From: Deltaproteobacteria bacterium
GTDB taxonomy: Bacteria > Desulfobacterota > Dissulfuribacteria > Dissulfuribacterales > QOAL01
Assembly (NCBI GenBank): GCA_026992735.1
Contig: JALWYO010000020.1
Span: 10,054-74,053 of the forward strand
Reading direction: 5' to 3'
DNA: 64,000 nt
In this document: positions 1 through 64,000 of the stretch, piece by piece
Numbering within the stretch: the first letter of the stretch is position 1
How the letters are laid out: every line of letters starts with the position of its first letter
Program-made: the position numbers and the translations under genes
Notes under the pieces: model-generated
Databases searched by the model: none
Told to the model about the DNA's origin: nothing
Seen by the model: only the letters and a program-made list of their open reading frames with translations

Positions 1-175
1 CCACCATGGCAGCGCCCAGATTGAATCCTGTCACGTCATGAACAAAGACCGCACCGCAAGTACACATGCCATATTCAAAATCTCCCCGGCGCATGGGCTC
101 CATTTCTTTGGGGCGTTCCAGCCTGGCATTACAAAAAGGACAGCGAGGCTCAATAATATCATAACCTGAAGCCAT
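1..175 (-). CDS. small Cys-pair (zinc-ribbon-like) protein, N-terminal part only; gene runs off the left edge
   Basis: ATG at 175-173, 18 nt downstream of the TPR gene stop. Reads MASGYDIIEPRCPFCNARLERPKEMEPMRRGDFEYGMCTCGAVFVHDVTG... Absent from the ORF track because it is edge-truncated. Confidence 0.35.
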   Translation of the reverse strand, partial: MASGYDIIEPRCPFCNARLERPKEMEPMRRGDFEYGMCTCGAVFVHDVTGFNLGAAMV

Positions 176-193
176 AAATATACTCCCGGCCTG

Positions 194-829
194 TCAGTCT
201 GTGCTGGAATTAAGCTTGGCCTCAAAATCAGGGTGCACCGGGTAACCAAGCTGCTTTGCCCTCGATGCCGCTTCAGCGGCCTTCTTGATGTCCCCCTTGT
301 AAAAATAGGCAACTGCCAGATTATTAAAGGCCAGCCCGAACTCCGGTGCAAGACTGGTTGCCTTTTCCGCTGACTCTACAGCCTTGTCGTATTCTTTCAG
401 CTCCACCATAACAGTTGCATAATTGGTAAGGGCCGGCACCATATCGGGCTTCTCTTCAAGGGCCTTTTCAAAGTATTCTGCTGCCTCTGACCACTTACCA
501 AGCTGAAGGTAGGCAGAACCGATATTCGCCATGGCCTCTGCAGCGGCAGGATGTGCCTTCAGGGCCTCCTTGTTTTCCCTTATCCCTTCCTCTAACCTTC
601 CGAGCTGAAAAAAGAGCGTGCCCAGGTTTATCCTGATTTCAAACGAGGCTGGATCTATCTGCAGTGCCTTTTGAAACTCGCCTATGGCATCATCTGACCT
701 GCCTGCCTTCCAGTAGGCAAGGGCAAGCCGGTGATGGGCTACCACCGAGTTCTTATTTTCTGCCAGTTCTTTCTCAAGATCCTGTATTATTTTATCAAGC
801 TCACCTGATTTTATGGGGTTTTTAGCCAT
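194..829 (-). CDS. tetratricopeptide (TPR) repeat protein
   Basis: Repeated 34-aa A..Y...G....A...F..AL motifs. Start chosen at MAKNPIK (ATG 829) because AGGAGG lies 5-10 nt upstream; the track ORF extends to 871. Confidence 0.8.
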   Translation of the reverse strand: MAKNPIKSGELDKIIQDLEKELAENKNSVVAHHRLALAYWKAGRSDDAIGEFQKALQIDPASFEIRINLGTLFFQLGRLEEGIRENKEALKAHPAAAEAMANIGSAYLQLGKWSEAAEYFEKALEEKPDMVPALTNYATVMVELKEYDKAVESAEKATSLAPEFGLAFNNLAVAYFYKGDIKKAAEAASRAKQLGYPVHPDFEAKLNSSTD

Positions 830-984
830 TATTCCTCCTGACATTCCACCATCTTGGATGGACATTAGCAATCTTTTTTAATATCCTACACTGCTATCAG
901 CATAGAAGAATTACAAAATTAACATAAAAATTCGAAATTCCTACATACCCGGGTGACTTATTTCCAATCTCAGGGGCGCCAGCC

Positions 985-1203
985 ATGATAAAAAATATAT
1001 TGAATGAATCAGCGAACAAGAATAAGGAAAGGGATTTAAACTGCATCCTGTGTGGCAGCCCAGCCAAACTTAAAGGCCGCTGAGCCAATGCTACCGTGAC
1101 CTGCAGGTCTTGCGGCGTCGAACTCCCTGCCTCACAGTACCGGGATCAGATTGACGAGATGAAGGATAAGTTGATCTGCGAATTTAATCAAGAACAAAAC
1201 TAA
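985..1203 (+). CDS. candidate 72-codon zinc-ribbon protein with in-frame TGA (possible selenocysteine) or disrupted pseudogene
   Basis: ATG 985 ... CILCGSPAKLKGR-TGA(1081)-ANATVTCRSCGVELPASQYRDQIDEMKDKLICEFNQEQN-TAA 1201. The CxxC...CxxC pair is split by the TGA. A hairpin at 1094-1115 starts 10 nt after the TGA. The ORF ends in the terminator at 1202-1229. Confidence 0.3.
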
Positions 1204-1229
1204 ACAGGCAGCCTAAAGGCTGCCTGTTT
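1202..1229. terminator. bidirectional intrinsic terminator between the small + strand ORF and dsrP
   Basis: Perfect 12-bp stem AAACAGGCAGCC / GGCTGCCTGTTT with TAAA loop. A/T runs lie on both sides, between convergent genes. Confidence 0.7.
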
Positions 1230-1252
1230 ATAATAATTCCTGTTGCAGAAGA

Positions 1253-2413
1253 TCAGATACGCTGTTCTTCTTCCCTTACCGATACCGCAACCTTGTACAA
1301 TATCGTCAGAATCAATCCTCCCACAGCCCATATTGCAGTGGCTATCGTTATTTCAGGGAAGGTAGGATGGTACTCTGTTATAACCTCGAGAGGGTTAGGC
1401 ACGAAACCGCCAATGACCAACCCGACACCCTTGTCTATCCAGGTAGCGAGAAATACGCAGGCACATCCTATCGCAAGCCATAAAGGATTACGCCTGATAG
1501 GAGGAACCAGCAGGATAAATATACCAGCCAAGCCTATTACTATGCACGCCCTCATGAAAGGCACCAAGTTTCCGTATTCGCCTATTCCCCAGAACAGGTA
1601 CTCCAAGGTAGCTTTATGGCCGGGAATATTACTATAAAAGGCCGTGAAAAACTCCATGCCCATGAAGAAAAAGTTCACGATCATGGCATAGCAAATAGTC
1701 CTGGCAACATTCTGAAGCGCATCCTCACCTGCATCAAACTTGGTCACCTTTCTTAAAAAGAGAAGAAGCATGACAAGCAGAGAAGGACCTGCTGCAAAGG
1801 CGGATGCCAGAAAACGAGGGGCCATGATGGCTGTCAGCCAGAAATGACGGCCTGGAAGACCTGCATACAGAAATGCCGTAACCGTATGGATACTGATGGC
1901 CCATGGTATAGAAAGATATATAACCGGCTTTACCCACCGTGGACAGGGCAGACCCTTCTTGTCTGCAAGAAGGGTATTGTACCCACAGATGATGTTGATC
2001 AGCAGGTAGCCATTGAGCACGATCATGTCATAGAAGAGCATTGAATGAGGCGTGGGATGAAGCACCACGTTCATCATCCTCATGGGCTGCCCAATATCCA
2101 CTACAATAAAAAGCAGGCACATGATTACCGCAGCTATGGCAATAAACTCCCCAAAGACCACCACCTTTGCATACTTGGTATAATGATGGAGATACTTTGG
2201 AATGACCAGCATGACAGCACCTGCTGCCACACCAACGAAGTATGTAAACTGGGCGATATAAACGCCCCAGGAGATGTCCCTGCTCATTCCGGTGATACCC
2301 AAACCTACTTTCAACTGGTAAAGGTAGGCAATGAACCCGGCCCCGATTATACAGAGGAGAAATATCACCCATCCCCAGTAAACAGATGATCCTTTTAATG
2401 CCTTTTCAATCAT
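1253..2413 (-). CDS. dsrP: DsrP, NrfD/PsrC-family integral membrane quinone-interacting subunit of DsrMKJOP
   Basis: 386 aa, about 10 predicted TM helices. Last gene of the M-K-J-O-P order. Confidence 0.85.
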   Translation of the reverse strand: MIEKALKGSSVYWGWVIFLLCIIGAGFIAYLYQLKVGLGITGMSRDISWGVYIAQFTYFVGVAAGAVMLVIPKYLHHYTKYAKVVVFGEFIAIAAVIMCLLFIVVDIGQPMRMMNVVLHPTPHSMLFYDMIVLNGYLLINIICGYNTLLADKKGLPCPRWVKPVIYLSIPWAISIHTVTAFLYAGLPGRHFWLTAIMAPRFLASAFAAGPSLLVMLLLFLRKVTKFDAGEDALQNVARTICYAMIVNFFFMGMEFFTAFYSNIPGHKATLEYLFWGIGEYGNLVPFMRACIVIGLAGIFILLVPPIRRNPLWLAIGCACVFLATWIDKGVGLVIGGFVPNPLEVITEYHPTFPEITIATAIWAVGGLILTILYKVAVSVREEEQRI

Positions 2414-2425
2414 GATGACCTCACA

Positions 2426-3247
2426 CTATATCAGGTAAAAAACTGATGGTTTGGTTCCAAGTTCCAGCTTGCGACGCAGGGATACTCTCTCCCGTAGGAT
2501 CTTTCGCACGTTGGAATTCTCGTCTGCCAGATTTCCAAAATGCATAACATCCGGGCAGGCCTCCACGCACCCCGGCTTCTTGCCTTCAGCAAGGCGCTCC
2601 ACACAGAAGTTGCACTTTTCTACTACGCCGCGCATCCTGGTTGGAAATCTCTTGTTGAGTTTTCTGCCCTTGGCCATTTCCTTCTTGAGCATCACTCTGG
2701 GATCCAACCAGTTGAAACTCCGGGAACCGTAGGGACAGGCAGCCATGCAGAACCTGCAGCCAATGCACCTGTGATAATCCTGCGCCACTATGCCGTCCGG
2801 ACGCCTGAATGTAGCCTCAACCGGGCAGACCCTGGCGCATGGCGGCTCGTCGCAGTGGTTGCACATGAGCAGGAAAGGCGAATGCTCCAGTATCTCGTCA
2901 TACTCATTATAGCTGTCTGGAAACGCATGTTCAAATTCGTCTTCCCATATCCACTTTATCTCGTTCTTGGGATCTCCCCAGTTAGGCACATTGTGAAGAT
3001 GATGGCACGTATGAACTATCTTCTCTGCCTTTTCCCTGGTAAGGGCCTTTATGTCAATCAACATGGCAAGACGTGTCTTAGGCCCAGTCTCTTCGGCCTT
3101 TTCATGGTGTTCACCATGATGATGTCCATGTTCCATCTCTGCATCAACCCGTCCCGGCTTGAGCAGCTCAAAGGCACCGCTACTGCCAAGCCCAACAAGC
3201 GTTGAAAGACCAGCTACTTTTAAAAATTTTCTTCTATCCATGCTCAT
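2426..3247 (-). CDS. dsrO: DsrO, periplasmic (Tat-exported) FeS ferredoxin-like subunit
   Basis: Twin-arginine signal MDRRKFLKVAG. Cys clusters CNHCDEPPCARVCP and CIGCRFCMAACP. ATGA overlap with the dsrJ stop. Confidence 0.85.
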   Translation of the reverse strand: MSMDRRKFLKVAGLSTLVGLGSSGAFELLKPGRVDAEMEHGHHHGEHHEKAEETGPKTRLAMLIDIKALTREKAEKIVHTCHHLHNVPNWGDPKNEIKWIWEDEFEHAFPDSYNEYDEILEHSPFLLMCNHCDEPPCARVCPVEATFRRPDGIVAQDYHRCIGCRFCMAACPYGSRSFNWLDPRVMLKKEMAKGRKLNKRFPTRMRGVVEKCNFCVERLAEGKKPGCVEACPDVMHFGNLADENSNVRKILRERVSLRRKLELGTKPSVFYLI

Positions 3248-3642
3248 AGCTTGCTCCCATTTGGATCATAATGGCAATCCCAGCAATAGGGCTGCACTGC
3301 TGCATAATTGTGGCACTTGTCGCAGAAATCCTTCTTGTTTGAATGGCATTTCATGCAAGTGTTCTGCAGACTGATCCAGATCTTTTTGCCTTCCTTGTTT
3401 ACATACCACCTGTTGCCATCTCTAAGGGCCTGGTCCCGCCAGTCATTGAGAAACTGCATGTGTGTGGTAATCATAAATTGGGTATCTTCAACACACTTTT
3501 TCTCTGGCAGTGCCTTTATGGCAGGAGTATCCAGACTGGGCTTAGGCTTAGGCGCTGGAGACCCGTGGTCATATATGAAGGGAAAGAGAAAAATCCCTGC
3601 AAAGATGAGCAATCCGATTATAACTTTACCTGAATCATACAT
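3244..3642 (-). CDS. dsrJ: DsrJ, periplasmic triheme cytochrome c
   Basis: 132 aa with an N-terminal anchor/signal and three CxxCH motifs (CMKCH, CDKCH, CWDCH), plus an extra conserved Cys (KKCVED). Confidence 0.85.
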   Translation of the reverse strand: MYDSGKVIIGLLIFAGIFLFPFIYDHGSPAPKPKPSLDTPAIKALPEKKCVEDTQFMITTHMQFLNDWRDQALRDGNRWYVNKEGKKIWISLQNTCMKCHSNKKDFCDKCHNYAAVQPYCWDCHYDPNGSKL

Positions 3643-5254
3643 CTTCTGTTACCTCCCCTCTTCCTGGAATCGGTTCACCTCGCAGGTTAAGACTTCGATC
3701 ATTTTCCCCTTCCATGATCAATGCATTGGCAACCAACTCCGAGACTCCACAGACATCCACTCCTGGCACCCAGTATTCCATGGAAGCGGGAAGAACCGCT
3801 CTGTCAATGGCGCATACACAGGAGAGCATGTTTACCCCGAAACGCTCATGGACATACTTGACTGCATTGGCCCTGGGTAATCCGCCCCTCAGCCTGAGTT
3901 CCATGTCCTCACCTGCATTCAGACCCGCACCGCTTCCACAGCAGAAGGTCTGTTCCCTGATGGTATTCTCAGGCATGTCATAAAAATTATTACATACGTT
4001 CTTGATCACATACCTGGGCTCCTCGAACATGCCCATGCCACGGGAGGGATTGCAGGAGTCATGATATGTCACCTTCAAATGGTCATTCCTGCTGGGGTCC
4101 AGCTTAAGCTTGTTGTGCTTTATTAGGTCAGCAGTGAATTCTGTAAGGTGGACCATCTTGGCCGACTTGGCGTTTTCAAACTTGGTACCAGTAATAGGAG
4201 ATACCGGTTCTTCAAGGAAATCCGGGGGACCGTTGAAGGTGTTCATGTACTGATGGACCACGCGCCACATGTGCCCACACTCACCACCGAGTATCCACTT
4301 GACGCCCAGTCTCTTGGCCTCCGCATATATCTTTGCATTCAGCCGCTGGGCCATATCCAGGGAGGTAAAGAAACCGAAGTTTCCTCCCTCACTGTTATAG
4401 GTACTCCAGGTATAATCAAGCCCTATGTGCTCAAAAAGCATCAGATAACCCGCCAGGGTAAAAATGCCTGGCTCTGCGAATACGTCACCAGATGGCGTGG
4501 TGAACAGTATTTCCGCTCCCTTCTTGTTGAAGGGTGGATCGATCTTGATGCCCACGAACTCCTCGATATCCATGCACATGAACTCTATGTTCTGTTTGAA
4601 GGTATGAGGCAACAGGCCGAGATGGTTACCCGTCTCATAACAGTTGGCAACAGGCTCCTGTATCCAGTTTATGTTTAGACCAAACAGGTTGAGGAGTTCC
4701 CGGCCGATTATGGTGACTTCAGCTGTATCTATACCGTATGGACAGAAAAGAGAACAGCGGCGGCACTCCGTACACTGAAACATATAGTACCAGATCTCTT
4801 TCAGCACATCCTCGGTAATCTTCCTACCACCGGCGAGACGCCCAAGTATCTTGCCAGCCTTTGTAAACTCACCCCTGTAAACCGACCTTATGAGCTCGGC
4901 CCTTACCACAGGCATGTTCTTGGGATCGCCAGATCCCAGGAAAAAGTGACACTTGTCAGCGCATGCTCCGCACCGTACGCATATATCCATGAATATTTTG
5001 AAGGAACGATGCTTATCGAGCCTTTCCCTCATCCCTTCCAGGAAAGTCTCCTTCCAGTCCTCGGGAAGCCCCCAGTCTTCCTCCACGGGGCTCCAGACGT
5101 GCCCATTGGGCATCCCGACAATTTCTACCTTTTCCGGCTTGGCAGGATAACAGTAGATGCCCGGCTTAATAACAGTGGGAATGTCCATCCAGTCCCTTGT
5201 TGGGGGACGGAGGTCAATCCGCATCATTTCTTGAGGTGTCAATTCTTTTGCCAT
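3635..5254 (-). CDS. dsrK: DsrK, HdrD-like catalytic FeS subunit with CCG domain
   Basis: 539 aa. Ferredoxin motifs CVRCGACADKC and CTECRRCSLFC. C-terminal CCG motif (TFCCGSGAG). Confidence 0.9.
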   Translation of the reverse strand: MAKELTPQEMMRIDLRPPTRDWMDIPTVIKPGIYCYPAKPEKVEIVGMPNGHVWSPVEEDWGLPEDWKETFLEGMRERLDKHRSFKIFMDICVRCGACADKCHFFLGSGDPKNMPVVRAELIRSVYRGEFTKAGKILGRLAGGRKITEDVLKEIWYYMFQCTECRRCSLFCPYGIDTAEVTIIGRELLNLFGLNINWIQEPVANCYETGNHLGLLPHTFKQNIEFMCMDIEEFVGIKIDPPFNKKGAEILFTTPSGDVFAEPGIFTLAGYLMLFEHIGLDYTWSTYNSEGGNFGFFTSLDMAQRLNAKIYAEAKRLGVKWILGGECGHMWRVVHQYMNTFNGPPDFLEEPVSPITGTKFENAKSAKMVHLTEFTADLIKHNKLKLDPSRNDHLKVTYHDSCNPSRGMGMFEEPRYVIKNVCNNFYDMPENTIREQTFCCGSGAGLNAGEDMELRLRGGLPRANAVKYVHERFGVNMLSCVCAIDRAVLPASMEYWVPGVDVCGVSELVANALIMEGENDRSLNLRGEPIPGRGEVTEDV

Positions 5255-5272
5255 GATATCTCTTCCCTTTAT

Positions 5273-6268
5273 TTATTCTCTCTCCAAAGGTAATCCAGCC
5301 TCTTTCATATAATCCCTATACATATCCTCATACTCTTCATATGAATGGAACTTAGGTGGCTTCCGCCACGGATTTTCATGATATGCCATCCTGTTGGTGT
5401 TGGCCAGATTCCTGGTGGGACTCATGAATACACCTCCCATGTGCATTAGCTTACTGAACGGGAAATAGGCCAGCAGTGTACTCACCAAGGCTATATGCAC
5501 GAAAAAGATTGCTCCGATTCCTTCAGGCATGACAGGATGAAAACTTGCAATGCCAGTTGCAAGGGCCTTTACAGCCGTAATATCAACTCTATACACAAAA
5601 CGCATCAGCAGGCCTGAGATGACTATGCCAAGAATAAGAAAGAGCGGAAAATAATCTGCAACAAGAGACATAAATCTCATCTTAGGCAGGCATAGACGGC
5701 GAATCAGGAGGCCGGTAACACATAACAGGATAAATATATCCGTTAAATAAATTGGAGGAATGCCAATCTGGAACATCCCGTCCACAGCATCCAAGGTCTC
5801 AACAAATCCGGGAACAGGCTGCACAAAAAGCCTGAGATGACGAATAGCAATAATAAGAAAGGAATAATGGAACCCAAGGGCCAGAAGCCAGAGCCACTTG
5901 GTGGGATGATGTATCAGCCAGCCTGACCTAAGGTCTGTCCTCATATTCCTGAAAAGAGACCTGAAGCAGCAAACCTCGAAAAACATCCTCATGATCACTC
6001 CGCCCGTGGTGCTCGGGTTATCTATCTTCGACCACTTGATCCACGGAAGAGAGAATTCCTGACCACCTGTAGTGGGAATGCGAAATGGTACAGGAGACTT
6101 CGCCCAGTTGACCACCTTGAGGATAAAACCTACAAGAAAGATGGCAAAGGCCACGTAAGGCAATGCCACTCCGATCAACGGCCTAAGACCAGGCACTGAT
6201 GCGCCTATCAAGGCCGCTATTACAATCCCTACTACTGCCCCGAATGCCACAATGATACGCGTTATCAT
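5273..6268 (-). CDS. dsrM: DsrM, NarI-like membrane dihaem cytochrome b
   Basis: 331 aa, multi-TM. First gene of the M-K-J-O-P order, with tight spacing to dsrK. Confidence 0.85.
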   Translation of the reverse strand: MITRIIVAFGAVVGIVIAALIGASVPGLRPLIGVALPYVAFAIFLVGFILKVVNWAKSPVPFRIPTTGGQEFSLPWIKWSKIDNPSTTGGVIMRMFFEVCCFRSLFRNMRTDLRSGWLIHHPTKWLWLLALGFHYSFLIIAIRHLRLFVQPVPGFVETLDAVDGMFQIGIPPIYLTDIFILLCVTGLLIRRLCLPKMRFMSLVADYFPLFLILGIVISGLLMRFVYRVDITAVKALATGIASFHPVMPEGIGAIFFVHIALVSTLLAYFPFSKLMHMGGVFMSPTRNLANTNRMAYHENPWRKPPKFHSYEEYEDMYRDYMKEAGLPLERE

Positions 6269-6284
6269 CTCTACTCCTCTTTAC

Positions 6285-6941
6285 TTAATGTTGAGTTTTT
6301 CCCTTTTCCAGCTTTTCAAGGTGTTGCTTGCCTCTTCGCAACATATAAGAAGGACACATACCTCCCTGGAGGATATATGGCCGTTGCAACAGGTCATTGC
6401 GCTTTATCTCCCAGACCTTTTCCCTGCACTCCATAAATACATCAAAGGCAAGGAGCGCAAGCTGGTCAATTTTAGACTCGAACACCAGATATCTCTTGAA
6501 GAGCTGCTGCTCAAGGATATCATCCATCAGTTCCATCCTGATGACGTCCTTAAGAGCAAACATGATATGAAGTGCACCTGCAGGGGTAAAGTCCTGAACT
6601 GCCCTTACCCTGATTAGTTGATCCAGAGCATTCTTTGTAACTTCCGGATCTGGCTCTCCAATAAGCTGATCAAATACAGACCATACAGAGCCTTCAATAG
6701 ATGCACCTATGGGATTTGCAAACCTGTTTCTCTGAGATTTCAGGAATTCCGCGGTTTCAGGAGGATAGGAATGCCGGATGGCCTTTATCCATGTCTTGAC
6801 TATCCGCTCCCTTTTCTGCTCAAGAAGGTCAACGAGCCTCTTGTCCTCGGCCTTCCATTCCAGCTTGTGTTTTTCCTGAAAGTCCAGAGGATTTAGATTA
6901 TCTAAAAATTTCTTGAGCTTTGAATCAAAAATGTTCCCCAC
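6285..6941 (-). CDS. RsbRD_N-domain protein immediately upstream of dsrM (possibly DsrT)
   Basis: 218 aa soluble protein 16 nt upstream of dsrM. N-terminal region (RERIVKTWIKAIRHSYPPETAEFLKSQRNRFANPIG) resembles the RsbRD N-terminal domain from memory. The DsrT assignment is inferred from position only. Confidence 0.6.
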   Translation of the reverse strand: MGNIFDSKLKKFLDNLNPLDFQEKHKLEWKAEDKRLVDLLEQKRERIVKTWIKAIRHSYPPETAEFLKSQRNRFANPIGASIEGSVWSVFDQLIGEPDPEVTKNALDQLIRVRAVQDFTPAGALHIMFALKDVIRMELMDDILEQQLFKRYLVFESKIDQLALLAFDVFMECREKVWEIKRNDLLQRPYILQGGMCPSYMLRRGKQHLEKLEKGKTQH

Positions 6942-7045
6942 TGAATCCTCCTATGTCATAAAGAAAGCAGGGTATTAGTTAAGCTGAATTTCACTCCCTC
7001 CCGGCAGAAATGATTAATGAATGACCATTCAGCTAAGATAGAGTA

Positions 7046-7074
7046 TCTATAGACAAAAAGAGTTTGTGTGTCAA
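7046..7074 (-). promoter_or_regulatory. sigma70-type promoter candidate for the RsbRD_N-dsrMKJOP operon
   Basis: Minus strand reads TTGACA (7074-7069), a 17-nt spacer, then TATAGA (7051-7046), about 105 nt upstream of ATG 6941. Confidence 0.5.
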
Positions 7075-7256
7075 GTCACTAATTGGAAATCCTAACATGA
7101 TTTTTGTGAATTTTCATAAGTGCTTGTTCCTTTTTTTTGAATTTATAGTAGGTTAGACAACCCAGCAGCTTCGTGAATTAATTTACCTGCTGCTGCAGTG
7201 TGCTGAAAAAGCTTCCGGACAGCTTTCTTCGTTTAAAAAGGAGCCTGGATTGAAAA

Positions 7257-8996
7257 ATGAGAATACTGCTTGTAAATCCCTATTGCCTGGACCAGAGGAT
7301 ACAGGATTATGATATCCGGGTGCCTCCTATAGGATTGTACTATATAGCAGCATGCCTGATTGAGGCAGGGCATGAATGTTCCATACTCAATCTCTGGAAC
7401 AAACAGGGACAACCGCAGCTTGTAAGGTCTGAGATACGCAGGTTCAATCCCGACCTGGTAGGCGTATCCATCCTGCATGCAACCCGCTGGGGAGGCATCG
7501 ACATAGCCCGGATCACCAAGGCAGTCTTCCCAGAAGTCCCTGTAGTATTTGGAGGGCCTGGCGCTACTTTTCTATGGCATCATCTCCTGACGCATTTCCC
7601 AGAGCTGGACTATATAGTTCTCGGGGAAGGAGAACTTACCATACTGAGGCTGGCTGAATTGCTCCAGCATGACAGAAAGACCGAGATCCCAGCCCTGCCT
7701 GGCCTGGCCTTCAGACAGGGAGGAAAGCCTGAAAAAAATGATCCGCCAGATTTTATAAAAGACCTGGATAGCCTTCCTGATCCATCCAGATATTTCAAAT
7801 TCCAGCATATTATTTCCTCCAGAGGATGCCCATGGAACTGCGCCTTCTGCGGATCTCCGCGGATATGGAAACGCAAGGTCAGGTTTCACAGCCCTTCATA
7901 TTTTGTTGATCAGATAGAAAATCTCTACAGGGCAGGAACCAGCTTCTTTTATATATCAGACGATACATTTACCCTGAAAAAAGAACGCGTAATACAGATA
8001 TGCAAACTGATACTGGAAAGGAAGCTCGATATAAGCTGGGCCGCTATTTCAAGGGTCAACAATATAGATGAAGACATCCTGTACTGGATGCGGCGTGCGG
8101 GCTGCACACAAATAAGTTACGGCGTAGAAAGCGGCTCTCCAAAAATAAGGAAGGCCCTGAACAAAAATCTTAAAAACAGTCAGATTCATCAGGCATTCGA
8201 GATAACGGCATCGCATGGCATCATGCCCAGGGCATATATCATATATGGTTCACCTGGCGAAACCAGGAAAACCATAACTGAAACCATCAGGCTAATGGAG
8301 CGGATAAGGCCATTGAGCGCGATATTCTATATCCTGGATATCTTTCCAGGCACTGCTCTTTACGACATTTTCAAAAAGAATACCGGTGTCAATGACGATA
8401 TCTGGCTGAAACGCATCGAAGACATCATGTATTTCCAGACAGATCCATCTTTGAGCCAGGATACCGTACTGGAATTTGGTAAAAGACTGAGAAAGGCATT
8501 TTACAGAAATCTGCCCAAATTTGCAGACTCGATCAAACTGGTTAAACACCAGGAACTGTATCCTCTGCATGCAGACTTTCTCTCCAGACTGGCAATGACC
8601 TTTGCCTTCGGAGACTATTCAAGGATAAAGGATATTCCAGCCTCGGACGCAGTGGCCGAAAGGCTCTTTAACAGATCACTGCAATATGTGCCAGACCACC
8701 GGGCATTCCTCGGCCTTGGCATGCTGCTCCAAAGGAGAGGGAAACACAGAGATGTAATAGAAATTCTCAAGAAAGGACTCAAGCATTTCCCAGAGTCTCC
8801 GGACCTGCAGGTGTGTCTTGGCGTCAGTCTTATGAATACAGGCAGACTGGAACAGGCCCTTGAGCTTTTTATTAAAAATCCTTCCAACAGCCAGGCCGGG
8901 AAGTATGCAGAATATTGCAGACAACTGATCAGGAACAGCAGAACTTCCCAGAATACACCTGGAAAGTTTCCACAGAATATACTGCACAAAAGATAG
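7257..8996 (+). CDS. B12-binding-domain radical SAM protein with C-terminal TPR region
   Basis: N-terminal MRILLVNPY... B12-binding-like fold. Radical SAM motif CPWNCAFC. The C-terminal ~130 aa have TPR-like repeats. Confidence 0.8.
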   Translation: MRILLVNPYCLDQRIQDYDIRVPPIGLYYIAACLIEAGHECSILNLWNKQGQPQLVRSEIRRFNPDLVGVSILHATRWGGIDIARITKAVFPEVPVVFGGPGATFLWHHLLTHFPELDYIVLGEGELTILRLAELLQHDRKTEIPALPGLAFRQGGKPEKNDPPDFIKDLDSLPDPSRYFKFQHIISSRGCPWNCAFCGSPRIWKRKVRFHSPSYFVDQIENLYRAGTSFFYISDDTFTLKKERVIQICKLILERKLDISWAAISRVNNIDEDILYWMRRAGCTQISYGVESGSPKIRKALNKNLKNSQIHQAFEITASHGIMPRAYIIYGSPGETRKTITETIRLMERIRPLSAIFYILDIFPGTALYDIFKKNTGVNDDIWLKRIEDIMYFQTDPSLSQDTVLEFGKRLRKAFYRNLPKFADSIKLVKHQELYPLHADFLSRLAMTFAFGDYSRIKDIPASDAVAERLFNRSLQYVPDHRAFLGLGMLLQRRGKHRDVIEILKKGLKHFPESPDLQVCLGVSLMNTGRLEQALELFIKNPSNSQAGKYAEYCRQLIRNSRTSQNTPGKFPQNILHKR

Positions 8997-9050
8997 GAGA
9001 AAAAATAATATTTAATATCAAAATTGAGTATTTTCTCAATAAAACAAGGT

Positions 9051-9108
9051 TAATGATTTTGGATTAATTTCAACTCAGCAAAAGCTTGTTTAACACGAAA
9101 TACGAAGG
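9051..9108. repeat. interspersed repeat family B, truncated copy
   Basis: TAATGATTTTGGATTAATTTCAACTCAGCAAAAGCTTGTTTAACACGAAATACGAAGG matches 42153-42211 at roughly 53 of 58 positions. Confidence 0.7.
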
Positions 9109-9114
9109 TTTAAG

Positions 9115-9141
9115 TTGACAATGGTCCCTGCAGTCTATAAT
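9115..9141 (+). promoter_or_regulatory. sigma70-type promoter candidate for the CbiA/DsrN-like gene
   Basis: Consensus TTGACA (9115-9120) and TATAAT (9136-9141), but only a 15-nt spacer. It abuts the end of repeat B. Confidence 0.35.
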
Positions 9142-9170
9142 AAATATTTCACAATAGTGAATCACTGGAC

Positions 9171-10598
9171 ATGAACACTAATACACCCTGCCCAAAACTG
9201 GCCTTTGCAGCACTCAGAGGAGGATCAGGCAAAACCATTGTTTCCCTTGGCTTGACAAGAGCCTTGCTCAACAGAGGCAAGAATGTAGCTGTTTTTAAGA
9301 AAGGGCCTGATTATATAGATGCCGCCTGGCTTTCCAGAGCAGCGGACAGGCCATGTTACAACCTGGACACGTTTCTCATGGGGCAAAACGATGTTATCCG
9401 CTCGTTTGTCCGCCGCTCTGGCAATGCAGACATCTCTGTCATAGAGGGCAACAGGGGGCTTTATGACGGCATGGACACCAAGGGAACCTTTAGCACCGCG
9501 GAACTGGCCCTGATGCTGGGAGCACCCGTAGTGCTTGTTGTGGACTGCACAAAGGTCACCCGCACCATGGCCGCCATGATCTGTGGATGCAGAGACCTTG
9601 ATCCCAGAGTCAATATCGCGGGAGTCATTCTTAACAGAGTGGCTGGCAACAGACACAGGAAAATACTGAAATCATCGATAGAAGAATACAGCCGCATCCC
9701 GGTTTTAGGTGCCATACCACGCCTAAAAAAAGATCCGCTGCCCATGAGGCACCTGGGCCTCACGCCTACAGATGAATACTCAGGCCCGGATGAAGCACTT
9801 AATCTCCTGGCACAAATAGTAGAGGATCACATAGATATTGATAAGCTTATGGACACTGCAGGGCAGTCCATTGCTGAAATCCCTGAATTTGAACATGCTC
9901 AGGGAACTGAATATGCTGGCAGACATGCTAAAAATATCACACTAGGGGTATTGCGAGACGCCTCTTTCCAGTTCTACTATCCAGAGAACATCGAGGCACT
10001 GGAACAGGCGGGCGCCAGAGTGGTATTCCTGAATGCAGTCAATGACTGCCGCCTCCCGGAACTTCATGCCATGTACATAGGAGGAGGTTTCCCAGAGACA
10101 CAGGCCCATCTTCTCAGTTCCAACAAGGATTTCATGGCCGGGCTCAGGAAACTCATTGAAGCCGGATTGCCAGTCTATGCTGAATGCGGTGGCCTAATGT
10201 ATCTCGGCAGGAATATATTGTGGAAGGGAAATTCATTCAGGATGCTCGATGTAATAAACTGGGACTTTGTCCTTAACAAGAAGCCGGTTGGGCATGGTTA
10301 CAGTATACTGAAATTTCACAGAGACTCTCCATTCTTTAAACAGGGAGACAGGATACAGGGCCATGAATTTCACTATTCCCAGCCAGTCCCCACTGGCGAC
10401 AGACAAAAAGGCCATTTCTGCTGCAAGGTTTCCAGAGGGCATGGTTTTGACGGCACAACAGACGGATTTTGCTATAAAAATGTCCTGGGGCTATACACAC
10501 ACATCCATGCCCTTGGAAACAGGAAATGGGCCCGGTCAATGGTAGATGCGGCTACACGTTTTAAAAATATGATATTTGAACAGCCGGATATCCCATAA
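9171..10598 (+). CDS. cobyrinic acid a,c-diamide synthase family amidotransferase (CbiA/CobB-like; possibly DsrN sirohaem amidase)
   Basis: 475 aa. N-terminal nucleotide-binding GGSGKT. C-terminal glutamine amidotransferase motif ECGGLMYLG. The DsrN reading is inferred from proximity to dsrMKJOP and a downstream ferredoxin. Confidence 0.8.
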   Translation: MNTNTPCPKLAFAALRGGSGKTIVSLGLTRALLNRGKNVAVFKKGPDYIDAAWLSRAADRPCYNLDTFLMGQNDVIRSFVRRSGNADISVIEGNRGLYDGMDTKGTFSTAELALMLGAPVVLVVDCTKVTRTMAAMICGCRDLDPRVNIAGVILNRVAGNRHRKILKSSIEEYSRIPVLGAIPRLKKDPLPMRHLGLTPTDEYSGPDEALNLLAQIVEDHIDIDKLMDTAGQSIAEIPEFEHAQGTEYAGRHAKNITLGVLRDASFQFYYPENIEALEQAGARVVFLNAVNDCRLPELHAMYIGGGFPETQAHLLSSNKDFMAGLRKLIEAGLPVYAECGGLMYLGRNILWKGNSFRMLDVINWDFVLNKKPVGHGYSILKFHRDSPFFKQGDRIQGHEFHYSQPVPTGDRQKGHFCCKVSRGHGFDGTTDGFCYKNVLGLYTHIHALGNRKWARSMVDAATRFKNMIFEQPDIP

Positions 10599-10639
10599 CC
10601 TGGAAATATTATCATTTTGAGCAAAATATCAAAATAGGC

Positions 10640-10669
10640 TTGACAAGGATAAGCACTTTTGTCTATATG
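10640..10669 (+). promoter_or_regulatory. sigma70-type promoter candidate for the ferredoxin gene
   Basis: TTGACA (10640-10645), an 18-nt spacer, TATATG (10664-10669). Confidence 0.4.
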
Positions 10670-10747
10670 AGTTCTGTCTTGTGAAAGGCAGATTTGAGGA
10701 AAAGGGGATAACAATTAACCCCGCAAATTAATACAAAGGAGGAAATT

Positions 10748-10933
10748 ATGTTTCAGATCGAAATCGATTATGACAAATGCCAGGGCGATGAGGAATGTGT
10801 TAACGCTTGTCCATCAGAGGTGTATGACTTCGAGGATGACAAGCCGGTAATTGCAAGGCCTGATGACTGCCTCGGCTGCGAAACATGTGTTGAGGTATGC
10901 CCCGTAGGCGCAATCACAGTGGAAGAAGTCTAA
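10748..10933 (+). CDS. small 2x[4Fe-4S]-type ferredoxin
   Basis: 61 aa. Motif CLGCETCVEVCP plus the variant CQGDEECVNACP. Strong RBS AAGGAGG. Confidence 0.85.
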   Translation: MFQIEIDYDKCQGDEECVNACPSEVYDFEDDKPVIARPDDCLGCETCVEVCPVGAITVEEV

Positions 10934-10957
10934 CTCAAACCTTCTTTCTGACAAAAA

Positions 10958-10980
10958 GGGGGCTTTTCAGCTCCCTTTTT
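10958..10980. terminator. intrinsic terminator (bidirectional) between ferredoxin and ribF
   Basis: GGGGGC-TTTTCA-GCTCCC hairpin followed by TTTTT and preceded by AAAAA. Confidence 0.55.
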
Positions 10981-11020
10981 AATTTAATTCGGTATTGCAG
11001 CTAAAACTTTACTTACATAC

Positions 11021-11962
11021 TCAACAGACACCGGCCTGTCTCAGTATCTCTCTTGCCAGCTCTATGTCCTTGGAGATCTGAGCTGCCAGCTCTTTTGCTC
11101 CTGAAAATTTCCTTTCTCCCCTGATCCTTTCCACCAGATTCACCTTTATCTCGTGACCATAAATATCTTTGCTGAAATCAAAGATATGCACCTCTGCACC
11201 AAGTTTATTGTCCCCAAAAGTCGGGTTATAACCTATGTTTACCACTCCGCAGTGAGAATGCTCTCCATGCACTACCTGCACTGCATATACACCTGGCCTG
11301 GGACACAGATCTTCCTTGTTTATGGCCAGATTTGCTGTGGGAAATCCAACTACAGGCCCTCCCCTCCTCTTTCCTTTTCTCACCACACCGCGAATCTGGT
11401 AATACCTGCCGAGCATCTTCTTGACATCCTGCATGTTTCCCTGCCTTACCAGTTCCCGTATGGCCGTACTGCTTACGGTCCTGCCATCTACCTTGACTGG
11501 CGGCACCACATGCACCCTGAAGCCGAGCTGCTTCCCCATCTGCCTCAAGAACGAAATATCTCCCTGCCTGCCCTTACCACATGCATAATCATAGCCTACT
11601 ACAAGATCAGCAACTCCAAGACTGTGCCAGAGGATACCTTCAACAAAATCGCGGGCTGATGTTGCTGCAAATTCACGGGTAAAAGGGAAACAAACCAAAT
11701 GATCTATCCCTGACGCCATTATCAGCTCCATCTTTTGCTCAAGGGTCGAGATGAGCTTGGGAGGATTATCAGGCCTGAGCACCTTCATGGGATGGGGATG
11801 AAACGTAAGCGCAACCTTGTCGCCTCCGGTTTCCTTGGCAATATCCACCACCTTACGGAAAAGTGCCTGATGACCTAAATGGACCCCATCAAAATTCCCG
11901 ATGGTAAGCGCGGCCTTGTGGAATGGCCTTTTAATATCCATCAAATCGGTATATATTTTCAT
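11021..11962 (-). CDS. ribF: bifunctional riboflavin kinase / FMN adenylyltransferase
   Basis: 313 aa. N-terminal GNFDGVHLGHQ adenylyltransferase motif and a C-terminal riboflavin kinase domain. Confidence 0.9.
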   Translation of the reverse strand: MKIYTDLMDIKRPFHKAALTIGNFDGVHLGHQALFRKVVDIAKETGGDKVALTFHPHPMKVLRPDNPPKLISTLEQKMELIMASGIDHLVCFPFTREFAATSARDFVEGILWHSLGVADLVVGYDYACGKGRQGDISFLRQMGKQLGFRVHVVPPVKVDGRTVSSTAIRELVRQGNMQDVKKMLGRYYQIRGVVRKGKRRGGPVVGFPTANLAINKEDLCPRPGVYAVQVVHGEHSHCGVVNIGYNPTFGDNKLGAEVHIFDFSKDIYGHEIKVNLVERIRGERKFSGAKELAAQISKDIELAREILRQAGVC

Positions 11963-12149
11963 AATTATCGGCCTGAAAGTTATGATTTTATGCAGCCTGT
12001 GCCATATTGTCTAGCGTTGGGATTCGGCACCGGATTCAGATTAAAAAAACTTGAGTTAACCAGGAAATGTCTGCATGAAATAGGTCTGGGTGAAGGTAAT
12101 ATGCCCCCTTGACAATGGCAAGAGTCTTTATTTAATTCAGAGTGTCAGT

Positions 12150-12237
12150 GCCGAAGTGGCGGAATTGGTAGACGCGCTAGATTCAGGATCTAGTGGGAGC
12201 TATTCCCGTGGGAGTTCGAATCTCCCCTTCGGCACCA
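12150..12237 (+). tRNA. tRNA-Leu (anticodon CAG), CCA encoded
   Basis: Acceptor stem GCCGAAG/CTTCGGC. Anticodon arm CTAGA-TTCAGGA-TCTAG. Long variable arm. T arm GGGAG-TTCGAAT-CTCCC. Ends in A-CCA. Confidence 0.9.
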
Positions 12238-12264
12238 TTTTTTTGTCTTCACAAAATCCACACA

Positions 12265-12684
12265 TCAAGCAGAATCCCATGAAAGAATAGCTGCTGCAAG
12301 AACTGCCAGGGCTATACCAATGGCCTGCCTTGCAGTTACGGGTTCATGCAGGATCAGCACTGCCAAAACCACGCTTACCACTGGATACATAGCCGTAAGG
12401 GATGATATTACTGAAATCGGCCCGGCATTTACTGCAGTGAAAAAAAAATAAAGCCCCACAGTCCCAAATATGCCTGTCAACAGGGCGTACATGATACCAG
12501 TAATGTCTCCCTGCAGCTTTGGGCCAAGAAATTTTACAACTGCAATGCTGGTCAACATCACGCCAACTGCCTCGTAAAAGACTGAAGTGGCCGGTGGAAG
12601 GGTCCTGAGTGCCAACTTGGGGAAAAATGCCCACAGTCCCCAGCAGAGCAGGGCAGCGAATGCATTACCTATCCAAGTATTCAT
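12265..12684 (-). CDS. EamA/DMT-family small membrane transporter
   Basis: 139 aa, 4-5 TM helices, EamA-like pattern. Confidence 0.65.
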   Translation of the reverse strand: MNTWIGNAFAALLCWGLWAFFPKLALRTLPPATSVFYEAVGVMLTSIAVVKFLGPKLQGDITGIMYALLTGIFGTVGLYFFFTAVNAGPISVISSLTAMYPVVSVVLAVLILHEPVTARQAIGIALAVLAAAILSWDSA

Positions 12685-12809
12685 ATTCCGAGTTCACATT
12701 CCCTGTCACAAACAAAATCACAGGATTATGAATTGCGGCAGACAGGCACCTGATACACATGGGCCATGAACCAGCCCGCGCCCTGGATTCGCAAGGCAAT
12801 TCTCACAAC

Positions 12810-14042
12810 CTATAACAGGCGGAGATAACGCCTCTTGCCGACCTTGAGAACAGCCTTTCCGGGAACCGCTATCTCGTCTGTAGAGATTTTATGCCCATCC
12901 ATTGTGACTGCTCCCTGCTTTATCAGCCTCCTGGCCTCGGATGTACTCTTTACAAGCCCTGCCTCCCGCAGGACCCTGGGCAGAAAGACAGCGGCCCTGT
13001 CCCGACTGTCATCCAGAATATATTCAGGGATATCATCAGGTATCTCACCCCTGGCAAACTGGGCATCAAATTGCCGCCTCGCAGCCTCGGCGGCATCCCT
13101 GCCATGAAATCTTGACACCAGCTCCATGGCAAGCCTGGCCTTTACCTCCTTTGGATGGGCCTTGCCAGACTCTATGGACTCTCTGAGTGCTGATATCTCC
13201 TGGAGAGACAGGGAGCTTAACAGCTCATAATACCGGAACATGAGTTTATCAGATATAGACATGAGCTTGCCGAACATGCTGCCCGGCTCCTCTGTAATGC
13301 CAACATAATTTCCGAGAGACTTGCTCATCTTGTTGACGCCATCAAGACCTTCCAAGAGTGGCATGGTAAGCACAATCTGAGGCTCGTGCCCGTATTCCTT
13401 CTGGATGTGCCTGCCTACCAAAAGATTAAAGGTCTGGTCAGTTCCCCCAAGCTCCACATCTGCCTTGAGTGCTACTGAATCATAGCCCTGTATGAGCGGG
13501 TATATGAATTCATGCACGGCAATAGCCCGCTGGTTCTGGAAACGCTGCTTAAAATCTTCCCTTTCCAGCATTCTTGCCACTGTATACTTGGCACAGAGCC
13601 TGATCATTTCGATGGAGCGCATTTCATTCATCCAGGCGCTGTTAAAGGCAACCTCTGTCTTTTCCGGATCGAGTATCTTGAATATCTGTTCCTTGTAAGT
13701 AGCTGCATTTTCCTGGACCTGTTCAGGAGTGAGCGCAGGCCTGGTGTCAGACTTTCCGGTAGGATCACCAATCAGGCCGGTAAAATCACCTATCAAAAAG
13801 ATTACCTGGTGACCGAGTTCCTGAAAATGCTTCATTTTTTGGATCAAGACAGTATGACCGAGATGAAGGTCAGGGGCAGTAGGATCAAACCCTGCCTTGA
13901 TGCGCAAGGGCTTCTGCTCCGAAACCGAGCGTTCCAGTTTCTTTCTAAGCTCTTCCTCGTTGATGATATCTACGGTGCCACGCCTTATCAGCTCCAGCGA
14001 TTTTTCTATATCTTTTTCCATGTCAAATCCTTGGCCATGCAT
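12810..14042 (-). CDS. tyrS: tyrosine--tRNA ligase
   Basis: HLGH and KMSKS class I motifs and a C-terminal S4-like domain. The start overlaps the rny stop (TAATG). Confidence 0.9.
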
Positions 14043-15616
14043 TATTTCGCATAACCTACCGACCTGGTCTCCCTTATCACAGTAACCTTGATCTGGCCAG
14101 GATAGGTAAGCTCCTTCTCTATCTTCTTTGTTATGTCCCTACAAAGCATGGATGCCTCGGCATCCGTAAGTCTCTCACTGTTCACCACAATCCTGATCTC
14201 GCGGCCTGCCTGTATTGCAAAAGACTTGTCCACACCGGAAAAGGAGGTGGCTATCCGCTCAAGATCCTCAAGACGCTTTACATAGCTTTCCAGCATCTCC
14301 CTCCTGGCCCCGGGGCGCGCGCCTGAGAGTGCGTCTGCCGCCTGTACCAGCACAGCCAGAATGGTTTCTGGTTTCACATCTTCATGGTGTGCCGCAATCG
14401 CATGCACGACGTCCCTCGACTCGCCGTATTTCTTTGCCAGGTCAGCACCTATTATGGCATGAGAGCCTTCAACCTCATGATCCACAGCCTTTCCGATATC
14501 GTGCAACAAGCCGGCCCTCTTGGCCTTCTTGATATTGATTCCGAGTTCTGCTGCCATTATGCCGCAAAGAAAGGCCACCTCAACAGAATGCTGCAGCACA
14601 TTCTGTGCGTAACTGGTACGAAATTTCAACTTGCCAAGAAGCTTTACCAGCTCCGGGTGTATTCCATAGACACCTACATCAAAAGTAGCCTGCTCTCCTG
14701 CCTCCCGGATAGTCTTATTTATCTCTTTCTCTACCTTCTTTACAACTTCCTCTATCCTGGCAGGATGTATCCGCCCATCCAGCACCAATCTCTCAAGGGC
14801 AACCCTGGCCACCTCCCTGCGAACCGGGTTGAACCCCGAAAGCAATACGGCCTCAGGTGTATCATCTATAATGATGTCTATACCTGTAGCCGCCTCTATT
14901 GCCCTGATATTCCGGCCTTCTCTGCCTATGATCCTGCCCTTCATCTCCTCATTCGGAAGCGGCACAACAGATACGGTACGCTCAGCAACATATTCTCCTG
15001 CATAGCGTGCCACTGCCAGTGCTATGATTTCCCGGGCCTTCTTATCCGCAAGCTCACTGGTCTCTGCCTCGACCTTCCGCAGCATCTTTCCAGCATCCTG
15101 GCGTATTTCAGCCTCAAAGCTTTTTAATAGATATTCACGTGCTTCGGTGCTGGACATGCCGGATATCTTTTCGAGCATATTGCGTTGCTCGCTAACGAGT
15201 ACATCTATCTCTTTCTGTTTGTTTCTCAGCTTGTCTTCAGATGCCTTTAGCCGCTTCTCCTTTTCCAGCAGCTCAATCTCCTTGAGATCCACCAGCTCTT
15301 TTTTCTTGTCAAGCTGTTGTTCTCTCTGCAGCAGGCGTTTTTCCTGGCTGCGAAGTTCTTTCTTGCGCTCGGAAACATCCTTCTCTGCTTCCTTTTTGAG
15401 CTTCAGGACCTCTTCCTTGGCCTGAACCTGGGCCTCCTTCAGAAGACGCCTGGCGTCAGCCTCTGCATCCGCCCTGATTTTCTCTACATCCGCCCTTTCA
15501 AGGGCCTGTTTTTTAGCTATCATTGCCTTGGCCATGAAATAACCTATGGCCACTCCGGCTCCTGCAAAAATGAGCAAGAGAATGACAGTAAGAATTCCCA
15601 TGTGTGGCTCCTCCAT
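14042..15616 (-). CDS. rny: ribonuclease Y
   Basis: 524 aa. N-terminal TM helix, long charged coiled coil, KH domain and HD domain (LLHDIGK). Confidence 0.9.
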
Positions 15617-15943
15617 TATCGGATCTTATGCCACACCCCATCTTCAAATATGATTCAAACGAATACCGGTGGATTGGAAAAAGAGGGGGAAAACAGGCTT
15701 TATCTTTCTTAAAAGACGAGCACTATCTAACAGCCATAAATCTACAGAACATGACAACCAATGTCATCAGGACAATATTCAGTACCGCAACAACATATAA
15801 GCCGCACGAGATCTATGGCCTTTTTTGTAACAGGATAGATTCATAAATATATTCCGATCTGCATCCAGCAGAATTATTATTTATCCCCACCAACCGCACC
15901 GTAAATCCGTTTATATAAACCCAGACGGGGTTATAGCCTTAAA

Positions 15944-16123
15944 CCCCCGCCGTGCCGTGTCTGTTGGGTCTATTGAACCTGAGAAGCCTCAGGTGGGTGT
16001 CATTTCCGCTTCCAACGGAAAGGGCTGTTCTCCCTTTCCACTCTTCCACGGAGTTACGACTCCCTTGTACGGGGTGTTGGCTCAACAAACTTGCAACAGC
16101 CCACGAACACAGCAGGGAAATTT
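15944..16123 (-). ncRNA. ssrS: 6S RNA candidate
   Basis: Lies directly downstream of zapA. The minus-strand 5' end AAAUUUCCCUGCUGUGUUCGUGGGCUG resembles the E. coli 6S 5' end (AUUUCUCUGAGAUGUUCG). The 5' and 3' ends form a long closing stem rich in G-U pairs. Length about 180 nt. Ends are approximate. Confidence 0.6.
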
Positions 16124-16144
16124 GTTATTATAATAACATAATTG

Positions 16145-16435
16145 TCAAAATTTTTCACCCAGCACGGAATTTATTTTTTCCATGAGCTTTATGCCCTGCT
16201 TCTGAAGGTCATCTGCAAGAAGATTGTACCTGTTTCTCTCCATAATCATGTCTCTTCCAAGGCTCATGACTATAAGTACCATCAACCGCGCTGGAGGCAG
16301 GCCAGGATGTTCAGCCTCTATTTTTTTTGCCTTTCCTTCAATGTAAGCAACAACCTCCTGAAGATCTACATCAGGATCATCTCCCTTTAATTCATAGATA
16401 TTCCCCAAGAGTTTGAGCCGAACAATCTGGGCCAA
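16145..16435 (-). CDS. zapA: cell division protein ZapA
   Basis: 96 aa ZapA-like sequence (VRLKLLGNIYELKGDD...LMVLIVMSL). Confidence 0.75.
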   Translation of the reverse strand: MAQIVRLKLLGNIYELKGDDPDVDLQEVVAYIEGKAKKIEAEHPGLPPARLMVLIVMSLGRDMIMERNRYNLLADDLQKQGIKLMEKINSVLGEKF

Positions 16436-16545
16436 CTTGAAACCACCTTTACCTAATCTATGATTTGAGCATTACAATTCATAGCAAAAACAATTCAGTC
16501 CACATTCACAAAAAAACGGCCTATACTTTTTGGTAATCGAGCTAT

Positions 16546-16818
16546 CTAACCCTGATGGTCATCGTGATGCTGCTGTTCCTGCTGTTGAGCCTCAGGGCCT
16601 CCTACGCCTTCTATGCGTTGCAAGATGCGCTCGACTCTCTGACCTATATCATTTCTCTCTTCTTCAAGCATGACAATTTTTGCAGAGAGCTCCCCATTTT
16701 CATACTCCAAGCCCCTTACCCTATCCTCAAGTCCTTGCTTTTCCTGTTCCAGCCTTTGGCAATATTCTATCAGGCTGTTTATCCGATCCTCTAACGTTTT
16801 GACTATATCAAGATTCAT
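16546..16818 (-). CDS. ZapB-like coiled-coil cell division protein
   Basis: 90 aa heptad-rich protein (LEDRINSLIEYCQRLEQEKQGLEDRVRGLEYENGEL). Start at ATG 16818, preceded by AAAGGAG. The track ORF extends to 16860. Confidence 0.6.
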   Translation of the reverse strand: MNLDIVKTLEDRINSLIEYCQRLEQEKQGLEDRVRGLEYENGELSAKIVMLEEERNDIGQRVERILQRIEGVGGPEAQQQEQQHHDDHQG

Positions 16819-16993
16819 GGAAAATCTGACTCCTTTCATTAATCCGGTCAATGCACCCAAAAATAAACATACTCATTTAACATCATGCAACAATAAAATC
16901 CACCAGGCTATCCAGATCTTTGCCAGCAAAGGTATCTTTGATCATAATGAACTCGAATAAAACATCAGGCAAATAGATTGCTTGGCAGGCAAA

Positions 16994-17995
16994 TTATGGA
17001 CAAAAGATACGTTTCTCCTTTGATTGACAATGCCTTGTAAAAGGAGCTATGACAGATCCCGGTTCGCAAATAAAATCTTCCAGGAATGAAAAGGCACCTA
17101 TCACAGAACTCTCACCAATAACTGTCTGTCCACGCAATACCGAGTGGGGGCCGATAGTAACATCACTGCCTATTTCCACCTCGGGTTCTATATAGATAGT
17201 ATCCGGCATGGAAATGGTGACCCCGGCATCCATATGACGTTGTCTGATCCTTTTCAGCAGGACATGTTCGGCCAGAGCCAGCTGGTAACGTGAATTTACC
17301 CCAAGGGATTCTTCCTCATCGGCATATCCGAATGCATGGACAGGCATTCCGGCACGGAGGGCAATACCAACCACGTCTGTAAGATAATACTCCCCCTGAG
17401 CGTTATCACAGCCTAACTTCTGGAGTAAACCAAACACCTCTGGAGAGTTAAGGCAATAGACCCCGGTATTTATCTCTCCTATCTCCTTCTGATGTACACT
17501 GGCATCCTTCTCCTCTACGATGCCTTCAACATCTCCAGACTCATTTCTTATAATCCTGCCATATCCAGCCGGGTCCTTCAACTCTGCAGTAAGCACAGAC
17601 ACCACTGCATTGGACTGCTGATGAGCCATGACAAACCGCTGAATGGTTTTGCTGTGAAAGAGAGGACTATCTCCGCATACCACAAGCATGTTGCCGTGAA
17701 AACCTGAAAAGGCTTCCCTTGTGCAGATAACAGCATGACCTGTACCAAGTTGCTGCTCCTGAAATACCAATCTGGCACCTGATACTGAGACGTAAGACTT
17801 GACAATCCCGCCTCCATGGCCCACCACTATGACCTGACAATCCGGCCTGATACCGGCTCTTTCGAGCATGGTCATAACATGAGCTATCAGGGGCTTGCCC
17901 AGCAGGCAATGCATGACCTTGGGCATATTTGATTTCATCCTAGTGCCCTTGCCGGCAGCAAGGATCACTGCAGAAACATCAGCCTGTATTGACAT
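16994..17995 (-). CDS. GlmU-like sugar-1-phosphate nucleotidyltransferase with a short left-handed beta-helix tail
   Basis: Start at MSIQADV (ATG 17995). LAAGKGTRMKS signature. 333 aa versus about 450 for full GlmU. The upstream part of the 407-aa track ORF is read-through of the MITE. Confidence 0.75.
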   Translation of the reverse strand: MSIQADVSAVILAAGKGTRMKSNMPKVMHCLLGKPLIAHVMTMLERAGIRPDCQVIVVGHGGGIVKSYVSVSGARLVFQEQQLGTGHAVICTREAFSGFHGNMLVVCGDSPLFHSKTIQRFVMAHQQSNAVVSVLTAELKDPAGYGRIIRNESGDVEGIVEEKDASVHQKEIGEINTGVYCLNSPEVFGLLQKLGCDNAQGEYYLTDVVGIALRAGMPVHAFGYADEEESLGVNSRYQLALAEHVLLKRIRQRHMDAGVTISMPDTIYIEPEVEIGSDVTIGPHSVLRGQTVIGESSVIGAFSFLEDFICEPGSVIAPFTRHCQSKEKRIFCP

Positions 17996-18102
17996 AATCG
18001 ATGCTCCCCAATTGCATCTTACTGTAAAACAAGATAGGTATAAATTCTTAGAGGATACATCATACCCGCCTGGAATAACAGGGGGAAACAGGCTCATCCC
18101 GC

Positions 18103-18260
18103 GTAACTGATCACAGGTTCCAATGGGCTTTATTGTATATATTCCCATTCTGTAAGCGCTTGCAGGGTGCCGCAGATATAAGGCGGCGGGCGCGCAGTCG
18201 TACTCCCTGTACTTCAAGCGCCCGCCAACACAGCAGATGCGATGTCCTGTGAGCGCTTAC
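18103..18260 (+). mobile_element. MITE-like hairpin element, copy 1 (158 bp)
   Basis: About 95% identical to 51534-51691. Flanked by the 8-mers CATCCCGC (18095-18102) and CATCCAGC (18261-18268). Terminal inverted repeats GTAACTGATCACAGG / CCTGTGAGCGCTTAC. Confidence 0.8.
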
Positions 18261-18279
18261 CATCCAGCAGTATCCCGAC

Positions 18280-18315
18280 ACGAAAATAGAAAGGGCAAGC
18301 CTATGGCTTGCCCTT
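18280..18315 (-). terminator. intrinsic terminator of the atp operon
   Basis: Minus strand has an AAGGGCAAGCC-ATA-GGCTTGCCCTT hairpin followed by TCTATTTTC, 30 nt after the atpC stop. Confidence 0.65.
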
Positions 18316-18344
18316 GAACTCCTCTCCGGAATAACCAGGATAAC

Positions 18345-18761
18345 CTAACTCATCTTGCCTGCCACCTTCAACCTCGCAGTAGCACGGGCAAACGCGGCCA
18401 TTGCCCTGGCCATATCAATATCCTCTCTGCCTGCTTGAGCCTGCTGAAGACGCTTCTCTGCCCTTTCTTTGGCTCTGAGAGCCCTTTCTACGTCTATTTC
18501 TTCAGAGACCTCAGCTGCCTCTGCAAGCACTGTCATCTTGTTGTTGGAGACCTCAACAAAACCGCCACTAATGGCAAGCTTTACAATTTCTCCATCCTTA
18601 TTAAAGTGCATCTGCCCAATATTAAGGGTTGACAAGATGGGGGCATGATTTGCCATGACACCGAATACGCCTTCAGTACCAGGCACTGTACACAAGTCCA
18701 CCTCATCACTCACTACAAGTTTTCGCGGTGTGACCACTTCCAAGTTTAATTTATTGGCCAT
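18345..18761 (-). CDS. atpC: F1 ATP synthase epsilon subunit
   Basis: 138 aa, typical epsilon sequence, last gene of the operon. Confidence 0.9.
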   Translation of the reverse strand: MANKLNLEVVTPRKLVVSDEVDLCTVPGTEGVFGVMANHAPILSTLNIGQMHFNKDGEIVKLAISGGFVEVSNNKMTVLAEAAEVSEEIDVERALRAKERAEKRLQQAQAGREDIDMARAMAAFARATARLKVAGKMS

Positions 18762-18785
18762 TTTTACACCCTAACCTTATATTTT

Positions 18786-20195
<1,410 letters not shown>

Positions 20196-20235
20196 CTACC
20201 TCCCACAGGGTATATTACCCAAACTTTTTGCTATA

Positions 20236-21120
20236 CTAACCCTTAAGTGCCTCTGCACCACCCACGATATCCATCAATTCCGTGGTGATTGCGGCCTGAC
20301 GTGCCTTATTATAGGCAAGGGTCAGTGATTCTATCATATCCTTGCACGCCCTTGCTGCATTATCCATGGCCGTCATTCTTGCAGCCTGTTCACTGGCGCC
20401 AGTCTCCAGCATCGCTGCAAGAATCTGCACGTTCACATACATGGGCATGAGTTTATTGAGTATTTCCTCTGGTTCCGGCTCATATATATAAGCTGCCTTT
20501 GGCCCTTCTTCCTCAGCCTTTTCCGCCTCTTCAAGCCCTGTGGCACTGATGGGCAAAAGCTTTTTTATGGTGGGCGTCTGGACCGCTACATTGACAAACC
20601 TGCCGTAAACGAAATCCACCTCGTCAACAGCGCCATCCAGAAACAGCTTTGACAGCTCCATGCCCGCCTTCCGGGCGTCCTGCATCTGTATATCTGCCAT
20701 GCAATCGGTCATATTAAAGGGAATATCAAACTTGGATCTGGAAAAGTAAGAAGCCCCCTTCTTTCCTATGCAACCGACCACTACCTCTTTACCTTCCTCT
20801 TGCTTAGCTGCCAGGAATTTTTCAGAGGCATTAATTATATTAGCATTAAACGATCCGCAAAGGCCCCTATCTGATGTTAACACCAGAAGCATTACCTTCT
20901 TTACGTCCCGCTCCTCCATGAGGGGGAACACATTCGGATCAGCAGTGCCTGATAACTCGCCCATTACTGTTGCGAACTTGTCAGCATAAGGCCGAAACTC
21001 CTCCATACGGGCCTGGGCTCCGCGCAATTTTGCCGCAGCCACCATATTCATGGCCTTGGTAATCTGCTCGGTCTTCTTGATACCCGTAATCTTAATCTGT
21101 ATATCTTTTAAGGATGCCAT
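20236..21120 (-). CDS. atpG: F1 ATP synthase gamma subunit
   Basis: 294 aa. N-terminus MASLKDIQIKI..ITKAM and a conserved C-terminal helix. Confidence 0.95.
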   Translation of the reverse strand: MASLKDIQIKITGIKKTEQITKAMNMVAAAKLRGAQARMEEFRPYADKFATVMGELSGTADPNVFPLMEERDVKKVMLLVLTSDRGLCGSFNANIINASEKFLAAKQEEGKEVVVGCIGKKGASYFSRSKFDIPFNMTDCMADIQMQDARKAGMELSKLFLDGAVDEVDFVYGRFVNVAVQTPTIKKLLPISATGLEEAEKAEEEGPKAAYIYEPEPEEILNKLMPMYVNVQILAAMLETGASEQAARMTAMDNAARACKDMIESLTLAYNKARQAAITTELMDIVGGAEALKG

Positions 21121-21142
21121 TTATCCTTGCCCCCTGAGGATT

Positions 21143-22666
21143 CTAAACATTATGCGTGGCCTTAAAATCTGCTACGCACTCTTCTATGGCCTTGGCCATC
21201 TTCCGCTCAAGATCATCATCAATAGCCTGTTTTTCCTTAAGCTCCTCGTATATCTGGGGGTATTTCTGCTCAACAAAGTCATACAAGGCCTTTTCAAATT
21301 CCTGTATTGAACTCACAGGCAGTGCATCAAGCATACCCTTTGTACCTGCAAACAGTGCTACTACCTGCTTTTCCATTGGAAGTGGCTGATACTGAGGCTG
21401 TTTAAGGAGTTCAACCAGACGCTCACCGCGGTTCAGCTGTTTCTGAGTTGCCTCATCCAAATCGCTGCCGAACTGAGCGAATGCCGCCAGCTCACGGTAC
21501 TGGGCAAGATCAAGACGCAAAGTACCGGCAACCTGCTTCATGGCCTTGACCTGGGCTGCACCACCGACCCTGGAAACCGAAAGACCGACATTGATTGCAG
21601 GACGAACGCCAGCAAAAAACAGTGCCGGCTCCAGGTAAACCTGGCCATCAGTAATTGAAATAACGTTTGTCGGGATATAAGCGGAAACGTCACCCTGCTG
21701 TGTCTCGATGATGGGGAGAGCAGTCAAGCTGCCGGCACCAAGATCATCGTTAAGCTTGGCAGACCTTTCGAGCAACCTGGAGTGGTTATAGAAGATATCG
21801 CCAGGATAGGCCTCACGTCCTGGAGGACGCCTGAGAAGCAGGGAAAGCTCGCGGTAGGACACAGCCTGCTTTGAAAGATCATCGTAGATTATCAGGCAGT
21901 GCTTGCCATTGTCCCTGAAGTACTCACCCATGGCTGTTGCAGAGAAGGATGAAAGATACTGAAGTGAAGCAGGCTCACTTGCACTACTTGCCACGACTGT
22001 TGTGTATTCCATGGCGCCTGCACGCCTCAGGGCCTCAACAACCAGAGCAACGGTAGCCTGTTTCTGACCGACTGCATTGTATATACAGTAAACATCTGTC
22101 TCTTTCTGGGCGATGATGGCGTCAACACCAATGGCGGTCTTACCGATCTGACGGTCACCGATGATCAGCTCACGCTGGCCTCTACCAACAGGCGTCATAG
22201 CATCAACAGCCTTGAGACCTGTATAACATGGCTCATGCACAGGCTTCCTGGCAATAACACCAGGGGCCTTCATCTCAATACGTCTGAACTCCTTGGCATC
22301 AAGCGGCCCTTTGCCGTCGATGGGATTACCAAGACCATCAACTACCCTGCCGAGCATGCAGTCACCAACAGGCACCTGGGCGATCTTCCCAGTCCTCTTG
22401 ACCGGGTCACCTTCCTTGATGTTTTCAACATCACCCATGACTGCCACACCAACGTTGTCTTGCTCAAGATTAAGGGCAATGCCCATAATCCCTCCAGGGA
22501 ACTCGAGAAGCTCCATGGCCATGCAGTTACGGACTCCGTATACACGGGCCACGTTGTCACCAACGGAAAGAACTGTGCCGGTCTCTGCGAGATCAACAGT
22601 CTTTTCGAATTCCTGTATCCTCTTCTTTATTATATCGCTGATTTCGGATGCGTTTATCTGTGCCAT
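21143..22666 (-). CDS. atpA: F1 ATP synthase alpha subunit
   Basis: 507 aa with P-loop GDRQIGKT. Confidence 0.97.
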
Positions 22667-23217
22667 TATCCTATTTCACCCCTCCCTATGGATTCTTTCA
22701 AGCCTTCAAGCTGGCTCTTTATACTTCCGTCCCAGACCATATCACCGACGTGAGCTACAACGCCACCGATAATCTCCGGGTCTTCTTCAGCTACAAGAAC
22801 TACTTTCTTCCCGGTAGCCCCTTCAAATGCCTCTTCCATCTTCTTCTGCAAATCCTTTGAAAGAGGAACCGCTGTTGTTACCTTGGCCCTGAGCACTCCA
22901 AGCTCCTCATCAATCAATTCCTGGAATGCCTCTGCAATTAGCGGCAGGTAATGGATCCTGTTTCTCTCCACAAGTACCCGCAGAAAATTGGCCATGGTAT
23001 CATCTACCTTAGCTGCCTTAATAAGCTCTTCAATGATTTCCTGTTTGACTTCCAAGCCTATGATGGGACTTTCAAGGGCGGCTTCTATGTCAGGATTGCC
23101 CTTGAGGAACCCATTCAGCTCCTGAAGGGTCTCATTAAAGGCCTGCAGCTTGTCCTCTTCCTTGCCTACTGCAAAGAGTGCCTTTGCATACCTTCTTGCT
23201 AATACTGTGCTAATCAA
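22666..23217 (-). CDS. atpH: F1 ATP synthase delta (OSCP) subunit
   Basis: 183 aa. The ARRYAKALF start is typical of delta. Overlaps atpA and atpF. Confidence 0.9.
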
Positions 23218-23813
23218 TTTTTATGCACCACCCTTTCAAGGTATTCACTGATGAGCTTAGAATGATCCTGCTCAGTCAGATTTTTCCTGATGATTTCTTC
23301 TGCCATCTTAATAGCTACATTGGCAACCTCGTCCTGGAGTTCCTTCTTGGCCTTGGCCAGTTCCTGCTGCACATAGTATTCAGCCTGAATCTTGATCCTC
23401 TCGGCAGTCTCCTTGGCCTGCTGAATTATCTTCTCTTTCTCAGCCTGCCCCTGGGCCATAAAATTCTCAAGGATTTTCTTGGCCTCTTCATCCATACCAG
23501 AGAGCTTCTGCTCATACTCTGCATACCTGCGCTCTGCAGCTGCCTTCTTTTCCTCAAGCTCGCTGAATGCCTTTTCTATGGATTCGGTACGACTCTTAAC
23601 ACCATCAGCAATGGGCTTCTTGAGGTATTTAAGGAGTATAAGCACCAGAAGGGTAAAGTTGAGACAATGCCAGATAAAATTCATTACCTGAACATGAGTC
23701 AACGTATGAGAATGCCCCTCGTGCCCGGCAGCCCAGCAGCCAGTAGCCAGGAACAACACCACAAAAACAGTCAGGATTGAAATTAAAAAATATTTCTTAT
23801 TGGAAAGAATCAT
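23214..23813 (-). CDS. atpF: Fo ATP synthase subunit b
   Basis: 199 aa with one N-terminal TM region followed by a long charged helix. Confidence 0.85.
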   Translation of the reverse strand: MILSNKKYFLISILTVFVVLFLATGCWAAGHEGHSHTLTHVQVMNFIWHCLNFTLLVLILLKYLKKPIADGVKSRTESIEKAFSELEEKKAAAERRYAEYEQKLSGMDEEAKKILENFMAQGQAEKEKIIQQAKETAERIKIQAEYYVQQELAKAKKELQDEVANVAIKMAEEIIRKNLTEQDHSKLISEYLERVVHKN

Positions 23814-24238
23814 TAAACCGCCCTCCCAAGCAATTTTTGAGCAATTTCCATAGCAAATGCCTCTGCCTGGGCCTGCAGCTCCTTCTTGGCAGCCTCTATC
23901 TGGCTGACAAGCTGACCCATAAGCTCTTCCTTCTTGGCCTCTGCCTCCTTGGTGCTCTCCTCAAGCAATTTTGCCTCTTCTTCTTTGGCCTGCGCCCTGA
24001 ACCTCTCAAACTCTTCCTTGCCAGCCAGCCTAGCCTCTCTCATCTTCCTTTCAAAATCCTCAATGAGCCGCTTAGTGCTGTTTTCAAACTTGGCAGCCTC
24101 TGCATCAATGGCGTCCATCTTTTCCTTACGTTCCTTTATGGCCTTGCGCAGCGGCTTGTAAAGCGCGGAATTCAAAAAGGCAATCATAAAAAGGACACAA
24201 ATAATTTCTGCTACGATCGATAAGTCTATTGTAATCAT
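23813..24238 (-). CDS. Fo ATP synthase subunit b'
   Basis: 141 aa with one TM helix plus a charged helix. First gene of the atpF'FHAGDC unit. Confidence 0.8.
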   Translation of the reverse strand: MITIDLSIVAEIICVLFMIAFLNSALYKPLRKAIKERKEKMDAIDAEAAKFENSTKRLIEDFERKMREARLAGKEEFERFRAQAKEEEAKLLEESTKEAEAKKEELMGQLVSQIEAAKKELQAQAEAFAMEIAQKLLGRAV

Positions 24239-24368
24239 AAGCTCTCCTACCCCCGAAGGCTAAATATTCCCATTTATCACACGGTTACAAAAAAATGAAG
24301 CTCCATTCATTATTTTTAGAAGTAGCTTTTACCTTATTTAGAGCGTTCTGTCAACGCTTTTTAAGCTA

Positions 24369-25025
24369 TCAAATACCTTTTCTGTCCCCCCAGAGCAGCC
24401 TGTGAAGCTGGATCTGCATCCTTGCAACAGGCCTGTCCTCCAGCATCCAGGCAGCCAGTTCACGGGGATGCACATCACCCGAGGCCGGAGACAACAAGAC
24501 TTCACATACATTGTGAAGAAAATGGTTTCTGGCAGTATTGAGTACCCATTCATAATCCGTTCTGGAAACAATTACAAATTTTATCTGGTCTTTTGGCGAT
24601 AAAAATTTCAGATTTTCCAGCCTGAAGGAACGGCCCTCGCCACTGCCTGGTGTTTTCCAGTCCAATATCTTTATAACCTTGCGTGGCACTCTGGCAACAT
24701 TCAGGCTGCCATTGGTTTCCAGAAGACAGGTGGCACCAGCATGGAGCAAATTCTCCATCAGGCGATAGACAGCCGGCTGCAGCAGAGGTTCACCGCCGGT
24801 AATCAGAACAAGGGGTATTCTGCTTTTCTGCCAGGCAGCCACCAGGGCCTTGATCTGGCAGCTGTCTCCACGGGCAAATGCGTATTTGGTATCACAGTAG
24901 CAACAGCGCAGATTGCATCCTGAAAGCCTTATAAAAAAACACGGATAGCCGCTGTAACTGCCCTCACCCTGGATACTGGCAAAGAATTCGCAAACATACA
25001 GAAGATCATCCGATGTCTTACTCAC
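24369..25025 (-). CDS. queE: 7-carboxy-7-deazaguanine synthase (radical SAM)
   Basis: FASIQGEG and CNLRCCYCDT motifs. Start placed at GTG 25025, overlapping the queD stop. The track ORF extends to ATG 25133 inside queD, so the start is uncertain. Confidence 0.8.
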   Translation of the reverse strand: MSKTSDDLLYVCEFFASIQGEGSYSGYPCFFIRLSGCNLRCCYCDTKYAFARGDSCQIKALVAAWQKSRIPLVLITGGEPLLQPAVYRLMENLLHAGATCLLETNGSLNVARVPRKVIKILDWKTPGSGEGRSFRLENLKFLSPKDQIKFVIVSRTDYEWVLNTARNHFLHNVCEVLLSPASGDVHPRELAAWMLEDRPVARMQIQLHRLLWGDRKGI

Positions 25026-25389
25026 TATAGACCACACCTGCCGAAGGCGTTTCACAGACTTTGACGCTATGAACCCTGACATCCTGGAACGGCTGGAGAC
25101 CCTTTCCGACTGCCTTGTAGATGTATTCCGCAAGTCTCTCCGATGAAGGATTTACAGCTGCAAATTCAGGAAGGTCATTGAGATTCTTATGGTCAAGCCT
25201 GTCCATGACCTCCTTTACAATCCGTTTAAGATCCCTGAAGTCAATTGCCACATCTATATTGTTTAACTTGGTGGCTGAAACAGTCACCTCCACATCCCAG
25301 TTATGGCCGTGCAGATGTTCACAGTTTCCGGGATAGTTCCTCAAGAAATGGGCGGAGGAAAAATGCGTCTTAACAAAAACCAGGTACAT
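25018..25389 (-). CDS. queD: 6-carboxy-5,6,7,8-tetrahydropterin synthase
   Basis: 123 aa with SAHFL...CEHLHGHNW motifs. Confidence 0.9.
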   Translation of the reverse strand: MYLVFVKTHFSSAHFLRNYPGNCEHLHGHNWDVEVTVSATKLNNIDVAIDFRDLKRIVKEVMDRLDHKNLNDLPEFAAVNPSSERLAEYIYKAVGKGLQPFQDVRVHSVKVCETPSAGVVYSE

Positions 25390-25448
25390 ATCTTTCGTCT
25401 CTCTTCAATGCATCAATTCAGAAAAATCTTAATCCGCAAATCACTATA

Positions 25449-26144
25449 TCACTCTCTTGGTCCGAAAAGAGCGGTGCCAATCCTGACGATGGTGGCCCCC
25501 TCTTCCACTGCCTCCTCGAAATCCCCGGACATTCCCATGGAAATATGGCAGAAACCTTTCTCTGCTGGCAGCAGTGCCTGGCTGACCATATCATCCCTGA
25601 GCTCTCTCATCTGCCTGAACCATCTTCTTACATCATCTTTTGAAGATGACCAGGGATGGATGGTCATGAGTCCTCTTGCCCTGATAGACTGGAGTTCCCG
25701 GATGCCTGAAAGAAGCTCTGGCAATTCAGAGGGTGCCACCCCTGACTTTGCCTGGTCCATACCTATATTCACCTGACAGAGGCAGTCTATAGTCTTGCCA
25801 AGATTCCCTGCATGCCTGTCAATGGCCCTTGCAAGCTTAAGGCTGTCTACGGTCTCTATGCAGTCAAAATACTGTACGGCCAGTTTTGCCTTGTTTCTCT
25901 GGAGATGACCGATAAAATGCCATTGAATTTCATGCCTTATATCTGCAAGTTCATCAATCTTTACCACTGCCTCCTGGACATAGTTCTCTCCGAACCACTG
26001 CTGCCCGCACTGAAACAATTCACGAACCATGCTCGCAGGTTTTTTTTTGCTTACAGCAAGGATATTCACTTCCGAGGCATCCCGTCCAGCCCTTAAAGCT
26101 GCGGCCTGCACCCGGGTCTTTATATCATCTAATCTACTGCACAT
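25449..26144 (-). CDS. yggS: YggS-family pyridoxal-phosphate homeostasis protein
   Basis: 231 aa. Alanine-racemase N-terminal fold pattern (LAVSKKK, HFIGHLQRNK). Confidence 0.85.
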   Translation of the reverse strand: MCSRLDDIKTRVQAAALRAGRDASEVNILAVSKKKPASMVRELFQCGQQWFGENYVQEAVVKIDELADIRHEIQWHFIGHLQRNKAKLAVQYFDCIETVDSLKLARAIDRHAGNLGKTIDCLCQVNIGMDQAKSGVAPSELPELLSGIRELQSIRARGLMTIHPWSSSKDDVRRWFRQMRELRDDMVSQALLPAEKGFCHISMGMSGDFEEAVEEGATIVRIGTALFGPRE

Positions 26145-26707
26145 GCCCTTATTGCCCCTATATTCAGCAGGTCCTCTGCAAGTTCTGTCATGGGCAGGCC
26201 CACCACATTGGTGTACGAGCCTTTTATCTCCCTGACCATGAACCCTCCGATACCCTGGACCGCATAAGCCCCTGCCTTATCCAGGGGCTCTCCGGTAGCA
26301 CAATAATTTTCTATCACTTTCAGGCCAAAATCAGCCAGAAAAACCCGGCTTTCCAGGCACCTGCTGATATCAATATTATCCGCCAGATGTTTAATACAGA
26401 AACCTGTAAAAACCTGGTGCCAGCGTCCGCAAAGCTCAGTCAGCATGGAAACCGCTTCGGCATAATCTGAAGGCTTGCCGAATACCCGACCGGACAGGGC
26501 AACGCAGGTATCCGCGCCTATGACCACGGAATCCGGCCTTGAACTGGAGATCTCTTCAGCCTTTGCTGCCGCATTCAGACGCACAAGATCTTCAGGAGGC
26601 AGCCCTAAATCCCGGCCAAGCTCTTCTGCAGTAGCGGCATGAATATCAAAATCCAGCCCAAGAGCAGCAAGCAGATCCTTCCTGCGCGGCGATCCCGAAG
26701 CCAGCAC
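26129..26707 (-). CDS. maf: Maf-like nucleoside triphosphate pyrophosphatase
   Basis: LASGSPRR motif. Start set at GTG 26707, overlapping the tatD stop (TAGTG). An alternative ATG lies at 26755. Confidence 0.8.
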   Translation of the reverse strand: MLASGSPRRKDLLAALGLDFDIHAATAEELGRDLGLPPEDLVRLNAAAKAEEISSSRPDSVVIGADTCVALSGRVFGKPSDYAEAVSMLTELCGRWHQVFTGFCIKHLADNIDISRCLESRVFLADFGLKVIENYCATGEPLDKAGAYAVQGIGGFMVREIKGSYTNVVGLPMTELAEDLLNIGAIRACAVD

Positions 26708-27492
26708 TAAGGACTTTTCAGCCCGAAAAGCGCCTCTGCATTCTCTGTGGTGCAACGTGCGATCTCCTCTGTGGGAACATTTCTTATATCAGCCAGTCTT
26801 TCCGCAACAATTCTCACCCTTGCCGGCTCATTGGGCTTGCCCCGAAACGGCACGGGAGAAAGAAACGGGCTGTCCGTCTCTATAAGCATCCTGTCAAAAG
26901 GAACGAATTTCGCAACATCTGTCAGGTCCTGGGCCTTGGGGAATGTGATCACTCCGGTAAAGGAGATAAAGAAGCCCAGATCCAGCACCTTTTCGGCCAT
27001 GGCAGTATCCCCTGAAAAACAATGAAATACCCCAGAAATCCCTGATTTTCTGGAAAAATTGCGTAAAATGGCGAGACAATCCTCATGGGCCTCCCTGTCA
27101 TGAATTATCACCGGCAGGCCCATGGAAGATGCTGCATGGAGCTGAGCCTCAAACGCTGCCTTTTGAACATCCCGTGGCGTATGATCCCTATAATAGTCCA
27201 GGCCTATCTCTCCCCAGGCAACTACACCGGGACTGGCTGCAAGCTCCCTCAGCCTGGACAGAGACATATCATCGAACCCACTCGCATCATTGGGATGCAA
27301 TCCTGTTGCTGCAAAAACCTGGGGAAAGAACTGGGTATACTGAACAGATCTGGAGGAACTGGCGATATCTATCCCAACGGAAATAACCCTGCTGACTCCC
27401 TGTGCCTTGGCTCTGGCAAGCACCTCATCAATAGACGCATTGTCCTGGATCATGTCCAGGTGTGCATGGGTATCCACCAGTGATATACTCAC
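26707..27492 (-). CDS. tatD: TatD-family metal-dependent hydrolase/DNase
   Basis: 261 aa with an N-terminal DTHAHL motif and a conserved ETDSP motif. Confidence 0.9.
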   Translation of the reverse strand: MSISLVDTHAHLDMIQDNASIDEVLARAKAQGVSRVISVGIDIASSSRSVQYTQFFPQVFAATGLHPNDASGFDDMSLSRLRELAASPGVVAWGEIGLDYYRDHTPRDVQKAAFEAQLHAASSMGLPVIIHDREAHEDCLAILRNFSRKSGISGVFHCFSGDTAMAEKVLDLGFFISFTGVITFPKAQDLTDVAKFVPFDRMLIETDSPFLSPVPFRGKPNEPARVRIVAERLADIRNVPTEEIARCTTENAEALFGLKSP

Positions 27493-27531
27493 AGCAAAAC
27501 CGCCCTTCCCGGCCTTCTCCCCGGCAAATTG

Positions 27532-28974
27532 TCAATCAGTGATTACCCTGGGAATGGAAATTATGCAGGTAGTTCCCCCAATGCGGTTTGTGGTAAGCCT
27601 AAGGGTACCACCGTGCTGCTCGATAATCTGTTTTGACCTTGACAGCCCCAAGCCCAGAGAATGGAACTTTGTAGTGAAAAATGGATTATCCACCTTCCGG
27701 AAATGCCCCCGTGCTATACCGAGACCGCTATCAGAAATTCGGAGTTCTGCATCATCGCCCTTCCTGGCAACCACTATCACAAGGACTCCCCCATCAGGCA
27801 TTGCCTCCAGGGAATTTCTCAATATATTCAGCACTGCCTGCTTGAACTTTTCAACATCTGCCATGACAGTTACGGCAGCCTCTGGATAGTTTTCATGGAG
27901 AGCTATGCCGATTTCCTCGATTTCAGCCTTAAACATGGCGACAATCACCCTAACTGTAGAGCCCAGATCCACAAGTTCCATGGACATGGGACCTGAATCC
28001 TGAAGCTCGGCTATGCGGGAAAGCGTCTGTTCCAGTTTTTCCGACTCCCGAATTATGGTATCAAGATATTCACGCTTTAATGGATCACTCTCTTTCCGCC
28101 TCATGACAGTGGAAATCCCACCTATGGCTGAAAGAGGATTTTTCATCTCGTGCAACAGCCTGTCCAGCAACATGCCAATAGCTGAAAACTTTTCCGTCTC
28201 TACAAGAAGATGCTTCTGCTCTTCAACAGCCTTGTTGATCTCTTGGAGCCTCTTCATTCGGCCTTCCAGCGTACGGCATATCTTGCTCTGGCAAATGGCT
28301 ATGGAACCAAGGCCGACAAAAAGGTCCAGGCTGTATAGCAGGTGTTCTGAAATCCTGTTTTCGGTATAGAGATTGTCTGCCACAATCACACCATATTTTG
28401 CTCCATGGGCAAAAAGAGGCGCTACGGCAAACTCCATGTTCCCAAGCAGTTCACACATCTTGCTGGATTCAACAATACCGGGGCCGCCATGCCTTGCAAC
28501 GATAAAAGAACGGTTTTCGATAAGGGATCGAACCAGAATGTTCTCGTGGTCCTCCATGGATATCTTTATGGACGTAGCCAGGATATTCATAGGATGGCTT
28601 GCATCATTAAGCTGACCCCTTGCTCCATCCAGGATATCAAAGAGCCCCATATCTTCTCTGGCTATCTCATGCCAGATCCTGCCTGCCTCTTCAGGACTTC
28701 CAGGCCCCAGGCCGCACCTGCCCTCAAGCGTATGCCCGTCATCGCTGACGATAAACAAAAACGCCCTGTTAAACCCCAGGCCTTCCCCGCTGGTAGTTCC
28801 TGCAAGCACAGCATTAAGAATGTCATCCAACTCCCCGGCAGTTACAAATGTCTCATTGAGCTTGCGGACAAGATCCCGAAGCGGCCTTAAAGAACCACCC
28901 GAGGTTGTTGAGCCAGAGAAAGGCTCATTTCCAAAGGAGGGCGAATCAATCTCCATACAATGTACGTTCTGCAT
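27532..28974 (-). CDS. soluble sensor histidine kinase with GAF-like N-terminal domains
   Basis: H-box LHEMKNPLSAI. HATPase N/G boxes (NSLEAM, DSGLGI, GLGLS). No TM helices. No adjacent response regulator. Confidence 0.8.
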   Translation of the reverse strand: MQNVHCMEIDSPSFGNEPFSGSTTSGGSLRPLRDLVRKLNETFVTAGELDDILNAVLAGTTSGEGLGFNRAFLFIVSDDGHTLEGRCGLGPGSPEEAGRIWHEIAREDMGLFDILDGARGQLNDASHPMNILATSIKISMEDHENILVRSLIENRSFIVARHGGPGIVESSKMCELLGNMEFAVAPLFAHGAKYGVIVADNLYTENRISEHLLYSLDLFVGLGSIAICQSKICRTLEGRMKRLQEINKAVEEQKHLLVETEKFSAIGMLLDRLLHEMKNPLSAIGGISTVMRRKESDPLKREYLDTIIRESEKLEQTLSRIAELQDSGPMSMELVDLGSTVRVIVAMFKAEIEEIGIALHENYPEAAVTVMADVEKFKQAVLNILRNSLEAMPDGGVLVIVVARKGDDAELRISDSGLGIARGHFRKVDNPFFTTKFHSLGLGLSRSKQIIEQHGGTLRLTTNRIGGTTCIISIPRVITD

Positions 28975-29076
28975 TTTTCGGAAAATTCAAGCAATAACAG
29001 CAAAAGGCATCTGGCCCGCGATGCAAGCCAGTATCCAGGCAATCAATCGACTTTTTGAAAGTATTCACTAAAACTC

Positions 29077-29104
29077 TTGACACAAACATTATCCTTCGTA
29101 TACT
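29077..29104 (+). promoter_or_regulatory. sigma70-type promoter candidate for the small secreted protein gene
   Basis: TTGACA (29077-29082), a 16-nt spacer, TATACT (29099-29104). Predicts a leader of about 140 nt. Confidence 0.5.
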
Positions 29105-29141
29105 AATCCAAGATTTATTAAAAGTCATCATCTGATTATTT

Positions 29142-29203
29142 ATGAAAATACAGGGGCGCAAAGCTGTATTTTCATGCCGTGGGATACAACTGTAAAAATA
29201 CAG
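29142..29203 (+). promoter_or_regulatory. structured leader with three copies of an AAAATACAG/CTGTATTTT module
   Basis: Perfect 12-bp hairpin ATGAAAATACAG (29142-29153) / CTGTATTTTCAT (29164-29175). A third copy AAAAATACAG (29194-29203) could pair with the same 3' arm instead. Confidence 0.4.
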
Positions 29204-29250
29204 CTGTGAACGGAGTTTATCAAATCAAAAGAGCAAAAAAGGAGGAAATT

Positions 29251-29457
29251 ATGCGCAAAAAACTCACATCACTGGTACTGGCACTGGTTTTCACTGTTGG
29301 TCTCTCTGGAGTCAGCCTGGCAGCTAAATGCAAGGGCGAGGTGGTCAAGAACGAAGGCGGCGAGATGGTCATTAAGCTGAAAGGCGAGTGCAAGGCCAAT
29401 GCTGGAGATTCTGTAAAGATAAAGGTCAAACATGCTGCCAAGGTAGAAGGCTGCTAA
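29251..29457 (+). CDS. small secreted Cys-containing protein (68 aa precursor)
   Basis: RBS AAGGAGG. Signal peptide MRKKLTSLVLALVFTVGLSGVSLA. Mature 44 aa AKCKGEVVKNEGGEMVIKLKGECKANAGDSVKIKVKHAAKVEGC, ending in Cys. Confidence 0.65.
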   Translation: MRKKLTSLVLALVFTVGLSGVSLAAKCKGEVVKNEGGEMVIKLKGECKANAGDSVKIKVKHAAKVEGC

Positions 29458-29483
29458 TCCCCTTCTTCTATATTTATTTTGCA

Positions 29484-29517
29484 AAGGGGCTGCTTGAGAC
29501 ATAGCAACCCCTTTTTT
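29484..29517. terminator. bidirectional intrinsic terminator between the small protein gene and rpe
   Basis: AAGGGGCTGC ... GCAACCCCTT stem followed by TTTTT. Preceded by a T/A-rich tract on the other strand. Confidence 0.6.
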
Positions 29518-29519
29518 AC

Positions 29520-30203
29520 TTAGCCCCGGTTCCTCGAGGCTTCTTCCTTTAGATCACTGATTGCCTGGGAATAGTCCCGGCTTCCAAATACAGCAGAACC
29601 GGCAACACAGATATCAGCACCTGCCTCAACCACAGAGCGCACTGTGCGGATATTTACCCCGCCGTCCACCTCAACAGGAACAGAGACATCCTGCTCTTTG
29701 CACATCTGCTTGAGAAAACGAATCTTTTCAAGAGATGAAGAGATAAATTCCTGGCCTCCAAAACCAGGATTGACGCTCATAATCACTATCATGTCCAGAT
29801 CCTTCAACACGTACTCAAGGACAGACGGACTGGTGGCAGGGTTCAGGACTGCGCCTGCCTTTACCCCTAAGGACTTTATCTGCTGGATGGTTCTGTGCAG
29901 GTGGATACATGCCTCTACATGCACGGATATAATATCGGCACCGGCCCTGATGAAATCCTCAATATACCTGTCAGGTTCCACTATCATAAGGTGAACGTCC
30001 AAAGGCAGGGAGGTCACGGGACGCAGGGCCCTGACTACCAGAGGCCCTATGGTGATATTAGGGACAAAACGACCATCCATTACATCCACGTGGATAAGAT
30101 CTGCCCCGGCCTCCTCAACATCCCTTACCTGCTGACCAAGAACAGAAAAATCTGCTGACAAAATAGAAGGGGCTATTTGCACTTTCATTATTTGTACTTT
30201 CAT
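29520..30203 (-). CDS. rpe: ribulose-phosphate 3-epimerase
   Basis: 227 aa with the typical [10 protein letters not shown] start and DVMDG/GFGGQ motifs. Two tandem in-frame starts ([10 protein letters not shown]). Confidence 0.92.
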
Positions 30204-30256
30204 GACAATCCAGTTATATAGTCTGAAACAAGATAAAAAGGAACAGGTTATTTATA

Positions 30257-31489
30257 ATGGCAAACACACCTCTTTCAGAAAAAATGGTAAATTTCATGGA
30301 GAGTGCTTCCTGGATAAGAAAGATGTTCGAAGAGGGAGCAAGGCTCAAAAAAGAACACGGTGCGGAAAAGGTATGTGATTTCAGCCTCGGTAATCCCGAC
30401 CTTCCCCCGCCAGCTGCCTTCAAGGAAACCCTTGAGAAGTCAGCGGCTGACCGAACCCCCGGCGTGCATGCCTATATGCCCAATGCAGGCATTCCATGGG
30501 TGCGCCATAAAATTGCCTCCCAGGTACAAAAAGACCATGCTGTCAGCATCAGCCTGGACGAAATCATAATGACCTGCGGGGCAGCCGGCGGCCTAAATAT
30601 CATATTCAAGGCCATCCTGAACCCGGGAGATGAAATCATTGTCCCCAGGCCCTTTTTCGTAGAATACCATTTTTACACGGACAATCATCAGGGCAAGCTG
30701 GTTCCAGTCCGGTGCAACAGCGATTTCTCATTGGATATCCAGGCAATAAGGGATGCCATCAATGAAAACACGAAGGCTGTCCTTATCAATTCTCCCAATA
30801 ATCCATCTGGTGTAATCTATTCCGAAGACTCTATCAGGGAACTGGCAGGGCTTCTCTCCGATGTTGAGAAGGAAAAGGGTCAGACCATATTTCTCATCTC
30901 CGATGAGCCCTACCGCAAGCTTGCGTTCTCAGGCGCCTCTGTACCATCACTCATGAAACATTATGCCAATACCATTGTCACCACGTCCTTTTCCAAGGAT
31001 CTATCAATCCCTGGTGAACGCATAGGCTATGTGGCAGTAAACCCTGAAGCAAGGGACAAGGAACTCCTGATGGGTGCGCTAAACCTCGCCAACCGCATCC
31101 TGGGATTCGTCAATGCGCCTGCCCTGATGCAGAGAGCAGTGGCTGAGGCAGTCTCTGAACAGGTAGATACCTCCATATATGAGAAGAGAAGGGACATGTT
31201 TGCAGACATCCTGTCAAGGGCCGGACTCTCATTTACCCTGCCACAGGGTGCCTTTTATTTCTTTCCCAAGAGCCCGTTAGAGGATGAAACCAAATTTGTA
31301 CGTTTGCTCCAGGAAGAGCTCATACTGACAGTACCTGGCTCAGGCTTCGGCCTGCCAGGATATTTCCGTATAGCCTTTTGCGTAGATGACGAGGTTATAA
31401 AACGCTCTGAAACAGGCTTTAAAAGGGCGATGGAAAGGGCTGCTTCTGAGATTCAGGATAAATTAGCCTCTTCGCCCCTGCAAGGCTGA
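30257..31489 (+). CDS. class I/II PLP-dependent aminotransferase (aspartate/alanine aminotransferase-like)
   Basis: 410 aa with the PLP-lysine motif SFSKDLSIPGERIGY. Confidence 0.85.
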   Translation: MANTPLSEKMVNFMESASWIRKMFEEGARLKKEHGAEKVCDFSLGNPDLPPPAAFKETLEKSAADRTPGVHAYMPNAGIPWVRHKIASQVQKDHAVSISLDEIIMTCGAAGGLNIIFKAILNPGDEIIVPRPFFVEYHFYTDNHQGKLVPVRCNSDFSLDIQAIRDAINENTKAVLINSPNNPSGVIYSEDSIRELAGLLSDVEKEKGQTIFLISDEPYRKLAFSGASVPSLMKHYANTIVTTSFSKDLSIPGERIGYVAVNPEARDKELLMGALNLANRILGFVNAPALMQRAVAEAVSEQVDTSIYEKRRDMFADILSRAGLSFTLPQGAFYFFPKSPLEDETKFVRLLQEELILTVPGSGFGLPGYFRIAFCVDDEVIKRSETGFKRAMERAASEIQDKLASSPLQG

Positions 31490-31499
31490 ACCTGTACCA

Positions 31500-32231
31500 T
31501 TGATCAACCTTTATATAGCAGTCGCAGGCATCTCTTTTGCAGCAGGCATGGTGCAGGGGCTGAGCGGTTTTGGATCAGCCCTTCTGGCTATGCCGCTGCT
31601 CCTGCTCTTCCTGCCTGCCAGGATTGCCACGCCCTTCTGCATACTCATGGGGCTGGTCATTACGCTCCAGCTCGGCATAGGCCTCAAGAAACACCTGGAT
31701 TTTAAAAAAATATCCCCGCTTTTCACAGGATGCATACCAGGCATTTTCTGCGGCACATTCGTGCTGAAAAATGCAGATAACGATTTCATGAAAAAGACCC
31801 TGGGGATAATACTGATTGCTTACAGCCTGTTTCAGCTCTTCATACATCCAAAACCCATAAAGCTAAAATCATGGTGGGGCATTTTCGCAGGCTTTCTGAC
31901 AGGTGTGATAGGAGCTGCATTCAGTGCAGGCGGGCCTCCCACCATCATCTATGCCAGTCTGAACCAGTGGGACAAGGATGCAATAAAGGCGACTCTTACC
32001 GGGTTTTTCTTTCTCACCGGCATCATTATCGCCGCAGCCCACGCGGCTATGGGTATTACATCTGCCATTGTGATAAAGCTTTTTGTGCTCTCTGTGCCGT
32101 TTGTGATCGCAGGCACATATATAGGCACCCAGGCCTATAAACGCCTTTCCCTCAGGAGTTATCTAAAGCTCATTTATACCTTGCTTCTTTTCATGGGCAT
32201 AATGCTTCTCACCTCGAGTATAACTCATTGA
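31500..32231 (+). CDS. TauE/SafE-family anion exporter membrane protein
   Basis: 243 aa, about 8 TM helices, Gly-rich TauE-like pattern, TTG start. Confidence 0.7.
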   Translation: MINLYIAVAGISFAAGMVQGLSGFGSALLAMPLLLLFLPARIATPFCILMGLVITLQLGIGLKKHLDFKKISPLFTGCIPGIFCGTFVLKNADNDFMKKTLGIILIAYSLFQLFIHPKPIKLKSWWGIFAGFLTGVIGAAFSAGGPPTIIYASLNQWDKDAIKATLTGFFFLTGIIIAAAHAAMGITSAIVIKLFVLSVPFVIAGTYIGTQAYKRLSLRSYLKLIYTLLLFMGIMLLTSSITH

Positions 32232-32340
32232 TTACAGCTCAAAAAATTTTTATTCTATTTTTTAAAATGGAAATTTCAGTTCCTAAGTTTGACATTCTCT
32301 GATATTTAATACAAAATCAAGAAAAAGATGGAGGTGTATT

Positions 32341-33138
32341 ATGTGTAAAAGATTGCCTATCGCATTTTTGTTTTTTTGTACGGTTATCTCATCTGCATGG
32401 GCTGACAGCCAATATGATGGATGGTGGTTTGACGCTACCCAGCCGGGCTCAGGCGTTTCCATTGAAATCCAGGGTGATACCATGTTTTCAGCAGCTTATT
32501 CTTACTATGATGGTTCCCCTGTATGGTTTACCGGCATTTCCAAGTACAATGCTGCTAAAGATAGCTATATCGGTAAGATACAAGTATGGATGAACGGGGC
32601 AATGTCCATGCTGCCAGACAACCCCATGGCAATAGATGCCGGCAATGGAACAATAAGGTTCATCTCAACTGACCAGGCTGAAATGACTTACCAGCTTTCC
32701 CTGCCCGAACAGATAAACTCTACAACAGTACCCCTTACCAGGTTCATGAATACAGCTGCACCCGGCACTTCTGACAGCAGGCTGTTAGGCTGGTGGTGGG
32801 ACCCGTCATACAACGGAATGGGCTTTTTTCTCGAGGCCCAGGGCGGCACCCTTTTCGGGGCATGGTATCACTACTACCCGGACGAGCAGATGCAGGCTGC
32901 TTTTGGTACATGGCTGAGTTTCAGCGGCCCGTTTGAAAACGGTGCCAACAGTTTTTCAGCCAACCTGATGCTATGGCAGGGAGGAACATCATGGGACAAG
33001 CCGGAATACCAGGCCCCGATACCTACGGATACGGGAATGCCGGTTACCCTTGACATCAAGGCAGATGGGAAAATCGATATGCATGTTGGAGGTGGCCTTA
33101 ATATGGATTTTAAACTCGAGAGGTTCCGCTTCAACTGA
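32341..33138 (+). CDS. secreted protein of unknown function with tandem GWW-type repeat
   Basis: Signal peptide MCKRLPIAFLFFCTVISSAWA. Two internal repeats (YDGWWFDATQPGSGVSIEIQGDTMF..Y.YYDGSPVWFTG and LLGWWWDPSYNGMGFFLEAQGGTLFGAWYHYY). Paralog of 45812-47131. Confidence 0.75.
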   Translation: MCKRLPIAFLFFCTVISSAWADSQYDGWWFDATQPGSGVSIEIQGDTMFSAAYSYYDGSPVWFTGISKYNAAKDSYIGKIQVWMNGAMSMLPDNPMAIDAGNGTIRFISTDQAEMTYQLSLPEQINSTTVPLTRFMNTAAPGTSDSRLLGWWWDPSYNGMGFFLEAQGGTLFGAWYHYYPDEQMQAAFGTWLSFSGPFENGANSFSANLMLWQGGTSWDKPEYQAPIPTDTGMPVTLDIKADGKIDMHVGGGLNMDFKLERFRFN

Positions 33139-33167
33139 TGGAATAAATTTAAAAACTCCTGTCAAGA

Positions 33168-33210
33168 AAGGCGGTGGGGAATCAAGATATTCCCGCCGCC
33201 TTTTGTTTTG
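33168..33210 (+). terminator. intrinsic terminator candidate after the secreted-protein gene
   Basis: AAGGCGGTGGGGAAT ... ATTCCCGCCGCCTT hairpin followed by TTTGTTTT. Overlaps the 3' end of the convergent Nudix gene. Confidence 0.5.
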
Positions 33211-33661
33211 GAGAACCTTCTTTTTCTTCCACCAGGTTTCTGGCCCATTCAAGGGCTTCTAAAACCCTGGGAGCAACAAGTTTCCTTGCTTCTTCGTATG
33301 TTGCCCACTTGAAGCCGTCATGCTCCGGCTTGCCTATCTCCGGATTTACAGGCAAGCTTACATCACTGGTATGTGTCTCTGCCACATAATACCTTGCAAT
33401 CTTGCGGCCGCGGTTATAAGGCCCTGTCTCCCTGAAATCATATCCCCACCTGAAATCCAGATCCGTTATGGTGGTTTCTTCCATGGTTTCACGCCTTGCC
33501 GCATCAATCGGATCCTCTCCCGGCTCAACTATTCCCTTGGGGAAATCCCAGTAGCCATAGGCCCTTAAAAGAAGATATCGCCACTTTCCATCTTCTGCTT
33601 TTCTCACCACTATAACTCCTGAGGAAAGGGTCAGGGGCTTTTTTTTCCTGCCCTCTTTCAC
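33182..33661 (-). CDS. NUDIX hydrolase
   Basis: Nudix box GIVEPGEDPIDAARRETMEETTI. Confidence 0.85.
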   Translation of the reverse strand: MKEGRKKKPLTLSSGVIVVRKAEDGKWRYLLLRAYGYWDFPKGIVEPGEDPIDAARRETMEETTITDLDFRWGYDFRETGPYNRGRKIARYYVAETHTSDVSLPVNPEIGKPEHDGFKWATYEEARKLVAPRVLEALEWARNLVEEKEGSPKQKAAGIS

Positions 33662-36600
33662 AGCACAAGCCTCCCCTCTTTCTTGGTCCTGTAATCCAGG
33701 TAATACAATATCGGCACGACCATCCTTGAGAATATGGTGGCTGCGATTTCACCTGCCATAAGGGAAATGGCCAATCCCTGGAATATTGGATCAAAGAGTA
33801 TAACAAAAGATCCAACCACCACTGCCGAAGAAGTCAGCAGCATGGGCCTGAACCTGATTGCACCAGCGTCAACAACTGCCTCCCCTATATTCATGCCCTC
33901 TGCAAGCCTCAGGTCAATGAAATCTACCAGGATGATGGAGTTCCTGACCACAATGCCGGCACCTGCAATAAAACCTATCATGGAAGTTGCTGTAAAAAAG
34001 GCGCCCATAAGGGCATGGGCCGGGATGATACCTATAAGAGACAGTGGAATAGGGGCAAGTATGACCAGGGGTACAGAATAGGACCTGAACCAGCCGACAA
34101 CCAGGACATATATAAGCACCAGGACCACGGCAAAGGCAATGCCCATGTCCCTGAATACTTCATAGGTCACCTGCCACTCACCATCCCATTTCATGGCCCA
34201 GATATCAGGAGAAAAAGGCCTGCGAACATAGTACACATCTATCCCCCTGTTTCCCGCAGGTGTTTTCAGCTCTGCCAGGGCCTTGTTCATCTTGAGTATG
34301 GCATAGATTGGACTCTCCTCCTGGCCTGACACATCACCTGTAACATATACCACCGGCTTGAGATTCTTATGATAGATCGGATGGTCTATGACATGCCTTT
34401 CGATATGGGCCACTGAAGAGAGAGGGATCATTTCCCCAGCCTTGGAACGCACCATCAGGGATTTCAGATCCGGAAGACTGCCACGGGAGGCAAGGGGCAG
34501 CCTCACAAACAAAGGTACGTCTTCTGTTGCTTCAGGCAGATGGAGAAGGCCTGCAGCCGTCCCTGCCATGGCGGTACGGATAACCTGCAACACCCGTGCA
34601 GGATACACACCCATCTGGGCAGCCTTGTCCCTTTCCACCACGACTCGATACTCAGGCTGCGGGTCAGTCATATACCAGTCCACATCCACAACGCCTTCAG
34701 TATCCTGGAATATGCCCTTTATCTGCCTGGCCACATCGATCTGTTCTTCATAGTCAGGGCCATAGACCTCTGCCACCAGCGTCTGGAGAACCGGCGGGCC
34801 TGGAGGTATCTCAGCCACCTTTATCCTGGCCCCAAAACGCCTGGCTACCTCATCCAGTTTGGGCCTCAACCTCTTTGCAATGGGATGACTCTGTTCATTC
34901 CTCATATGCTTGGGCAGAAGATTCACCTGGATGCCTGCCACGTTTGGACCACGCCTCATGTAATAGTGACGCACCAGCCCGTTGAAATTGAACGGGGCAG
35001 CAGTGCCGATATACAACTCGTAATCGGTCACCACTCCTTCCCTGGCCAGAACGCTTCCGAGCTCCTGGGCCACCTTGGAGGTCTGTTCAAGGCTCGTCCC
35101 CTCGGGCATGTCAATAATCACCTGGAACTCGCTCTTGTTATCAAATGGAAGCATCTTGACCATGACCACCTTGAAATAGATAAGAGAGCAGGCGAACATG
35201 AACAAGGCCGCCATAAATCCCAGGAAACACCATCTCTGCCACGGCTTGTCTATAAGATGCCCCATGGCCCACCTGTAGATCCTGTCAAGCCGGGTATCCG
35301 TCTCTTCCTTATGCTCTGACTTGCGCCCCATGATATGGTATGCAGTCCATGGGGTAATGACAAAAGATATTACCATGGAAAGGAACATGGCCACGGACGC
35401 GCCAACAGGCATGGGCCTCATGTACGGCCCCATGAGCCCGCGGACAAAGGCAAGGGGCATGATGGCCACAATGACGGTAAAAGTGGCCAGTATCAGGGGG
35501 CTCCCAACCTCTATCACTGCCTCGACAATAATGTCCTTTGCTGGACGGCCTTTGTTGAACGGCAGCCTGAAATGCCGCACAATATTCTCAACATCCACGA
35601 TCGGGTCGTCCACCAGGATACCTATGCAGAAAATCAGGGCAAAGAGTGTCACCCTGTTCAGGGTATAACCATGGATATAATAGATGAAAAGCGTCAGAGC
35701 CAGGGTAACAGGTATGGCAACCAGCACCACCAGACTCGCCCTTATACCAAGCAGCAGGGCCATGAGTATTGCAACGGAAATAGTGGCAATAGCCAGGTGC
35801 TCCAGGAGTTCACTGGACTTTTCCCTGGCGGTTTCACCATAGTCTCTCGTAACAACACAATGGACATTGTCGGGAAGGATAAAACCCTTGACCGCATCCA
35901 CCTTTTCCTTGACCCTGTTGGCCAGCTCAGTAGCATTCCAACCCTTTCGCTTGGCCACAGCAATGGTTACAGCCTCCTTGAGCTGCCCGGGAGAAAAGGA
36001 GACACCCACCTTCTCCGCATGGCCCATGCCCGCACCGATAAACACATAGGAATCGGGTTCCTGGGAGCCATCGACAATATCCGCCACCTGGTCCAGGCGC
36101 ACTACCCTGCCATTGACTACCTTTATGACAGCAGATTTGACATCATCTTCCGAAGAGAAAAAATTGTTGAGCCTGAGAGAAAACGCCTTGTTATCAAAGG
36201 TGATATCCGTGATCCAGGAGGCCTGGTTCTGCGAGGACAGGGCCTGCAGCACATCGGAGGCATCCATCCCCAGGCTGTTCAGGGCACTTTCTCGCAGGTT
36301 TATCCTTAGCTGCCGTTTGAGCCCTCCCTTTATAAAGGTGCTGCTGATGCCAGGAATCTGCTTTATCTCGTTCCTGAGCCTTGCCGCAAGCTCTCTAAGT
36401 TGCCTGGCGTCGTACCCATCTCCCCACAGAGTGAGGGTCACTATTGGAACATCATCTATAGAATGTGGCTTAACCAGGGGCTTGCTGCAACCAGGGGGAA
36501 TCCAGTCAAAATGGGAGTATAGCTTGTCATAGGTCTTGAGAAGGCTGTCCTCCACATCCTGGCCCACATAGAACCTGACAATGGTCAAGGCCCTGCCATC

Positions 36601-36909
36601 CATTGCAGTAGAATACACATACTCTACCCCGGGGATCTCCCAGAGAAGCCTCTCCATCGGACTTATGACCCTGGACTCTATCTCCCTTGGAGATGCGCCA
36701 GGCATGCTCACCATCACGTCCACCATGGGAACCACGATCTGTGGCTCTTCTTCGCTGGGGGTAAACATGATGGCAAAGGCCCCGAGCAGCAGTGATGAGA
36801 TTACGAGAAGAGGAGTAAGCTTGGAATCAACAAAGGTCCTTATAACCCATGACAGAAATGGAGAATCATGGGCAATAGGATTTCTTCCAGGGCCTTTAGA
36901 GCTATTCAA
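33658..36909 (-). CDS. RND-family efflux permease (AcrB/CzcA-like)
   Basis: 1083 aa with 12 TM helices and two large periplasmic loops. Overlaps the upstream MFP gene. Confidence 0.9.
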   Translation of the reverse strand: MNSSKGPGRNPIAHDSPFLSWVIRTFVDSKLTPLLVISSLLLGAFAIMFTPSEEEPQIVVPMVDVMVSMPGASPREIESRVISPMERLLWEIPGVEYVYSTAMDGRALTIVRFYVGQDVEDSLLKTYDKLYSHFDWIPPGCSKPLVKPHSIDDVPIVTLTLWGDGYDARQLRELAARLRNEIKQIPGISSTFIKGGLKRQLRINLRESALNSLGMDASDVLQALSSQNQASWITDITFDNKAFSLRLNNFFSSEDDVKSAVIKVVNGRVVRLDQVADIVDGSQEPDSYVFIGAGMGHAEKVGVSFSPGQLKEAVTIAVAKRKGWNATELANRVKEKVDAVKGFILPDNVHCVVTRDYGETAREKSSELLEHLAIATISVAILMALLLGIRASLVVLVAIPVTLALTLFIYYIHGYTLNRVTLFALIFCIGILVDDPIVDVENIVRHFRLPFNKGRPAKDIIVEAVIEVGSPLILATFTVIVAIMPLAFVRGLMGPYMRPMPVGASVAMFLSMVISFVITPWTAYHIMGRKSEHKEETDTRLDRIYRWAMGHLIDKPWQRWCFLGFMAALFMFACSLIYFKVVMVKMLPFDNKSEFQVIIDMPEGTSLEQTSKVAQELGSVLAREGVVTDYELYIGTAAPFNFNGLVRHYYMRRGPNVAGIQVNLLPKHMRNEQSHPIAKRLRPKLDEVARRFGARIKVAEIPPGPPVLQTLVAEVYGPDYEEQIDVARQIKGIFQDTEGVVDVDWYMTDPQPEYRVVVERDKAAQMGVYPARVLQVIRTAMAGTAAGLLHLPEATEDVPLFVRLPLASRGSLPDLKSLMVRSKAGEMIPLSSVAHIERHVIDHPIYHKNLKPVVYVTGDVSGQEESPIYAILKMNKALAELKTPAGNRGIDVYYVRRPFSPDIWAMKWDGEWQVTYEVFRDMGIAFAVVLVLIYVLVVGWFRSYSVPLVILAPIPLSLIGIIPAHALMGAFFTATSMIGFIAGAGIVVRNSIILVDFIDLRLAEGMNIGEAVVDAGAIRFRPMLLTSSAVVVGSFVILFDPIFQGLAISLMAGEIAATIFSRMVVPILYYLDYRTKKEGRLVL

Positions 36910-38089
36910 GATGAAGCCCCTCGCGCATCTCGGAAAGGTTTGAGATAACTATCCTGTCACCGGGAGACAGTCCGCTCAGTACAGAAACCCACTTCTGCAC
37001 TGGAGCCGCCTGCCCTGATAAAACAGCCAGGACGGGCATGTAACCTGAAGACGTTTTCCTCCACTCCCTGCCTGTCTTTATGAGCCGCCACTTTATGGTG
37101 CCGGACTTGTCCACAGAATAGACACCGGTTATACCTCCCCGTTTAACCACTGCCGGCAATGGCACAACTATGGCCTGGGTTGAGCCTGTATCAAGAAACA
37201 CCCTTCCGAACAGCCCACTCTTCAAATCTGCACGCCCAAGATCAACAAGGATTGTAAAGGTATGGCTCAAAGGCCTTGAAGAACGCTGGACATGCACCGT
37301 CCTGGCCTGCAAGGACATATTGGCAGATGGAATGGACAGGCTGACCATGCCGCCCGGTTTTACCAAGGTATACAGGGCCTCGTCCACGTCGGCCTCAAAC
37401 CAGAAGCCGCTGCCCCTGCCATCCAGGCCTATCAAGGGATGACCCGGATTGATATATGTGCCGGGATCAGCATGCCTTTCAGAAACCCATCCATCAACAG
37501 GGGCCTCTATCCTGACATATAACAGCTGGTTCCTTGCCTCACGGAGCTGAGCCTCTATCCTCCTGATGTTTGCTTTTATGGCCATTACCTTGTTCTTCAT
37601 GGCCGTGTAACTGGTCCTTGCCCTGTCAAACTCGTCTTTTGTAGCAGACTCCTGCCTGTATAGGCGGGAAAACCTGTCAAAATTTATCCTGGAATATTCG
37701 TATTCTGCTGATGCGGCATGGAGTTCAGCGAGCGCCGCCTTTTTTGCTGACACAAGCGCTCTTACCCTGGCCTTGGCATCGGTATCGTCCATAAGCACCA
37801 GCAGATCTCCCTTGTGAACCATGTCGCCGATCTGGACCGGCACTTGCTTAACGTATCCAGGCATCTTGGCAGCAAGGGTGATGGAAACCTTTGACCTGAC
37901 ATGCCCGGGAAAACTCCGCACCCGGGGCAGTGTAACTGGCTCTATCACCATGGTCTCTGCCTTGACTGACGGATGGATACTAACCTCTTCCTTTTTCTTT
38001 TCTCCACTGCAGGCAAACAGAACAAGGAGGCAACTGCACCATACTATCCATCTCATACAGAATCCTGAACTATGCATAATCCCTCTCAA
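36902..38089 (-). CDS. RND efflux periplasmic adaptor (membrane fusion protein, HlyD family)
   Basis: 395 aa. Lipoprotein-like signal (LLVLFACSG), coiled-coil hairpin and beta-barrel regions. Confidence 0.85.
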   Translation of the reverse strand: MRGIMHSSGFCMRWIVWCSCLLVLFACSGEKKKEEVSIHPSVKAETMVIEPVTLPRVRSFPGHVRSKVSITLAAKMPGYVKQVPVQIGDMVHKGDLLVLMDDTDAKARVRALVSAKKAALAELHAASAEYEYSRINFDRFSRLYRQESATKDEFDRARTSYTAMKNKVMAIKANIRRIEAQLREARNQLLYVRIEAPVDGWVSERHADPGTYINPGHPLIGLDGRGSGFWFEADVDEALYTLVKPGGMVSLSIPSANMSLQARTVHVQRSSRPLSHTFTILVDLGRADLKSGLFGRVFLDTGSTQAIVVPLPAVVKRGGITGVYSVDKSGTIKWRLIKTGREWRKTSSGYMPVLAVLSGQAAPVQKWVSVLSGLSPGDRIVISNLSEMREGLHLE

Positions 38090-39666
38090 TGACCAGAACT
38101 GCCGGCTGCATCAATAACTGTACTCAACACGTCCCTGCCCAGGATCCCTGCCTTCCACCTAAGCCTGGACCAGGCCAGCCTTGCATCAAAACGGGCCTTG
38201 GCCTCACTCAACTTGGTCTCCCTTACATTGGTATCCGCGGCCAGAAGCTCCACCATAAGGGCAAGACCGTTTTCGTAACGGTTTCTCAATATGCGCTGAC
38301 TCTCAACAGCCTGCCTTACAGCCTTGTGCATAATCCTGAGCTGCTTTATGGCTGTCTGAAACCCGTAAAAGGCCTTTCGGACCTCGAGTTCTATGCTATC
38401 TTCCACTTCCTTGACCTTTGCTGCCTTTCTTTCTGTCTCAGCGCTGGCAGCAGATATCCGTGCCCTGTCTCCAAAACCGTTAAAGAGATTCATGGACATG
38501 GTTGCCATAAAACTCCAGGAATCACCACCAAAATCAGCAAAGGTCTGCCTGTCCTGCTGATATACACCCTGAAGATTGAAGGAAGGAAGAAAACTAAACA
38601 AGGCCTGTTTGTGCCCGTATTCCGCCATTCTGAGCTCATCTTTTGCCATCAATATCTCGGGCCTGTGTTTTTGGGCCAGCTTAAGCCAGGAATCCAGAAG
38701 CCCTGCATCCTGACTTTCACTGTCAAGCATCTTAAGATCCCATGTCTTGTCCTGGGAGACCCCCATGGCCTTGTCAAGTGCGGCAATGGCCACAAGGAAA
38801 TCGTTCCGAGCCTTGAACAGCTGCCTTTCTACAGAGGTCTTCTGGACATCAGCGCTCAGCACGTCGGACTTGAGTACAAGGCCGGACTCGAAACGCATAC
38901 GCGAAAGTCTCTCGTGGGCAGCAGCAGTCTTAACGGCAGCCTCCAGAACAGCCACGTTCTCCTTTGCCAAGAGTGCCTGGCAATAGGCCTTTTCAACCAT
39001 AAAGAGCACTGCCTGGCCTGCCTGGGTGATACCAAGCCCTGATATATCTTCAGCCAGCACCGAAGTCTTGTACCCTATGTATTCGCTGCCCTGATTAAAG
39101 AGAGGCTGAATCATTACTATCCTGGCCTGCCAGTTGTCACGGTAGTCAGGATCATTTAGTCTATCCACGGCAAAATCCTGACGGGTAAACGCGGTCTGGT
39201 CCAGCTTGCTGCCAAACACCATGACCGGGTTGTTGGACCTGGCGATGCCCGCCTCTATATTTACTTTTGGAAGGAATGCGCTTATAGAACGGTTGACATT
39301 GAAGCCGGCCTTCTTTCTGGAGGCTAAGGCCTGGGTCATGACCGGGTTATTTGCAAGGGCGTTCTGAAAGGCCTGCTCTAAGTCGAGAAGATGTCCATCA
39401 TCCAGACCATAACATGGGGAAACAGCAGGGATCATGGCGAGGACTAACTGTATCAAAAAAACCAATATGGTAAACAGTGTCAGGGTATGCCTGCTGTCTG
39501 GATGCAATATTGGCAACTTCTCAATAAGTCTGTGTAAATTCTCCAGTATCTGTTTACAGGATGCTGCAGATACAAGACGGAGGACGCGCAGGCGTACTTC
39601 CTGTACTTCAAGCGTCTGACAACGCAGTATATGCGGTATCCTGTGAGCAGATACCAATATTGGCAT
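38086..39666 (-). CDS. TolC-family outer membrane efflux protein carrying an in-frame MITE insertion after codon 4
   Basis: TolC-like repeats throughout. ATG 39666 (MPIL) is preceded by GGAGGAAGGGA. Codons 5-54 are the MITE plus its target duplication. The native signal peptide resumes as PILHPDSRHTLTLFTILVFLIQLVLAMIPAVSPCYG. Alternative restarts are TTG 39507 and ATG 39435. The track ORF starts at 39696. Confidence 0.75.
   Translation of the reverse strand: MPILVSAHRIPHILRCQTLEVQEVRLRVLRLVSAASCKQILENLHRLIEKLPILHPDSRHTLTLFTILVFLIQLVLAMIPAVSPCYGLDDGHLLDLEQAFQNALANNPVMTQALASRKKAGFNVNRSISAFLPKVNIEAGIARSNNPVMVFGSKLDQTAFTRQDFAVDRLNDPDYRDNWQARIVMIQPLFNQGSEYIGYKTSVLAEDISGLGITQAGQAVLFMVEKAYCQALLAKENVAVLEAAVKTAAAHERLSRMRFESGLVLKSDVLSADVQKTSVERQLFKARNDFLVAIAALDKAMGVSQDKTWDLKMLDSESQDAGLLDSWLKLAQKHRPEILMAKDELRMAEYGHKQALFSFLPSFNLQGVYQQDRQTFADFGGDSWSFMATMSMNLFNGFGDRARISAASAETERKAAKVKEVEDSIELEVRKAFYGFQTAIKQLRIMHKAVRQAVESQRILRNRYENGLALMVELLAADTNVRETKLSEAKARFDARLAWSRLRWKAGILGRDVLSTVIDAAGSSGH
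39513..39654 (+). mobile_element. MITE-like hairpin element, copy 2 (142 bp, diverged)
   Basis: Flanked by a perfect 8-bp direct repeat CAATATTG (39505-39512 and 39655-39662). Conserved apical loop GCAGGCGTACTTCCTGTACTTCAA. The stems differ from copies 1 and 3 by compensatory changes. Confidence 0.75.
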
Positions 39667-40004
39667 TTCTATGTCCCTTCCTCCTGAGATATTCATGCAA
39701 TCAGATCATCAACAACGCGCCATAGATTAATCGGACATAGCAGCACATTGCCCGCCAAGGCACGAAACGGCACCGGCATGTATCAAAAAATCCGCTGCTG
39801 ATGCTGAAAACCTTGTTACCAGGCGATATAGCGGCTACCATGACTGGCCATCAGGCTTAAATCAGGAAGATGTATCCCAAGTTTACATCTTCATCCTACA
39901 ATAACAACACTCGGCATAATAAACTAAAAATCTGTTTTCTCAAAACGTAAATAGGCACGATAATACCTTCTCTGTCAGGAGAAACGGCAGAGAGAGCGCA
40001 AAAT

Positions 40005-41333
40005 ATGAAGAAACTGTCCCTTCAAGATAATACCCTGCTGCATCAGGCATGGAAGGCTCACAGGGAAGGCAGGCTGGATGAGGCCAGGAAGATATACACC
40101 GACCTGATAAAAAAATATCCAGACATGCAGCAAGCCCTGAATGCCCTGGGCACTGTCCTGATGGATATGGGAGAAATGGACCAGGCAGAGGCCTGTCTTA
40201 AAAGAGCCGCAGAGCAGAAAGAGCCCTATGTTCCTGCTCTTTACAATCTTGCCAGGATCAAACAGGTGTCAGGCCGTATAGGAGAAGCCAAGCGCATTTA
40301 CGAGCAGATCATAACAATCAAGGAAGATTTTGGCCCGGCATGGAACAACCTTGCCCTGATCCTGAAAGATGAAGGAATGCACAGGGAGGCATGCATGGCA
40401 ATGCAGGAGGCATGCCGGCTAATGCCAAGACATGCAGAGGCATTTAACAATCTTGGAGTAATGCTCGAGGCAGCAAACCGCTTTCATGAAGCAAAACAGG
40501 CCTTTTCCAGGGCCATAATGCTCCAGGATGACTACATAACAGCACGTTTCAACCTGGCTTGTCTGTATCACAGGCTGGAACGTTTCGACAGGGCTGAGCA
40601 GGAGCTTGAATGGATCATTGCAAGACAGCCTGACAATGTGGCGGCCAGGTATCTCTTGCAGACATTGGGACGCCTGCCTTCACCGGAACGTGCTCCCACG
40701 GAATATGTATCAAAGACCTTTGATGACTGTGCGCTAACCTTTGAAAAAAAGCTCGAGTCCCTGGAATACCAGACTCCGGCAATGCTGTTCCAGATGCTTG
40801 AGCCTTACCTTCAACCAGGCATGGCCATCCTGGATCTCGGATGCGGCACCGGGCTTGGAGCCGGGCTGTACAGAGATTATGCAGATGTCCTGGTTGGCAT
40901 GGACTGCTCTGAAAAAATGCTGAACATTGCAAGGACAAAGAAAATCTACGATAACCTGACAAAACAGGACCTGCTGGAGACATGGCGGATAGACCGCGCA
41001 TTTGACTGCATTTACAGTTCGGATTGCCTGGTATATTTCGGCAATCTTGCCCCGGTATTTTCAAGGGTCATGGAAAATCTTGCGGCAGATGGATATTTCG
41101 GCTTTTCAGTAGAATTATGGAAAGATGGGCATGACACAGAAGATTTCCATCTCGGTCGATCAGGAAGGTTTGCCCACAGTAAAAACTATATCAAATCCTG
41201 CCTTAACAGCGCTGGATTTTCCGTGATGGACATAAGACAATGCCGCATAAGGAAGGAGGCAGGCCAACCGGTAAAAGGCCTGCTCGTGGTTGCACAACGC
41301 CAACCGGCAAATCACAAACAAGGCCCGGCTTAA
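40005..41333 (+). CDS. TPR-repeat protein fused to a class I SAM-dependent methyltransferase
   Basis: The N-terminal ~220 aa are TPR repeats. The C-terminal domain has SAM motif I (ILDLGCGTGLG). Confidence 0.8.
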   Translation: MKKLSLQDNTLLHQAWKAHREGRLDEARKIYTDLIKKYPDMQQALNALGTVLMDMGEMDQAEACLKRAAEQKEPYVPALYNLARIKQVSGRIGEAKRIYEQIITIKEDFGPAWNNLALILKDEGMHREACMAMQEACRLMPRHAEAFNNLGVMLEAANRFHEAKQAFSRAIMLQDDYITARFNLACLYHRLERFDRAEQELEWIIARQPDNVAARYLLQTLGRLPSPERAPTEYVSKTFDDCALTFEKKLESLEYQTPAMLFQMLEPYLQPGMAILDLGCGTGLGAGLYRDYADVLVGMDCSEKMLNIARTKKIYDNLTKQDLLETWRIDRAFDCIYSSDCLVYFGNLAPVFSRVMENLAADGYFGFSVELWKDGHDTEDFHLGRSGRFAHSKNYIKSCLNSAGFSVMDIRQCRIRKEAGQPVKGLLVVAQRQPANHKQGPA

Positions 41334-41786
41334 TCAATCTACCTGACGGTAACAGCGCCATTTGTCCCAGATGATTTTGCTGGATGAAAAAAGTGCTGCA
41401 CCTATAGCAATATAAACACTCCAGACAAGCGATCTGGGCAACGGGCTTGCCCTGAGCAGCTTGCCCATGGCAATCATGAGAACTATCAGCACCCAGCTCC
41501 TGGTGGAAAGAAAACCCCAGAGGCTGGCATCTGGAGGGCGCTTGAATATCCTTGCAACAATCCTGTCCGCCGTTTTTGCAAGCACTATCTTTGCTTTGAC
41601 CAGGCCTGCCACAAGTGCCAGTGCCATCCACAGGTACTTCAAGCTGTCATCAAGCAGGAATATATTCACTATCCCCCTGGCAAACAGAAACAATCCAACA
41701 ATAGACCACATCATGGCAGCCAGAAAGACCTGTTGCCTCTGTGTACTGCCTGAGCCGGGAGTATTTCCATGCATAGTTTCTGTCAT
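41334..41786 (-). CDS. hypothetical membrane protein
   Basis: 150 aa with 4 predicted TM helices. No recognisable motif. Confidence 0.5.
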   Translation of the reverse strand: MTETMHGNTPGSGSTQRQQVFLAAMMWSIVGLFLFARGIVNIFLLDDSLKYLWMALALVAGLVKAKIVLAKTADRIVARIFKRPPDASLWGFLSTRSWVLIVLMIAMGKLLRASPLPRSLVWSVYIAIGAALFSSSKIIWDKWRCYRQVD

Positions 41787-42152
41787 GATATTTTCACCTG
41801 GATTTTAAACATAAGATAGACAAACCAGCCCACATCTGCTGGTATATGACAATGGCTTAACTTGCCATTTTGCAGGATATTCCCCTTTCCATCGACATGT
41901 CAAAAAAACTTTCTGCAGAAACAGACATGAAGCAATGATAAGAGATAAGGATCGAGAGCAGCTTTTCCTGTGACGTATTGCCTTGGAAAAGCCGCCCGCT
42001 GCAAAAGACAGGCAGGCGGCTGACAAGGAAGGCGGAAGTCAGAGAACCTTGCGAAAGGAGGGATTAATAGTTGAGGGGAGTGTTCTCTTCTTCCTTGATC
42101 ACCTTTTACAGACTGTTTTTTTATAACGTAACTTCTCATTATAAATCAGGGA

Positions 42153-42265
42153 TAATGATTTTGGATTACTTTCAGCTCAGTAAAAGCTTGTTTAACACGA
42201 AGTACACGAAGACCACGAAGTGATACTAATATAAATTCTTCGTGTCCTTCGTGAACTTTGTGGTT
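42153..42265. repeat. interspersed repeat family B, full copy with CACGAAG palindrome
   Basis: The first 58 nt match 9051-9108. They are followed by CACGAAGTACACGAAGACCACGAAG ... CTTCGTGTCCTTCGTG, which forms an imperfect hairpin. Confidence 0.7.
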
Positions 42266-42360
42266 ATATAACATAAATGTGAATTACGTCTCCATCTCAC
42301 GTGCTTTTGGGGAATCTGATTTATCACTCAAACAGACACGATTTTTCAAAATACACTGCC

Positions 42361-42762
42361 CTAAAAATCTTCATCATCTTCCGGGACGGGTGGACCTGAC
42401 AGCACCTTTGAGAGCCATTTCTTGAGATCCGTTGTGGGTTGATATACGCCCACACCTGGCTTTATACCGCCTTCTTCAATGGTTTTCAGAAAAAATTCCT
42501 TTTCTATAGGAATTTTTGCCAATTCCTCAACATCTTTGGAAGACCTCCTGAGTAAGGTCGCCTGGGGAGGAGTTTCCCAGTCATAAATGACAAAATAATA
42601 AGACTCATCTTCATCACCGCGGACAAAAGCATTGCCCCTGGTCCAACTTGCCCCCCACTCCAAATACATATCCACTGCTTTCTCTGGAGTCATAGTCCAA
42701 TCTATCTGGTTTACTATATCTCTCTGGGATCTGAGCTCATCTATATTATTCATTACTGCCAT
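42361..42762 (-). CDS. hypothetical soluble protein with acidic C-terminus
   Basis: 133-aa ORF with good coding appearance (DWTMTPEKAVDMYLEWGASWTRGN...). No motif I can name. Confidence 0.55.
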   Translation of the reverse strand: MAVMNNIDELRSQRDIVNQIDWTMTPEKAVDMYLEWGASWTRGNAFVRGDEDESYYFVIYDWETPPQATLLRRSSKDVEELAKIPIEKEFFLKTIEEGGIKPGVGVYQPTTDLKKWLSKVLSGPPVPEDDEDF

Positions 42763-43071
42763 GTCGTGATCTCCTTATTTTAGAATCCTGATTTAAATAG
42801 CACCCTTATTAAGAATGATCCTGTTTCCATAATAGAGACAATGCCAGCAAAAGTCAAGATAAATATGATTTTTTTTATCTCTATTATAACAATCACAAAA
42901 CAGTTACATCTTATTTCTAAATCGAGTCATTCATGACAACGGACATTTTTGCTTACATTTTTGTAGTTTTTTGTTTATAGCTCTTACTTTTTTGTTCAAC
43001 AAAATCAAAATATAAAAACCGAAAAGCAAAAACATTATTTCAATTCAATATGTTATATGAATTTGCACATG

Positions 43072-43086
43072 TGGCATACAGCTTGC
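43072..43086 (+). promoter_or_regulatory. sigma54 (-24/-12) promoter candidate
   Basis: TGGCATACAGCTTGC fits TGGCAC-N5-TTGC with exact spacing. It sits 100 nt upstream of ATG 43186, behind a ~300-bp AT-rich tract. Confidence 0.55.
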
Positions 43087-43185
43087 TTTTATCCTAATAA
43101 ATTCTTCAATATTGAGTGTGGACGCGCAAATATCCACCGGGAGGGAAAAATGAAACATGAAAAATTCTGCAAAAGGAGACACGAG

Positions 43186-44001
43186 ATGAACAGCAAAAAA
43201 GGGACACTTATCTTAGCCGTAATTTTATTGTTATTCATGGGAATTTCCGTGGCCATTCCGGCCAGGGCTGACGAGGAAAGGCCTTCAGCAGACCTTTCTT
43301 TAAGCCTTCTGAGCGCCTACATATGGAGGGGACAGGAACTCAGCAAAAACAGCCTGGTGATACAACCATCAGCCACCTTTTCATACAAGGGTTTTTCAGC
43401 AAACATCTGGGCCAACTATGACACGGATCTTTACAAGGACATCGACGAGCTGGACAACCTTACAGAAACGGATTACACACTTACTTATGAACACGATTTC
43501 GGCATGATAGCTGCCCAGGCAGGCTACATATATTATGCCCTCAACCAAGCGGATGACAGCCAGGAATTATTCGTCTCTGCCACTTTGAATACCATATTGT
43601 CGCCAACCTTCACGATATACAGGGAATTTGCCCATTATCCCAGCACTTACATGACCCTTGAAATATCCCATGGATTTGATTTGCCTGCCGGAATCACCCT
43701 CGACATGGGCCTGCTCGGCAGCGCCATGTTCTCAGATGATTCAGCAGCCTACCCGGACCCGGATGATGCCAGTGACGAGTACTCCGGGCTCCACCATGGA
43801 AAGGCCTCAATATCTATGAATATCCCTTTTACATCTTTCATACACGATCCATCTGCAAGGTATTTTTCAATCACCCCAGAGATAGACTGGGTGTTTCCCA
43901 TCAGTGGTGACGGCTCCAAGGACATGTCAAACAGGGCCCTGGGGGATACCCATCACAACAATTTTGTGTACGGTGGCGCCACATTGAGTCTCTCGTTCTG
44001 A
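43186..44001 (+). CDS. outer-membrane beta-barrel protein of unknown function (TIGR02001/Gcw_chp-like by recollection)
   Basis: Start at MNSKKGTL (RBS AAAAGGAGA). Signal peptide ...ISVAIPARA. Alternating beta-strand pattern. Ends in the aromatic terminus TLSLSF. Confidence 0.7.
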   Translation: MNSKKGTLILAVILLLFMGISVAIPARADEERPSADLSLSLLSAYIWRGQELSKNSLVIQPSATFSYKGFSANIWANYDTDLYKDIDELDNLTETDYTLTYEHDFGMIAAQAGYIYYALNQADDSQELFVSATLNTILSPTFTIYREFAHYPSTYMTLEISHGFDLPAGITLDMGLLGSAMFSDDSAAYPDPDDASDEYSGLHHGKASISMNIPFTSFIHDPSARYFSITPEIDWVFPISGDGSKDMSNRALGDTHHNNFVYGGATLSLSF

Positions 44002-44040
44002 TAACCCAGCAATAATCATGACATAATCTCGGATTATGCA

Positions 44041-44137
44041 GCTCGCAAGTTTGCCGAAGATGCAAAGAGGGAGCACGCAGACGTACTTTGGCACTTCAAA
44101 CGCCTAACAACAAATCAGATTCGGTAAACTTGCGAGC
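44041..44137 (+). mobile_element. MITE-like hairpin element, copy 4 (degenerate, hairpin module only)
   Basis: Stem GCTCGCAAGTTTGCCGAA / TTCGGTAAACTTGCGAGC encloses the loop GCAGACGTACTTTGGCACTTCAAACGC, which is homologous to the loop of copies 1-3. No clear target duplication. Confidence 0.5.
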
Positions 44138-44544
44138 CCCTTGCGGCTTCAAATGCCTGAGGATTTATCACGGATTGAACTTCACCTTTTGGATGAAGGC
44201 GCAACAGGAGCAAATAGCGGTTGCCAAATTTGTCAGAAATGATTGCAAAACCATCTTTTGCTACCTATTGGGATGCAGAATGGTTAGGTATTATTAAACG
44301 GCATCCACACCTGTACGGAAGACCTTTCAAACCTCTCTGCCCGCCAGACCCTTACATAAACCAGGCAAAGCTGTCTTGACATGAAGGCATTAATGGCCTT
44401 ATTGTCTTTTAAGACTAAGGATAGGTATTGATACTATTATTATCAGTTAGACTGATGAGCCTCTGGCCGCCTTCGATTCAGCGCATTGTTATTGCGCCGG
44501 CATGCGGCTTAAACGCAACGGGAGAGGAATATGACCATGACCAG

Positions 44545-44664
44545 TCATCCGCCATAATCTCTCTGTCCGTCGTAGATCCTGATGTGACGCGAGCCTTCAC
44601 GGAGTAATGCGTAAATACTTGCGGCACGATATGGATGCAGAATTCTTATAAATTGATGGGGTTC
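44545..44664 (-). pseudogene. possible C-terminal remnant of a RelE/ParE-family toxin
   Basis: Reads ...FIRILHPYRAASIYALLREGSRHIRIYDGQRDYGG*, resembling the Y-R-I-x-Y...I-x-I-l-r-i-x-H/D-x-R-D tail of ParE/RelE toxins. A full-length N-terminus would collide with the usp gene. Confidence 0.25.
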
Positions 44665-44713
44665 CGGTATAACATTCAAAAGATATCCTAAAATTATCCA
44701 GGAGAGACAGAAC

Positions 44714-45169
44714 ATGATAAAAAAGATATTAGTCGCCAGTGACGGCTCTGATGTTGCCAAAAATGCCGCTGAATTTGCCATGGACCTTGCCTCACAGACC
44801 AAATCCGATATCTACGGCATGTACGTGGCCGATGCCATAGAATACCTTGCAGGCATGAATCTTGCTGAAATGTACCTGCCCATGCACGAGAAGATCATAA
44901 AAAAACTGGAGGAGGAAGGGCGGTCCATAGTCAAAGACCTTGAAGAGATAGCGGCCAAAAGGGGCGTGAACTTCACAGGCAAGGTAATAAAGGGAGAAAA
45001 GCCGGTAAAGGAAATAATTGATGCGGCCAGAAAACAGGGGGCAGACCTGATAGTAGTGGGCTCCCATGGCAAACATGCATCTATCATAGATGTGGCAATG
45101 GGAGAAGTTCCGCTTAAGCTCCTGTCTGCAGACCTGCCTTGCCCCGTAACAGTGGTAAAGCCCAAGTAA
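44714..45169 (+). CDS. universal stress protein (UspA family)
   Basis: 151 aa. KKILVASDGS start and a C-terminal GSHG....GSV-like ATP-binding motif (VVGSHGKH...MGEV). Confidence 0.85.
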   Translation: MIKKILVASDGSDVAKNAAEFAMDLASQTKSDIYGMYVADAIEYLAGMNLAEMYLPMHEKIIKKLEEEGRSIVKDLEEIAAKRGVNFTGKVIKGEKPVKEIIDAARKQGADLIVVGSHGKHASIIDVAMGEVPLKLLSADLPCPVTVVKPK

Positions 45170-45330
45170 GGCCTTAAAGTTAAGGCTGCACTCGTAAACA
45201 CTGAAACCAGGGTCGCTGGAGATAGCTGCTCACAGGATGCCGCATCTGCCATATATTGACACAACAAAGGCATTTATACAGAGAAAGTGCTTTGACCTGT
45301 GATTAGTCACTCAGGAGGTTACATAAGAAT

Positions 45331-45783
45331 TTGTTTTTCTACCATAGACACAACCAGCTGGAAACACATGAGAAAAACAGCCATATCGGCAATAGAAAGA
45401 CTCATCTGGCAAATGAAAGGACATTCCTGGCATGGATACGCACCTCCATAGCGATCATGTCTTTCGGTTTTCTGGTAGAAAAATTTTCACTTTTCCTCTG
45501 GGCAGAAATGGGAACAGGCAGGCCTTCCCGGCTTGCCTCCCTTGCAACATCCAACCTTTTAGGGGTAATGCTCGTTGGCATGGGGGCTTTTTTAGGCCTT
45601 TTTTCCCTGCTGCGCTATGTCCGTGTCCAGAAAGAAATAGAAAATAACGAATTCCGGCCATCCATAGTGCTTGACGTACTATGCGGCCTCATCATCTTTG
45701 CGCTCTCCGGCACCCTCTTCTATTATATTCTGGACTGGCACAACATCCTCATAATGCAACAGGCTCCTGCGGGCAAACCGTAA
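45331..45783 (+). CDS. YidH/DUF202-family membrane protein
   Basis: LANERTFLAWIRTSIAIMSFGF motif, 3 TM helices, TTG start after AGGAGG. Confidence 0.7.
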   Translation: MFFYHRHNQLETHEKNSHIGNRKTHLANERTFLAWIRTSIAIMSFGFLVEKFSLFLWAEMGTGRPSRLASLATSNLLGVMLVGMGAFLGLFSLLRYVRVQKEIENNEFRPSIVLDVLCGLIIFALSGTLFYYILDWHNILIMQQAPAGKP

Positions 45784-45811
45784 TTATTGAATGACTTCAT
45801 ATTGGGATTGA

Positions 45812-47131
45812 TCATTCCTCAATCAATACATTGAATGTCGAGTCATCAAGGTCAAGATCTGCATTATGAACTACAGCCCTTATGTACTTTCTCCCAAGAT
45901 CGAAATCAGACGTATTTGAAAGCCTTACCTTAAACTCCATCTTGTTCCTGGTAATTGCGGAAAAACCGCGAGGATAATACTTGGTGATCTCATATGAGCC
46001 GCCATTAAAATTCTGGATTGAAACCTCGCCAAAATGCTTCTGATCTGTTGCAACAGAAAATATCCTGTAAATCCTGCTTGTCGGGTCGTATGATTCAAAC
46101 TTGCTGTATCCCGTAAATGCATGGAAATCTCCCAGATCTTCCCGCAGATCTATTCTGAAATAAAGAAACTGGTTATCTCTTGCAAGATAAACCCTTCTAA
46201 CATCATAGACAGCATCAGCAGTATCTCCAATCATATCATTTGCCAAAACAGGCAGGCCCTGCCAATCATCAAAATTTCCATCAATGGTAATTGTTTTATA
46301 GGGTATGCAGAAACATCCTGAATCGGTCCTCAAAAAGAATTTTTCCAGCTCAAAAGTTGTTTCACCTATCTCAAGAAGGCCCTTTGATGAATCAATAAAT
46401 GTCAGCTTGATGTCTCCCTGGTCTTTGAATTCCTCAGGCTGCCTGTATGGGCCTCCAGGATATTGGCCACCCTTCCATAATGACAATGTGCCCTGATATA
46501 CCAAGGATCCTTCAGGGAAATCGCCGCTGGAGGTCAACCATCTTGGCGAACCATCGTCACGGTAATTATACCAGGCCATGAACATGGTTCCTCCCCGGGC
46601 CTCTACAAAGAGGCCCATGCCATTAAATGGGGGCACAAACCACCAGCCGGTAAAACCTCCTGAATCCGGCTGATCTGGCGATATATTCTGCATGAAATTT
46701 ACAAGGTTCATGACACCAGACCCGGCATTGTTCAATGTCCATGTCAACTCGATTTTTTTATCCTGGCCATTGGACAGAACTCCCTGGATTGCTCCGGCCT
46801 CCTCGGCATAGGGAGGGGTATATGGCTGTCCCCATGGCCATCCGGTCCATCTGAAGAGCCTGCCACTGAAATGGGTTGAATCTGTTATTTCTCCAGAAGC
46901 TGTGTACCAGACGGGCAGGCCATTTTGATCAAAGACATACCAGGCCAGAAGCCAGTGGTTTTCATCGTCAAACTCCAGGGAAACCCCGGTGCCAGGGGCG
47001 GATCTATCGTACCACCAGCCGCTGAAATCGGATTTCAGAGAGTTATATGCAAATGCCTGATTGATTACCCCCGTAACGACAAATAATGCCGTAAAGCACA
47101 GAAAGACCAAAACATACCGCATCTTACACAT
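45812..47131 (-). CDS. secreted GWW-repeat protein, long paralog with extra C-terminal beta-sandwich-like domain
   Basis: Signal peptide MRYVLVFLCFTALFVVTGVINQAFA. Repeats FSGWWYDRSAPGTGVSLEF and FTGWWFVPPFNGMGLFVEARGGTMFMAWYNY. C-terminal ~170 aa begin ITIDGNFDDWQG. Confidence 0.75.
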   Translation of the reverse strand: MCKMRYVLVFLCFTALFVVTGVINQAFAYNSLKSDFSGWWYDRSAPGTGVSLEFDDENHWLLAWYVFDQNGLPVWYTASGEITDSTHFSGRLFRWTGWPWGQPYTPPYAEEAGAIQGVLSNGQDKKIELTWTLNNAGSGVMNLVNFMQNISPDQPDSGGFTGWWFVPPFNGMGLFVEARGGTMFMAWYNYRDDGSPRWLTSSGDFPEGSLVYQGTLSLWKGGQYPGGPYRQPEEFKDQGDIKLTFIDSSKGLLEIGETTFELEKFFLRTDSGCFCIPYKTITIDGNFDDWQGLPVLANDMIGDTADAVYDVRRVYLARDNQFLYFRIDLREDLGDFHAFTGYSKFESYDPTSRIYRIFSVATDQKHFGEVSIQNFNGGSYEITKYYPRGFSAITRNKMEFKVRLSNTSDFDLGRKYIRAVVHNADLDLDDSTFNVLIEE

Positions 47132-47267
47132 TGACCTGTCCTCCTTTTATTTCAGCCAGGGCCTGAAAACATTCCTGGTTTATGCCATTATATCAAGAAC
47201 AGAGCTTATATTGTAGCATTGAAAAAATTTTTATAGAAAGTAATCCTCTCGTCAACTCCGGGCTTGC

Positions 47268-47870
47268 TCATGACGCCTTGTTGTCCATTGCTGAGATAGC
47301 AAGTCTTGCCAGCCAGGCAAAGAGCAGCCCCCACAAAATGCCCAGTATCATGCCTCCAAGGGTATCTAATGGATAATGCACCCCCAGATAAACCCTGGAA
47401 TAGCAGACCATGACTGCAAGCAGTGCCACTGCCAATCCCTCTGCAATTCGAAAGCCAAAAATATAAGAAGCAGCAGTCCAGATATTGAAAGCATGGCATG
47501 AGGGCCATGACAGGCTTGGCTTGAATCCGCTCCTGAGACCCGGATCAATAATGAGCCACTTGTGGCCTTTGAACACATATAAACCATCTATGTCCAGATA
47601 CGGCCTGTATCTGCCAATAATTGGCTTCAGAACCCTGGCACACATGGCATCACTGGAGATAACGGCCAAAATACCCACTATCCACATGATCCTCTCGGCA
47701 GTTCCTCCACGCACCAGCCTATATATAATGAAGGCAGCAATCAGGGGTAAAAAAAGATTGAAGTCAGATACGGTCTTCATTACAAAATCCAGTGCCGGAC
47801 TCCTTGCATGATTTATCAGGAGGAGCAGCTTTACGTCAACCTGCTGAAGATACCCCGCTATCCCGGTCAT
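47268..47870 (-). CDS. PAP2-family lipid phosphatase
   Basis: PAP2 motifs KPIIGRYRP, SWPSCH and SRVYLGVHYPLD. Confidence 0.85.
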   Translation of the reverse strand: MTGIAGYLQQVDVKLLLLINHARSPALDFVMKTVSDFNLFLPLIAAFIIYRLVRGGTAERIMWIVGILAVISSDAMCARVLKPIIGRYRPYLDIDGLYVFKGHKWLIIDPGLRSGFKPSLSWPSCHAFNIWTAASYIFGFRIAEGLAVALLAVMVCYSRVYLGVHYPLDTLGGMILGILWGLLFAWLARLAISAMDNKAS

Positions 47871-49495
47871 CGGTCTGCCCAGTGCCTCATATGCACACCT
47901 TGGTATGCATAAAATATTCTTTCATGTCCATGCCCAAGGGGAATGACAATTTTCTTCATGTATTTCACCTGCTCAAAGCATGAAACCAGATCCTCTGACA
48001 GCTCGGAGGCATCTTCAAATATCATAAGGGCGTCCTGCCCTTTTCTGTCAACCGGCCCTGGCCAGAGTTCATACTGGCTGGTAATGTGCCTCTTCCTGCC
48101 ATTCCACCTGTAAACCTCTGGCTGCCCCGGCATATAGAATGCCAGCTCGCTTGCTGTCTGACGCCTCCTGGCCACCACGAATGCCTTCCCCGGACTGGGA
48201 AACTGTTCCAGGAGCCTGCCTGCCTCAAGGCCAAGTTCATGCCATCCCCTCAGCCTTACAGTAGGGTCCAGCCTGGAGCCAGCCAGGTCAAAGGCATTCA
48301 GGGCCACAGGAAGCAGGTAAAATGCAGCTACAAGCGCAAGGCCCAGCCCGATACCGGGAACAAAGAACTTCCTGAGCCTGTCAACAGCACTCCTGCAGTC
48401 CAGGCCACCCATGGCCCAGGAAGAAACCAGGATGGCAGATGAAAGATAAAATGGGGCGGGCCAGTTAGCATTTATCCTCTGGCGCAGGGCCAGGATAAAT
48501 ACTGCAAGCAAGGGCAGTATGCCAAAGACAAGCAGATATGCCCTGACATGCTCATGAGCCTGAAGGTGCAAGGATTTCCGCTGCAACATGCCGCAGACCA
48601 GCTGCCACAAGAGGCATAACGAAAGCACTGTAATAAGGACGAATATAACGGGAGTAACTATACCTAACTGGCTTCCCATGAGTTCAAAAAACGTCTGGAA
48701 ATCCGGGAAACCGGCAGAGGCGGGTTTAAAATGATGGGCTGTGTGCTGGAAAGTAATCCAGCCGTGATGATAGTTCCATACGAGCACGGGAAATATCACC
48801 AGGGCCTGGGTTATAAGCCATATCCATGGAAACCGGCTGGTCAATAACCTCCTGCCCTCCATGCTCAGCAAGAGAAACAATATCATGCCGATGGTAAAAC
48901 CGGCCATTGTCTGCTTGCTCAAAAGACCAAGGCCAGTGACAAACCCTGCCAGCAGCCACCAGGCTATACTCCTTCCATTATCGTCAAAGCTGCTACGCCA
49001 CGCCTTCCAGGTTGCGGCCATAGACAGGGACCAGAAACACAGGAGTGGCGCATCTATGGTCATTATCATAGAGGCCAGTGCAGAGCCCAGAGTTGCCAGA
49101 AAACCCATAGCAGCCCAGAAGCCAATGCGCACATTGAACATCCACCTTCCCAGGAAATACAGGCATACAATAGTAACAGAGCCAAGCAGGGCAGCAGGCA
49201 GCCGGACGGCAAAGCTGCTGTGCCCTAACATGCTGCTGAAAAACCATATTAGCCAGGCCACCATTGGTGGCTTGCTGTAATAACCCCATGAAAGATGCCT
49301 TGACCAGTCCCAGTAATAGGCCTCATCCGGAGACAGGTCCAGTTTCAGGCAATAGAGGAACCATATTCTGAACAGGGTGACTGCCAGCAAAACCAGCCAA
49401 AACAACATACTCCAGCAGACATCATCTCTTTCATTAAGCATGCCTTCCATGGCCTGGCGTGCATCAGGCATCTTTCGGGCCCTCTCTGTGAACAC
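47867..49495 (-). CDS. GT39/ArnT-like (PMT_2) membrane glycosyltransferase
   Basis: 542 aa, more than 10 TM helices. N-terminal DEAYYWDWSRHLSWGYYSKPPMVAW signature of ArnT/PMT-type enzymes. Confidence 0.8.
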   Translation of the reverse strand: MFTERARKMPDARQAMEGMLNERDDVCWSMLFWLVLLAVTLFRIWFLYCLKLDLSPDEAYYWDWSRHLSWGYYSKPPMVAWLIWFFSSMLGHSSFAVRLPAALLGSVTIVCLYFLGRWMFNVRIGFWAAMGFLATLGSALASMIMTIDAPLLCFWSLSMAATWKAWRSSFDDNGRSIAWWLLAGFVTGLGLLSKQTMAGFTIGMILFLLLSMEGRRLLTSRFPWIWLITQALVIFPVLVWNYHHGWITFQHTAHHFKPASAGFPDFQTFFELMGSQLGIVTPVIFVLITVLSLCLLWQLVCGMLQRKSLHLQAHEHVRAYLLVFGILPLLAVFILALRQRINANWPAPFYLSSAILVSSWAMGGLDCRSAVDRLRKFFVPGIGLGLALVAAFYLLPVALNAFDLAGSRLDPTVRLRGWHELGLEAGRLLEQFPSPGKAFVVARRRQTASELAFYMPGQPEVYRWNGRKRHITSQYELWPGPVDRKGQDALMIFEDASELSEDLVSCFEQVKYMKKIVIPLGHGHERIFYAYQGVHMRHWADR

Positions 49496-50438
49496 CCGCC
49501 AGGAAACCGATGCCTCCCAAGAGTGCTGCAGCAGCCTGGACTGCGAAGAAACCCAGGCTCAGGGTAATTGCCTTTTCCGGAGGGACATGCTTCAGCCCCA
49601 TGAAATAGACAAACCCGCCTTCTCTTATGCCAAGACCGCTTAAACTTATAGGCAATATGGTGAGCAGGGCCACCAAGGGAAAAGATGAAAAATAGAATTC
49701 CGGAGTGCATGGAAGGCCAAGGCCGTGACCGAGCAGGTACACAGCATACATTCCGCAAAACTGAAGCATCAGAGAAAGTGTCAAGGCCGATGCAATAACC
49801 CGGGGATGGCTCCAATAAACCAGCATGGAATCAAGCCGTTCGGACAGCACTGGGAAGAAGATGGCAAGCATCTTCTTCACCAGGGGCATGCCCAAAACTC
49901 CAAAGGTCATGGCACAGGCAGTTATCAATAACATGGCGCCGAACCTTCGGGGAAGCTCTTGCGGAGAGATAATGACCGCTCCAGCACCCAGCAGGAACAT
50001 TGCCCAGAGACCCACCAGCCTGTCACACAGGATACTGTAGCCTGCCTTCAATTTCTTTTTCTCTCCCCTGGCCAGAAAAAAGGTCTTCAGCACGTCCCCG
50101 CCAATGGCAGATGGAAGAAAAAGGCTGAAAAACATACCCACGAAATAGAATTTCAGGTATGTAATCATCCTGCCAGAGAAGCCCAGAGCCCTTGCCAGTA
50201 TGGACCATCTTATGCTGCTCAAGACCTGTGACAGGAGATACAGGGCAAAGGCAGAACACCATACGCCTGGCGCAATTGCTCCGAAAGAAGAGAATACACT
50301 GCCGACATCAACCCGCCTGAACAACCACAGCAACAGCCCGATGCTGACTGCTGCCCTGAAAACCGCCTTTAAAAGGGCCTTTGCCTTCGTGCCCGCCACG
50401 TCAGATAACTGCTTCAGCAATCCAGGATTGCCTGCCAT
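49464..50438 (-). CDS. UPF0104 / lysylphosphatidylglycerol-synthase-TM-region (flippase-like) membrane protein
   Basis: 324 aa, about 8 TM helices. Pattern and context typical of this family next to GT2/GT39 genes. Confidence 0.6.
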   Translation of the reverse strand: MAGNPGLLKQLSDVAGTKAKALLKAVFRAAVSIGLLLWLFRRVDVGSVFSSFGAIAPGVWCSAFALYLLSQVLSSIRWSILARALGFSGRMITYLKFYFVGMFFSLFLPSAIGGDVLKTFFLARGEKKKLKAGYSILCDRLVGLWAMFLLGAGAVIISPQELPRRFGAMLLITACAMTFGVLGMPLVKKMLAIFFPVLSERLDSMLVYWSHPRVIASALTLSLMLQFCGMYAVYLLGHGLGLPCTPEFYFSSFPLVALLTILPISLSGLGIREGGFVYFMGLKHVPPEKAITLSLGFFAVQAAAALLGGIGFLAGVHREGPKDA

Positions 50439-50562
50439 GCATGTTCTGTCTCATTTGCTACCCACCAGGAAGACAAGCTGCGTTTTAAAAAGCTGTTTGC
50501 ATCTACTCACAGAGTATCACATATGCACGGCAGCAGATGCAACAACCCTGAACAGATGACCC

Positions 50563-51516
50563 TCATTGTATGATTTCCCTTATAAAATAGATGTGCTTCC
50601 CGCTGGCCTCATAATAGGTACGGATTATGAGTTCTGCCAAAAGACCTATGCCAGAGAGCAACAGACCACAAATAATGAAGAGGACTCCGAGTATAAGCAG
50701 GGGCCTGTTGCCTATATCCATGCCCATGAACAGCTTGAGAAAGGTGAGATACAACTCTATTAGAATGCCTGCGGCCAGCATGAGCCCACCCGTCAACCCG
50801 AAGAACTGCAGGGGCCTGGTTGCGAATTTCTGGAAGAACAACATGAGCAGGAGATCCAGTATAACCCTGTAAGTCCTGCTGATGCCGTATTTACTGCTCC
50901 CTCTAGACCTTGGATGATGCCTGACCACTACCTCTGCATATCTGGCACCCTGGAGGCTGGCCAGAACAGGGATAAACCTGTGCAGCTCCCCATAGAGCAG
51001 CAGATTCTTGGCAACCTCCTGCCTGTATGCCTTTAAAGAGCAGCCGTAGTCATGGAGTTCAACGCCGGTGGTCTTGGCTATAAGCCTGTTGGCTATCCTT
51101 GATGGTATCTTTCTGGACAGCATGGCGTCTTTCCTGTCCTTGCGCCAGCCGCTGACTATATCGTAACCCTCTTCCAGTTTTTTCACGAGCATGGGAATAT
51201 CAGCAGGATCATTCTGCAGGTCTCCATCCATGGAAACCACAACCTGGCCGCCAGCCAGGTCAAAACCAGCGGTCATAGCGGCACTCTGGCCAAAATTCCG
51301 CCTGAATATAACGGCCTTCAGGGCTGGATACTTGGCCTTAAGATCCCTCAGCAATATATTGGTATTGTCTGTGCTGCCATCATCTATCACGATTATCTCA
51401 AAAGGCCTGCCCATGCTCTCCAAACTGGAATTCACCTTCTGCAAGAGTTCGGGAAGATTCTCCGCCTCGTTAAAAACAGGGATCACTACTGAGATATAAG
51501 GGGTTTGACTTTCCAT
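50563..51516 (-). CDS. GT2-family polyprenyl-phosphate glycosyltransferase (ArnC/DPM1-like)
   Basis: ISVVIPVFNE...DDGSTD...DGDLQNDP motifs and two C-terminal TM helices. Confidence 0.85.
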   Translation of the reverse strand: MESQTPYISVVIPVFNEAENLPELLQKVNSSLESMGRPFEIIVIDDGSTDNTNILLRDLKAKYPALKAVIFRRNFGQSAAMTAGFDLAGGQVVVSMDGDLQNDPADIPMLVKKLEEGYDIVSGWRKDRKDAMLSRKIPSRIANRLIAKTTGVELHDYGCSLKAYRQEVAKNLLLYGELHRFIPVLASLQGARYAEVVVRHHPRSRGSSKYGISRTYRVILDLLLMLFFQKFATRPLQFFGLTGGLMLAAGILIELYLTFLKLFMGMDIGNRPLLILGVLFIICGLLLSGIGLLAELIIRTYYEASGKHIYFIREIIQ

Positions 51517-51533
51517 TGATGATTACCTCGCAG

Positions 51534-51691
51534 GTAACTGATCACAGGTTCCAATGGGCTTTACTGTATATATTCCCATTCTGTAAGCGCTCACAGGGTG
51601 CCGCAGATGTAAGGCGGCGGGCGCGCAGTCGTACTCCCTGTACTTCAAGCGCCCGCCAACACATCAGATGCGGTGCCCTGTGAGCGCTTAC
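51534..51691 (+). mobile_element. MITE-like hairpin element, copy 3 (158 bp)
   Basis: Perfect 8-bp direct repeat CCTCGCAG at 51526-51533 and 51692-51699. Terminal inverted repeats match 12/15. The 109-nt hairpin at 51583-51691 has a 24-nt loop at 51625-51648. Confidence 0.85.
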
Positions 51692-51773
51692 CCTCGCAGG
51701 ATGCATGAAAGCGCTGCCATCCTCTATATTTTCTCTCTGCAGGAAATGGCAGAAAAGCATTCCCGGAGCCATA

Positions 51774-52802
51774 TTAATTTGCAAAGGCAGGGCTATAAAA
51801 TTCAAAATTCGAGAGGGTTTTTCCTGCTCCTTCTACCACTGATGTAAGAGGAGACTTCGGCTGACAAACCTTAATACCTGTCCTTTTTTCAAGGAGATCA
51901 GGGAACCCTCTGAGAAGGCTTCCTCCCCCTGTGAGCAATATGCAGCTTTTCTCAATCGACTCTATAAGACCGGGTGGCAAAGCAGAGATACAATCCGTCA
52001 CCGAGGCTATCACATGGTCAACAGTATCTGCAAGGGCCTCCTGTATCTCCTGACCCGTTACTATCCTGTAAGAGGGGATCTTTTCCTCTACATCCTGACC
52101 AGCGACCTCCATGGTACTGCCAAAAGTCTCGTAAGAAGCTGCAGTGGAGCCAATCTCCCATTTAACTCTCTCCGAAGTTATGGGGCCGATGCGCAATCCG
52201 TGCCTTTCCAGCATGAAATGGGCAATGGCCTTGTCCATTTCATCACCTGCAATCCTCCTCGACCTGCAAAAAAGGTAGGCCATCTCTGCAATAACTGCCA
52301 CTTCAGTAGTGCCACCGCCGATATCCACCACCATGCTGGGTTCCTTCTGTGCCACGTTTACCCCCGCACCGATGGCAGCGGCCATGACTTCTTCCAGGAG
52401 TGAAATCCTGCTGAAACCTGCGCCCCTGGCTGCCTCAAGAAGGCTCCTCTTTTCTACCTGGGTAAGCTGGGATGGCACACACAGGACGATTCTGGAAGAA
52501 AAAACAGGCTTGACCCTCCTGGCAGCATCCACTACAGACTGAAGAAACAGGGCTGCTGCATCAAAATCTTCAATTACCCCGTGTTTCAGCGGCCTTACAA
52601 CATTTATTCCAGGTGGATTTCTGCCAAGAAATCTCCGCGCCTCTCCGCCAAAAGAGATAACATTATGGTCCTGGTCAAGGGCTACCACAGACGGCGTATT
52701 AAGAACTATGCCTTCTCCCTGCAGAAAAATAAGAGTATTGGCAGTGCCAAGATCCAGGGCAACATCCTGCTTTATAAACCTTTTCAAATTTCCTAATGCC
52801 AC
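51774..52802 (-). CDS. MreB/Mbl-family actin-like ATPase (paralog; no mreCD adjacent)
   Basis: 342 aa. DLGTANTLI, VDIGGGTTEVAVI and LTGGGSLLRG phosphate/adenosine motifs. Confidence 0.85.
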   Translation of the reverse strand: MALGNLKRFIKQDVALDLGTANTLIFLQGEGIVLNTPSVVALDQDHNVISFGGEARRFLGRNPPGINVVRPLKHGVIEDFDAAALFLQSVVDAARRVKPVFSSRIVLCVPSQLTQVEKRSLLEAARGAGFSRISLLEEVMAAAIGAGVNVAQKEPSMVVDIGGGTTEVAVIAEMAYLFCRSRRIAGDEMDKAIAHFMLERHGLRIGPITSERVKWEIGSTAASYETFGSTMEVAGQDVEEKIPSYRIVTGQEIQEALADTVDHVIASVTDCISALPPGLIESIEKSCILLTGGGSLLRGFPDLLEKRTGIKVCQPKSPLTSVVEGAGKTLSNFEFYSPAFAN

Positions 52803-53797
52803 GGAACAACATCCTTAAGCAAAAATTCTATTATCTCGGTTATGTTTGAAGGCCAAAGGGCCATGTCAGCATCACCTGAAAACACAAAACCATAATCAGC
52901 CCTTATATCCTGGTCACGACACGGGATAAAGACACCCAGAATCACAGGACCAAACCTGAAAGGTTCGTCACGGCAGAGAAGGCTGCCCTGTCTTTCGGAT
53001 TCATGCCGTCTCTCCAAAAGGATACCAGTCCTGTGTTTTACCACCCAGCCTGCAATACCTTCGTTCAGGCCTATCTTTACATCTCTTAATATGCTGTTAA
53101 AACAATCACACCCGTCCTGGGGGCCACGGCAAACAGACTCTTCATGGCCTGGCAGCGAACTGCACGCAATTCCCCCTTCAAGCAGATGATGATCTCCCCT
53201 GTTTATCAGCTCCTCCACCACCAGGAACTGCTTTCCAGGCAAGTGATGAACAACAGCCGCTGTGTCCAGGCCCAGCAAGTCCAGCAGGCCGGACAAGGCC
53301 TCTCTACAGTTATCAAATTCTGTCATCTGCCATTTCAGGACAGACGAATAAAAATCAAGCAGGCCTGCTGCCTTCTCTGCCTCCAGGAGTTCACATGCAA
53401 CAACAGCCTGCGCCTCCAGTATGCGCTCGTGTTTGCTTGAGAATGCATAACGTGACCTGCTGTCAGCGGACAGCACTCCCATTCTCCCTGGAAGGGGCAC
53501 TGCCATAAACGACTTTAGCCCCTTGTCTGCACTGTAAAAACCCAGGGTCCTGCTGTCCCGCCTGAAATATGGGACATGCAGCAGCCGCTGATTTTTCATA
53601 ACCCATGAAATAAAACCCTTGCCCTCGCCTATTACAGCCCCGGGAATGATGGAATCAGACAGGCTGTGAAATGCCCTGAGCCTAAGGCGCCTGCTCTTGG
53701 CCTCGACGACAAACAAGGCCACAGTAAAGGCATCCAGGCAGTCTGCCACGCTGCCTGCAAAGCGATCAAGAGACTGCCCTGGCAATGGCTGGCTCAT
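52793..53797 (-). CDS. tandem GAF-like domain protein of unknown function
   Basis: 334 aa with two GAF-like halves (GKGFISWVMKNQRLLHV; NEGIAGWVVKHRTGILL). Overlaps the mreB-like start by 10 nt. Start uncertain, since it overlaps mtnA by 32 nt. Confidence 0.6.
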   Translation of the reverse strand: MSQPLPGQSLDRFAGSVADCLDAFTVALFVVEAKSRRLRLRAFHSLSDSIIPGAVIGEGKGFISWVMKNQRLLHVPYFRRDSRTLGFYSADKGLKSFMAVPLPGRMGVLSADSRSRYAFSSKHERILEAQAVVACELLEAEKAAGLLDFYSSVLKWQMTEFDNCREALSGLLDLLGLDTAAVVHHLPGKQFLVVEELINRGDHHLLEGGIACSSLPGHEESVCRGPQDGCDCFNSILRDVKIGLNEGIAGWVVKHRTGILLERRHESERQGSLLCRDEPFRFGPVILGVFIPCRDQDIRADYGFVFSGDADMALWPSNITEIIEFLLKDVVPWH

Positions 53798-54824
53798 AAG
53801 GCGGCTTCAGTACCCCTTTCTCCGTGATGATAGCAGTTACGTACTCCCATGGTGTAATATCAAAGACAGGATTTACTGCCTGCGTATCTTCAGGCGCAAT
53901 CCTCATCCTGCCAAACATGATTATTTCATCAGGGTTTCTCTCTTCTATGGGTATCTCTTCCCCTGAATGCGTGTAAATATCCAGGGTGGAGACAGGAGCT
54001 GCCACGTAAAACGGGATTCCGTTCTCTCTGGCCATTACTGCAACGTTGTATGTCCCTATCTTGTTTGCAACGTCCCCATTTGCCGCAATCCTGTCAGCTC
54101 CGACAACAACGGCATTCACTCTGCCTGTCCTCATCAGAAAACCAGAGGCATTATCTACATTCAGAAATACTGGAATATTGTCGGCCATAAGCTCCCAGAC
54201 AGTAAGCCTTGCTCCCTGAAGCCAGGGCCTCGTCTCGTCTGCAAATACCGAGAACTCCTTACCCAGGCTTAAACCTCCCCTGACAACCCCAAGGGCCGTC
54301 CCGTATCCTCCTGTGGCCAGGGCGCCTGCATTGCAATGGGTAAGCACACCGCCCCTGTCAGGAAGAAGTGCACCTCCAAATTTACCTATCTGGATATTCG
54401 CCTGCACATCCTGTTTCCAGATGGAAACAGCAAGCTCCTCTGCCTCTGCCAGAGGATTTCCATGCGATGAAGAAATGGCCTCTGCCATCCTGTCAACTGC
54501 CCACCTGAGATTGACTGCCGTGGGCCGTGCCTGCTTGAGGCCTTCACCTGATACAGTAGCGAATTCCGGGACATCTTTCCCTTCTTCCAATGCCTGCCTC
54601 ACAGCAAGAACCATCCCGAAGGCAGCCGTTATGCCTATGGCAGGCGCTCCCCTGACAACCATATCTCTTATGGCAGCCAGGCAATCCCGCACTGTCCTGC
54701 AGGGGAGCCATTCCTCCTCAAAGGGTAACAGTCTCTGGTCCAGCAGATAATAGACACCCTGCTCCCATTTCATGGGGCATACCCGGCTGCCAGCCTCTTC
54801 AAGCATTCTTGTAATATCTTCCAT
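53766..54824 (-). CDS. mtnA: S-methyl-5-thioribose-1-phosphate isomerase (eIF-2B alpha/beta/delta family)
   Basis: 352 aa with conserved VRGAPAIG, THCNAG and GADRIA motifs. Confidence 0.85.
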   Translation of the reverse strand: MEDITRMLEEAGSRVCPMKWEQGVYYLLDQRLLPFEEEWLPCRTVRDCLAAIRDMVVRGAPAIGITAAFGMVLAVRQALEEGKDVPEFATVSGEGLKQARPTAVNLRWAVDRMAEAISSSHGNPLAEAEELAVSIWKQDVQANIQIGKFGGALLPDRGGVLTHCNAGALATGGYGTALGVVRGGLSLGKEFSVFADETRPWLQGARLTVWELMADNIPVFLNVDNASGFLMRTGRVNAVVVGADRIAANGDVANKIGTYNVAVMARENGIPFYVAAPVSTLDIYTHSGEEIPIEERNPDEIIMFGRMRIAPEDTQAVNPVFDITPWEYVTAIITEKGVLKPPYEPAIARAVS

Positions 54825-54826
54825 GT

Positions 54827-56257
54827 CTAACTGCCGAGCATCTTTCTGAGAAGTTCGTTCACCGTCTTTGGATTTGCCTTGCCCCTTGTCTCCCGCATAA
54901 CCTGCCCTACAAAGAAACCAAAGACCTTCTTTTTGCCGGAACGGTATTTTTCCACCTCTGCCGGATTGGCATCCAGGACCTTTTCCACCAGCTGCTGCAA
55001 TTCTCCAATATCGCTTACCTGTGCAAGCCCCTGCCTTTCCACGATCTCGGACGGAGAGCCACCATTTTCAAAAATCTGCTCCAGCACCTTCTTGCCTATT
55101 TTGTCACTGATCACACCTTTTTCCAGTAACTTCAGAAGCTCAGCCAGGGCGTCGGGCGTCACTAAACAGTCATTTATATCCGAGCCACTAAGCTTGAGTA
55201 ATTTCATCAGCTCCACCATGATCCAGTTGCTGACTTTCTTAGCTCCGGGATACAAGGCCACACAGGCTTCAAAATAGTCAGCCAGGTCATAACTGGATGT
55301 AAGTATGGCTGCATCATACTCCGGCAGCCCGTATTCTTCTACGAACCGTGCCCTTTTCCTGTCCGGCAGCTCGGGCATGGAGGCCAGCACCTCTTCCAGC
55401 CAGGAATCTTCCACATGAATTGGAACGAGATCCGGATCAGGAAAGTAGCGGTAGTCATGCGCTTCTTCCTTGCCCCGCATGGAATGGGTTACGCCCTTTG
55501 CCGCATCATAAAGCCTCGTTTCCTGGACGATCTCACCTCCATCCATGAGCACCGCAGTTTGCCTTCGTATTTCGTATTCCAGGGCCCTCTGCACGTGTTT
55601 GAAGGAATTCATGTTCTTGAGTTCACTCTTGGTGCCAAGGGTCTCCTGTCCTCTGGGCCTCAAGCTGATATTGGCATCACACCTCAGGCTGCCCTCCTCC
55701 ATGTTACCGTCACTAATCTTAAGATACCTGACGAGCTGCCGTATCTTTTTGAGATAGGCAGAGGCCTCTTCGGGAAACCGTATGTCAGGTTCACTTACTA
55801 TCTCGATAAGTGGTGTGCCTGTCCTGTTGAGATCCACAAGGCTCACGGGCCTGTTTTCATCATGGATGAGCTTGCCGGCATCATCTTCCATGTGAATCCT
55901 GTTGAGCCTTACACGCCTTGAGCCCATGTCTGTCTCCACGTCCACCCATCCATTCTCGGCCAGGGGCAACTCATACTGTGAAATCTGGTAACCTTTGGGA
56001 AGATCAGGATAAAAATAATGTTTTCTTGCAAACAGGTTTTTCCTGTTTATGGTGCAGTTAGTGGCAACAGCCATGCGCATCGCATATTCAACTGCCCTGC
56101 GATTAAGTACTGGAAGCACTCCCGGCATGCCAAGGCAGACCGGACATGTATGCGTGTTAGGGGGGGCGCCGAATTCAGTAGAGCAGGAACAGAAAATTTT
56201 GCTCCTGGTCTTCAACTGGACATGCACCTCAAGACCTATGACCGCCTCGAATTCCAT
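54827..56257 (-). CDS. gatB: Asp-tRNA(Asn)/Glu-tRNA(Gln) amidotransferase subunit B
   Basis: 476 aa. [15 protein letters not shown] start and a conserved GatB/YqeY C-terminus. Confidence 0.95.
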
Positions 56258-56341
56258 ACTGAAACTCCTCGAATTTAAGCCCTAAAGGATAAAAAAAACC
56301 TGCGTGAGGCTACCATGTTTACACCTGTCCATCAACCAGGC

Positions 56342-57574
56342 TTAATCGTTGCTATCTTCATTGCCCGGCAAATGACCCGTCTGTGCATGATTGCCTGACC
56401 TGCATGATTCACTGTGAAGGACAGGATTCAGCCCTAAGATAACAGCTGATACAAGGCCGCACTCTATACCGAATGGCAGATAACCAGCATATCCCAACAG
56501 CGGCATCTCAAATATCCTGAGCTGACCTACATATGGAATAGAATAGATCCATTTTGCATAACTGTAATAATTCCACATCTCCCAAAAAAAGCCGCATACC
56601 AGGCCGGCTGCAGCCAAACGGCAAAGACCTGACCAATCCCCGTTTTCAATGCCTTCACATACTGTAGGCAGGCCAAGGAGCCGATTTACAGCTGTAACTA
56701 TTATAAGAGGGGCAACCCAGGGAAGAGAAAACAGGAAATCAGGCAAGATGCCCATGGCCAGGAGGCCAATGGCAGAAAAGAATAAAACAGCTGCTGCAAC
56801 CGCAACCGGATGACTCATCCTGATGGAAACGAAATTGCCAAATGCCTTTTTAAACCTGGGGAAAACCTTCAGCAACTCGTTCATGGACAGCACTGCAGGG
56901 AGCACGGTAGAAAAGGACAGGCTGGCAGTGATACAGTATCCTGCTGGAGAAAAATCATCCACACCGAGGTAATGCCAGTTCTGGACAAACCGGTTCAAAA
57001 ATTCAAAATACCACCAGAATATACTGCTCAAGGGAAACAGTGCGGCAAAACGCCAGGGATGCCTTTCCACAAGGCTGCTGCCCTTGAGCCGGTGACAGAC
57101 AGCATTCAACACGAAGACAAAACTGCACCACAAGGGAATAAACGTATATGGCTGGAATGATTGAAACCACGGAAACCTGGTCCATGATAGAAGCCAGGAG
57201 GCCAGGCACACTGCAAGGGCTATCCTGCCCCACCAGGGATAAGACCAGCGTTGCCCGGAGTGCCTGGAACCGGCTCCAGGAGATGCGGCCAGAAACCTGC
57301 TGACAAAAGGGTAAAGGAACAGACACAGAACAATGGCCAGGGCTGCAAACACGGGCCAACTTGCGCCAGCATGCCTCACATACATGGTCCTGGGAGGAAA
57401 TTCAAGGTAGCGTTCTATTGGCAATCCTGCCAGGAACACCCCTGTCAAAGGCGGCATCAGCAACAAAATGGATGAAAAAATAGCGGAAAAGATCATTCTC
57501 ATCTTGAAAGCCCGGAAAGATTCAGGGTAAAGTTCCACACATGCGTAATTTATCCTGTCACGAGTCTTGAGCAA
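56342..57574 (-). CDS. polytopic membrane protein of unknown function
   Basis: About 10 TM helices, Trp/Phe-rich conserved-looking segments (FWWYFEFLNRFVQNWHY; FFWEMWNYYSYAKWIY). The start may be ATG 57502 (MRMIFSA). Confidence 0.55.
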   Translation of the reverse strand: MLKTRDRINYACVELYPESFRAFKMRMIFSAIFSSILLLMPPLTGVFLAGLPIERYLEFPPRTMYVRHAGASWPVFAALAIVLCLFLYPFVSRFLAASPGAGSRHSGQRWSYPWWGRIALAVCLASWLLSWTRFPWFQSFQPYTFIPLWCSFVFVLNAVCHRLKGSSLVERHPWRFAALFPLSSIFWWYFEFLNRFVQNWHYLGVDDFSPAGYCITASLSFSTVLPAVLSMNELLKVFPRFKKAFGNFVSIRMSHPVAVAAAVLFFSAIGLLAMGILPDFLFSLPWVAPLIIVTAVNRLLGLPTVCEGIENGDWSGLCRLAAAGLVCGFFWEMWNYYSYAKWIYSIPYVGQLRIFEMPLLGYAGYLPFGIECGLVSAVILGLNPVLHSESCRSGNHAQTGHLPGNEDSND

Positions 57575-57646
57575 AGCTCTATTCAGCCTGATCCTGGCTT
57601 AAATTTATAGAAACAGACAAAAAATAAAGACAAAGGAACTAACAAC

Positions 57647-58945
57647 ATGAGCCACAATCTGCTTTCCAGCAATTTTTTCACCATGGCAAAAGATGTCATA
57701 CCCGGAGGTGTAAACAGTCCTGTCAGGGCCTGCATGTCAGTAGGATGTGATCCTGTCTTCATAGAGAAGGCAGAGGAGTGCTATTTGTATGATCCTGACG
57801 GCAACTCCTACATAGATTATGTATGCTCCTGGGGTCCAATGATTCTGGGCCATGGCCATCCGCATATGGTATCCGCAGTATCAGAGGCACTTGCCCAGGG
57901 AACAAGTTTTGGCGCACCCACCTGGAGAGAGGTCGCCCTTGCCAACAAAATCGTGGACATGCTGCCCTCTATTGAAATGGTGAGGCTTGTAAACTCTGGC
58001 ACAGAGGCGACTATGAGCGCTATCCGCCTTGCCAGGGGTTACACCGGCAGAAAAAAGATACTTAAGTTCGACGGTTGCTATCACGGTCATGCCGATTCTT
58101 TCCTGGTAAAGGCCGGTTCAGGAGTAGCCACGCTTGGGATACCCGGCAGCCCTGGTGTACCCGAAGAGATCGTGTCAAATACTATCTCTATACCATTTAA
58201 TAACAGATCAGCCCTTGAAAAGGCCATTGAACAGGAGACCGACCAGCTTGCTGCCGTGATTATGGAACCAGTGCCTGCCAACATGGGAGTAATATTGCCT
58301 GACGAAGGTTTTCTGGAATTTGTAAGAGAAAAGACCAGTAAAAATAATATCCTGCTTATATTCGATGAAGTCATCACCGGTTTTAGACTCGCCCCAGGCG
58401 GTGCGCAGGAATACTTTGGCATAATGCCGGATATTACATGCCTTGGGAAAATCATAGGCGGAGGCCTGCCTGTAGGAGCCTATGGAGGCAAAAAGGAGAT
58501 CATGGAGCAGATAGCCCCGTCTGGCCCTGTTTACCAGGCTGGCACCCTTTCCGGAAATCCCCTGGCGACCGCTGCAGGAATCGCAACCCTTGAAGTACTC
58601 GAACGGCCTGGCTTTTACGAAAGCCTTAAGGAAAAGGCTGATTACCTCGCTGAAGGAATGAAAAAGCTCGCAACAGATAGCGGCATTCCATGCGTAAATC
58701 AACGCATAGGCTCCATGATGACCACTTTTTTCGGGCAGCAGGAGCCTGTAAAAAATTTTCAGGATGCCATGAAATCAGATACCGACATGTATGCTGCATT
58801 TTACAGAAATATGCTCTCAGAAGGGATATGGCTGGCCCCGTCCCAGTTTGAAGCGGCATTCGTATCCCTGGCGCACAACTGGGATGCCCTTGACTTTACA
58901 CTCGATGCCGCTGAATCGGCATTCACTCGATTAAAGAACATCTGA
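57647..58945 (+). CDS. hemL: glutamate-1-semialdehyde 2,1-aminomutase
   Basis: 432 aa with GGVNSPVRA and FDEVITGFR motifs and the PLP lysine in LGKIIGGG. Confidence 0.95.
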
Positions 58946-59216
58946 CTATTTACTATTGACACCAGGATGCCCTTATGATAAAAACTGGTTCTCAAGTGTA
59001 GGCCCTCTGAATAGGTGTCTGACATCCATAAAATGAGGATTGATTCAGTCACCGCTGGCGCCAGAGCCGGTTAACATCAAGGGCCTCATGGTATAAAATA
59101 AGGGATAGGGACTTAAGGGGAAACAAGCCTATATATCAAAAATTGGCTGTCAGTAGCATGTCAGTAAACGTTTTCTCATGAGTTCATAACTATTTAATGG
59201 AGGAGGCATCGTCGCC

Positions 59217-59942
59217 ATGGAACATCCGTTACTTTTTTTACCTATCATTCTAAATGCCCTCGGGCTTCCAGCCTATGGTGAACCTGGCCAGGGCGGACCT
59301 TTGGACCAGATCCTGGCGCCGCACATGCAGTACAGTTATCTGGCCATGATCATCTGTATCCTGATAGCAAAGGCTGCCACCAGGAATATAGAGATGATTC
59401 CAAAGGGCGTGCAGAATGTCATGGAAATGTATGTTGAGGGCCTTGAAGATTTCATAATCGAACAGGTTGGCACCAGGGACAAGGCTCTGATTATCTACCC
59501 TATGGTAGCTACCTTTGGTTTCCTGATCTTCATTTCCAACTACATGGGGCTGATCCCGGGATTTATGTCTCCCACAGCCAATCTCAATGTAACCTTGGGC
59601 TGTACGCTCATCGCAATCGTAACCTACCATGCTCTTGGCATCAGGTTTCATGGCTTCAAGTATATCAAGCATTTCATGGGCCCCATCAAGGTCATGGCGC
59701 CATTTTTCCTAGTAGTAGAGACATTTAGCCATGCAGGCCGTATAGCTTCACTGTCTATTCGTCTCTTTGGAAACATGATGTCCAAGGAAATGTTGCTTGG
59801 GCTCTTGTTCACCATGGCAGGACCATACCTGGCACCTCTGCCAATTATGCTCCTGGGGGTTTTGGTTTGTTTGCTGCAGGCCTTCATTTTCGTAGTGTTG
59901 CCTGTAACATATTGTGCAGAGGCAATGGGCGAAGCACATTAA
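59217..59942 (+). CDS. atpB: Fo ATP synthase subunit a
   Basis: 241 aa. Conserved LSIRLFGNM arginine motif. RBS GGAGGAGG. Confidence 0.9.
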   Translation: MEHPLLFLPIILNALGLPAYGEPGQGGPLDQILAPHMQYSYLAMIICILIAKAATRNIEMIPKGVQNVMEMYVEGLEDFIIEQVGTRDKALIIYPMVATFGFLIFISNYMGLIPGFMSPTANLNVTLGCTLIAIVTYHALGIRFHGFKYIKHFMGPIKVMAPFFLVVETFSHAGRIASLSIRLFGNMMSKEMLLGLLFTMAGPYLAPLPIMLLGVLVCLLQAFIFVVLPVTYCAEAMGEAH

Positions 59943-59976
59943 ATTTTTAGGTATAATTATAAAAAGGAGGAGTTTG

Positions 59977-60324
59977 ATGAAAAGGAAAAGCTTAATTATT
60001 TCAGGACTGAGTCTGCTGTTTGTATTGGCAATGAGCGCTGTTGCTCTTGCTGCGGGAGAGGGCGGAGCTGCTGCTGCTAACCCAATGATCATGGCGGGTG
60101 CACTTCTTGCTGCAGGTATTGCAGTCGGTGGTGCTGGCGGTGGATGTGGTGCTGGCATGGGTCAGTGTGCACGCGGTCTGCTGGAAAGTACCGCAAGGAA
60201 CCCCGAACTTGCCGGTAAATTGACCGTTTCTATGTTCATTACATTTGCCCTTATCGAAACATTTACCATTTACGCTCTGGTTATCGGTCTGATCGCCCTG
60301 TACGCCAATCCGTTTCTTGGATAA
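59977..60324 (+). CDS. atpE: Fo ATP synthase subunit c with N-terminal signal-like extension
   Basis: Start ATG 59977 after AAAGGAGG. The C-terminal 80 aa are a typical c hairpin (GAGMGQ...ARNPE...ALIETFTIYALVIGLIALYANPF). The N-terminal 27 aa MKRKSLIISGLSLLFVLAMSAVALAAG look like a signal peptide. Confidence 0.85.
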   Translation: MKRKSLIISGLSLLFVLAMSAVALAAGEGGAAAANPMIMAGALLAAGIAVGGAGGGCGAGMGQCARGLLESTARNPELAGKLTVSMFITFALIETFTIYALVIGLIALYANPFLG

Positions 60325-60387
60325 CAACCAAAGACATGACGGCTGCCTGGATGAATCCGGGCAGCCTCTATTGAAGGATACCTATTT

Positions 60388-60416
60388 AGCGGTGGATAGC
60401 CTCACCGCTTTTTTTA
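60388..60416 (+). terminator. intrinsic terminator after atpE
   Basis: AGCGGTG-GATAGCCT-CACCGCT followed by T7. A second hairpin (GGCTGCCTGG..CCGGGCAGCC) lies at 60341-60366. Confidence 0.7.
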
Positions 60417-60426
60417 TTCTCTAATC

Positions 60427-60720
60427 ATGGAACCCGCAACCAAAAAACACCTGCACAGTATGCTGCGCCAGCTGAGCAGGGTTTCCTACATGGCATCAGC
60501 CATGGTATTCTCCACATTCGCAGGTGTATGGTTCGGCTACTGGCTTGACAAAGACGTGTTTCATGGCAAGACACATCCCTGGATGACCATCATCTTTTTC
60601 CTGTTTGGACTTGCCGGAGGAATAAGAAATCTATATGTGCTGGGCAACAGGATGAAGAAAGACGAAGACAGACGCTCGGAAGAAGGCTATCAGAAGGAGC
60701 AAGATTCTAATAAACAATAA
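60427..60720 (+). CDS. AtpZ/AtpR-like small membrane protein (ATPase_gene1 family)
   Basis: 97 aa with two TM helices and the FxGxWxGYWLDK....PW......G...G pattern. Confidence 0.6.
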   Translation: MEPATKKHLHSMLRQLSRVSYMASAMVFSTFAGVWFGYWLDKDVFHGKTHPWMTIIFFLFGLAGGIRNLYVLGNRMKKDEDRRSEEGYQKEQDSNKQ

Positions 60721-61142
60721 TGCTTATCTGGCAAGGTGACATAGATAAAGGCGTTGGAAAAAGATTTATAATCACTTCCTGGGCCATGTTGGCAGTGCTT
60801 GTGGCAGCTGCCAACATCTGGTGGACTCCCGAAGGCGTCAAGGGCATCCTGCTGGGAGGCGTGATTGCCAACCTCAACCTGTTTGGGACATTCAGGGATA
60901 CCAACAGGATAGTAAAATTCAGAACAGCACTGGTATATTACATAGGCGTGCTTACAAGACTGATATTGACGGGAGTTGTCCTGGTTACCTTTATAAAAAA
61001 GTTTCCCGAAACATTTTCATATCTTGGAATCTTCATAGGCCTTTCCACGGTTCCCATGACCTTTTTTCTCATGGTATTTCAGATACTGCTTAGAAGACTC
61101 ACCATGGGAGACCAGCAAAATCACCCTGGAAAGGAAACCTGA
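60720..61142 (+). CDS. atpI: ATP synthase protein I-like membrane protein
   Basis: 140 aa, 4 TM helices. ATGA-type overlap with the preceding gene. Assigned by size, topology and context. Confidence 0.5.
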   Translation: MLIWQGDIDKGVGKRFIITSWAMLAVLVAAANIWWTPEGVKGILLGGVIANLNLFGTFRDTNRIVKFRTALVYYIGVLTRLILTGVVLVTFIKKFPETFSYLGIFIGLSTVPMTFFLMVFQILLRRLTMGDQQNHPGKET

Positions 61143-61168
61143 CCTCTCTCTGTCTCACTGGGCTCGAT

Positions 61169-63571
61169 TCACGCAGGTCCCTGGTAAACAATCTCACCGC
61201 CATCAGGGCCGCTTCCAGGCCCCATCTCTATAATCCAGCCACAATGCTCCAATACCTGCCTGTTGTTTTCTGCCATAATTATAGTATGGCCCTCTGACAC
61301 CAAATCATATAACAGGCTGCACAACCGGCTGATGTCCCTGGAGCTCAACCCCCTGGCCGGATTGTCCAGTATAAACAGCGACGGCTTCTTTATGCTCCTG
61401 CCTGATAAAACAGTAGCCAGTTTAAGCCTCTGCCTTTCCCCTCCTGACAAACTACTGATCTGCTGTCCAAGCTGCAGATATCCCAATCCGCTGCGTTCCA
61501 AAGCCTCCAGAGGCTGTCTGATCTTTTGAATGTTCCGGAAAAATGTAGCGGCCTGACTCACTGTCGTGGAAAGGACCTCGCACATATCAATACCTTTATA
61601 CTTGACAGACAATACCTGTTCTGAAAAACGCCTCCCAGAACATGCGTGACAGGTAAACGTGACAGGTGGCAGAAATTTTGGTTCCATTGTCAATACACCG
61701 GTCCCCTTGCATTTGTCACAGCGGCCTCCCTTTTTTGACAGACTGAGATAACCTGAAGAGATACCGTGGGCCCTGGCAGCAGGTGTCCTTGCAAACAAGT
61801 GGGCAATATGGCTGTAAACCCTTGAATATGTAGCAACCATGGATGAACGGGAACCACGTGGAAGGGCATCGTCCATAAACAGGACATTCTGTTGAAATAT
61901 GTCTGAGCAAGGCTTGATCGAGTCCTGACCCTGCTCCTCCTTTGTAACAGTACGATCTGACTTGGAGCATGTAACAATTGCATTTAAAAGCAATGATTTG
62001 CCAGAGCCGGATGGGCCGGTTATGCCGGTAAGCACGCCTGCAGGGAAACGCACACTGATTGACTTGAGCGGCCTCCTGGCCCCCTCGATCTGAAAATTCA
62101 CAAACTGATCAAATCTCATGCCCTCTTGGCCCTTATTCCCAGCGACCCGGAGCAGCTCCATGGATTTACTCCCGGAGATGGATGCTGGCCTGGAGATAAC
62201 CTCTCTGTCATTCACGTAGTCATCCGCAGGGCCTTGATATATCAATTCTCCGCCAAACTCTCCGGCAGCAGGGCCGAGTTCAATGACATAGTCAGCAAGA
62301 TTGCGCACGAGATCCATGTCCTGTTCCACCACCACCAGAGTATTCCCGCTATCTCTCAAAAGGCCTATCTTGTCTCTAACTACTGCCTTCTCATTATCTG
62401 AAAGCCCCCCTAAAGGCTCATCAAGAACATAGAGTATCCCTGACATTTTTCTGGTTAGAACTGAACCCAGTCTAAGTTTCAACAATTCACCAGTAGATAG
62501 AGTGGGAATAGACCTGTTCAGGCTGAGATAGCCGAGTCCCATTGATAAGAAGGTAGATACGCCCCGATACATTTCATAAGCAGCCATGGCAGCAGCTTGA
62601 TATTCCCTGCGCCTGTTTATTGACCAATCCTTCTGCCAGGCCAATAATTTTTCCCCAAGCTCTTGCATGGCAAAGGACATGATCTGGTCAATATCATGAC
62701 CGTCAATTTTCAGGATAAAATTTTCAGTAAAAGAAAACGGAAGTCCTTCGTCATTTCCAGTATTCCTGGAAACATCGGCCTGTTTTCCAGACATGCAGTT
62801 AATACATACGGGAGTGTCTGAAAAAACCACGCTGTCGCAAGCTGCGCTATCTGTAGATGTCCCTTTTAATATCAGATCTACTTCAGCCACTCCACTCAGG
62901 CTCAAAGCCTGTTTGAGAGAGTCAATAACACGGTCCCGGATGCCAGCCTTTTTTATTATCCTGTCCACAACAATTGATATCTTTTTGGACAGAAGATCAT
63001 CGTTCCGGCCAAGTAAATCATCAAGATAGCATATAGATCCATCTACCATACAGCGGACAAAACCATTGCTTATATACTGTTGCAAGACCGTCCTGATACC
63101 AGGATCTTCTTCCGAATCAACAGGAGATTTTATAATAATCCTTGTGCCATCAGGCAGATCCATCAATTCACTGCATGCCTGTTCAGGTGTTTTGACATTT
63201 ATTTTAGTCCCGCATTTATTACAGAATGCCTCCCCAGCCAGTTCAAAGACACCCTTCAAAACATCAATTAAGCCGGTAAACGTGCCAACAGTTGAACGGG
63301 GATTCCTATTGTAGCAATGCTGCTGCAAGGCAATAGATGCTAATGCAGGTTCTACTATCTTTACCCTTGGATGATAAATATTCATCCAGTCTTCACTGAT
63401 AGCACCCAGATATCTCCTTTTTGCCTCAGTATAGAGGACATCAAATGCAAGGGTGGATTTCCCAGAGCCCGAATCTCCTCTGATTACAGTTATACAACCG
63501 AGAGGTATGTCCACTGATATATTCTTGAGGTTGTGCTCGGCAGCCCCCCTAATACTTATAAAATCTTTCAT
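61169..63571 (-). CDS. UvrA-family ABC ATPase paralog (shortened, 800 aa)
   Basis: UvrA start MKDFISIRGAAEHNLKNISVDIP. Walker A motifs GDSGSGKST and GPSGSGKS, two LSGGE signatures, zinc motifs CNKC..CINC and CDKCKGTG..CHAC. About 140 aa shorter than canonical UvrA. Confidence 0.85.
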   Translation of the reverse strand: MKDFISIRGAAEHNLKNISVDIPLGCITVIRGDSGSGKSTLAFDVLYTEAKRRYLGAISEDWMNIYHPRVKIVEPALASIALQQHCYNRNPRSTVGTFTGLIDVLKGVFELAGEAFCNKCGTKINVKTPEQACSELMDLPDGTRIIIKSPVDSEEDPGIRTVLQQYISNGFVRCMVDGSICYLDDLLGRNDDLLSKKISIVVDRIIKKAGIRDRVIDSLKQALSLSGVAEVDLILKGTSTDSAACDSVVFSDTPVCINCMSGKQADVSRNTGNDEGLPFSFTENFILKIDGHDIDQIMSFAMQELGEKLLAWQKDWSINRRREYQAAAMAAYEMYRGVSTFLSMGLGYLSLNRSIPTLSTGELLKLRLGSVLTRKMSGILYVLDEPLGGLSDNEKAVVRDKIGLLRDSGNTLVVVEQDMDLVRNLADYVIELGPAAGEFGGELIYQGPADDYVNDREVISRPASISGSKSMELLRVAGNKGQEGMRFDQFVNFQIEGARRPLKSISVRFPAGVLTGITGPSGSGKSLLLNAIVTCSKSDRTVTKEEQGQDSIKPCSDIFQQNVLFMDDALPRGSRSSMVATYSRVYSHIAHLFARTPAARAHGISSGYLSLSKKGGRCDKCKGTGVLTMEPKFLPPVTFTCHACSGRRFSEQVLSVKYKGIDMCEVLSTTVSQAATFFRNIQKIRQPLEALERSGLGYLQLGQQISSLSGGERQRLKLATVLSGRSIKKPSLFILDNPARGLSSRDISRLCSLLYDLVSEGHTIIMAENNRQVLEHCGWIIEMGPGSGPDGGEIVYQGPA

Positions 63572-63766
63572 AACATCTTGAATCCAGAGTTAAGGCTTTT
63601 TCAAATCCTCCATGAAATCATCACGATTATATCTGTTTGTTAATGGCCATTTAAAATGACCCGCCTACGGCCAATAATTTTGCCCCCCTCTTTGAGGGCA
63701 CATTAATAATTATTTGGCTGTAAAACTTCCATATCTGAACAATTAAAAAAAGATGGGAGGTAGACA

Positions 63767-63895
63767 TTGAAGGAACGGGTTGTGATTCACAAGATCAAGG
63801 CATTATACGAAGAGGGCAACGGCCTGCTTGGGATATCCCGCAACAGGGTCAAAAAGTATCTGTGGATGGAGGAAGTTGTTCAGCTTTCTTCATGA
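63767..63895 (+). pseudogene. possible remnant of an IS21-family istA transposase N-terminus
   Basis: RBS GGGAGG plus TTG. Reads LKERVVIHKIKALYEEGNGLLGISRNRVKKYLWMEE..., like the IstA HTH start but with an internal gap and a stop after 42 codons. Two similar 17-mers (GGCCATTTAAAATGACC, GGCCAATAATTTTGCCC) lie upstream at 63645-63685. Confidence 0.25.
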
Positions 63896-64000
63896 AAGAG
63901 TCTATAGTGCTCTTAGCGAATCCCCCGGCATTTTCTACAAAATCAGCTACATATCTTTCGCAGTGGCGCAAAAATCTCGCAAAGCGCGAATAGAAATAGT
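63849..64000 (-). CDS. 3' end of an unidentified gene entering from the right edge
   Basis: Open frame from the window edge reading ...YFYSRFARFLRHCERYVADFVENAGGFAKSTIDSFMKKAEQLPPSTDTF*. Only 49 codons are visible. Confidence 0.2.
   Translation of the reverse strand, partial: YFYSRFARFLRHCERYVADFVENAGGFAKSTIDSFMKKAEQLPPSTDTF

What the first reader, a model, noticed from the sequence alone, without database searches (positions are those of the whole stretch)
985..1203. Zinc-ribbon mini-gene with in-frame TGA and downstream hairpin: candidate selenoprotein or fresh pseudogene
A single frame reads MIKNILNESANKNKERDLNCILCGSPAKLKGR-TGA-ANATVTCRSCGVELPASQYRDQIDEMKDKLICEFNQEQN-TAA.

The two CxxC knuckles of an apparent zinc ribbon lie on either side of the TGA at 1081. 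Neither half makes sense alone.

Ten nt after the TGA there is a hairpin, CCGU-GACC-UGCA-GGUC-UU-GCGG (1094-1115). Its apical loop starts 21 nt from the UGA, and the loop contains UG. That position and form are broadly compatible with bacterial SECIS elements.

The ORF ends exactly at a strong bidirectional terminator shared with dsrP. Desulfobacterota are known to be rich in selenoproteins.

Weak points are the absence of a clear Shine-Dalgarno sequence and an AT-rich first half.
Basis: partly seen in the sequence, partly recalled or inferred. Interest (0 to 1): 0.6.

Follow-up and report, generated by a model that had tools for sequence, protein, structure and literature searches.

The report
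Unannotated small zinc-ribbon selenoprotein gene
This is a real but unannotated 72-codon gene whose in-frame TGA almost certainly encodes selenocysteine; it belongs to a small-protein family already predicted to be selenoproteins (OS_HP3 / NCBIfam NF041197), so it is a correct catch rather than a new kind of thing.

Summary
Window 985-1203 (+) is one frame of 72 codons with TGA as codon 33, between two CxxC knuckles.

It is not a fresh pseudogene:
- The TGA is identical in four independent assemblies of this organism.
- It is kept at the same codon in two diverged orthologues, also convergent on dsrP, and in six more distant homologues.
- Five other homologues checked at DNA level carry TGC or TGT there.
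- Substitutions fall mainly on third codon positions on both sides of the TGA.

NCBIfam NF041197, "dual CXXC motif small (seleno)protein", matches at 39.0 bits (E 6.5e-10; cut-off 40). The orthologues score 41.5 and 40.6. The literature lists this family as OS_HP3 (Zhang & Gladyshev 2007) and "hypothetical protein DW" (deep-Sep 2025).

A hairpin at 1097-1120 has apical loop GGUCU, lies 22 nt after the UGA and scores -8.8 kcal/mol. It fits the published bacterial SECIS consensus and shares UGCAGGUCU with E. coli fdhF.

Not shown: Sec machinery in this genome, expression, and function.

Verdict: new, unannotated member of a known predicted selenoprotein family.

The parts
985..1203 (+). Coding sequence of a 72-residue dual-CxxC small selenoprotein. 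ATG is at 985 and TAA at 1201-1203. Codon 33 is UGA, read as Sec.
   Evidence: - Translation is given.
- Orthologues L001 and L002 have the same 72-codon length, with TGA at codon 33.
- NCBIfam NF041197 scores 39.0 bits, E 6.5e-10.
- The sequence is identical in 4 assemblies.
1081..1083 (+). In-frame UGA, the proposed selenocysteine codon (residue 33), in the conserved context GGN-(CGN/AGA/AAA/ACU)-UGA-GCN-AAY-GCN.
   Evidence: - TGA is present at the aligned codon in 9/9 Sec-form sequences; TGC or TGT in 5/5 Cys-form sequences.
- TGA is the commonest ordinary stop codon in the window, 25 of 47 ORFs.
1097..1120 (+). Predicted SECIS-like hairpin. The stem pairs 1097-1105 with 1111-1115 and 1117-1120, with C1116 bulged. 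The apical loop is 1106-1110 (GGUCU), 22 nt after the UGA. The hairpin overlaps the codons of the second CxxCG knuckle.
   Evidence: - Energy is -8.8 kcal/mol, and it meets the four published bSECIS constraints (constraints from PMC13188914).
- The core register is kept in 13 of 14 family sequences: 78.6% of cells pair, against 29-46% in slid controls.
- It shares UGCAGGUCU with the E. coli fdhF SECIS.
1042..1053 (+). First CxxC knuckle (Cys20, Cys23; CILCG).
   Evidence: These columns are invariant in the alignment of 17 family members.
1102..1113 (+). Second CxxC knuckle (Cys40, Cys43; CRSCG).
   Evidence: These columns are invariant. The AF2 model places it between strands 37-40 and 46-48.
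1177..1179 (+). Cys65 in the C-terminal helix, a possible resolving cysteine (inference).
   Evidence: It is conserved in the 3 orthologues. A Cys occurs near this helix position in many but not all family members.
1201..1230 (.). Terminator-like 13-bp hairpin between the convergent mini-gene and dsrP. It overlaps the TAA stop.
   Evidence: It was found by the consensus scan. An equivalent GC-rich hairpin follows the stop codon in L001 and L002.
859..887 (+). Weak sigma-70-like promoter match (TGGACA-17-TATCCT) upstream of the mini-gene. This is a consensus match only.
   Evidence: One search found 1 site where 1.3 are expected by chance, so this is not evidence of function.

Best explanation
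Window 985-1203 (+) is a free-standing, currently unannotated gene. It lies between a TPR-protein gene and the end of dsrMKJOP and encodes a 72-residue selenoprotein of the 'dual CXXC motif small (seleno)protein' family (NCBIfam NF041197; OS_HP3 of Zhang & Gladyshev 2007; 'hypothetical protein DW' of deep-Sep 2025).

**Decoding.** UGA codon 33 is read as selenocysteine by SelB and Sec-tRNASec. These are recruited by a hairpin immediately downstream (1097-1120, apical loop GGUCU, 22 nt after the UGA). That hairpin is written into the codons of the second CxxCG knuckle.

**Protein.**
- It is predicted to be a three-stranded zinc ribbon in which Cys20, 23, 40 and 43 hold one metal ion, followed by a long C-terminal helix.
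- Sec33 sits in the conserved G-R-U-A-N-A turn between strands 1 and 2.
- That turn is the likely reactive site. It would act in redox chemistry or in binding or transferring a chalcogen or metal, possibly with Cys65 of the helix as partner.

**Shown here.**
- Conservation of the frame and of the TGA.
- Sec/Cys alternation at the aligned position.
- The family match.
- A hairpin that fits the SECIS model.

**Inferred.**
- Actual Sec insertion.
- Metal binding.
- Chemistry at Sec33.
- Any link to Dsr.
For: **Orthologues.** Two orthologues (L001 and L002, 'Thermodesulfatator sp.' MAGs) have the same 72 codons with TGA at codon 33 and the same convergent position on dsrP.

**Codon-level selection.** Differences by codon position, window vs L001:
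- Upstream of the TGA (codons 17-32): 4/2/13.
- Downstream of the TGA: 6/4/18.
- The pattern is similar in the other pairs, so a single frame is under purifying selection across the TGA.

**Not an assembly error.** The TGA and the whole gene are identical in four independent assemblies.

**Wider family.**
- Exhaustive HMMER found 18 hits at E 1e-3 or better. Sixteen are 54-82 aa proteins; the other two are long zinc-ribbon repeat proteins outside the family.
- At the aligned residue they show C or 'W'.
- All six 'W' hits whose DNA was checked carry TGA, apparently translated as Trp by the source's gene call.
- All five Cys forms checked carry TGC or TGT.

**Family model.**
- NF041197 matches the window at 39.0 bits and the orthologues at 41.5 and 40.6 bits, against a cut-off of 40.
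- Sixteen of the 17 aligned members match it.
- The family is listed as a predicted selenoprotein family with a predicted SECIS (PMC1976440; PMC13188914).

**Genetic code.** TGA is the normal and commonest stop codon here, 25 of 47 ORFs.

**Hairpin.**
- It meets the bSECIS constraints.
- Such a hairpin at -8.8 kcal/mol or better follows 6.3% of control TGAs.
- All 9 Sec forms have a conforming hairpin at -4.5 kcal/mol or better, against 19.8% of controls.
- It resembles the fdhF apical stem-loop.

**Structure.** The AF2 model has pLDDT 78 overall and about 90 in the core. It shows strands 26-30, 37-40 and 46-48 and a helix at 49-71.
Against: - No selA, selB, selC or selD was found in the 64-kb window. 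The only tRNA is tRNA-Leu, and 10 size-matched ORFs are other proteins. No second selenoprotein gene was seen in the window. Sec-decoding capacity of this organism is therefore unverified.
- The window product scores 1 bit below the curated NF041197 cut-off.
- The hairpin is not significantly more stable than shuffles in this sequence. Only 4 of 9 Sec forms reach the -7.5 kcal/mol criterion in my implementation. Cys-form homologues have an equivalent hairpin, so part of it is a by-product of the xxC-UGC-N6-UGC-GGN codons.
- The Shine-Dalgarno and promoter signals are weak.
- There are no expression data.
- The fold search gave only generic, non-significant zinc-ribbon matches, with E above 0.1.
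Confidence: 0.85

Rival explanations
1. The UGA is recoded, but to cysteine rather than selenocysteine, or to a mixture of the two. A tRNASec-like selC* tRNACys with a UCA anticodon would deliver it, possibly through a SelB-type factor and the same hairpin.
For: - selC* tRNACys genes were reported in Thermodesulfobacteria and related anaerobes, and a UCA-anticodon form decodes an opal Sec codon as Cys in E. coli (PMC5389517).
- Cys is functionally acceptable at this position, because 7 of the 16 small family members carry it.
Against: - All selC*-carrying genomes in that study also had the complete Sec apparatus.
- No selC* or any tRNASec-like gene is in the window.
- Maintaining TGA in at least 7 lineages when TGC is one step away argues for an advantage of Sec itself.
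Confidence: 0.06
2. Fresh pseudogene. A recent nonsense mutation (TGC or TGG to TGA) has inactivated a small zinc-ribbon gene.
For: - Cys-form homologues exist.
- The gene is unannotated in all public assemblies.
Against: - The TGA is at the same codon in orthologues whose products are only 57-61% identical, and in six further distant lineages.
- The 39 codons downstream remain under third-position-biased, purifying selection.
- The gene is identical in four assemblies.
Confidence: 0.02
3. There is no read-through. Either the interval encodes two separate micro-ORFs (32 aa ending at the TGA, and 35 aa from GTG 1096), or it does not code at all and the conservation is due to RNA or regulatory elements downstream of dsrP.
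For: - ORF listing reports the two pieces separately.
- The Shine-Dalgarno sequence is weak.
- A conserved hairpin lies in the region.
Against: - The GTG at 1096 is not conserved as a start: GTT in L001, GTA in L004-L006 and L008, ATT in L009.
- The four codons between the TGA and that GTG are conserved as A-N-A-x with synonymous changes.
- The whole product matches a protein family model across the TGA, residues 20-62.
- Neither half carries a complete ribbon.
Confidence: 0.03
4. The TGA is read as Trp or Gly because the organism uses an alternative genetic code (table 4 or 25), as the 'W' in database homologues would suggest.
For: Public protein catalogues show W at this position for 9 homologues.
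Against: - TGA terminates 25 of 47 long ORFs in the window. These include a histidine-kinase gene followed in frame by tatD.
- The loci of 'W' homologues do not translate to the stored protein under table 11. The W therefore comes from how the source's gene call read TGA, most simply under table 4, and does not show that Trp is inserted.
- No homologue examined has TGG.
Confidence: 0.01

Closest known systems
NCBIfam NF041197 'dual CXXC motif small (seleno)protein'. This is the same family as OS_HP3 (Zhang & Gladyshev 2007, NAR 35:4952, PMC1976440) and 'hypothetical protein DW' (deep-Sep, PMC12013277), as tabulated in PMC13188914.
   Same: - Small size (72 aa).
- Two invariant CxxC motifs.
- Sec or Cys between them in a G-x-U context.
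- HMM match over residues 20-62 (E 6.5e-10).
- A predicted SECIS directly after the UGA.
- Occurrence in sulfate-reducing, anaerobic lineages.
   Different: - The window copy scores 39.0 bits, 1 bit under the curated cut-off. It is not annotated in any of the four public assemblies.
- This subclade has a 16-residue unconserved N-terminal tail and a well conserved C-terminal helix (YRDQIDEMK...IC[ED]FN).
- It holds a fixed position convergent on dsrP.
- No member has been studied experimentally, so the family supplies a name and not a mechanism.
E. coli fdhF SECIS element
   Same: - The hairpin follows the UGA directly, inside the coding sequence.
- The apical stem-loop is GCA-GGUC-UGC, with G and U in the loop.
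- The 9-mer UGCAGGUCU is shared.
   Different: - The loop is 5 nt (GGUCU) rather than 4 nt, and lies 4 nt further from the UGA.
- The bulge is a C on the 3' side rather than the bulged U17 on the 5' side.
- The sequence similarity is partly forced by Cys-Arg-Ser-Cys-Gly codons.
- SelB binding is untested.
Generic zinc-ribbon and rubredoxin-like knuckle proteins (Lar, LysW Zn-ribbon, Elf1, RPB9/TFIIS C-ribbon, ribosomal L37ae/L43e, ZifS)
   Same: - Two CxxC(G) knuckles.
- A predicted three-stranded sheet.
- Sub-threshold Pfam and structural similarity.
   Different: - No Pfam family reaches its gathering score.
- Foldseek E-values are all above 0.1.
- None of these families has a conserved Sec/Cys in the turn between the knuckles.

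Membership tests
NCBIfam NF041197 (dual CXXC motif small (seleno)protein; OS_HP3) | Whole-protein HMM score at or above the curated cut-off (40 bits). | tested here: inconclusive
   The window product scores 39.0 bits with U replaced by C (E 6.5e-10) and 30.8 bits with X. Orthologues L001 and L002 score 41.5 and 40.6 bits.
NCBIfam NF041197 (dual CXXC motif small (seleno)protein; OS_HP3) | A small protein with two CxxC motifs. | tested here: met
   The product is 72 aa. C20-x2-C23 and C40-x2-C43 are invariant across 17 aligned members.
NCBIfam NF041197 (dual CXXC motif small (seleno)protein; OS_HP3) | Sec (TGA) or Cys at one conserved position between the two motifs (listed motif GxU / RxU). 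| tested here: met
   G31-R32-U33 in the window. TGA is found in 9/9 Sec forms and TGC or TGT in 5/5 Cys forms at the same column. The motifs are as listed in PMC13188914.
NCBIfam NF041197 (dual CXXC motif small (seleno)protein; OS_HP3) | The nearest detectable homologues are themselves members. | tested here: met
   Sixteen of the 17 sequences in alignment A3 match NF041197 at E 1e-3 or better, with a best E of 7.8e-12.
Bacterial selenoprotein gene (Sec-UGA recoding) | An in-frame UGA with coding conservation on both sides and Cys-containing homologues. | tested here: met
   Third-position-biased divergence occurs upstream and downstream of the TGA. Sec/Cys pairing at the aligned column is shown.
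Bacterial selenoprotein gene (Sec-UGA recoding) | A bSECIS hairpin meeting the published constraints: apical loop 3-9 nt with G in its first two positions, upper stem 4-16 bp, 16-37 nt from the UGA, and MFE of -7.5 kcal/mol or lower (PMC13188914 Fig. 2 legend). | tested here: met
   - Window values are loop GGUCU, 5-bp upper stem, 22-nt spacing and -8.8 kcal/mol.
- This used my own implementation, not bSECISearch.
- Only 4 of 9 Sec-form members reach -7.5 kcal/mol.
- 8.8% of control TGAs also pass.
Bacterial selenoprotein gene (Sec-UGA recoding) | selA, selB, selC (tRNASec) and selD present in the same genome. | not testable with these tools
   - Only 64 kb is available.
- The window holds tRNA-Leu only.
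- Ten candidate-sized ORFs are other proteins.
- Indirectly, isolate Thermodesulfobacteria carrying selC* have the full apparatus (PMC5389517).
Bacterial selenoprotein gene (Sec-UGA recoding) | Selenium is actually incorporated at the UGA. | not testable with these tools
   This needs 75Se labelling or mass spectrometry.
Zinc-ribbon fold | Two Cys knuckles at the turns of beta-hairpins that bind one metal ion. | tested here: inconclusive
   - The AF2 model has three strands and a helix, with core pLDDT of about 90.
- Pfam zinc-ribbon families match only below threshold.
- Foldseek hits are zinc ribbons but with E above 0.1.
- Metal binding is untested.

The most novel reading that the evidence does not exclude
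Two non-exclusive novel readings remain open.

**(a) A Dsr-linked role.** In this Thermodesulfatator-like clade the mini-selenoprotein holds a fixed position at the end of dsrMKJOP. It could be a lineage-specific accessory of dissimilatory sulfite reduction, for example a Sec-based sulfur or persulfide relay towards DsrC/DsrK, rather than a generic redox protein.

**(b) Co-encoded RNA signal and protein motif.** The recoding hairpin is built from the codons of the structural CxxCG knuckle and persists in Cys-form relatives. The family would then carry a latent SECIS that allows repeated switching between Sec and Cys. Alternatively the UGA is read as Cys by a selC*-type tRNA in some hosts.
Probability: 0.1. 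Interest if true: 0.6.

Novelty: new member of a known kind. Interest (0 to 1): 0.3.

Why it matters
**Annotation.**
- The gene is missing from all four public assemblies of this organism.
- The products of the window gene and of its two orthologues are absent from a 15-billion-protein collection.
- More distant homologues are stored there with a false Trp at the Sec position.

It is therefore a concrete example of how small selenoprotein genes are lost or mistranslated in metagenome catalogues.

**Biology.**
- It adds a Thermodesulfatator-like, dsrMKJOP-adjacent subclade to a predicted selenoprotein family with no reported experimental study or known function.
- Cys-form homologues of this family do exist, although none were known when OS_HP3 was first described. 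That strengthens the original prediction.

It does not change what is known about Sec decoding.

Tried and rejected
- **Word-indexed protein search.** The 72-aa product (U replaced by C) found nothing. The family is too short and too diverged for that index.
- **Metagenome contig scan.** It returned only a duplicate of L002.
- **Rfam.** At gathering thresholds there was no hit in the region, only 6S RNA and a tRNA elsewhere.
- **Stability of the post-TGA region in isolation.** It is no better than shuffled sequence, so single-sequence folding cannot support or refute a SECIS here.
- **A second selenoprotein gene in the window.** I looked for ORF pairs joined by a TGA. The best candidate (27532) is a histidine kinase followed by tatD, which are two genes. 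The others lie antisense to long genes or overlap the next gene.
- **Sec machinery among ten size-matched ORFs.** They are MreB, MtnA, AtpD, CobB/DsrN-like, GatB, a B12 radical-SAM protein, TolC, UvrA and two with no family match.
- **Exact-sequence look-up of the product and its halves.** None is in the collection. U is not accepted as a residue letter.
- **P0011 and P0016.** These multi-stretch hits are tandem generic zinc-ribbon repeats without the G-R-U/C turn, so they are not family members.
- **Structure search against the PDB.** It returned only generic zinc ribbons with E above 0.1 and gave no functional lead.
- **Genomic context outside the close clade.** Neighbours include ABC transporters, a HesB-like gene, a formyltransferase, a hemerythrin, YjeF and a lactamase_B-fold protein. 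The context is not conserved, so guilt by association with dsr is weak.

Full report
**1. The observation**

Window 985-1203 on the plus strand reads as a single frame of 72 codons.

- CxxC motifs lie at codons 20/23 and 40/43, on either side of the TGA.
- The gene sits in the 381-bp gap between a TPR-protein gene (194-871, minus strand) and the 3' end of dsrP (1253-2413, minus strand). dsrP is the last gene of a dsrMKJOP operon at 1253-6268.
- A 13-bp terminator-like hairpin at 1201-1230 overlaps the stop codon.
- Folded alone, the region after the TGA is no more stable than shuffled sequence (z = +0.34).
- There is no convincing Shine-Dalgarno sequence, and only one weak promoter-like match.

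**2. Is it a gene, and is the TGA meant to be there?**

A scan of one genome per species found two orthologues, in MAGs labelled Thermodesulfatator sp. (L001 and L002).

- Both are 72 codons long and have TGA as codon 33. Both converge on dsrP with a terminator hairpin after the stop.
- Both also have the TPR-protein gene upstream (82% identity).
- The neighbours are very similar to the window: DsrP 95-96%, DsrK 98% (window vs L001), DsrO 86-88% and the TPR protein 82%.
- The mini-protein is only 57-61% identical overall. There is therefore real divergence to read.

Differences by codon position in the conserved core, window vs L001:

| Region | Position 1 | Position 2 | Position 3 |
|---|---|---|---|
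| Codons 17-32, upstream of TGA | 4 | 2 | 13 |
| Codons 34-72, downstream of TGA | 6 | 4 | 18 |

The other two pairs show the same pattern. One reading frame is thus under purifying selection on both sides of the TGA.

- The four codons directly after the TGA (A-N-A-T/K) vary synonymously.
- The GTG at 1096, which could restart translation, is not conserved. It is GTT, GTA or ATT in seven of the other eight TGA-carrying sequences and GTG only in L002 and L007.
- The same gene, with the same TGA, is identical in four independent assemblies of the window's organism. No gene is called in that gap in any of them.
- TGA is the commonest ordinary stop codon in the window, 25 of 47 long ORFs. The organism therefore does not use a TGA-sense genetic code.

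Sequencing error, fresh pseudogene, two separate micro-ORFs and alternative genetic code are all rejected on this evidence.

**3. Sec/Cys alternation in a wider family**

A word-indexed protein search found nothing. An exhaustive HMMER search of 1.84 billion representatives, with X at residue 33, found 18 hits at E 1e-3 or better.

- Sixteen are proteins of 54-82 aa with the same architecture. The other two (620 and 324 aa) are generic zinc-ribbon repeat proteins outside the family.
- At the aligned residue they show either C or 'W'.
- I fetched the DNA for six 'W' proteins. All have TGA there and do not translate to the stored protein under table 11. The W therefore reflects how the source's gene call read TGA, most simply under table 4, and not a Trp codon.
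- I fetched the DNA for five 'C' proteins. They have TGC or TGT.

With the window and its two orthologues, nine sequences from about seven lineages carry TGA in the context G-[RKT]-U-x-N-A, and relatives carry Cys at the same column. This is the standard comparative signature of a selenoprotein family.

**4. What is already known**

NCBIfam NF041197, 'CxxC_Se_CxxC: dual CXXC motif small (seleno)protein', has 53 positions and a cut-off of 40 bits.

- It matches the window product (U replaced by C) at 39.0 bits, E 6.5e-10, over residues 20-62.
- It matches the orthologues at 41.5 and 40.6 bits.
- Sixteen of the 17 aligned homologues also match it.
- Pfam gives only sub-threshold zinc-ribbon hits.

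[quoted passage not shown] It lists NF041197 again as 'hypothetical protein DW', motif GxU, from deep-Sep 2025 (PMC13188914; PMC12013277). The 2007 paper lists OS_HP3 with two selenoprotein genes, no Cys homologues at that time, and a predicted SECIS in its Fig. 5E (PMC1976440). None of these sources assigns the family a function or cites experimental work on it.

The window gene is therefore a new, unannotated member of a known predicted selenoprotein family.

**5. The recoding signal**

The published bacterial SECIS consensus (PMC13188914, Fig. 2 legend) requires four things:

- an apical loop of 3-9 nt with G in its first two positions;
- an upper stem of 4-16 bp;
- 16-37 nt between the UGA and the loop;
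- an MFE of -7.5 kcal/mol or lower.

My own implementation of these rules finds the following in the window:

- Stem: 1097-1105 paired with 1111-1115 and 1117-1120, with C1116 bulged.
- Loop: GGUCU at 1106-1110.
- Spacing: 22 nt.
- Upper stem: 5 bp.
- Energy: -8.8 kcal/mol.

The core pairs (C-UGC-A with U-GC-GG) come from the codons xxC-UGC-N6-UGC-GGN of the second knuckle.

*Family comparison.*
- The register is shared by 13 of 14 family sequences.
- On the 14-sequence alignment, 78.6% of cells pair, against 29-46% when the partner is slid by 1-3 columns.
- The covariation score is 0.228, against 0.115 or less in the slid controls. It is reached by 23 of 500 shuffles.
- The two outer variable pairs show compensatory types such as CG, UA, GC, GU and UG.

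*Rate among control TGAs.*
- All nine Sec forms have a model-conforming hairpin at -4.5 kcal/mol or better, with spacing of 17-23 nt. Among 2,413 control TGAs in the window the rate is 19.8%.
- Four of the nine reach -7.5 kcal/mol, against 8.8% of controls.

The apical part, GCA-GGUCU-UGC, closely resembles the E. coli fdhF SECIS, GCA-GGUC-UGC. I read that sequence from NC_000913.3. In the window the loop lies 4 nt further from the UGA.

*Caveats.*
- Cys-form homologues have an equivalent hairpin, and three of five reach -7.5 kcal/mol. The hairpin is therefore not Sec-specific and is partly a by-product of the amino-acid motif.
- My scan is not bSECISearch.
- SelB binding is untested.

**6. 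The protein**

AlphaFold2 on the 17-sequence alignment gives mean pLDDT 78, and about 90 for residues 20-60.

- It predicts strands 26-30, 37-40 and 46-48 and a helix at 49-71.
- That is a zinc ribbon followed by a long helix.
- From the secondary structure, Sec33 lies in the turn between strands 1 and 2. This is the best conserved non-Cys stretch of the family: G31 is invariant and the motif is [RKT]-U/C-x-N-A-[KRT]-[VI].
- I had no access to coordinates and could not measure distances to the metal site or to Cys65.
- Foldseek against the PDB returned only generic zinc ribbons (L37ae/L43e, RPB9-type C-ribbons, topoisomerase I, ZifS), all with E above 0.1.

My mechanistic proposal is that four Cys hold a structural metal and that Sec33 is an exposed reactive chalcogen, possibly cycling with Cys65. 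This is inference.

**7. Context and function**

The position next to dsrMKJOP is conserved only within the close clade (window, L001 and L002). More distant members sit next to unrelated genes. A Dsr-related role is possible but unsupported.

**8. What remains open**

- Sec machinery could not be checked. The window has only tRNA-Leu, ten size-matched ORFs are other proteins, and no second selenoprotein gene was evident.
- Indirect support is that Thermodesulfobacteriota are among the most selenoprotein-rich bacteria (PMC13188914).
- Further indirect support is that selC*-bearing isolate genomes, which include Thermodesulfobacteria, have the complete selA/B/C/D set (PMC5389517).
- The same paper leaves a minor alternative open: that the UGA is read as Cys by a selC*-type tRNACys.

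**9. Verdict**

The selenoprotein reading is supported and the pseudogene reading is rejected.

The object is an unannotated member of a predicted selenoprotein family known since 2007 and covered by a curated NCBI model. It is a good annotation catch of modest scientific novelty.

Noticed in passing
P0001, P0002, P0004, P0005, P0009, P0015 (loci L004-L009): Public metagenome protein catalogues store these homologues with Trp at the Sec position. The DNA has TGA, so the gene caller apparently used a TGA=Trp code on short contigs. This is a systematic way in which small selenoproteins are mistranslated rather than missed.
   Followed up: yes
L010, L011, L013 (Cys-form homologues), about 17-37 nt after the TGC/TGT codon: Cys-form members keep a hairpin in the same register as the putative SECIS of the Sec forms, at -9.9 to -17.8 kcal/mol. 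It could be a latent or fossil SECIS, or a by-product of the xxC-UGC-N6-UGC-GGN codons.
   Followed up: partly
window 985-1203 compared with 194-6268: The mini-gene evolves much faster than its neighbours. The product is 57-61% identical to the L001 and L002 orthologues, against 95-96% for DsrP, 98% for DsrK (window vs L001) and 82% for the TPR protein. The first 16 residues are essentially unconserved.
   Followed up: partly
window 15940-16121 (-): A 6S (SsrS) RNA gene: Rfam RF00013 at 74.2 bits, with the full-length model matched.
   Followed up: no
window 12150-12237 (+): tRNA-Leu(CAG), the only tRNA gene in the 64-kb window.
   Followed up: no
window 1-175 (-): This is the start of a 581-aa HEAT/TPR-repeat protein, full length in L016-L018. 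Its first 40 residues carry a CPFC...CTC cysteine motif (MASGYDIIEPRCPFCNARLERPKE...GMCTCG), so a zinc-ribbon-like N-terminus sits two genes away from the mini-gene.
   Followed up: no
window 7257-8996 (+) and 9171-10598 (+): A B12-binding radical-SAM protein and a cobyrinic acid a,c-diamide synthase homologue lie just upstream of dsrMKJOP. The latter is CobB/CfbB-like and is likely DsrN, the sirohaem amidase.
   Followed up: no
window 26707-28974 (-): A histidine-kinase gene ends in TGA, and a tatD-family hydrolase gene follows in the same frame 13 codons later. It looks like a 759-codon TGA-interrupted ORF but is two genes.
   Followed up: yes
L006 494-832 (-): The gene convergent on a Sec-form family member encodes a HesB/Fe-S_biosyn (PF01521, weak hit) protein. 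From my own knowledge, that family itself has selenoprotein members.
   Followed up: no
P0011 (620 aa), P0016 (324 aa): These proteins carry 5-7 tandem generic zinc-ribbon repeats (CPxCG...CPxCG and CTCExCG...HFCS). They were picked up by the mini-protein query but lack the G-R-U/C turn and are not family members.
   Followed up: partly

Follow-up and report, generated by a model that had tools for sequence, protein, structure and literature searches.

The window, a 64,000-nucleotide stretch of contig JALWYO010000020.1, carries on its minus strand an efflux operon whose first gene encodes an outer-membrane channel of the OEP/TolC family. Two OEP repeats in the product, together with adjacent genes for a HlyD-type membrane-fusion protein (MFP) and an RND transporter of the ACR_tran type, identify the channel as the outer-membrane component (TolC/OEP type) of a tripartite RND pump. 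Both the MFP and the RND gene are intact and lie in conserved synteny, and no terminator-like site was found in the region. The features of the locus, and two further copies of the repeat described below, are as follows.

33658-36909, minus strand: RND transporter gene of the operon (1083-aa ORF; ACR_tran assigned to the same gene in locus L001)
36902-38089, minus strand: membrane-fusion protein gene of the operon (Pfam HlyD_D23 and HlyD_3; synteny in loci L001-L008)
38086-39666, minus strand: OEP/TolC-family outer-membrane channel gene, 526 codons from ATG 39666 (Pfam PF02321 OEP, E = 1.7e-53, two stretches)
39406-39504, minus strand: original signal-peptide coding sequence, after the insertion (HPDSRH, hydrophobic core TLTLFTILVFLIQLVLAMIPAV, SPCYG)
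39505-39512, minus strand: target-site duplication CAATATTG, downstream copy, with the in-frame TTG 39507 inside it
39513-39654, minus strand: 142-bp MITE copy of the short 'B' subtype, with ends GTATCTGCTCACAGG ... TTATTGAGAAGTTGC
39655-39662, minus strand: target-site duplication CAATATTG, upstream copy
39664-39683, minus strand: Shine-Dalgarno site GGAGGAAGGGA (39683-39673) and start ATG (39666-39664)
39916-39943, minus strand: sigma-70-like promoter TTGAGA-16-TATTAT, upstream of the operon and the element
18103-18260, minus strand: family copy A, 158 bp, canonical type (duplication GCTGGATG/GCGGGATG, 7/8, at 18261-18268 and 18095-18102)
51534-51691, minus strand: family copy C, 158 bp, canonical type (duplication CTGCGAGG, 8/8, at 51692-51699 and 51526-51533)

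The promoter motif was also seen, judged by eye, in the intergenic regions of the syntenic loci L002, L003, L005 and L007.

The element lies one base past ATG 39666 of the channel gene. On the minus strand the order is ATG (39666-39664), C, CAATATTG (39662-39655), the 142-bp element (39654-39513), CAATATTG again (39512-39505) and CAT CCA GAC, so that a perfect 8-bp duplication stands on both sides of 39513-39654; an 8/8 match at the two boundaries predicted from the family has a chance probability of ~1.5e-5. A preliminary description of this DNA had reported a 142-bp copy with such a duplication, adding 50 codons in frame, and all of these sequence statements were verified: the insertion contributes 142 + 8 = 150 bp, and the frame from ATG 39666 reads MPIL-VSAHRIPHILRCQTLEVQEVRLRVLRLVSAASCKQILENLHRLIEKL-PILHPDSRH with no stop.

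We compared the segment with orthologous channels and found it missing from all 20 that could be aligned (49-68% identity; 415-513 aa), so it is not conserved as protein, and at the DNA level it is one member of a multi-copy repeat family that makes target-site duplications. As had been proposed, position 39513-39654 is thus a non-autonomous transposon (MITE) inserted with an 8-bp target duplication, and not a protein domain. That the 50 codons instead form a genuine lineage-specific N-terminal domain, with the resemblance to the repeat being secondary, is extremely improbable. The segment is indeed invariant at the protein level in four strains, but the 0-1 substitutions across the element agree with the local background rate, which makes this invariance uninformative; moreover, the perfect 8-bp duplication bounds the segment, and its DNA is 91-95% identical to intergenic copies elsewhere that have target duplications of their own. 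The absence from orthologs and the existence of such copies in another genome refute the domain reading.

Excision of the element in silico yielded an N-terminus and a ribosome-binding-site spacing resembling those of the orthologs (reconstructed pre-insertion sequence, ATGCCAATATTGCATCC). Syntenic orthologs begin MxH..., and L002, L003, L005 and L007 have a GGGAC-type ribosome binding site and an ATG at similar spacing, in agreement with the originally proposed start at ATG 39666 and its ribosome binding site. The pre-insertion state is reconstructed rather than observed, because neither an empty allele nor an insertion-free close relative was found: the reconstructed empty-site junction AAATGCCAATATTGCATCCAGACA had no match in metagenome_contigs, where the occupied junction matched one contig, identical to the window; there was no presence/absence polymorphism, the element being present in 4/4 strains and in that metagenome contig; and no insertion-free relative above 71% identity was found, the orthologs at ≤71% identity lacking the element.

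The element appears to represent an undescribed IS66-like family that occurs abundantly among Thermodesulfobacteriota of the Seep-SRB2 type. In a single genome-collection scan of MAGs of this type, the family occupied more than 115 loci among the matches listed, and blastn returned 140 copies. These are 108-186 bp long and contain no transposase gene; the ORFs that pass through them are only read-throughs of ~100-170 codons and look spurious. Among 103 assessable copies, 40 are flanked by 8-bp target-site duplications matching at 7 or more of the 8 positions, with a different sequence at each. The canonical element is ~160 bp long, with terminal inverted repeats GTAAGCGTTCACAGGG ... CCCGTGAACGGTTAC (its end stated alternatively as GTAAGCGTTCACAGG), and has three ends: a 108-bp palindromic core, a ~50-bp extension and a third copy of the inverted repeat at the end of that extension. 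Both canonical copies in the window are intergenic, copy A between the atpC terminator and a GlmU-like gene and copy C between mreB and a GT2 glycosyltransferase gene; the duplication CTGCGAGG of copy C has doubled the GAGG motif that serves as ribosome binding site for a gene whose start is at 51516.

The copy in the channel gene is of a shorter, diverged 142-bp subtype, with 81-82% identity to the two other copies of the window over 93-103 alignable nt; its left end is GTATCTGCTCACAGG, beginning GTATCTG as opposed to the GTAAGCG of the canonical family, and its right end is degenerate. It has 91-95% identity to copies in MAG S015_17, and because the 142-bp copies there have their own 8-bp duplications (L071, GGAGACAA, 8/8; L054, 7/8; L012, 7/8), the subtype is mobile on its own. 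All copies of the 142-bp subtype fold into hairpins of -41 to -47 kcal/mol, compared to -66 for a canonical copy, and we therefore rejected the idea that the hairpin of the window copy is specially weak. An Rfam search with the element returned no family, its sole match being a sub-threshold chance match to a microRNA hairpin model, and a literature search found no account of this MITE family in Seep-SRB2 or Thermodesulfobacteriota.

IS66 elements are recognised by inverted repeats that start with GTAAGCG and by direct repeats of 8 bp (PMC11946415); both features are found here, the former in canonical family copies. From this we infer that the family is mobilised by IS66-type machinery. It resembles IS66-family insertion sequences and the MITEs derived from them in these two respects, but it has no transposase, the three-end layout of the canonical element is unusual, and the ends of the window copy have drifted to GTATCTG... 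and ...GAGAAGTTGC. The 0.84 Mb of sampled loci yielded no autonomous IS66-type partner whose ends match; 13 extra end-like sites were detected there, none of them bounding a transposase-sized ORF. Other small elements in the sampled loci have the same ends as the family.

Given that the insertion preserves the reading frame, we asked how far this is peculiar to the window. Every 142-bp copy of this subtype has forward-frame stop counts of [0,0,3]; in most canonical copies of 158-162 bp each forward frame is interrupted by stops, and the length of the canonical copies shows no restriction to 3n-8. The open frame through the element needs no special explanation, because the 142-bp subtype keeps the frame and is stop-free in two of three forward frames; the earlier statement of exactly 50 codons and no stop is correct, but the surprise that it implied is weakened. 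When the gene context of 126 family copies was considered, an ORF of at least 100 aa crossed six, five of which looked spurious, leaving the window copy as the sole genuine in-gene case.

Small palindromic mobile repeats of ~150 bp that enter genes in frame, without stops, adding ~50 residues and leaving the host gene functional, are described for the Rickettsia RPEs (Ogata et al. 2000, as summarised in PMC10969869), three families of which have nearly half of their copies inside genes. Gene insertion, by that account very frequent in RPEs, is seen here in 1/126 copies, and an RPE-like coding compatibility of length and frame occurs in the 142-bp subtype only. This family further differs from RPEs in its clear IS66-type ends and 8-bp duplications, and in that the insertion lies in a signal peptide, a removable part, and not in the mature fold; a relationship to RPEs in sequence is not expected. 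The comparison with RPEs drawn in the preliminary description holds as an analogy. In-frame MITE fusions are described as not unusual (PMC10969869). The ERIC, BOX, Correia and Anabaena MITEs (PMC10969869) are likewise non-autonomous, mainly intergenic, often near gene ends and occasionally fused in frame to ORFs, although they are other families in other hosts. The window case is thus a fresh example, an in-frame intragenic MITE, of an already known phenomenon; a literature search found no account of a MITE insertion into a signal-peptide n-region.

We next considered where translation starts. Among the in-frame starts, only ATG 39666 has a strong Shine-Dalgarno site, with duplex energies (canonical anti-Shine-Dalgarno) of -10.3 kcal/mol for ATG 39666, -2.7 for TTG 39507 and none for ATG 39696. 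As the sole in-frame start so equipped, ATG 39666 is the likeliest, and it is probably both the ancestral start and the one still in use. The longest ORF, used by the public annotation (536 aa), begins at ATG 39696, which has no Shine-Dalgarno site; public gene calls for the channel contain transposon-derived residues and, most likely, a wrong start. Further in-frame starts downstream are TTG 39507-39505 and ATG 39435-39433. A start at the latter, also put forward earlier, is weakened, as the signal peptide would lose its hydrophobic core, which fits poorly with the purifying selection described below.

The restart at TTG 39507, which the preliminary description had offered as well, is possible in itself but is weakened by the energies above. 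Under this alternative the working start has shifted downstream to the TTG regenerated by the duplication, giving a signal peptide of normal length (MHPDSRHTLTLF...) and leaving the 54 upstream codons as a dispensable leader. The TTG is in frame, directly precedes the n-region and the hydrophobic core, and has a weak GAGAAG motif 9-12 nt before it; a protein starting there would open with M-H-P-D-S-R, similar to the M-x-H-x-P-x-K found in orthologs. In addition, the element mRNA can pair with itself immediately 3' of the start codon (-41 kcal/mol), which in this folding model could lower initiation at ATG 39666 or impede the ribosomes that start there, favouring the TTG. TTG is, however, a weak start codon, and ribosomes from 39666 would pass it in frame without meeting a stop, so that the long precursor is made unless initiation at 39666 is blocked. 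A start at TTG 39507 would fit purifying selection equally well, but overall we regard it as rather unlikely.

The best explanation, in our judgement a probable one, is a tolerated in-frame insertion, with translation from ATG 39666 and a long precursor that is exported and cleaved to the same mature channel. According to this scenario, a 142-bp MITE of an IS66-like family landed one base after the ATG and doubled its 8-bp target CAATATTG, and the 150 bp added, together with the two stop-free frames, kept the host reading frame. The insertion falls in the signal-peptide n-region, upstream of the hydrophobic core, that is, in a cytoplasmic part that signal peptidase discards. Ribosomes would still initiate at ATG 39666, and the product would be a precursor with a net-positive n-region of ~58 residues before an intact, cleavable signal peptide, which Sec would export and signal peptidase would cut after ...SPCYG, leaving the mature channel unchanged. 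Consistently, the only strongly hydrophobic stretch, at residues 59-80 from M39666, aligns with the signal peptides of orthologs, and the extension contains eight K+R against four D+E and no second hydrophobic segment. A small-residue -3/-1 site, C-Y-G, was spotted by hand, and cleavage after it is predicted by the -3/-1 rule. Start-codon usage and the export and cleavage of the long precursor are likewise deduced from the sequence.

Long signals of this kind have a precedent in the 55-residue EspP signal, which has a long, charged N-terminal extension and is exported, residues 23-55 being enough for targeting (PMC2805444). The predicted precursor resembles the ESPR-bearing proteins (autotransporters and two-partner secretion; PMC2805444) in its two-domain layout, with an ordinary n-h-c signal behind a charged N-terminal extension, but the ESPR is a conserved motif of ~25 residues, whereas the extension here consists of 50 transposon-derived residues. 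The signal sequence predicted here, at 87 residues, exceeds the EspP example.

Given these predictions, we investigated whether the channel gene appeared to be functional. The insertion is present in all four available strains (pS 1-5%), among which the gene has a dN/dS of 0.10-0.18, with 17 of 25 differences synonymous (synonymous excess, p = 2e-6). The gene has thus been under purifying selection since the insertion, which speaks against the earlier suggestion that the extended protein is likely export-defective. The substitution rate differs several-fold between parts of the locus (MFP 0.3-0.4%, OEP 1.1-1.8%), and recombination may have brought in part of the polymorphism, weakening the dN/dS argument somewhat. 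Stronger constraint on the element than on the non-coding DNA around it was also considered: 0-1 substitutions fall in its 142 bp, compared with 7 in the 5' leader (124 bp) for two strains, a difference from which the same rate variation allows no safe conclusion.

These results bear directly on the alternative that the channel gene is impaired or dead, because the extension blocks export or translation is poor, and that the operon uses another outer-membrane channel. An n-region of 58 residues is unusually long, mRNA structure right after the start codon could depress translation, and the finding of a single genuine in-gene insertion among 126 copies suggests that such insertions are usually selected against. 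Against this, all four strains have inherited the insertion with a low dN/dS and a highly significant synonymous excess, the 476 codons after the insertion are intact and retain all columns invariant across 21 family members, and the MFP and RND genes remain intact and syntenic. We therefore consider an impaired channel very unlikely. The tolerated insertion offers a clean natural example of a site at which a coding insertion can be harmless: when the signal peptide is cleaved off, 50 foreign residues in its n-region need not alter the mature protein.

A more far-reaching proposal is that the 142-bp subtype constitutes a MITE lineage compatible with coding sequence (a length that together with the duplication is always 3n, two stop-free frames, a weakened hairpin), whose insertion produced an extended, arginine-rich signal peptide that alters how or when the channel is targeted or translated. 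We hold this to be quite improbable; if it were true, an independent copy in L002 would hint at recurrent selection at the 5' end of the pump operon. That copy lies in the same orientation upstream of the orthologous operon in another species. Descent of the L002 and window copies from one ancestral insertion was rejected, as the flanking duplications differ, the L002 copy is upstream and not downstream of the ribosome binding site and ATG of the gene, and the flanking intergenic DNA is unalignable, yet the elements are 82% identical.

None of these findings overturns current understanding. The family is abundant in the sulfate-reducing bacteria that act as partners in methane-oxidising consortia; one MAG has at least 19 loci. 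Its copies tend toward translation-start regions, with an orientation bias and an apparent preference for AT-rich sites, so the family may influence gene expression in organisms that are not yet genetically manipulable. It also seeds spurious ORFs elsewhere, as in the extended GlmU-like ORF at 16994-18217.

The inserted 142-bp copy lies at the start of a minus-strand gene for an OEP/TolC-family channel (PF02321, E = 1.7e-53), after which come membrane-fusion and RND genes. Read on the minus strand, the gene start is arranged as follows:

39683-39673, minus: ribosome binding site GGAGGAAGGGA, 6 nt ahead of the ATG at 39666-39664
39662-39655, minus: upstream duplicate CAATATTG, one C after the ATG at 39666-39664
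39654-39513, minus: inserted segment of 142 bp, between the two CAATATTG duplicates
39512-39505, minus: downstream duplicate CAATATTG, with CAT CCA GAC... next

From ATG 39666 the frame reads MPIL, then 47 residues encoded by the element, then PIL and HPDSRHTLTLF..., with no stops. The longest open reading frame of the gene, which is also the public gene call, begins 30 nt further upstream at ATG 39696 and encodes 536 aa. Minus-strand reading and translation bore out every coordinate and sequence statement of the preliminary description, which had read this region as an in-frame MITE insertion. By chance, all positions (8/8) would match at the boundaries predicted for the element with a probability of 1.5e-5. 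The proposed boundaries and the interpretation of CAATATTG as a target-site duplication are likewise upheld, because the in-gene copy belongs to a distinct 142-bp subtype (ends GTATCTGCTCACAGG ... TTATTGAGAAGTT(A/G)C) that moves as a unit with its own duplications elsewhere: subtype copies in MAG S015_17, 91-95% identical to the in-gene copy, are flanked by GGAGACAA (8/8), TTTCATGC/TTTCAGGC and ATTTTTTC/ATTTTTTT.

The 50 codons, whose absence from related genomes the preliminary description had proposed to check, were missing from all 20 aligned orthologs (415-513 aa, 49-68% identity over the alignment). The closest relatives of the channel are found in MAGs labelled Thermodesulfatator or Thermodesulfobacteria, and identity to database proteins from outside the species cluster does not exceed 71% (BLASTP); the window itself matches GCA_027037655.1 and a JGI metagenome contig, and its housekeeping genes show 74-79% DNA identity to Seep-SRB2 MAG contigs. 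The four syntenic ortholog loci compared share the divergent TPR-methyltransferase neighbour, a conserved promoter-like motif (TTGAGA-16-TATTAT) and, 6-14 nt ahead of an ATG opening M-x-H-x-P/F-x-K..., a ribosome binding site of GGGAC type. Removing the element and one duplicate from the window yields GGAGGAAGGGACATAGAA-ATG-CCA-ATA-TTG-CAT-CCA..., translated MPILHPDSRHTLTLF..., so that the pre-insertion start reconstructed earlier has the same arrangement as these four loci. Judging from this sequence comparison, ATG 39666 was the ancestral start of the gene.

One orthologous operon, in another species (L002:2367-2505, GCA_054007995.1; OEP 71% identical), carries its own 142-bp-type copy in the same orientation. 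This copy falls downstream of the conserved promoter-like motif but upstream of the gene's ribosome binding site, and its flanks are TTGATGGG/TTAATAGA (5/8). We judged it to be an independent insertion; a hot spot for targeting, or recurrent selection at the 5' end of this operon, may lie behind it.

Because 142 + 8 = 150, every insertion of the subtype keeps the downstream frame. All its copies, oriented as in the gene, contain 0, 0 and 3 stops across the three frames, and two of the three insertion phases therefore read through. Given these properties, an in-frame, stop-free insertion is not surprising. They are confined to the 142-bp subtype, whereas canonical copies (158-162 bp) mostly have stops in every forward frame. 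Within the family, true insertions into genes are rare: an open reading frame of at least 100 aa runs across 6 of 126 copies, and the five besides the present case look spurious. As RNA, the in-gene copy pairs with itself moderately, at -41 kcal/mol (z = -1.6), where a canonical copy reaches -66 kcal/mol (z = -6.1); this weakness is common to the whole subtype rather than special to the in-gene copy.

Among the in-frame starts, only ATG 39666 has a strong Shine-Dalgarno site (-10.3 kcal/mol, assuming the canonical anti-Shine-Dalgarno); under the same assumption ATG 39696 and ATG 39435 have none. Initiation may instead occur at TTG 39507, regenerated by the duplication, where the Shine-Dalgarno energy is -2.7 kcal/mol; this chief rival reading would give a signal peptide of normal length. 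With initiation at ATG 39666 the long precursor is the default product, since no stop stands in the way. As for transcription, the promoter-like motif precedes the element, and the element/promoter region showed no terminator-like site. The added segment is basic (8 K+R, 4 D+E) and lacks a hydrophobic stretch, the only hydrophobic core being TLTLFTILVFLIQLVLAMIPAV (residues 59-80), with SPCYG|LDD next, a sequence that conforms to the -3/-1 rule and lines up with the ends of ortholog signal peptides. By the positive-inside rule a basic segment is expected to be cytoplasmic. We infer that the 50-codon extension would accordingly remain in the cytoplasm while the hydrophobic core engages Sec and signal peptidase frees the mature channel, unchanged. 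Autotransporters offer a precedent: their long two-part signals, extended at the N-terminus by a charged segment, are functional, and of the 55-residue EspP signal residues 23-55 suffice for targeting (PMC2805444); even beside this precedent, a signal of 87 residues would be unusually long.

By eye, a sigma-54-like motif (TGGCAC-N5-ATGCA) lies 40-75 nt before the OEP start in the ortholog loci L002 and L003, is weaker in L005 and is not seen in L007; at the corresponding place the window has TGGCGGGCAATGTGCT (~39742-39757, minus).

Four assemblies encode a channel 99-100% identical to that of the window, and all four contain the element. Between strain pairs the gene shows synonymous divergence of 1-5% and dN/dS of 0.10-0.18, leaving out one pair without nonsynonymous differences; 17 of the 25 differences between the window and strain locus L124 are synonymous (23% expected, p = 2e-6), and all columns invariant in a 21-sequence alignment are kept. 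The gene is thus still under selection, with the caveat that substitution density varies several-fold along the locus among strains, which suggests recombination. The data contain no insertion-free allele: the metagenome collection lacks the reconstructed empty junction and has one match to the occupied junction, on a contig identical to the window. In comparisons with two strains (L124 and L125), the 5' leader (39667-39800) shows 7 substitutions in 124 bp and an indel near 39791-39802, against 0-1 substitutions in the element next to it and 0.3-0.4% in the MFP gene. The contrast suggests either a local tract of recombination or hypervariability of the leader.

That small palindromic repeats can fuse in frame with host genes is already well documented; a 2024 review calls such fusions "not unusual" and singles out Rickettsia RPEs for their frequency (PMC10969869). 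The present insertion works like that of an RPE, with three differences: the element comes from another, IS66-like family, in-gene insertion is the exception in that family, and the inserted residues fall in a part of the protein that can be removed.

A scan with a 20-nt core motif, one genome per species, gave more than 115 loci among the matches listed, nearly all in MAGs labelled Seep-SRB2, Deltaproteobacteria, Thermodesulfobacteriota or Thermodesulfobacteriaceae; blastn over these loci recovered 140 copies. We found no description of the family in the literature searched. The canonical element (~159-160 bp) starts with GTAAGCGTTCACAGGG, has an inverted copy of that end near position 108 and terminates in a third copy, ...CCCGTGAACGGTTAC. 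Between the window copies at 18103-18260 and 51534-51691 identity is 95%; the in-gene copy is 81% identical to them over 103 alignable nt. Direct repeats of 8 bp matching at least 7/8 flank 40 of 103 assessable copies, mostly AT-rich and different in sequence at each copy. The IS66 family is marked by ends that begin GTAAGCG and by 8-bp duplications (PMC11946415). Because no autonomous partner was found in 0.84 Mb of sampled loci, mobilisation by an IS66-type transposase is inferred.

Canonical copies (for example 51587-51695) combine a 108-bp near-perfect palindrome, which as RNA forms a hairpin of -66 kcal/mol (z = -6.1), with a ~50-bp extension ending in the third inverted-repeat copy. Copies reduced to the core (108-109 bp), flanked by duplications of their own, occur at L044, L090 and L093; together these look like two nested mobile units. 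Other short elements (L028:1382, L063:1304, L103:423 and 4058, L078:2705) share the end GTAAGCGTTCACAGG but differ in their interior, rich in GGTTCA-type repeats, which suggests that several non-autonomous families are served by the same transposase. A degenerate palindrome at 44052-44125, 75% identical to the element core over 76 nt, is perhaps a copy long since decayed or a member of a related family. Some copies (L024, L082, L088, L092) sit on short contigs of low coverage that were assigned to 'archaeon' or 'Halobacteria archaeon' MAGs; most likely these contigs were mis-binned and belong to the bacterial partner of methane-seep consortia.

The majority of copies lie between genes, frequently at a ribosome binding site or only a few codons from a gene end. 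Across L002-L123 and the window, with crude gene calls, their orientation is biased relative to neighbouring open reading frames: the extension end is turned towards a gene start in 60 cases and towards a gene end in 28 (p = 8e-4), and for the GTAAGCG end the counts are 58 gene ends against 31 gene starts (p = 6e-3). Family insertions appear to favour translation-start regions. Copy C (51526-51699 with its duplications) has duplicated the GAGG ribosome binding site of a GT2 glycosyltransferase gene (ATG 51516), since the site lies within its 8-bp duplication CTGCGAGG; in S015_17 (L071, 4679-4820) GGAGACAA is likewise duplicated just ahead of an ATG. Copy A (18103-18260) is flanked by the atpC terminator hairpin on one side and a gene for a GlmU-like nucleotidyltransferase on the other. 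The mechanically called open reading frame of that gene (16994-18217, 407 aa, TTG start) begins within the copy, whereas its Pfam domain is recognised only from residue 83, so the repeat has probably given this frame an artefactual 5' end.

A 65-nt direct repeat, 89% identical and unrelated to the MITE, occupies distant intergenic sites (9039-9103 and 42141-42205) and matched no Rfam family at the gathering threshold. Two RNA genes reached that threshold:

15940-16121, minus: 6S RNA (Rfam, 74 bits)
12150-12234, plus: tRNA (Rfam)

What the first reader, a model, noticed from the sequence alone, without database searches (positions are those of the whole stretch)
51526..51699. 158-bp hairpin MITE-like element with perfect 8-bp target-site duplication just upstream of the GT2 gene
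The interval 51534-51691 is bracketed by the identical 8-mer CCTCGCAG (51526-51533 and 51692-51699).

Its termini are imperfect inverted repeats. The left end is GTAACTGATCACAGG, and the reverse complement of the right end is GTAAGCGCTCACAGG (12/15 matches).

Its right two thirds (51583-51691) fold into a ~109-nt hairpin. There is an outer ~23-bp stem, an inner GC stem (GGCGGCGGGCGC/GCGCCCGCC) and a 24-nt loop, GCAGTCGTACTCCCTGTACTTCAA.

A near-identical 158-bp copy lies at 18103-18260, and diverged copies lie at 39513-39654 and 44041-44137. All four are in the same orientation.

TSD, TIR, small size and lack of any ORF are the classical signature of a non-autonomous DDE-transposon derivative, and I do not recognise this family.

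The left duplicate of the target site contains the GAGG that serves as the likely RBS of the glycosyltransferase gene. The element therefore separates that gene from whatever lay upstream.
Basis: seen in the sequence. Interest (0 to 1): 0.68.

Follow-up and report, generated by a model that had tools for sequence, protein, structure and literature searches.

The report
IS66-like MITE carrying conserved hairpin
This is a 158-bp non-coding "jumping" DNA element inserted between the mreB and glycosyltransferase genes; it is an ordinary kind of element, except that the tip of its hairpin is also found, nearly letter for letter, in unrelated miniature transposons of gut Clostridia.

Summary
The element spans 51534-51691 and is flanked by CCTCGCAG on both sides. 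Its ends are imperfect inverted repeats, it contains a 109-nt hairpin, and three further same-strand copies lie at the stated coordinates.

The MITE reading is supported and can be refined.
- In 36 of 57 related elements from Desulfobacterota contigs, a different 8-bp direct repeat flanks the same two ends. Chance predicts about one such case.
- Similarity to other copies stops exactly at the element boundaries.
- Relatives with the same gene order have only 5 or 120 nt between mreB and the glycosyltransferase gene, and no element.
- Ends of the form GTAAC.../...CGCTTAC plus 8-bp duplications match the published hallmark of the IS66 family. No transposase partner was found.

The unexpected part is the 28-nt hairpin tip, CGCAGNCGTACT(N3-4)GYACTTCAARCG. 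It recurs in about 277-bp, TA-flanked miniature elements of gut Clostridia. Their terminal repeats and hairpin arms are unrelated in sequence, yet the arms covary to keep the same fold.

The fold is strand-specific: 563 G·U pairs against 45 A·C mismatches. In Desulfobacterota the elements lie mostly antisense to surrounding genes (22:5).

The function of this core is not established. No Rfam family matches it.

The parts
51526..51533 (.). Left copy of the 8-bp target-site duplication, CCTCGCAG. On the minus strand it reads CTGCGAGG and contains the GAGG 9 nt upstream of the GT2 start codon.
   Evidence: Supported by the fixed-offset 8-bp repeats in 36 of 57 related elements.
51534..51691 (+). 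The complete 158-bp non-autonomous element (MITE), subfamily 'a'.
   Evidence: Boundaries were defined by where similarity to copies in other genomes stops. The copy at 18103-18260 is 95% identical.
51534..51548 (+). Outer-left terminal inverted repeat, GTAACTGATCACAGG.
   Evidence: It matches the right end at 12 of 15 positions. All subfamilies start with GTAAC immediately after the left duplication.
51553..51580 (+). Small stem-loop in the spacer: AAUGGG / CCCAUU with a 16-nt A+U-rich loop.
   Evidence: MFE structure. Its sequence differs between subfamilies, and its function was not tested.
51583..51691 (+). The 109-nt hairpin. Its outer stem is formed by an inner copy of the left repeat (51583-51598) pairing with the right terminal repeat (51676-51691).
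   Evidence: Covariation: 96% of cells paired, and 13 pairs with changes on both sides. CM score 124 bits.
51624..51651 (+). Conserved apex, CGCAGTCGTACTCCCTGTACTTCAAGCG. It comprises a closing CGC/GCG, an internal loop, a GUAC/GUAC stem and a variable tip.
   Evidence: The same motif is found in Desulfobacterota and in gut Clostridia elements.
51692..51699 (.). Right copy of the 8-bp target-site duplication, CCTCGCAG.
50563..51516 (-). Family-2 glycosyltransferase gene, immediately downstream of the element in the direction of transcription.
   Evidence: PF00535.
51774..52802 (-). mreB, the gene upstream of the element in the direction of transcription.
   Evidence: PF06723 MreB_Mbl.
18095..18268 (+). 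Second subfamily-'a' copy (18103-18260) with its flanking 8-mers, CATCCCGC and CATCCAGC. It lies between the atpC terminator and a GlmU-like NTP-transferase gene.
39505..39662 (+). Subfamily-'b' copy (39513-39654; ends GCAAC... and ...CAGATAC) with its flanking CAATATTG duplication. It lies in the divergent region between an outer-membrane efflux protein gene and a TPR-methyltransferase gene.
44041..44137 (+). Hairpin of a third subfamily ('c') with different arms and the same apex. It lies downstream of ORF 43057-44001 and upstream of a Usp gene.
   Evidence: (70 bits).

Best explanation
The interval is a miniature, non-coding transposable element (MITE).

**Insertion event.** A DDE-type transposase supplied in trans cut the target with an 8-bp stagger and joined the element ends GTAAC... 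and ...CGCTTAC to it. This duplicated CCTCGCAG, which includes the glycosyltransferase gene's ribosome-binding site. It also pushed mreB and that gene about 166 bp further apart.

**Likely transposase.** The end sequence plus the 8-bp duplication is the published signature of the IS66 family, so an IS66-family transposase is the most likely mobiliser. This step is inferred; no such gene was found.

**Architecture.** The element consists of an outer left repeat, a spacer of about 35 nt, and a 109-nt hairpin. The hairpin base is a second left-type repeat paired with the right repeat.

**The hairpin core.** The inner part of the hairpin is a conserved passenger module. Its 28-nt tip is kept nearly unchanged while the arms change by compensatory substitutions. 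The fold is maintained on one strand only. I infer that this module acts as a single-stranded nucleic acid of the motif strand, most likely RNA, and that it matters for the propagation of the element lineage rather than for the host at each insertion site. What it binds or does is not known.
For: **Shown: it is a mobile MITE**
- 8-bp direct repeats of different sequence lie at the expected offset in 36 of 57 elements, against 0.018 expected per element (first seen).
- Similarity ends exactly at the element boundaries.
- The element is absent from the orthologous mreB-GT2 spacer of relatives.
- Copies sit next to housekeeping genes, and no ORF is shared between insertion sites.
- Contigs frequently break at the element.

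**IS66 signature**
- The literature states that IS66 terminal repeats are 20-30 bp, start with GTAAGCG, and produce 8-bp direct repeats (PMC11946415; an example repeat in PMC12888890).

**Hairpin**
- z = -8.2.
- Desulfobacterota alignment: 96% of cells paired, 13 pairs with changes on both sides, 0 of 500 shuffles as good.
- Clostridia alignment: 35 predicted pairs, 15 with compensatory changes.

**Strand specificity**
- The motif strand folds better in 82 of 84 hairpins, with means of -53.4 and -43.2 kcal/mol.
- There are 563 G·U pairs against 45 A·C single mismatches in 168 hairpins, and the bias is the same in every arm family.

**Cross-phylum core**
- The apex motif was found in more than 94 genome loci and more than 119 metagenome loci, in Desulfobacterota and in gut Clostridia.
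- The Desulfobacterota-built model hits Clostridia hairpins end to end at 28-43 bits.
- The arms of the two groups are no more alike than shuffled sequence.

**Selection at lineage level rather than at each site**
- Copies that were not retrieved through the apex motif show as many changes in the apex as in the arms.
Against: - No autonomous IS with these ends, and no IS66-type transposase, was seen in the window or in about 210 fetched loci.
- Subfamily 'b' ends in GTATCTG rather than GTAAGCG, and the outer-left repeat of this copy is GTAACTG. The IS66 signature is therefore only partly met.
- No nucleotide-level empty allele was found. The relatives with an empty site are only about 81% identical in the GT2 protein, and their spacers do not align with the window's.
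- No promoter-like or terminator-like site lies in the element, so there is no evidence that the motif strand is transcribed.
- In Desulfobacterota the motif strand is usually antisense to neighbouring genes, 22 against 5. This sits uneasily with an RNA made by read-through transcription.
- The G·U excess could in principle reflect strand-biased mutation rather than selection.
- Many covarying pairs trace back to a few subfamily splits, so the number of independent events is small.
Confidence: 0.8

Rival explanations
1. It is a repeated host non-coding RNA gene or cis-regulatory RNA (a small RNA, processing site or stabiliser hairpin). On this view it is only passively associated with repeats, and the flanking 8-mers are incidental.
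For: - The fold is strand-specific and supported by covariation.
- The apex is conserved across two phyla.
- Copies lie in intergenic positions, often right after stop codons or in 5' regions.
Against: - Variable 8-bp duplications occur in 36 of 57 copies.
- Terminal inverted repeats and sharp boundaries are present.
- The element is absent from the orthologous site in relatives.
- There is no association with any gene class.
- No promoter or terminator lies in the element.
- Copies retrieved without using the apex motif have a decayed apex.
- No Rfam family matches.

A hybrid reading remains open, in which an RNA module rides in a MITE. That reading is the novel case described separately.
Confidence: 0.12
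2. It is a REP/REPIN-type or IS200/IS605-type palindromic element, moved as single-stranded DNA by a Y1 HUH transposase (a RAYT or TnpA).
For: - It is a long, imperfect hairpin present in many copies.
- The fold is selected on one strand only, as expected for elements that act as single-stranded DNA.
Against: - Those elements make no target-site duplication and have no terminal inverted repeats. Here 8-bp duplications and GTAAC/GTAAGCG ends are the rule.
- In REPINs the conserved part is the stem (the REP sequence) and the loop varies. Here the reverse is true.
- GC skew gives no consistent link between element orientation and replication strand.
Confidence: 0.04
3. It is a hairpin that acts only as a transcription terminator or attenuator between mreB and the glycosyltransferase gene, copied by ordinary duplication.
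For: - It is a very stable hairpin inside an operon-like gene row.
- Its position is intergenic.
Against: - No U-tract follows the hairpin on either strand, and the scan found no terminator-like site.
- Copies also lie in divergent promoter regions and downstream of a real terminator.
- The duplications and terminal repeats show transposition.
Confidence: 0.03

Closest known systems
MITEs derived from insertion sequences, here of IS66-family type
   Same: - Small size (158 bp) and no coding capacity.
- Terminal inverted repeats and target-site duplication.
- Many dispersed copies that break assemblies.
- Ends starting GTAA(G/C), together with 8-bp duplications, as described for IS66.
   Different: - No parent IS was identified.
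- There is an extra internal copy of the left repeat, which turns two thirds of the element into one hairpin.
- One subfamily has GTATCTG ends.
- The interior is a conserved structured module rather than leftover IS sequence.
Correia elements (Neisseria), and ERIC and BOX repeats: transcribed hairpin-forming miniature elements
   Same: - Intergenic elements of about 100-160 bp with inverted repeats that fold into long hairpins.
- They can alter expression or processing of neighbouring transcripts (my own knowledge of these families).
   Different: - There is no sequence similarity.
- In those families conservation is not concentrated in the hairpin tip.
- As far as I know, they do not share a core across phyla or across different terminal-repeat types.
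REPINs mobilised by RAYT transposases
   Same: Abundant hairpin-forming repeats of about 100 nt found in intergenic regions.
   Different: - REPINs have conserved stems (REP sequences) and variable loops.
- They have no terminal repeats of the DDE type and make no target duplication.
Integron attC sites and other single-strand recombination hairpins
   Same: Imperfect hairpins whose function depends on one strand.
   Different: - attC sites are conserved at the stem base (the GTTRRRY core) rather than at the tip.
- They sit in cassette arrays next to an integrase gene.
- None of these features is seen here.

Membership tests
MITE (non-autonomous DDE-transposon derivative) | Small size (under about 300 bp) with no conserved coding capacity | tested here: met
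   The element is 158 bp. Only mechanical ORFs overlap it. The hairpin arms covary, which is incompatible with coding.
MITE (non-autonomous DDE-transposon derivative) | Terminal inverted repeats | tested here: met
   This copy matches at 12 of 15 positions. Subfamily 'd' matches at about 16 of 20 by my own count from the sequences printed. All subfamilies start with GTAAC.
MITE (non-autonomous DDE-transposon derivative) | Target-site duplication of fixed length and variable sequence | tested here: met
   36 of 57 elements have an 8-bp repeat with at most one mismatch at the expected offset. Chance gives 0.018 per element.
MITE (non-autonomous DDE-transposon derivative) | Dispersed multi-copy family with sharp boundaries, absent from orthologous sites in relatives | tested here: met
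   The mreB-GT2 spacer is 5 or 120 nt without the element in relatives. An exact empty allele was not found.
MITE (non-autonomous DDE-transposon derivative) | Autonomous partner IS with matching ends in the same genome | not testable with these tools
   Only 64 kb of the genome is available. None was seen in the window or in the fetched loci.
IS66 family (as the source of the ends) | Terminal repeat starting 5'-GTAAGCG | tested here: inconclusive
   The right end and the inner-left repeat are GTAAGCGCTCACAGGG. The outer-left end is GTAACTG, and subfamily 'b' ends are GTATCTG. The definition is taken from PMC11946415.
IS66 family (as the source of the ends) | 8-bp direct repeats at the insertion site | tested here: met
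   The definition is taken from PMC11946415.
IS66 family (as the source of the ends) | Mobilisation by an IS66-type transposase (TnpC, with TnpA and TnpB) | not tested
   No transposase gene was found near any copy. The whole genome is not available.
REP/REPIN (RAYT-mobilised) | Conserved REP stems, no terminal repeats of DDE type, no target duplication | tested here: not met
   The stems vary and the tip is conserved. 8-bp duplications are present.
IS200/IS605-derived palindromic elements | No inverted terminal repeats and no target-site duplication | tested here: not met
   Both are present.
Integron attC | GTTRRRY / RYYYAAC core at the stem base, in cassette arrays next to intI | tested here: not met
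   The stem base is GTAAGCG / CGCTTAC. The copies lie 5-21 kb apart among housekeeping genes.
Any Rfam 15 RNA family | Match to a curated covariance model | tested here: not met
   There were no hits at the gathering score. The best sub-threshold hits are chance-level matches to miRNA and plastid models.
Intrinsic terminator | G+C-rich stem followed by a U-tract | tested here: not met
   No terminator-like site lies in or at the element on either strand.

The most novel reading that the evidence does not exclude
The hairpin core is an undescribed structured RNA module, or less likely a single-stranded-DNA module, that travels as a passenger in miniature transposons. The core comprises the 28-nt tip plus the purine-rich internal loops.

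On this reading the module has been exchanged between element families that use different transposases: 8-bp-duplicating IS66-like ends in Desulfobacterota and TA-flanked ends in gut Clostridia. Chimeric hairpins joined at the tip (L009, L221) suggest that recombination at the conserved apex is how the terminal repeats get swapped.

Its invariant tip would be the docking site for a conserved factor, or a catalytic or regulatory RNA motif that promotes the spread or tolerance of the element.
Probability: 0.3. Interest if true: 0.75.

Novelty: new variant of a known kind. Interest (0 to 1): 0.58.

Why it matters
**As a MITE.** It is a useful but ordinary annotation.
- It explains an unusually long mreB-glycosyltransferase spacer.
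- It explains a duplicated ribosome-binding site.
- It explains contig breaks and at least one chimeric contig in public assemblies of this lineage.
- MITEs of IS66 type did not turn up in the literature I searched.

**The hairpin core.** The more interesting point is that the interior is not junk left over from a parent IS. A 28-nt hairpin tip is held constant while the arms are rewritten by compensatory changes. The fold is kept on one strand only. The same tip sits in elements with unrelated ends in a different phylum.

If this core is a functional RNA that hitch-hikes on transposons, it would be a bacterial case of a structured RNA spreading through MITEs. It would also give a concrete, testable motif for asking what makes some miniature elements successful.

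Tried and rejected
- **Rfam.** Scans at the gathering score and at E up to 10, on the window and on Desulfobacterota and Clostridia loci, found nothing relevant.
- **Promoter and terminator scans.** Scans of the window copies and of two Clostridia elements found nothing inside the elements. An autonomous small-RNA gene and a terminator are therefore unsupported.
- **Other collections.** The viral contig scans for the apex and for the terminal repeat gave 0 hits. Plasmid BLAST of both element types gave only one chance-level match.
- **Exact empty allele.** A search for the left flank, a single CCTCGCAG and the right flank in JGI metagenomes gave 0 hits.
- **Autonomous IS.** I searched the fetched loci for inverted GTA... 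ends 0.6-4 kb apart. Only pairs of separate MITEs turned up.
- **Recurrent neighbour proteins.** Clustering showed that these are housekeeping genes from the same locus sampled in many metagenomes, not transposases.
- **Window 1-2761 against L010.** The same gene pair has a subfamily-'b' element in L010 and none in the window. The spacers are too diverged for a clean empty-site comparison.
- **Replication-strand bias.** GC skew showed no consistent relation to element orientation.
- **Resemblances considered by eye and dropped:**
  - hammerhead core (GAUGA...GAAA): no three-way junction, and not conserved in Desulfobacterota;
  - K-turn;
  - 5S rRNA: a 10-nt match in subfamily 'b' only;
  - tRNA T-loop or anticodon loop;
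  - dif/Xer, IHF, LexA and sigma-54 sites;
  - oriT nick sites.
- **Literature.** Searches for the apex sequence and for IS66-derived hairpin MITEs found nothing pertinent.

Full report
**1. The observation**

- CCTCGCAG lies at 51526-51533 and again at 51692-51699.
- The enclosed 158 bp starts GTAACTGATCACAGG and ends CCTGTGAGCGCTTAC, a 12 of 15 inverted match.
- Positions 51583-51691 form a 109-nt hairpin. The whole element folds at -82.7 kcal/mol with z = -8.2. The reverse strand gives -81.2 kcal/mol.
- The repeat finder confirms a 95% identical copy at 18103-18264 and an 81% identical partial copy at 39554-39656.
- A covariance model built later and run without filters finds four copies in the window and no more: 51583-51691, 39546-39654, 18152-18260 and 44041-44137. 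All are on the + strand.

The other two full-length copies have their own flanking 8-mers. The 18103 copy has CATCCCGC and CATCCAGC. The 39513 copy has CAATATTG on both sides.

**2. Genomic setting**

The element lies between two minus-strand genes.
- The gene at 51774-52802 is mreB (PF06723).
- The gene at 50563-51516 is a family-2 glycosyltransferase (PF00535). It is followed by LPG_synthase_TM, PMT and PAP2 genes.

On the gene strand the left duplicate reads CTGCGAGG, followed by TAATCATCA and then ATG.

The other copies sit in varied contexts.
- One lies between the atpC terminator (18291-18315) and a GlmU-like gene.
- One lies in the divergent region between an outer-membrane efflux protein gene and a TPR-methyltransferase gene.
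- One lies upstream of a Usp gene.

The organism is an unnamed Desulfobacterota lineage known only from MAGs and metagenomes.

**3. Is it mobile DNA?**

A scan of species-representative genomes with the apex motif returned at least 94 loci, and a metagenome scan returned at least 119. Four lines of evidence support mobility.
- **Boundaries.** Similarity between the window and these loci stops exactly at 51534 and 51691, at 39513-39515 and 39654, and at 18103 and 18260.
- **Duplications.** Among 57 distinct Desulfobacterota-type elements with enough flank, 36 have the 8 nt that follow the right end repeated, with at most one mismatch, immediately before the left end. The 8-mer is different at each site, for example TTGTCTCC, GTTATATG, AAGGTTTC, GTGTATCA, ACCTATTC and CTATTTTT. 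Chance predicts 0.018 such cases per element.
- **Orthologous site.** Relatives whose GT2 protein is about 81% identical keep the gene order IF-2B-like, GAF, MreB, GT2, LPG_synthase_TM, PMT. They have 5 nt (L117, L118) or 120 nt (L119, L120) between mreB and GT2 and no element. The window has 257 nt, which equals 91 + 158 + 8.
- **Assembly breaks.** Contigs of the same species often end inside the element.

An exact empty allele was not found in JGI metagenomes. The empty-site evidence is therefore at the level of gene order, not of nucleotides.

**4. Which kind of transposon?**

Every subfamily begins GTAAC just after the left duplication. On the other side the ends read, in reverse complement, GTAAGCG (subfamilies 'a' and 'd') or GTATCTG (subfamily 'b').

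The literature describes IS66-family elements as having 20-30-bp terminal repeats starting GTAAGCG and 8-bp direct repeats (PMC11946415). An example repeat is GTAAGCGTCCGGCGAACTCACCTT (PMC12888890). From my own knowledge of IS families, no other family combines these two features.

I therefore assign the ends to the IS66 type, with two reservations. The outer-left repeat and subfamily 'b' deviate from the heptamer. No transposase or full-length element was found in the window or in any fetched locus.

**5. Anatomy**

The element has three parts: an outer left repeat, a spacer of about 35 nt whose sequence is specific to each subfamily, and a hairpin. In this copy the spacer contains a small AAUGGG/CCCAUU stem-loop.

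The base of the hairpin is a second, better copy of the left repeat paired with the right repeat. Moving inward, the hairpin has:
- a symmetric CAGAUG/CAGAUG segment, which would give tandem G·A pairs;
- a G+C-rich stem;
- the apex, 5'-CGC-A-GN-C-GUAC-(4-5 nt)-GUAC-U-UC-AA-GCG-3'.

**6. The unexpected result**

The apex motif is found not only in Desulfobacterales and Desulfobulbaceae MAGs. It also occurs in many small-genome gut Clostridia, such as CP091734.1, 'Acidiphilium sp. CAG:727', UMGS1072 and Subdoligranulum sp. APC924/74.

In those genomes it sits near the right end of elements of about 277 bp.
- These elements have at least two terminal-repeat types: TGCCAGACAAGAATAAAACGAACC and GCCACAGGTGATTGCGTTCGAAC.
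- They are flanked by TA. Among the first type, 23 of 51 have TA on both sides, 34 on the left and 38 on the right. Among the second type, 12 of 12 have TA on both sides.
- Their hairpin arms are A+T-rich and no more similar to the Desulfobacterota arms than shuffled sequence.
- Several arm families exist, for example CCAAAACGCCG/CGGCGTTTTGG, CCTCTAAGCCG/CGGCTTAGAGG and CCGAAAAGTCG/...CTTTTTCGG.

The fold is nevertheless kept.
- RNAalifold predicts 35 pairs in the Clostridia set, 15 of them with compensatory changes.
- The Desulfobacterota set has 96% of cells paired and 13 pairs with double-sided changes. It beats all 500 shuffles and all slid controls.
- The model built from Desulfobacterota sequences alone matches Clostridia hairpins end to end at 28-43 bits.

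No Rfam family matches either type. The motif is absent from viral contigs, and neither element type has a convincing match in plasmids.

**7. Strand specificity**

The strand carrying the motif as written folds better than its complement in 82 of 84 distinct hairpins. Across 168 hairpins there are 563 G·U pairs but only 45 A·C single mismatches, which are the mirror-image state. The bias is the same in every arm family.

Several G·U pairs are fixed within subfamilies, for example alignment columns 18 and 92. This points to a structure that matters in a single-stranded form of one strand.

Transcription-linked deamination would predict the opposite bias in Desulfobacterota, because there the motif strand is mostly the template strand (see section 8). 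Selection is therefore the simpler reading, but it remains an inference.

**8. Orientation**

When a Desulfobacterota element lies between co-directional genes, its motif strand is antisense to them in 22 cases and sense in 5 (p = 0.0015). Clostridia show no bias, 13 against 16. Gene calls here are rough, being the longest non-overlapping ORFs.

I read this as purifying selection against the sense orientation inside operons. One possible reason is that the uninterrupted motif-strand helix harms the transcript. This was not tested.

**9. Where selection acts**

Some copies were found by the model rather than by the exact motif, for example L063:414, L009:494, L081:410 and L055:959. In these the apex is at least as mutated as the arms. 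This suggests the apex is maintained in the lineage of active elements and not at every insertion site.

Other apex variants exist. One lineage has CGAAG...UUCGAG, with correlated C-to-A and A-to-G changes in the internal loop. It appears to be a single lineage.

Chimeric hairpins also occur, with arms of two subfamilies joined at the apex (L009; L221). This shows that recombination at the conserved tip happens, and it offers a route by which the core could acquire new ends.

**10. Verdict**

The finding is real, and the MITE interpretation is supported and sharpened to IS66-like ends. As such it is a new member of a well-known class.

What lifts it above routine is the conserved, strand-specific, covarying hairpin core shared with TA-flanked miniature elements of a different phylum. 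The function of that core is unknown.

My best estimate is that it is a cis-acting single-stranded module, probably RNA, that contributes to the success of the element lineage. I put the probability that it is a genuinely new functional RNA or DNA module at about 0.3.

Noticed in passing
L096:3400-3700 (GCA_054010355.1, JBPMZH010000073.1), compared with window 17990-18360 and 51500-51790: This public contig joins atpC directly to the GT2 gene through a hybrid element. Its left half matches the 51534 copy and its right half matches the 18103 copy. It also carries a few unique substitutions around the apex. This is either an assembly chimera through the repeat or a 33-kb deletion between the two direct copies. 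Another contig of the same MAG ends inside the element just after mreB.
   Followed up: partly
window 15940-16121 (-) and 12150-12237 (+): A 6S RNA gene (Rfam RF00013, 74 bits) and a tRNA-Leu(CAG) gene.
   Followed up: no
window 9039-9103 and 42141-42205: A second, unrelated 65-nt intergenic repeat, 89% identical: ATAAAACAAGGTTAATGATTTTGGATTAATTTCAAC.... The hairpin model gives a weak hit next to the second copy, at 42198-42260.
   Followed up: no
L009:3900-4006 and L221 (around position 699): Chimeric hairpins. L009 has a subfamily-'c' 5' arm and a subfamily-'a' 3' arm. L221 has a CCAAAAC-type 5' arm and a CCTCTAAG-type 3' arm. In both, the two parts are joined at the conserved apex.
   Followed up: partly
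L014:2537-2645, L064:828-936, L063:804-915: A Desulfobacterota lineage with a variant apex, CGAAGGCGTACT...GTACTTCGAGC. A C-to-A change on the 5' side of the internal loop is accompanied by an A-to-G change on the 3' side, and the neighbouring stem changes are compensated. This may indicate a non-canonical pair, but it appears to be a single lineage.
   Followed up: partly
L067:94-200 and L090 (start of the locus): In Clostridia, the terminal repeat of one miniature element interrupts the 3' arm of another element's hairpin, at nearly the same position in both loci. Composite elements of 574 bp (L087) and 852 bp (L077) also exist. Nested insertions therefore occur.
   Followed up: no
L093:1-166: There are 2.2 tandem copies of a 76-nt unit, made of the apex plus inner arm segments, at the very start of a Clostridia contig. 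This is either an assembly artefact or slippage.
   Followed up: no
L091:3857-4070: A truncated Clostridia element, consisting of the left repeat plus about 110 bp, is followed by AGGAGG and a 23-codon hydrophobic ORF (MCGWGILILFIFICYQIFKKDDK).
   Followed up: no
window 51700-51773 (- strand): Directly after the mreB stop codon there is an ATG. In the reconstructed pre-insertion sequence it opens a 27-codon ORF ending at the TAA 7 nt before the GT2 start. In the relative L117, GT2 itself starts 5 nt after mreB. The start region of GT2 has evidently been remodelled in this lineage.
   Followed up: partly
window 694-1269, compared with L010:1358-2128: The same gene pair (65-73% DNA identity) has a subfamily-'b' element in L010 and none in the window. 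This is a second filled-versus-unfilled orthologous spacer, but it is too diverged to align cleanly.
   Followed up: partly
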